Source of the DNA: Caecitellus pseudoparvulus
Lineage: Eukaryota; Protista; Bigyra: Bicosoecida
DNA: 8,707 nucleotides
Direction of reading: 5' to 3'
Assembly (NCBI GenBank): GCA_965644315.1
Contig: CBFFRQ010000059.1
Span: forward strand, 1 to 8,707
In this document: one piece after another, positions 1 through 8,707 of the stretch
Position numbering within the stretch: the first letter of the stretch is position 1
How the letters are laid out: every line of letters begins with the position of its first letter
Notes under the pieces: generated by a model
Databases searched by the model: none
Seen by the model: only the letters and a program-made list of their open reading frames with translations
What the model was told of the DNA's origin: nothing
Made by a program: the position numbers and the translations under genes

Positions 1-441
1 GTCGCGCACTTGAGCGGCAAGAGCACGATCTCCCGCATCTGGTGTAGGAAGTCCTCCATAACGGTTTATTCCAATGACTTCCAGTCTTTCACCATACGCT
101 GCGAATTCTTCAGGTGTGCGATAAACTTGAGGCTCTGTTTCAGCCTCAGACCATCGGGGTGACCCAGATGCAGCTGCGCCAGAAGCCTGAGTGTGAGTGC
201 TTCCTGAGTGAGTCCCAAAGGCACCAGGGAAAGGCGATTCATCCGAGAGAGTGCTTTGTCGCTGTTTGGGAGCAGGCTCAGAATCAGCTGGGCCTGTGGA
301 CGCGGGAGCTGGTGTGATCGCGCAACTGGTGGTGTTTGATATGCGAAGAAAAGCTGGGGCTTGTTGTCGATCTTCTCGACAATCTGGACTTTGCAGGCTC
401 AAAGCAATGGCTTGGACCAAGTCATCATCAAGTTCGTCCAT
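1..441 (-). CDS. 3'-partial hypothetical protein with N-terminal ubiquitin-interacting motif (>=147 aa)
   Basis: Hand translation: ATG at 441-439, no stop to base 1: MDELDDDLVQAIALSLQSPDCREDRQQAPAFLRISNTTSCAITPAPASTGPADSEPAPKQRQSTLSDESPFPGAFGTHSGSTHTQASGAAASGSPRWSEAETEPQVYRTPEEFAAYGERLEVIGINRYGGLPTPDAGDRALAAQVRD. The nearest upstream in-frame stop is TAA 633-631 and 441 is the first in-frame ATG after it. It is probably absent from the ORF track because its stop lies outside the window. Confidence 0.72.
   Translation of the reverse strand, partial: MDELDDDLVQAIALSLQSPDCREDRQQAPAFLRISNTTSCAITPAPASTGPADSEPAPKQRQSTLSDESPFPGAFGTHSGSTHTQASGAAASGSPRWSEAETEPQVYRTPEEFAAYGERLEVIGINRYGGLPTPDAGDRALAAQVRD
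388..441 (-). other. Ubiquitin-interacting motif (UIM)
   Basis: DELDDDLVQAIALSLQS matches the UIM consensus e-e-e-L-x-x-A-(I/L)-x-L-S-L-x-e. Only the final acidic position is missing. Confidence 0.75.
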
Positions 442-1325
442 TATGAAGGTTGAATCCTTGAGGCCTTCAGTGTGGTGGTGGATTCCAGACTTCGAGTCAA
501 AGAGAGCCCATGAGAGAGACGTGGCCGACCAACAACGCGACAATGTGGTTGAGAAGTCATTGACCAGCGGAAGAGTTACGTTGGAACCATGTCTGACTGC
601 AGGTTGATCTTGCTTTGATTGAAGGTGTAGTTATTGTTCTGGCTAAGGATAAACATCATCTGCAGCGCAGGGAGGAGCGTGCGTTTCCGCGGCGTTTCGT
701 CAAACCAAAGGCACACTTTGGATCTTGGCAAGGAGTGGGTGTTTCGGACGGCTTCGCCCTGAGAGGAAACAGATCTACCTCTGCATGCGTAAGGAACTGC
801 TATGCATCTATGGAGTTCCGTCAATGACATTCTCAAGGAGCAAGTGAGACCTTCACACGCGGTACCGTAAACGTTGAAGAAGAAACGGAAGAGCAGAACA
901 ACTCCGAAAGACAAGTATCCAGTGATCTGGACACAAACCGTACATGCACTGAAGAGCCTGGCACGGCCAGCTGCACACGCTCAGTTTTCACCGCATCTGG
1001 ACCGCGGCGGCATGTGTGCTGCGCTGCACGTGCACCCGAGTCACTTCCCTGCCGCACCCACGCAACCAATCGAGTTCCGCACATGACCCGACCCGACCAC
1101 CACACAACACCCACTCAACAGCATGCCCCACCAGCACCTTGCAGCCTGCATTGTCAGTGCAGCACTCCTGGCCACCCTCACCTCGGGTGCATGCTGTGCA
1201 GGCTTCGAGGTTTACTACACACCCTCAGATGTGTGCCGCCTCGCCAAATCCCTCAGCTCACACACCATCTCACCTCTACACCTCAAGTGGACACGTGTCT
1301 GCCCACAGCACTGAAGCCCAGGGCC
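442..1325. other. Intergenic region: probable TG-rich 3' UTR/trailer of the giant gene (~960-1325) and upstream region of the UIM gene (~442-950)
   Basis: No ORF with recognisable motifs. The plus strand is CA/CAC-rich at ~1050-1310 (cacacaacacccac, gacccgacccgacc), and GC is lower below ~950 (601-660 is 22/60 GC). Confidence 0.5.
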
Positions 1326-4300
1326 CTACCCCGTGTCCTGCACCATGCTGCGAGGCAGGACGGGCGAGTCCTCCACAAACGCCGGGAAGACGTCCTCGTC
1401 GCCACGCACCACCGTCACCGTGAAGCCTGGTGCTACGCTGGGCCACGATGCCGTCAGGGGCATGTTGGACTGCTCCCTGAAATGCTCTGGCTGAGCGGCA
1501 TAGGCCCCGATCACCCCCGCAGCTTCCCGTGACAAGTACACCTGCAGGACGCCTGGCTCCGTGACGACGAAAGGCGCCTCGGCGTTTGCGACGCGCCGCA
1601 CGCGGGACTCGTCGCAGTCGTCAGAGACGAAGATGACCACAAGGCGAGACAGACCCCATCCGCCCAGTCGCTGCGCGTCCTCGCGAGCCTTGCTGGTGTC
1701 CTTGGCCTGGTGCGCGGCGGGGTGGGCGCACTCCAGGATGAACGGCATGCCTTGCCGCAGACGCCCCAGCATGGCCACCGACAGCAGCGACGCAACGCTG
1801 GCTGTCGTGAGCACTTCGACGCCGGGCATGGCGCTGCCAGGCACGGCCACAAATGCCAGCGAGTCCGCCAGCGTCATGCCAACCACTCGCGGGCGCCAGA
1901 CAAGGCAGCCCGTCTGGATGCCGAGCGATGAGCCTTCCGTCGCGATGCGATCTCGCACGGTTGCCTGCACGGTGGGGTCGATGCTCGCCAGGTCGCAGGT
2001 GCGGCGCGGGTCTGTGATGAGGTAGGGTCCCGGGAGGAACGCCCCGCTGCGTGTCCTGCACTGCGCCCAGGGGTCGGACGCTCCACCGACAGTGGCAGTC
2101 GGGCGCAGGGCTCCATGTGTCATACCATTCACGGGTTTCCCTGTCGAATCACGGAACACTGCATGGCGCAGCAGGTGCAGCGCCCCACCAGTGCTCCACG
2201 ACCGGGCGATCTCGTACTCACGGTCTGCCACGCCCACCACTTGGTGGAACGACACCTCCCCCGTCTCACACGTGATAGTGGGCAGGTCGGGGTCAGGGCA
2301 GGTGGCGATGTGGGGCAGGTTGGCTGCGAGCAACTCGCCGTTGCGCACACTGGCTGACAGGTTGCTCGGCGCAAGGGAGCCCCCCTCTGCTTCCTTCTGC
2401 GACAGGGCTGCTCCCTGGAATCCTGTGTTCATGCCGCTCTGCACGAAATCTGAAGCTCCGATCACCGTCTTGCTGTGATGTGTGTACCGCGCGAGAGAAT
2501 TCAGCACGGTGGCAGGCCAGGAGGGTGGAAGCTCTGTGTCCCAGCTTTCCCGCGCAACGCGCATCGTGAACTCCATGCCGAAGCCCGACTTGCCCTGCAT
2601 GCGAGGAGGGTGCATCGGGTGCACAGCTGTGTCTGACAGCAAGTTGCACAGTCCCTGGGACACGTAGTGCCAGTGTGGAGGGATGCCTTGGGCGGGGTCG
2701 CCAGGGTGCCGGTACACCGTCACGTAGTCCAGCGGATCTGGCCCCCCCATTGACCACTTCGTCAGCGCTGTGTACTCCGTCGGGTTCGTTTGTTCCGGGT
2801 ACAGCCTCTCCATCACGTGTGAAATGGCTGCTCGCCCATTCAGATGCTGCAGCTGCACTTGTGCGGGGGGGGGGTTCCAAGCAGGCACACTTGGTGCTTG
2901 ACCCACCTCCCCACCCGTGGCATCATCGTCATGTGGTGCTTCGCGAGTGGCGGGAAGGGCAGTCGGCGCCTCATGGTCGTCATCGGCGCGCATGCAGCTC
3001 AACTGGCTCAGCGGCCACTCCCCTGCATCGGCAAGGTCAAGCAGACTCTGAGGAGGCATCTCCCCGTGCTCCACCACTGCCTGCGCAGCCCAAGCCGCAA
3101 GGCGCTTCGTCTCAGCCCTGCTGTGAGCTACATCAGCCTGCATGCGGCCCTCCAAGTCTTGCAACAGCCACTCTGCTGCCGATGCCACGTCCAGCTCCAG
3201 CTCCCCGGCCACGCCGCCTTGCAGCCCAGACACCATGCTGGGGTGTGCCTGGTCGTCCATTACAGCCTGGCTCAGCGCAAAGAAGTCGGAAGTGGGCGCC
3301 GCCAGCTGCAGCGAGCTGGTCGCCAGGACGCCAGCCACGCATTCTTCCCGAGCGAAGCCAAGCTGCAGCAACTCCTGCACAGCTGGCTCCAGTGCCCTGT
3401 TCACGCGGGCCATGTTCCGCGCAGCTTGCACTGACGCCATCTGTGCCAGTGCAGTCTTGCCGGCACCTGGCGTCCCAGACGTCTCCGGCACATCGCGTCC
3501 CAAGGGAAGCGTCTGCGCCAAGGCCGACCCAGCCACCTCGCCCAGCATCTCCGCAGCTGTCAACCAGCCACCCATGACTGCCACCCGAGCTGTGGCCAGC
3601 ACAAGCAGCGGGTGCTCCAGCAACCACGCCTTGGAGGCTTCGTCGTCGTCATTGGCGGACTGTGCCTGCAGCAGCTCCAGCTCGCGCAGGCCGCCCAGAC
3701 CCTGCCTCACGCCCACCATCGTTGCAGCATCATCCGTGGATACTCGCTGGGCATGCGTGTCGGGAGGACACTCTGGGCACCACGCCATGACTGCACCCAT
3801 GGCCGCACCCTGCACTTCCTGCACTCGCGCAGCCAAGTCTTCAGGCAGCGGTGGCAGCTTCCCCAGCACGCCTCGACACACCACCTGCAGCGCCCACACC
3901 CACAGTGCGGCGATGACATCCGGCACAGCCTGGGCCCGACTCCAGCCACAGGTCGAGTGCAGCCACCCGCCAGCGTAGGGAAGAAGGGTCACCTTGGCGT
4001 TCCGGGGGCCTGCTGGAATGTCACAGGGTCCGGCTTGGTGGGCTGCCTCCGCCACGTGGCACAGCAGCAAGCTCGCACTGCGCAGGAGCAGGGGCACGGC
4101 CGAGGCACACCTCACAACGGACACAGACACAGGCTGGACAGCCAGCACAGATGTCACTGCTCTGGCCAGCGCCGAGCTGCTGCCGACGCTCACCAGGTGC
4201 TCGTCGCACAGCTGCGGGCCATACGCATCGTGCAGCGCGAGCAGCTCTTCATACGCAGCCACTTGCGGCAGACCAGCACACGATGCCAAGCTGACTGCGC

Positions 4301-7300
4301 AGGTGGCCACTGCTACATCCCACTGCTGTCGTCGGCAGGCATCCGCTGTCAGATGCAGCACTGCTCCCTGCACTGAGCCAGTGCCTGGCCAGGCCGCCGA
4401 AGTCCGCCCGCTGCAGGAGACGGGGGCAAGGCGCAGTGCACGCCAGGTGTTCAATAGTGCACTGTGATGCAAGCCAGTTTGCTGCAGGAAGTACGCTGCG
4501 TTGGTGTGGCACGTCAGCGCCAGGGGGTGCCTGGCAGCCAGCACAGCCTTGATGGACTTCAGGCTGTTGATGCTGTGGTTTGAAGCTGTGCGCAAAACGC
4601 CAGCACCGTGAGCCATCCCTTCTGGACCCACCTGGGGAGTCACTTGCCCAGCCATGCCACAACCAGTCTGGGCAAAGATGCTGCCGCGACGTGGAAGGAT
4701 GGCATGAAGGGGGATGAGGGCAGGGGAGGAGCAGTACAGCGCTGCTTGGTGGCAAGCGCGGGGGTCCACACACGGCAGCCCGCACACCATCAAAAGATTC
4801 ACACCAAACAAAACGTCCCGTCTTTGCTGTCCGGTGCCACTCCCGGCGTTGCTGCCTCCCAGCTCCCCTGTCAGAGCGACCTCGACCGGGTACAGCGCAT
4901 GCCCTGCTGGCAGCCAGTGCTCCATGGAGCTAGCCACCATGGAGCTCGCCGACTCATGGCTGACGTAAACAGACAGCGATGACAGACCGGTCACGCCTTT
5001 GTTGTGGGAAGCCCGTACGCCGGCCAAGCATGACCGGGCTTCAAATGTCATGCCGTGACCCTGCATCGTCCGCCCCAAGCTGCTCTGCAGCAACGCCCCC
5101 AGCGCAAGCATGCCTACATCACGAGTCGTCCGATCCCCTGACTCTGCCGGGCCTTCCTGCATCGCCTGCTTCCCCTGGCGATGCATCACGCTGTGCCCGT
5201 CCGACGCCACCTGCCACCGCTCGTCCACGTCCCCTGCCACACGCAGACTGGCCGCGCTGGAGCTGACCAAGAAGTCCGTTTCACCAGAGTGCCCCCACAG
5301 TGCCTGCGTCATTTCACCGTGCAGAGACGTGAAGTACCACCACGCAGGCATGCTGCCGACAGCTGACCTGACTTGCAACTCGGTGGCAATGCTGCTGCCA
5401 GAGCCCGCGCAGGCGTCCATCCATCCACGAACCAGCTGTGCCATCGACTGGCGCCTCTCGAGAGTCGCAGCGCTCGCAGCATTGGTCCGTTGAAGCAAAT
5501 CGTTGCACGCGTTCGACAGTTGGCTGGCAAGGGGAAGCTGCTGCAGCTGCACCGCCGCCAAGGCAGCATGCCAGCCTGCCCAGAACGCAGTACGGCACAG
5601 CAGCGCCTCCAGCCCCATCAACTTGCGCAACAGCAACCACAACGTCATGGCTGCCCTGCCTGTCACAATCACTCCTTCCTGACTCACAAGTGCTGTTGCG
5701 CGCTTCACTGCTGCACTGCACTTTGACCACACGAGCGGCATGACCAGCTCCTTTAACTCACTGGCCACCACCATGCTCGTGCGCACAGCCTCCATGCCAA
5801 CGCGCAACGCATGGAGTGGTGCGCCTTGCTGCTGGCATGGTGCAGCCATTGACAGCAGCGCAGCGGCAGCCTGGCTCACCAGCTCCACAGCCCACGCACA
5901 CTCGTGCAAGCGCTGCCCATCTTCGACAGACAGTGCAAAGCCCCGCTCCTCCACACACCCTTCCAGCACACGGCACATGCTTCTCACGCCCCGCGTCAGG
6001 ACGGATGTGTCGATGCTGCCGCTTGCCCGAGGTGTCAGCGTCAGCGTTCCAGGTTCACCACCGGCACAGGCTTGTGCGATGGCCTGCCCCCACGCCTGCA
6101 GTGCACATGGCAACAGGTGCTTCAGGGCGAACACCTGGTCTTTAGGAGACTGCAGCATGGTCAGCAACACCAGCCTGGAGTGGGCCACAGCAAGCCCAGG
6201 TGTCGCCCGCACACACAGACGGCGCTTCAACATCACATCTGCAACAGCTGCACCCAGTGCCTGAGATAGCACGGCTCGCGAGCCCAGCACCACCTGCTGC
6301 TCAAGCTGCTTGGCAGCTCGCGCAGCTGCCACATGCCCCACCAGCGCTGCCCGCTGCTGAGCCTGGGCAGCGTGCCGCCGTGGCAGCAGGCGCAACAACT
6401 CGAACGTCTCCACGCCGTCCACACAGAAAAACCGCATGCTGGCTCCACACAGCCGCTGAGCAATGCCGAATGCATGTCGTCGGTATGTCTCAGGTAGGCC
6501 TGCCCAGAGGCCGGCCCCCGTCAGTGCCCACTCCTCCGGCGGCACAAGACCAGGGTACTTCCCAAGCAAGGACGCCAGCAGCCGGGTCTGCTCCTGCACA
6601 TCACTGCTGTTGCCGCTGCCCCCCACGCCAGAGTACTGCAGTCGAGACGTGAATAACGCCTCGGCGCTGTCATGGGCCAACTGTGCAGCGGACTGCAGCA
6701 CGCGCTCAGATGACTCGCTGGAACCTGACCGATCTCTCACACGCGCCGTCACGCCCCGCAACGCCGCACGCAGCTCAGCGTAGAAACAACGCGCAATGCC
6801 GTACGCGAGCATACTGTCCTGCATGGCCCGCAGTGCCGCCACAGCGGACTCTGGCAGGCACCTCACAGCCGCGGCATGCACCTGGAGAAGCACTCGAATG
6901 ACATGGGCCAGGCGGCCAAGATGCCGCGTGTTGCAGCCAGCCGAGTGCAAGTGCAGCTTCCAGTCCAGCTCTCGCACGTACACGTGGTCAACACTGGACA
7001 GGGCGTGTGCTAGCGCGTCATCTTGCAGGGACCCTCGCGGGACAGCAGGCACCAACAACGGCAAGTGTGGGGAGGCAGCGATGCTCACGGGCGGTGCTCC
7101 TCGCGCAAGTGGCACAGCTTTCAGTGCCCCCAGTCCTTGTGCCTGCAGTGCCGCTACAGTGGCACGGGTATCATACCCCTGGGCAGCGTACTCCCCCAGC
7201 ACCTCGGTGGCGTGCTCCAGTGACGGCTGGGGAGCAGCGACTTTATCACCAGGCTCAGCGTCAAGGTCGGCAGCACCCCCTTGGTGTGCCCCAAACTCCT

Positions 7301-8707
7301 TTCGCAGCAGGCGATTCATGGAGAACTCTCCCCGCTCCACTGTCCACTCGGGAAAGGTGAATGCATCGTCACGTCGGCTTGGTGAGCTCTCGTGTGCGAC
7401 AGTGTGCCCAGCCACTGTAGCATCGGCGCCCACACAGTCCGCAGCCTTCCACACAGCCAAGTGACCCCCTGTGGCCCGCTCAATGAGCTGCGCAGCCAGC
7501 TGGGGCAGGGCCCTCTCCAGCATCGCATCTGTGGCATGCTGAACAGGTGGGTTGTATACGTGGTAGTCGGTGCTTCCCCAGGGCGTGAAGGCATCAGCTG
7601 ACAGAGGGACAGGCGACGCCTGCACAGCTTCAGGGCGCAGCAGCTGAGTCAGGTGCGCTCCCTTGGGGCGCTCAGACACCATCAACAGAGGCCCACGCTG
7701 TGCGGGCTGACCATCACGTGCGAGCCCTGCTGCAGCTCGCGTCGGTTGGGCAAGGACTCGCTCGGCGTGCGCCAGCACAGAAGCTTCCACTCCACACCTC
7801 CTCAAGTGCTGCAGCAGTGCAGGCACATTCAATGCACAGCACACTACACTGGCGAATGGCAACACAGTTGTGATCAATGCAGTCCCTGGGTTCGCAGGCA
7901 CCTCGCATGGTGCCACATGGTCAGGTAGCGCGGCACCAACCAACGCCCCCCATGCATGATGCTGAAAGGTTGCCTTGTTGGCCACGGGTACATGCCGTAG
8001 CCGCACACCATCATTCGCTCCTGGTACAGGCACAATACACGTAGCTGCCTGCCACTGCGGGGGCGCCTCTGGAGGCATGAGCCTGGCCGTGTCCAGCAAG
8101 AACATGTGCCCATCCCGCCCACAGTGCCCCTCCACATCCCCTGCCAAGTACAGCTGCTTGTTGCCCACAGGGTGCCGTGCCAGGTTCAGATGTGCCGCCA
8201 GTTGTGCAATGGAAGATCGCAGGGCCTCCTCGTCGTCGTGCACTGTGACCATTGCGTTGGCACTGCCGTAGCAGAGTGTGTCGCTGCCGATGGGCAGGAG
8301 GGATGTGGCCACCACCCTGTACCCCAGCACATCCACCACACAGTGCAGGGGGTACCGCAGCCCCGGCACTGCTGCTGCAGTGATGCTGGATATGCCTCGT
8401 AGCTCAGCCTTGGCGGCCTTTTCTGCCTGGTTGTTATTTTTCCCGTATATCCACTCCGTATCCATGGCAAACTTGAACAGGACACCGCCCAGGATGTACT
8501 TGCTGCCCCCTGCCACACCCCCGATGTCGATGGGCGGCAGACTTTTCTGGGCATCGGCCAGAGGCAGCTCGGCTACGAGGATCTCCGCGATGGGCGCACA
8601 GGCCGCGACGAAGGCTGAGCTGATGCGCGTGAGGGCGCCCTCTCGCATGGCGGCTTGCTCCAGGGACAGGGGTGTGAGGTCCAGGATGTCATGCAGCTCG
8701 GCGGTCC
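1326..8707 (-). CDS. Giant multidomain protein, 5'-partial (>=2459 aa): Clu domain + Clu-central + unassigned helical region + UBA-like + full SUFU (N- and C-lobe)
   Basis: Stop-free frame from TAG (1328-1326) to the window edge. The 19 codons upstream of the 8648 ATG are open (TAELHDILDLTPLSLEQAA-MREGALTRISSAFVAAC) and resemble the Clu-domain start (CLUH DWNEELQ...[20 protein letters not shown]), so the true start lies beyond 8707. Recognisable family motifs occur in this same frame at both ends. Confidence 0.93.
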   Translation of the reverse strand, partial: TAELHDILDLTPLSLEQAAMREGALTRISSAFVAACAPIAEILVAELPLADAQKSLPPIDIGGVAGGSKYILGGVLFKFAMDTEWIYGKNNNQAEKAAKAELRGISSITAAAVPGLRYPLHCVVDVLGYRVVATSLLPIGSDTLCYGSANAMVTVHDDEEALRSSIAQLAAHLNLARHPVGNKQLYLAGDVEGHCGRDGHMFLLDTARLMPPEAPPQWQAATCIVPVPGANDGVRLRHVPVANKATFQHHAWGALVGAALPDHVAPCEVPANPGTALITTVLPFASVVCCALNVPALLQHLRRCGVEASVLAHAERVLAQPTRAAAGLARDGQPAQRGPLLMVSERPKGAHLTQLLRPEAVQASPVPLSADAFTPWGSTDYHVYNPPVQHATDAMLERALPQLAAQLIERATGGHLAVWKAADCVGADATVAGHTVAHESSPSRRDDAFTFPEWTVERGEFSMNRLLRKEFGAHQGGAADLDAEPGDKVAAPQPSLEHATEVLGEYAAQGYDTRATVAALQAQGLGALKAVPLARGAPPVSIAASPHLPLLVPAVPRGSLQDDALAHALSSVDHVYVRELDWKLHLHSAGCNTRHLGRLAHVIRVLLQVHAAAVRCLPESAVAALRAMQDSMLAYGIARCFYAELRAALRGVTARVRDRSGSSESSERVLQSAAQLAHDSAEALFTSRLQYSGVGGSGNSSDVQEQTRLLASLLGKYPGLVPPEEWALTGAGLWAGLPETYRRHAFGIAQRLCGASMRFFCVDGVETFELLRLLPRRHAAQAQQRAALVGHVAAARAAKQLEQQVVLGSRAVLSQALGAAVADVMLKRRLCVRATPGLAVAHSRLVLLTMLQSPKDQVFALKHLLPCALQAWGQAIAQACAGGEPGTLTLTPRASGSIDTSVLTRGVRSMCRVLEGCVEERGFALSVEDGQRLHECAWAVELVSQAAAALLSMAAPCQQQGAPLHALRVGMEAVRTSMVVASELKELVMPLVWSKCSAAVKRATALVSQEGVIVTGRAAMTLWLLLRKLMGLEALLCRTAFWAGWHAALAAVQLQQLPLASQLSNACNDLLQRTNAASAATLERRQSMAQLVRGWMDACAGSGSSIATELQVRSAVGSMPAWWYFTSLHGEMTQALWGHSGETDFLVSSSAASLRVAGDVDERWQVASDGHSVMHRQGKQAMQEGPAESGDRTTRDVGMLALGALLQSSLGRTMQGHGMTFEARSCLAGVRASHNKGVTGLSSLSVYVSHESASSMVASSMEHWLPAGHALYPVEVALTGELGGSNAGSGTGQQRRDVLFGVNLLMVCGLPCVDPRACHQAALYCSSPALIPLHAILPRRGSIFAQTGCGMAGQVTPQVGPEGMAHGAGVLRTASNHSINSLKSIKAVLAARHPLALTCHTNAAYFLQQTGLHHSALLNTWRALRLAPVSCSGRTSAAWPGTGSVQGAVLHLTADACRRQQWDVAVATCAVSLASCAGLPQVAAYEELLALHDAYGPQLCDEHLVSVGSSSALARAVTSVLAVQPVSVSVVRCASAVPLLLRSASLLLCHVAEAAHQAGPCDIPAGPRNAKVTLLPYAGGWLHSTCGWSRAQAVPDVIAALWVWALQVVCRGVLGKLPPLPEDLAARVQEVQGAAMGAVMAWCPECPPDTHAQRVSTDDAATMVGVRQGLGGLRELELLQAQSANDDDEASKAWLLEHPLLVLATARVAVMGGWLTAAEMLGEVAGSALAQTLPLGRDVPETSGTPGAGKTALAQMASVQAARNMARVNRALEPAVQELLQLGFAREECVAGVLATSSLQLAAPTSDFFALSQAVMDDQAHPSMVSGLQGGVAGELELDVASAAEWLLQDLEGRMQADVAHSRAETKRLAAWAAQAVVEHGEMPPQSLLDLADAGEWPLSQLSCMRADDDHEAPTALPATREAPHDDDATGGEVGQAPSVPAWNPPPAQVQLQHLNGRAAISHVMERLYPEQTNPTEYTALTKWSMGGPDPLDYVTVYRHPGDPAQGIPPHWHYVSQGLCNLLSDTAVHPMHPPRMQGKSGFGMEFTMRVARESWDTELPPSWPATVLNSLARYTHHSKTVIGASDFVQSGMNTGFQGAALSQKEAEGGSLAPSNLSASVRNGELLAANLPHIATCPDPDLPTITCETGEVSFHQVVGVADREYEIARSWSTGGALHLLRHAVFRDSTGKPVNGMTHGALRPTATVGGASDPWAQCRTRSGAFLPGPYLITDPRRTCDLASIDPTVQATVRDRIATEGSSLGIQTGCLVWRPRVVGMTLADSLAFVAVPGSAMPGVEVLTTASVASLLSVAMLGRLRQGMPFILECAHPAAHQAKDTSKAREDAQRLGGWGLSRLVVIFVSDDCDESRVRRVANAEAPFVVTEPGVLQVYLSREAAGVIGAYAAQPEHFREQSNMPLTASWPSVAPGFTVTVVRGDEDVFPAFVEDSPVLPRSMVQDTG
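1395..1829 (-). other. SUFU C-terminal domain (SUFU_C-like)
   Basis: MPGVEVLTTASVASLLSVAMLGRLRQGMPF aligns without gaps to human LESVHLKFNQESGALIPLCLRGRLLHGRHF. Then VIFVS~ITFVS, ANAEAPF~ATEEHPY, LQVYLS~LQILLT, MPLTASWP~LPKEYSWP. Confidence 0.8.
1896..2837 (-). other. Suppressor of fused (SUFU) N-terminal domain
   Basis: RLYPEQTNP, KWSMGGPDPLDYV, IPPHWHYVSQGL, SGFGMEFTMRV, PPSWPATVLNSLARY, GEVSFHQVVGV, GPYLITDPRR, IDPTVQATVRDRIATEGSSL are collinear with human SUFU as recalled (RLYPDQPNP, KYWLGGPDPLDYV, IPEHWHYISFGL, SGFGFELTFRL, PPTWPAELMQGLARY, GVVTFLQIVGV, GPWLITDMRR, IDPHLQERVDKGIETDGSNL). Confidence 0.95.
2865..2874. repeat. 10-nt G homopolymer (C10 on coding strand, encodes N-PPP)
   Basis: gc-gggggggggg-tt at 2865-2874, about 9 codons before the first SUFU motif. 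Confidence 0.9.
3162..3389 (-). other. UBA-like (ubiquitin-associated) domain, split by a ~40-aa insertion
   Basis: EPAVQELLQLGFAREECVAGVLAT fits UBA helix 1, the (M/L)GF loop and helix 2. LDVASAAEWLL fits helix 3 (dve.Av.wLl) but comes after an insert. Confidence 0.6.
6755..6965 (-). other. Clu-central (eIF3 p135-like) motif region
   Basis: LHSAGCNTRHLGRL (within 6909-6956) matches the Clu-central signature (l/m)H..GIN.RYLG. It is followed by MLAYGIARCFYAELRAALR, resembling the E...R..K..lr..l helix. Confidence 0.72.
7476..8707 (-). other. Clu domain (clustered mitochondria/CLUH/TIF31 family; GGxAGGxKY-type), with a ~130-aa insertion
   Basis: Ordered motifs: GGVAGGSKY, LFKFAMD, AEKAAKAELRG, PLHCVVDVLGYRVVATSLLPI, TLCYGS, LAAHLNLARHPV, DVEGHCGRDGHMFLLDTARLMPPE, then LLRPEAVQASPVPLSADAF. 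They parallel the Clu consensus (VDYRGYRV.AQS..P, YGS, E.KG..G.DGR.Y.LDL.R.FPP, LRPE). Confidence 0.88.

Follow-up and report, generated by a model that had tools for sequence, protein, structure and literature searches.

A protist polypeptide joining a Clu domain of predicted kinase-like fold to both lobes of Suppressor of fused

The 8,707-nucleotide stretch of Caecitellus pseudoparvulus DNA analyzed here (contig CBFFRQ010000059.1; the window) contains a gene whose product is a true fusion of Clu and SUFU, the latter with its two lobes, and carries a plausible UBA between them. Its minus strand holds a stop-free frame of 2,459 codons at 1326-8705, open at the 5′ end, while the longest frame in the remaining five readings has 335 codons. 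The first-pass annotation had placed the Clu motifs and both SUFU lobes in one frame of more than 7.3 kb, and this was borne out, with Pfam CLU at residues 3-214 (E 7.1e-42), Pfam SUFU (E 4.8e-22) and a SUFU model reaching a TM of 0.81. The coordinates it gave, 1326-8707, leave out the start of the gene, most likely at 441 to 1. With this likely N-terminus added, the full protein would probably have about 2,607 aa. The features considered are the following:

1..441, minus strand: likely N-terminus of the gene, 147 codons from an ATG at 441-439, crossing the end-to-start junction of the window
391..429, minus strand: UIM-like motif of the N-terminus (Pfam UIM, E 0.0098 on a 40-aa piece, below cut-off)
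442..950, no strand: spacer from the stop of one gene copy to the start of the next, within the loop-only segment 1-950
1326..1328, minus strand: stop codon
1353..1940, minus strand: SUFU C-terminal lobe (profile alignment into the human C-lobe; structural model match)
1941..2870, minus strand: SUFU N-terminal lobe (Pfam SUFU, residues 1988-2178)
3141..3383, minus strand: UBA-like domain with an insertion before the third helix (UBA/UBA_7)
3414..6365, minus strand: divergent middle region of about 980 residues, collinear in the three closest relatives
6750..6953, minus strand: helical region resembling Clu central/eIF3_p135 (the excised piece matches Pfam eIF3_p135 with E 0.043)
7455..8705, minus strand: CLU domain of protein-kinase-like fold, open-frame residues 1-417, with an insertion at about 215-345
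8091..8522, minus strand: candidate active-site residues, conserved in the fusions

The fusion recurs elsewhere: four other proteins of 28-31% identity (P0001-P0003 and P0031) also carry CLU ahead of SUFU. Three of the four right-length matches carried both domains, and P0031 is the fifth fusion. Each of the four is one called protein, and their contigs measure 39.7, 7.5, 113 and 20.7 kb. The gene of P0003 lies among ordinary genes, next to a DnaJ-C11-like gene, with no sign of an array. An Atlas search with the whole of P0031 gave no usable match, and one with its Clu part gave CLU clusters only (scores 0.80-0.83; a lead only). The five CLU domains formed one clade (97/93) in a tree of 24 rows, and the SUFU tree nested the fusions as the CLU tree did. 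It is hardly credible that Clu and SUFU parts were joined by faulty assembly, or that the window holds a dead duplicated copy. Such a reading could appeal to the window being a collapsed loop, to the fact that none of the contig pieces listed from four runs spans the whole gene from CLU to SUFU, and to frame-breaking single-base deletions at 10 listed places in contigs of run X3, which could stem from errors or from broken copies. It is opposed by the four independent full-length relatives of identical domain order, which exclude a Clu-SUFU chimera, by the congruence of the CLU and SUFU trees, and by X5 and X9 contigs, including X9 pieces 1.4 and 1.9 kb long, that overlap to cover the gene with about 93-98% identity. 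The first-pass annotation knew of no described protein with this architecture; a literature search for Clu and SUFU together found no paper with both terms, in agreement with that statement.

The 1-441 frame is likely the N-terminus of the gene because in three of four runs contigs lead from base 8707 on to base 1, with one base in between, and because the junction codon restores a conserved residue: the N-terminal frame ends in Arg-Asp, and the junction base completes a Trp codon together with the final two bases of the window. This Trp stands at the exact junction position in 21 of 22 Clu relatives, and Arg-Asp-Trp in the three closest. The window is thus likely a circular permutation. Two results count against this assignment. 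The frame as lengthened by an upstream TTG (1-543) gave nothing significant in direct comparison with the N-termini of the relatives, its score being equalled by 66, 200 and 455 of 500 shuffles, and GC3 was 0.27-0.41 in the N-terminal piece versus 0.71. At about 950, contigs of all four runs lead also into a different flank, and the gene seems to be duplicated, its copy number varying, with 2-7% divergence from run to run. Its likely setting is a tandem array with a varying number of copies, which the assembly collapsed into a circle, here the window. An extrachromosomal circle was ranked below the tandem array, as the loop holds no second gene and the X5 depths of loop and flank are about equal. 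Concerning other origins, none of 231 pattern matches in viral contigs was a relative, and no plasmid match was obtained. Three X5 joints (skips of 108, 138 and 79 bases; short side of 29 letters) were set aside, such joints often coming from foreign organisms. There was no Rfam match over 1-1500, no Pfam match for the two short ORFs of the 442-950 spacer, and no meaningful direct or inverted repeat in the window.

Concerning the Clu domain, the top Foldseek rows for its model (pLDDT 76) were kinases (best E 0.011; OspG with probability 0.98-0.99). The VIA match to a Clu-domain chain of Toxoplasma was the best by far (Z 18.4, 16% identity). The nearest enzyme was the kinase HopBF1 (Z 6.2, rmsd 4.0, 143 residues aligned), and OspG gave Z 5.9; the kinase matches are of medium strength, and the tool cautions that a Z of about 6 may reflect a common arrangement. 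With that reservation on the scores, the model suggests a bilobed protein-kinase-like fold. A kinase fold has been published for CLUH, with HopBF1 as the nearest structure, in accord with our nearest enzyme; the same source describes the catalytic residues of CLUH as changed and CLUH as a probable pseudokinase (PMC10041065). The candidate active-site residues of the present domain are:

8505-8522, minus strand: Gly-rich loop G62-G67, candidate
8472-8474, minus strand: K78, candidate beta3 Lys
8403-8405, minus strand: E101, candidate alphaC Glu
8130-8138, minus strand: D190-x-E192, candidate catalytic Asp
8091-8093, minus strand: D205, candidate metal-binding Asp

These roles were assigned from order in the secondary structure of the model and from the general kinase motifs, which we take the Gly loop, K78, E101, D190 and D205 to represent. 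The conserved residues are of kinase-type kinds and follow kinase order and secondary structure, their placement being by order and not by residue superposition. All 13 motif positions are identical in the five CLU-SUFU proteins. K78 is kept in all 24 Clu domains compared, and E101, D190, E192 and D205 each in 23, so that with the Gly loop the set is kept in 22-24 of 24 domains, at an overall identity of about 33-47%. The CLU domain is therefore predicted, from the model and this conservation, to be a working kinase. A Clu scaffold had been proposed for this protein; the Clu module is certainly there, and "scaffold" is too weak a term because the kinase-like fold keeps its candidate catalytic residues.

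Downstream of the CLU domain, the Clu central region was also matched by eIF3_p135 in relatives (E 0.004-0.02 in P0002 and P0003; 2e-04 in P0031), and its profile matched P0031 (iE 5e-07) and other Clu proteins. The long middle region had no Pfam match, residues 781-1764 being without a TPR match, and its identity to P0001-P0003 was 12-28% per 150-residue block. Profiles of three middle segments matched none of 176 other proteins. TPR_12 was found in the middle region of P0031 (E 4.9e-07), the only one of these proteins with an internal TPR. The middle region is likely, judging from sequence, a helical or TPR-like arm. The association with mRNA and mitochondria in which the protein was initially framed was not supported: there is neither a CLU_N nor a C-terminal TPR match, many protist Clu domains are joined to varied partners, and two such protist proteins are reported to be cytoskeletal. 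In keeping with this, a CLUH-like factor binding mRNA or ribosomes for mitochondrial proteins, with SUFU replacing the TPR end, is very improbable. It would account for the CLU and the weak eIF3_p135 region common to CLUH and, though probably by chance, for the DnaJ-C11-like gene beside P0003, but CLU_N went unmatched here and in 19 of 19 related Clu proteins, the candidate catalytic residues are kept, unlike those reported for CLUH (PMC10041065), and the nearest Clu relatives carry signalling-type partners. Those 19 Clu proteins carry RCC1, SPRY, LRR, ankyrin, PH, RhoGEF, UBR box or amidase partners, and none of them has SUFU. The protein appears from these comparisons not to be a CLUH orthologue, the trees having been built on 24 Clu domains with true CLUH not among them.

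With respect to ubiquitin, Pfam UBA matched residues 1775-1802 of the whole protein with E 0.11 and the excised 96-aa piece with E 0.0035-0.006 (16.9-17.7 bits against curated cut-offs of 22.4 and 27). At the same place, and by alignment of the motif, UBA-like matches were found in P0002 (E 0.007), P0001 (E 0.11) and P0003 (E 0.013), all below cut-off. The UIM-like motif scored 16.1 bits against a cut-off of 21, and residues 9-21 of P0031, a distant fusion, likewise resemble a UIM (E 0.024). Overall, UIM-like motifs occur in this protein, P0031 and P0035, and UBA-like ones in this protein, P0001-P0003 and P0035. The corresponding stretch of P0031 had no UBA match, and the profile of the UBA region found nothing among 176 other proteins. 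P0035 has a ZZ finger (E 1.2e-04; weak in P0031, E 0.37), and a RanBP-type (RanBP/NZF) finger lies between the SUFU lobes of P0035 (E 1e-08) and P0044 (E 2.4e-04). All the UBA and UIM matches fall under the Pfam cut-offs, which counts against a ubiquitin-reading model. On the whole, the UBA/UIM-like motifs likely bind ubiquitin: the ubiquitin link drawn at first from the UBA is supported by the motifs here and by the UIM, ZZ and RanBP fingers of relatives, with matches that remain sub-cut-off. Among the domains searched by HMM, then, CLU and SUFU were significant, UBA and eIF3_p135 were weak, and SUFU_C had no match in this protein.

No part of the protein is better conserved than SUFU, whose N-lobe block shows 50-53% identity, and phmmer aligned this N-lobe with human SUFU at E 1e-39. 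For the C-lobe, a profile of the four closest proteins gave an alignment reaching into the C-lobe of human SUFU, with E 1.2e-10 for this part, and the lobe aligned with animal and bacterial two-lobed SUFU. The AlphaFold model (pLDDT 87) matched full-length human SUFU with E 2e-38, the TM of 0.81 being over the target. Human SUFU receives the GLI histidine in a pocket formed by Tyr147 and Asp159 (PMC3852661), whose equivalents are kept here as Y2074 and D2086. The pair is Y/E in P0001-P0003 and P0044 and Y/D in P0035, while P0031 has His at the Asp159 position, which is thus D or E in six of the seven fused-type rows covering it. Since bacterial SUFU has Tyr147 as well, this residue may be structural. 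The His164-Glu376 latch is replaced here by Asn and Ser and is absent in all fused-type rows, the alignment near 164 being uncertain. Among the sequences compared, the fused-type SUFU clade (95/84) was sister to the animal-type clade (98/94), and a 100/100 branch split both from bacterial forms. These results bear on the idea that the protein is a defence receptor inside a cell that feeds on bacteria. SUFU would then retain its bacterial task and trap incoming toxins or effectors, which the kinase and ubiquitin modules would route to destruction or use to raise an alarm. Although bacterial SuFu domains are reported as immunity proteins against varied toxins (PMC3482391, PMC3113570) and the apparent duplication of the gene, with its copy number and run differences, fits such a role, SUFU is the most conserved part and not hypervariable, it groups with animal SUFU and not with bacterial forms, and the gene of P0003, among ordinary genes, is not in an array; we consider this idea quite unlikely.

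The reading that we put forward, with as much reason to accept as to doubt it, is that of a ubiquitin-reading atypical kinase with its SUFU end as target clamp. The UIM/UBA-like motifs, with the ZZ and RanBP/NZF fingers in relatives, would recruit the protein to ubiquitinated proteins; SUFU would close on an extended peptide of the partner, as human SUFU does on GLI, the partner presumably not being GLI and the latch residues being different; the Clu domain would transfer phosphate or another ATP-derived group to the partner or to itself, altering sequestration or turnover of the partner; and the long middle arm would space the two ends. Against this stands the fact that the best Clu match (Z 18.4) is a chain of a Toxoplasma ring, whose Clu proteins are described as structural (PMC12819142). 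It could then be imagined that the protein is a structural or scaffold component of the cilium or cortical cytoskeleton, with Clu as a docking platform, nucleotide-bound or not, and SUFU tethering partners. Besides that fold match, the Toxoplasma proteins CGP and PCR10 (Clu plus TPR-like) are reported as core parts of the preconoidal ring (PMC12819142), Trypanosoma FLAM3, with an N-terminal CLU domain, as flagellar (PMC4541047), and animal SUFU as working at cilia (PMC9695228). However, identity to the ring chain is only 16%, the invariant Lys/Glu/Asp/Asp set argues for chemistry, and the ubiquitin-type modules suit signalling or turnover better, so a structural role seems unlikely.

SUFU is described as an immunity domain of bacteria that the Hedgehog pathway of animals took over (PMC3417536, PMC3482391). 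Among the sequences compared, the sister group of animal SUFU consists of proteins of which five carry SUFU on a kinase-fold Clu with ubiquitin-type modules, and the fusion family is a concrete candidate for the role of SUFU in eukaryotes without GLI. The intact motif set also makes these Clu domains material for probing the ancestral chemistry of the CLUH fold, a point that the description of CLUH as a probable pseudokinase left unanswered (PMC10041065). A tentative extension, possible but not probable, would be that the fusion preserves the pre-animal job of SUFU as the clamp of a ubiquitin-gated Clu kinase, that animal SUFU is the freed clamp, now working with GLI and with Fused as a separate kinase, and that protist Clu domains are a large and overlooked family of active atypical kinases in which CLUH is the dead member.

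Compared with known systems, the protein shares with CLUH/Clu1/clueless/FRIENDLY (PF13236, PF12807) a kinase-like CLU domain and, after it, a weakly matched Clu-central helical region and then a long middle arm, but it lacks CLU_N and a C-terminal TPR match and ends in UBA-like and SUFU parts. In CLUH, CLU_N and GSKIP domains are reported to precede CLU (PMC10041065); neither the main frame nor the 1-543 frame gave a match to them, about 148 residues preceding CLU here and 60-90 in P0001-P0003. The catalytic residues of CLUH are reported as changed (PMC10041065); the candidate catalytic residues here are kept and invariant in all five fusions, so a degenerate pseudokinase site was not found. 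Protist multi-domain Clu proteins (Pelomyxa, Balamuthia; Toxoplasma CGP/PCR10; Trypanosoma FLAM3) have a similar Clu domain (33-47% identity), the same motif set and varied partners, but SUFU occurs in 0 of 19, and the five SUFU-bearing proteins are a clade of their own. HopBF1 and OspG, the nearest enzymes to the Clu model, are small bacterial effectors of 13-15% identity, alike in fold only; OspG is reported to be activated by an E2-ubiquitin conjugate (PMC9950578). Bacterial Imm-SuFu proteins, including two-lobed forms of about 350 aa that occur widely among bacteria (of 601 stretches matched, 574 lay in prokaryote genomes), have the same fold and, in their reported role, act in immunity against varied toxins (PMC3482391, PMC3113570), but no Clu or ubiquitin modules were seen in them and they lie across the 100/100 branch. 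Animal SUFU (human 4KM9/4BLB; Drosophila 4KMA) is alike in both lobes (TM 0.81), in the Tyr147/Asp159 pocket and as sister group. It has the His164-Glu376 latch absent here, in protists GLI is reported to be absent (PMC9695228), and animal SUFU stands alone at about 480 aa, whereas here SUFU, with lineage-specific insertions, is the end of a protein of about 2,600 aa.

The stop-free frame on the minus strand of the window comprised 2,459 codons, from 8705 to a stop at 1326, with its 5′ end open, and the longest run in the remaining five frames was 335 codons. Residues are numbered from the open end. The Pfam matches were:

residues 3-214, minus strand, CLU (E 7.1e-42)
residues 1775-1802, minus strand, UBA (E 0.11 on the whole protein, 0.0035-0.006 on the excised piece, under the cut-off)
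residues 1988-2178, minus strand, SUFU (E 4.8e-22)

The Clu central region reached E 0.043 on an excised piece, also under the cut-off, residues 781-1764 were without any match in the Pfam scan, and SUFU_C had no Pfam match in the window protein. The protein matched human SUFU at E 1e-39, a profile of its four closest proteins aligned into the human C-lobe, and the model of residues 1946-2451 (pLDDT 87, 44-row alignment) matched full-length human SUFU with E 2e-38 and a TM of 0.81 over the target. So, the statement of the first-pass annotation that Clu and both SUFU lobes share one frame holds; of the domains it expected from HMM scans, CLU and SUFU were recovered, SUFU_C was not, and UBA and Clu central stayed under the cut-off.

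The same architecture was found elsewhere. When proteins of 1,352-4,304 aa were searched with the SUFU part, four of the 7,991 candidates scored were matches, and three of them (P0001-P0003, 2,302-2,337 aa) bear CLU and SUFU and are collinear with the window protein over their length, at 28-31% identity. The full HMMER search gave 635 matches, and the best 150 of these contained a fifth CLU-SUFU protein, P0031 (1,977 aa), whose middle region matches TPR. Two further relatives, P0035 and P0044, had no CLU match and have the appearance of pieces of CLU-SUFU proteins. Pfam scans covered 37 of the best 150, P0001-P0003 and two more, with all proteins longer than 900 aa among the matches listed included. 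A tree built from 24 Clu domains united the five fusions in a single clade (97/93). The P0003 gene (loci L002 and L001) lies in an ordinary eukaryotic setting, between:

L002 613-1635, DnaJ-like C11 C-terminal domain protein
L001 2157-3182, alpha/beta hydrolase

As CLU and SUFU recur together in P0001-P0003 and P0031, within one Clu clade, the joining in the window, as judged from these sequences, is not a chimera, and the fusion proposed at first reading is sustained. That it is an assembly artefact is highly improbable; the points on that side are that, among the pieces listed from the four runs compared with the window, none covers the whole gene, and that contigs of run X3 carry single-base deletions at about 10 places, which may be errors or broken copies. 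The deletions seen in some contigs of X3 only were at window 1514, 2258, 4366, 4422, 4523, 5096, 5531, 7193, 7946, 8059 and 8518.

Concerning the open 5′ end, base 8707 connects to base 1 through a single intervening base in contigs from runs X1, X3 and X5. The frame 543->1 ends in Arg-Asp and the junction then gives an in-frame Trp codon; Trp occupies this position in 21 of 22 Clu relatives, and Arg-Asp-Trp is present in the three closest. With the start at ATG 441 the protein would have 2,607 aa, and a UIM-like motif (E 0.0098) would stand at its N-terminus, where P0031 has one too (E 0.024). Near base 950, contigs of all four runs (4/4) continue into a different flank too. Depths of loop piece, flank and shared body were 14.8, 16.6 and 26.6 in X5 and 101, 42 and about 140-160 in X1, X9 had flank and body in a single contig (depth 29.9) without the loop piece, and X11 (depth 3-5) was inconsistent; contig depths are not copy numbers, so it is no more than probable that the window stands for a tandem array, of one to a few copies, which assembly reduced to a circle of 8,708 bases. 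GC is about 52% in the loop-only segment 1-950 and about 65% in the body (951-8707), GC3 rises from 0.27-0.41 to 0.78 across the junction, and the step is sharp at both ends of the segment, coinciding with the assembly branch points. Past 8707 the X9 sequence differs, with no alignment to 1-950 even at 80%. The step and the differing X9 sequence suggest that gene bodies have been homogenised while 5′ ends diverged. Two kinds of gene 5′ end seem to exist, which gene conversion acting on the bodies would account for.

With the canonical CLU architecture as given in the consulted part of bioRxiv 10.64898/2026.03.13.711532, CLU_N had no match in the window protein nor in the 19 other Clu proteins found (named members: Pelomyxa, Balamuthia). 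The partners in these were RCC1, SPRY, LRR, ankyrin, PH/MORN, RhoGEF, UBR-box, amidase, TPR or none recognised, and SUFU in 0 of 19. By domain content, partner exchange is common in protist Clu proteins, and a new partner such as SUFU is therefore less surprising. The window protein is, on the same grounds, probably not CLUH: the CLUH-like mRNA/mitochondria framing used at first loses its footing with CLU_N unmatched and such varied partners in the relatives, and an RNA factor of that kind is improbable. A cytoskeletal scaffold is unlikely, though excerpts of PMC12819142 (CGP, PCR10) and PMC4541047 (FLAM3) describe cytoskeletal protist Clu proteins.

The consulted parts of two papers assign to the CLUH domain a protein-kinase-like topology, nearest to HopBF1 and with key catalytic residues altered (PMC10041065), and term CLU a pseudokinase (PMC10870513). 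With the model of residues 1-417 (pLDDT 76, 23 rows, one insertion modelled poorly), Foldseek gave nothing below E 0.001, its list being full of kinases (OspG, BRI1) at E about 0.01. The structural aligner ranked first a Toxoplasma preconoidal-ring chain (Z 18.4, rmsd 3.7, 271 aligned) and next HopBF1 (Z 6.2, rmsd 4.0, 143 aligned), such a Z being middling. The best solved match consists of Clu proteins of that ring, PDB 9YA0 chains EA and JA; the main text of the corresponding paper (PMC12819142) is without the word 'kinase'. The Gly-rich loop 62-67, K78, E101, D190-x-E192 and D205 are identical in 5/5 fusions; across the 24 Clu domains K78 is present in all and E101, D190, E192 and D205 in 23 each. 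In the model, the third strand carries K78 and the helix after it E101, while D190-x-E192 precedes a strand and D205 follows the next one. We take these to be, by kinase motifs, the ATP-binding Lys, the helix-C Glu and the catalytic and metal-binding acids. The Clu domain is thus predicted to be a kinase fold with the candidate motif set intact. This set is kept in nearly all of P0006-P0024 (partners RCC1, SPRY, LRR, ankyrin, PH/MORN, RhoGEF, UBR box, amidase) and lost in P0010 (Clu-LamG-LRR). Protist Clu domains may form a large family of active atypical kinases that has gone unrecognised.

As to SUFU, its GLI contacts include Tyr147, Asp159 and the His164-Glu376 latch (PMC3852661, consulted part). 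The equivalents of Tyr147 and Asp159 in the window protein are Y2074 and D2086; at the latter position P0001-P0003 and P0044 have Glu, P0035 has Asp and P0031 has His. The latch is not conserved in the window protein's SUFU. A quick tree took 118 of 151 SUFU-domain proteins, each covering at least 230 profile positions, and a careful one 50 chosen rows: all 10 fused-type ('protist' being inferred from context), 20 animal-type (8 with animal names, one of these by cluster member) and 20 bacterial-type (labelled from 14 such proteins with relatives at 37-56% identity in bacterial genomes). In the careful tree, rooted on the bacterial-type outgroup, the fused-type clade (95/84) was sister to the animal-type clade (98/94), with bacterial-type rows split from both at 100/100. 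Two-lobed SUFU is not unique to eukaryotes, because bacterial proteins have both lobes, although SUFU_C had no Pfam match in P0004 and P0095, both scanned in full. Two-lobed SUFU of ~350 aa (loci L006-L085; P0004, P0058, P0059) is widespread in Actinomycetota, Bacillota, Myxococcota and Pseudomonadota. The part seen of PMC3482391 reports SuFu from chlorophytes, ascomycetes and choanoflagellates.

Motifs of the UIM-like, UBA-like, ZZ and RanBP/NZF types are found repeatedly across the family, in varying combinations; the Pfam cut-off was passed by P0035 alone, in its ZZ and RanBP fingers, and P0031 had no Pfam match in its UBA-like stretch. The ZZ-type and RanBP/NZF-type fingers are at:

P0031 residues ~1320-1500 and ~1790-1815
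P0035 residues 214-245 and 567-591
P0044 residues 249-276

Fingers of the ZZ and NZF types act in the recognition of ubiquitin or degrons. A RanBP/NZF-type finger is inserted between the SUFU lobes, at the site of the animal SUFU disordered region.

The reading we favour, with about as much confidence as doubt, is that candidate ubiquitin modules would recruit the CLU-SUFU protein, the SUFU part would clamp a peptide of a partner, and the Clu domain would modify the clamped partner. A role as defence receptor is rather improbable. The literature searched, in which subscription journals are thinly covered, gave no paper for 'Clu domain' with 'SUFU', in keeping with the earlier statement that no protein of this architecture was described; nor was the fusion found in work on SUFU origin or on CLU as kinase, or in the consulted parts of PMC3417536, PMC2362128, PMC3113570 and PMC3482391. 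The architecture lists supplementing PMC3482391 and PMC3113570 might include such a protein. CLU-SUFU is, as far as the searched literature goes, an undescribed, conserved architecture of known parts, with which two open questions become testable: the role of SUFU in eukaryotes without GLI and the chemistry of the CLUH fold. A Sufu-Fu structure was present in the structural search listing for the SUFU model. In its combination of a kinase, SUFU and ubiquitin, the favoured mechanism parallels the animal Fused-SUFU-GLI module (PMC9695228, part consulted), homology between Clu and Fused not being claimed.
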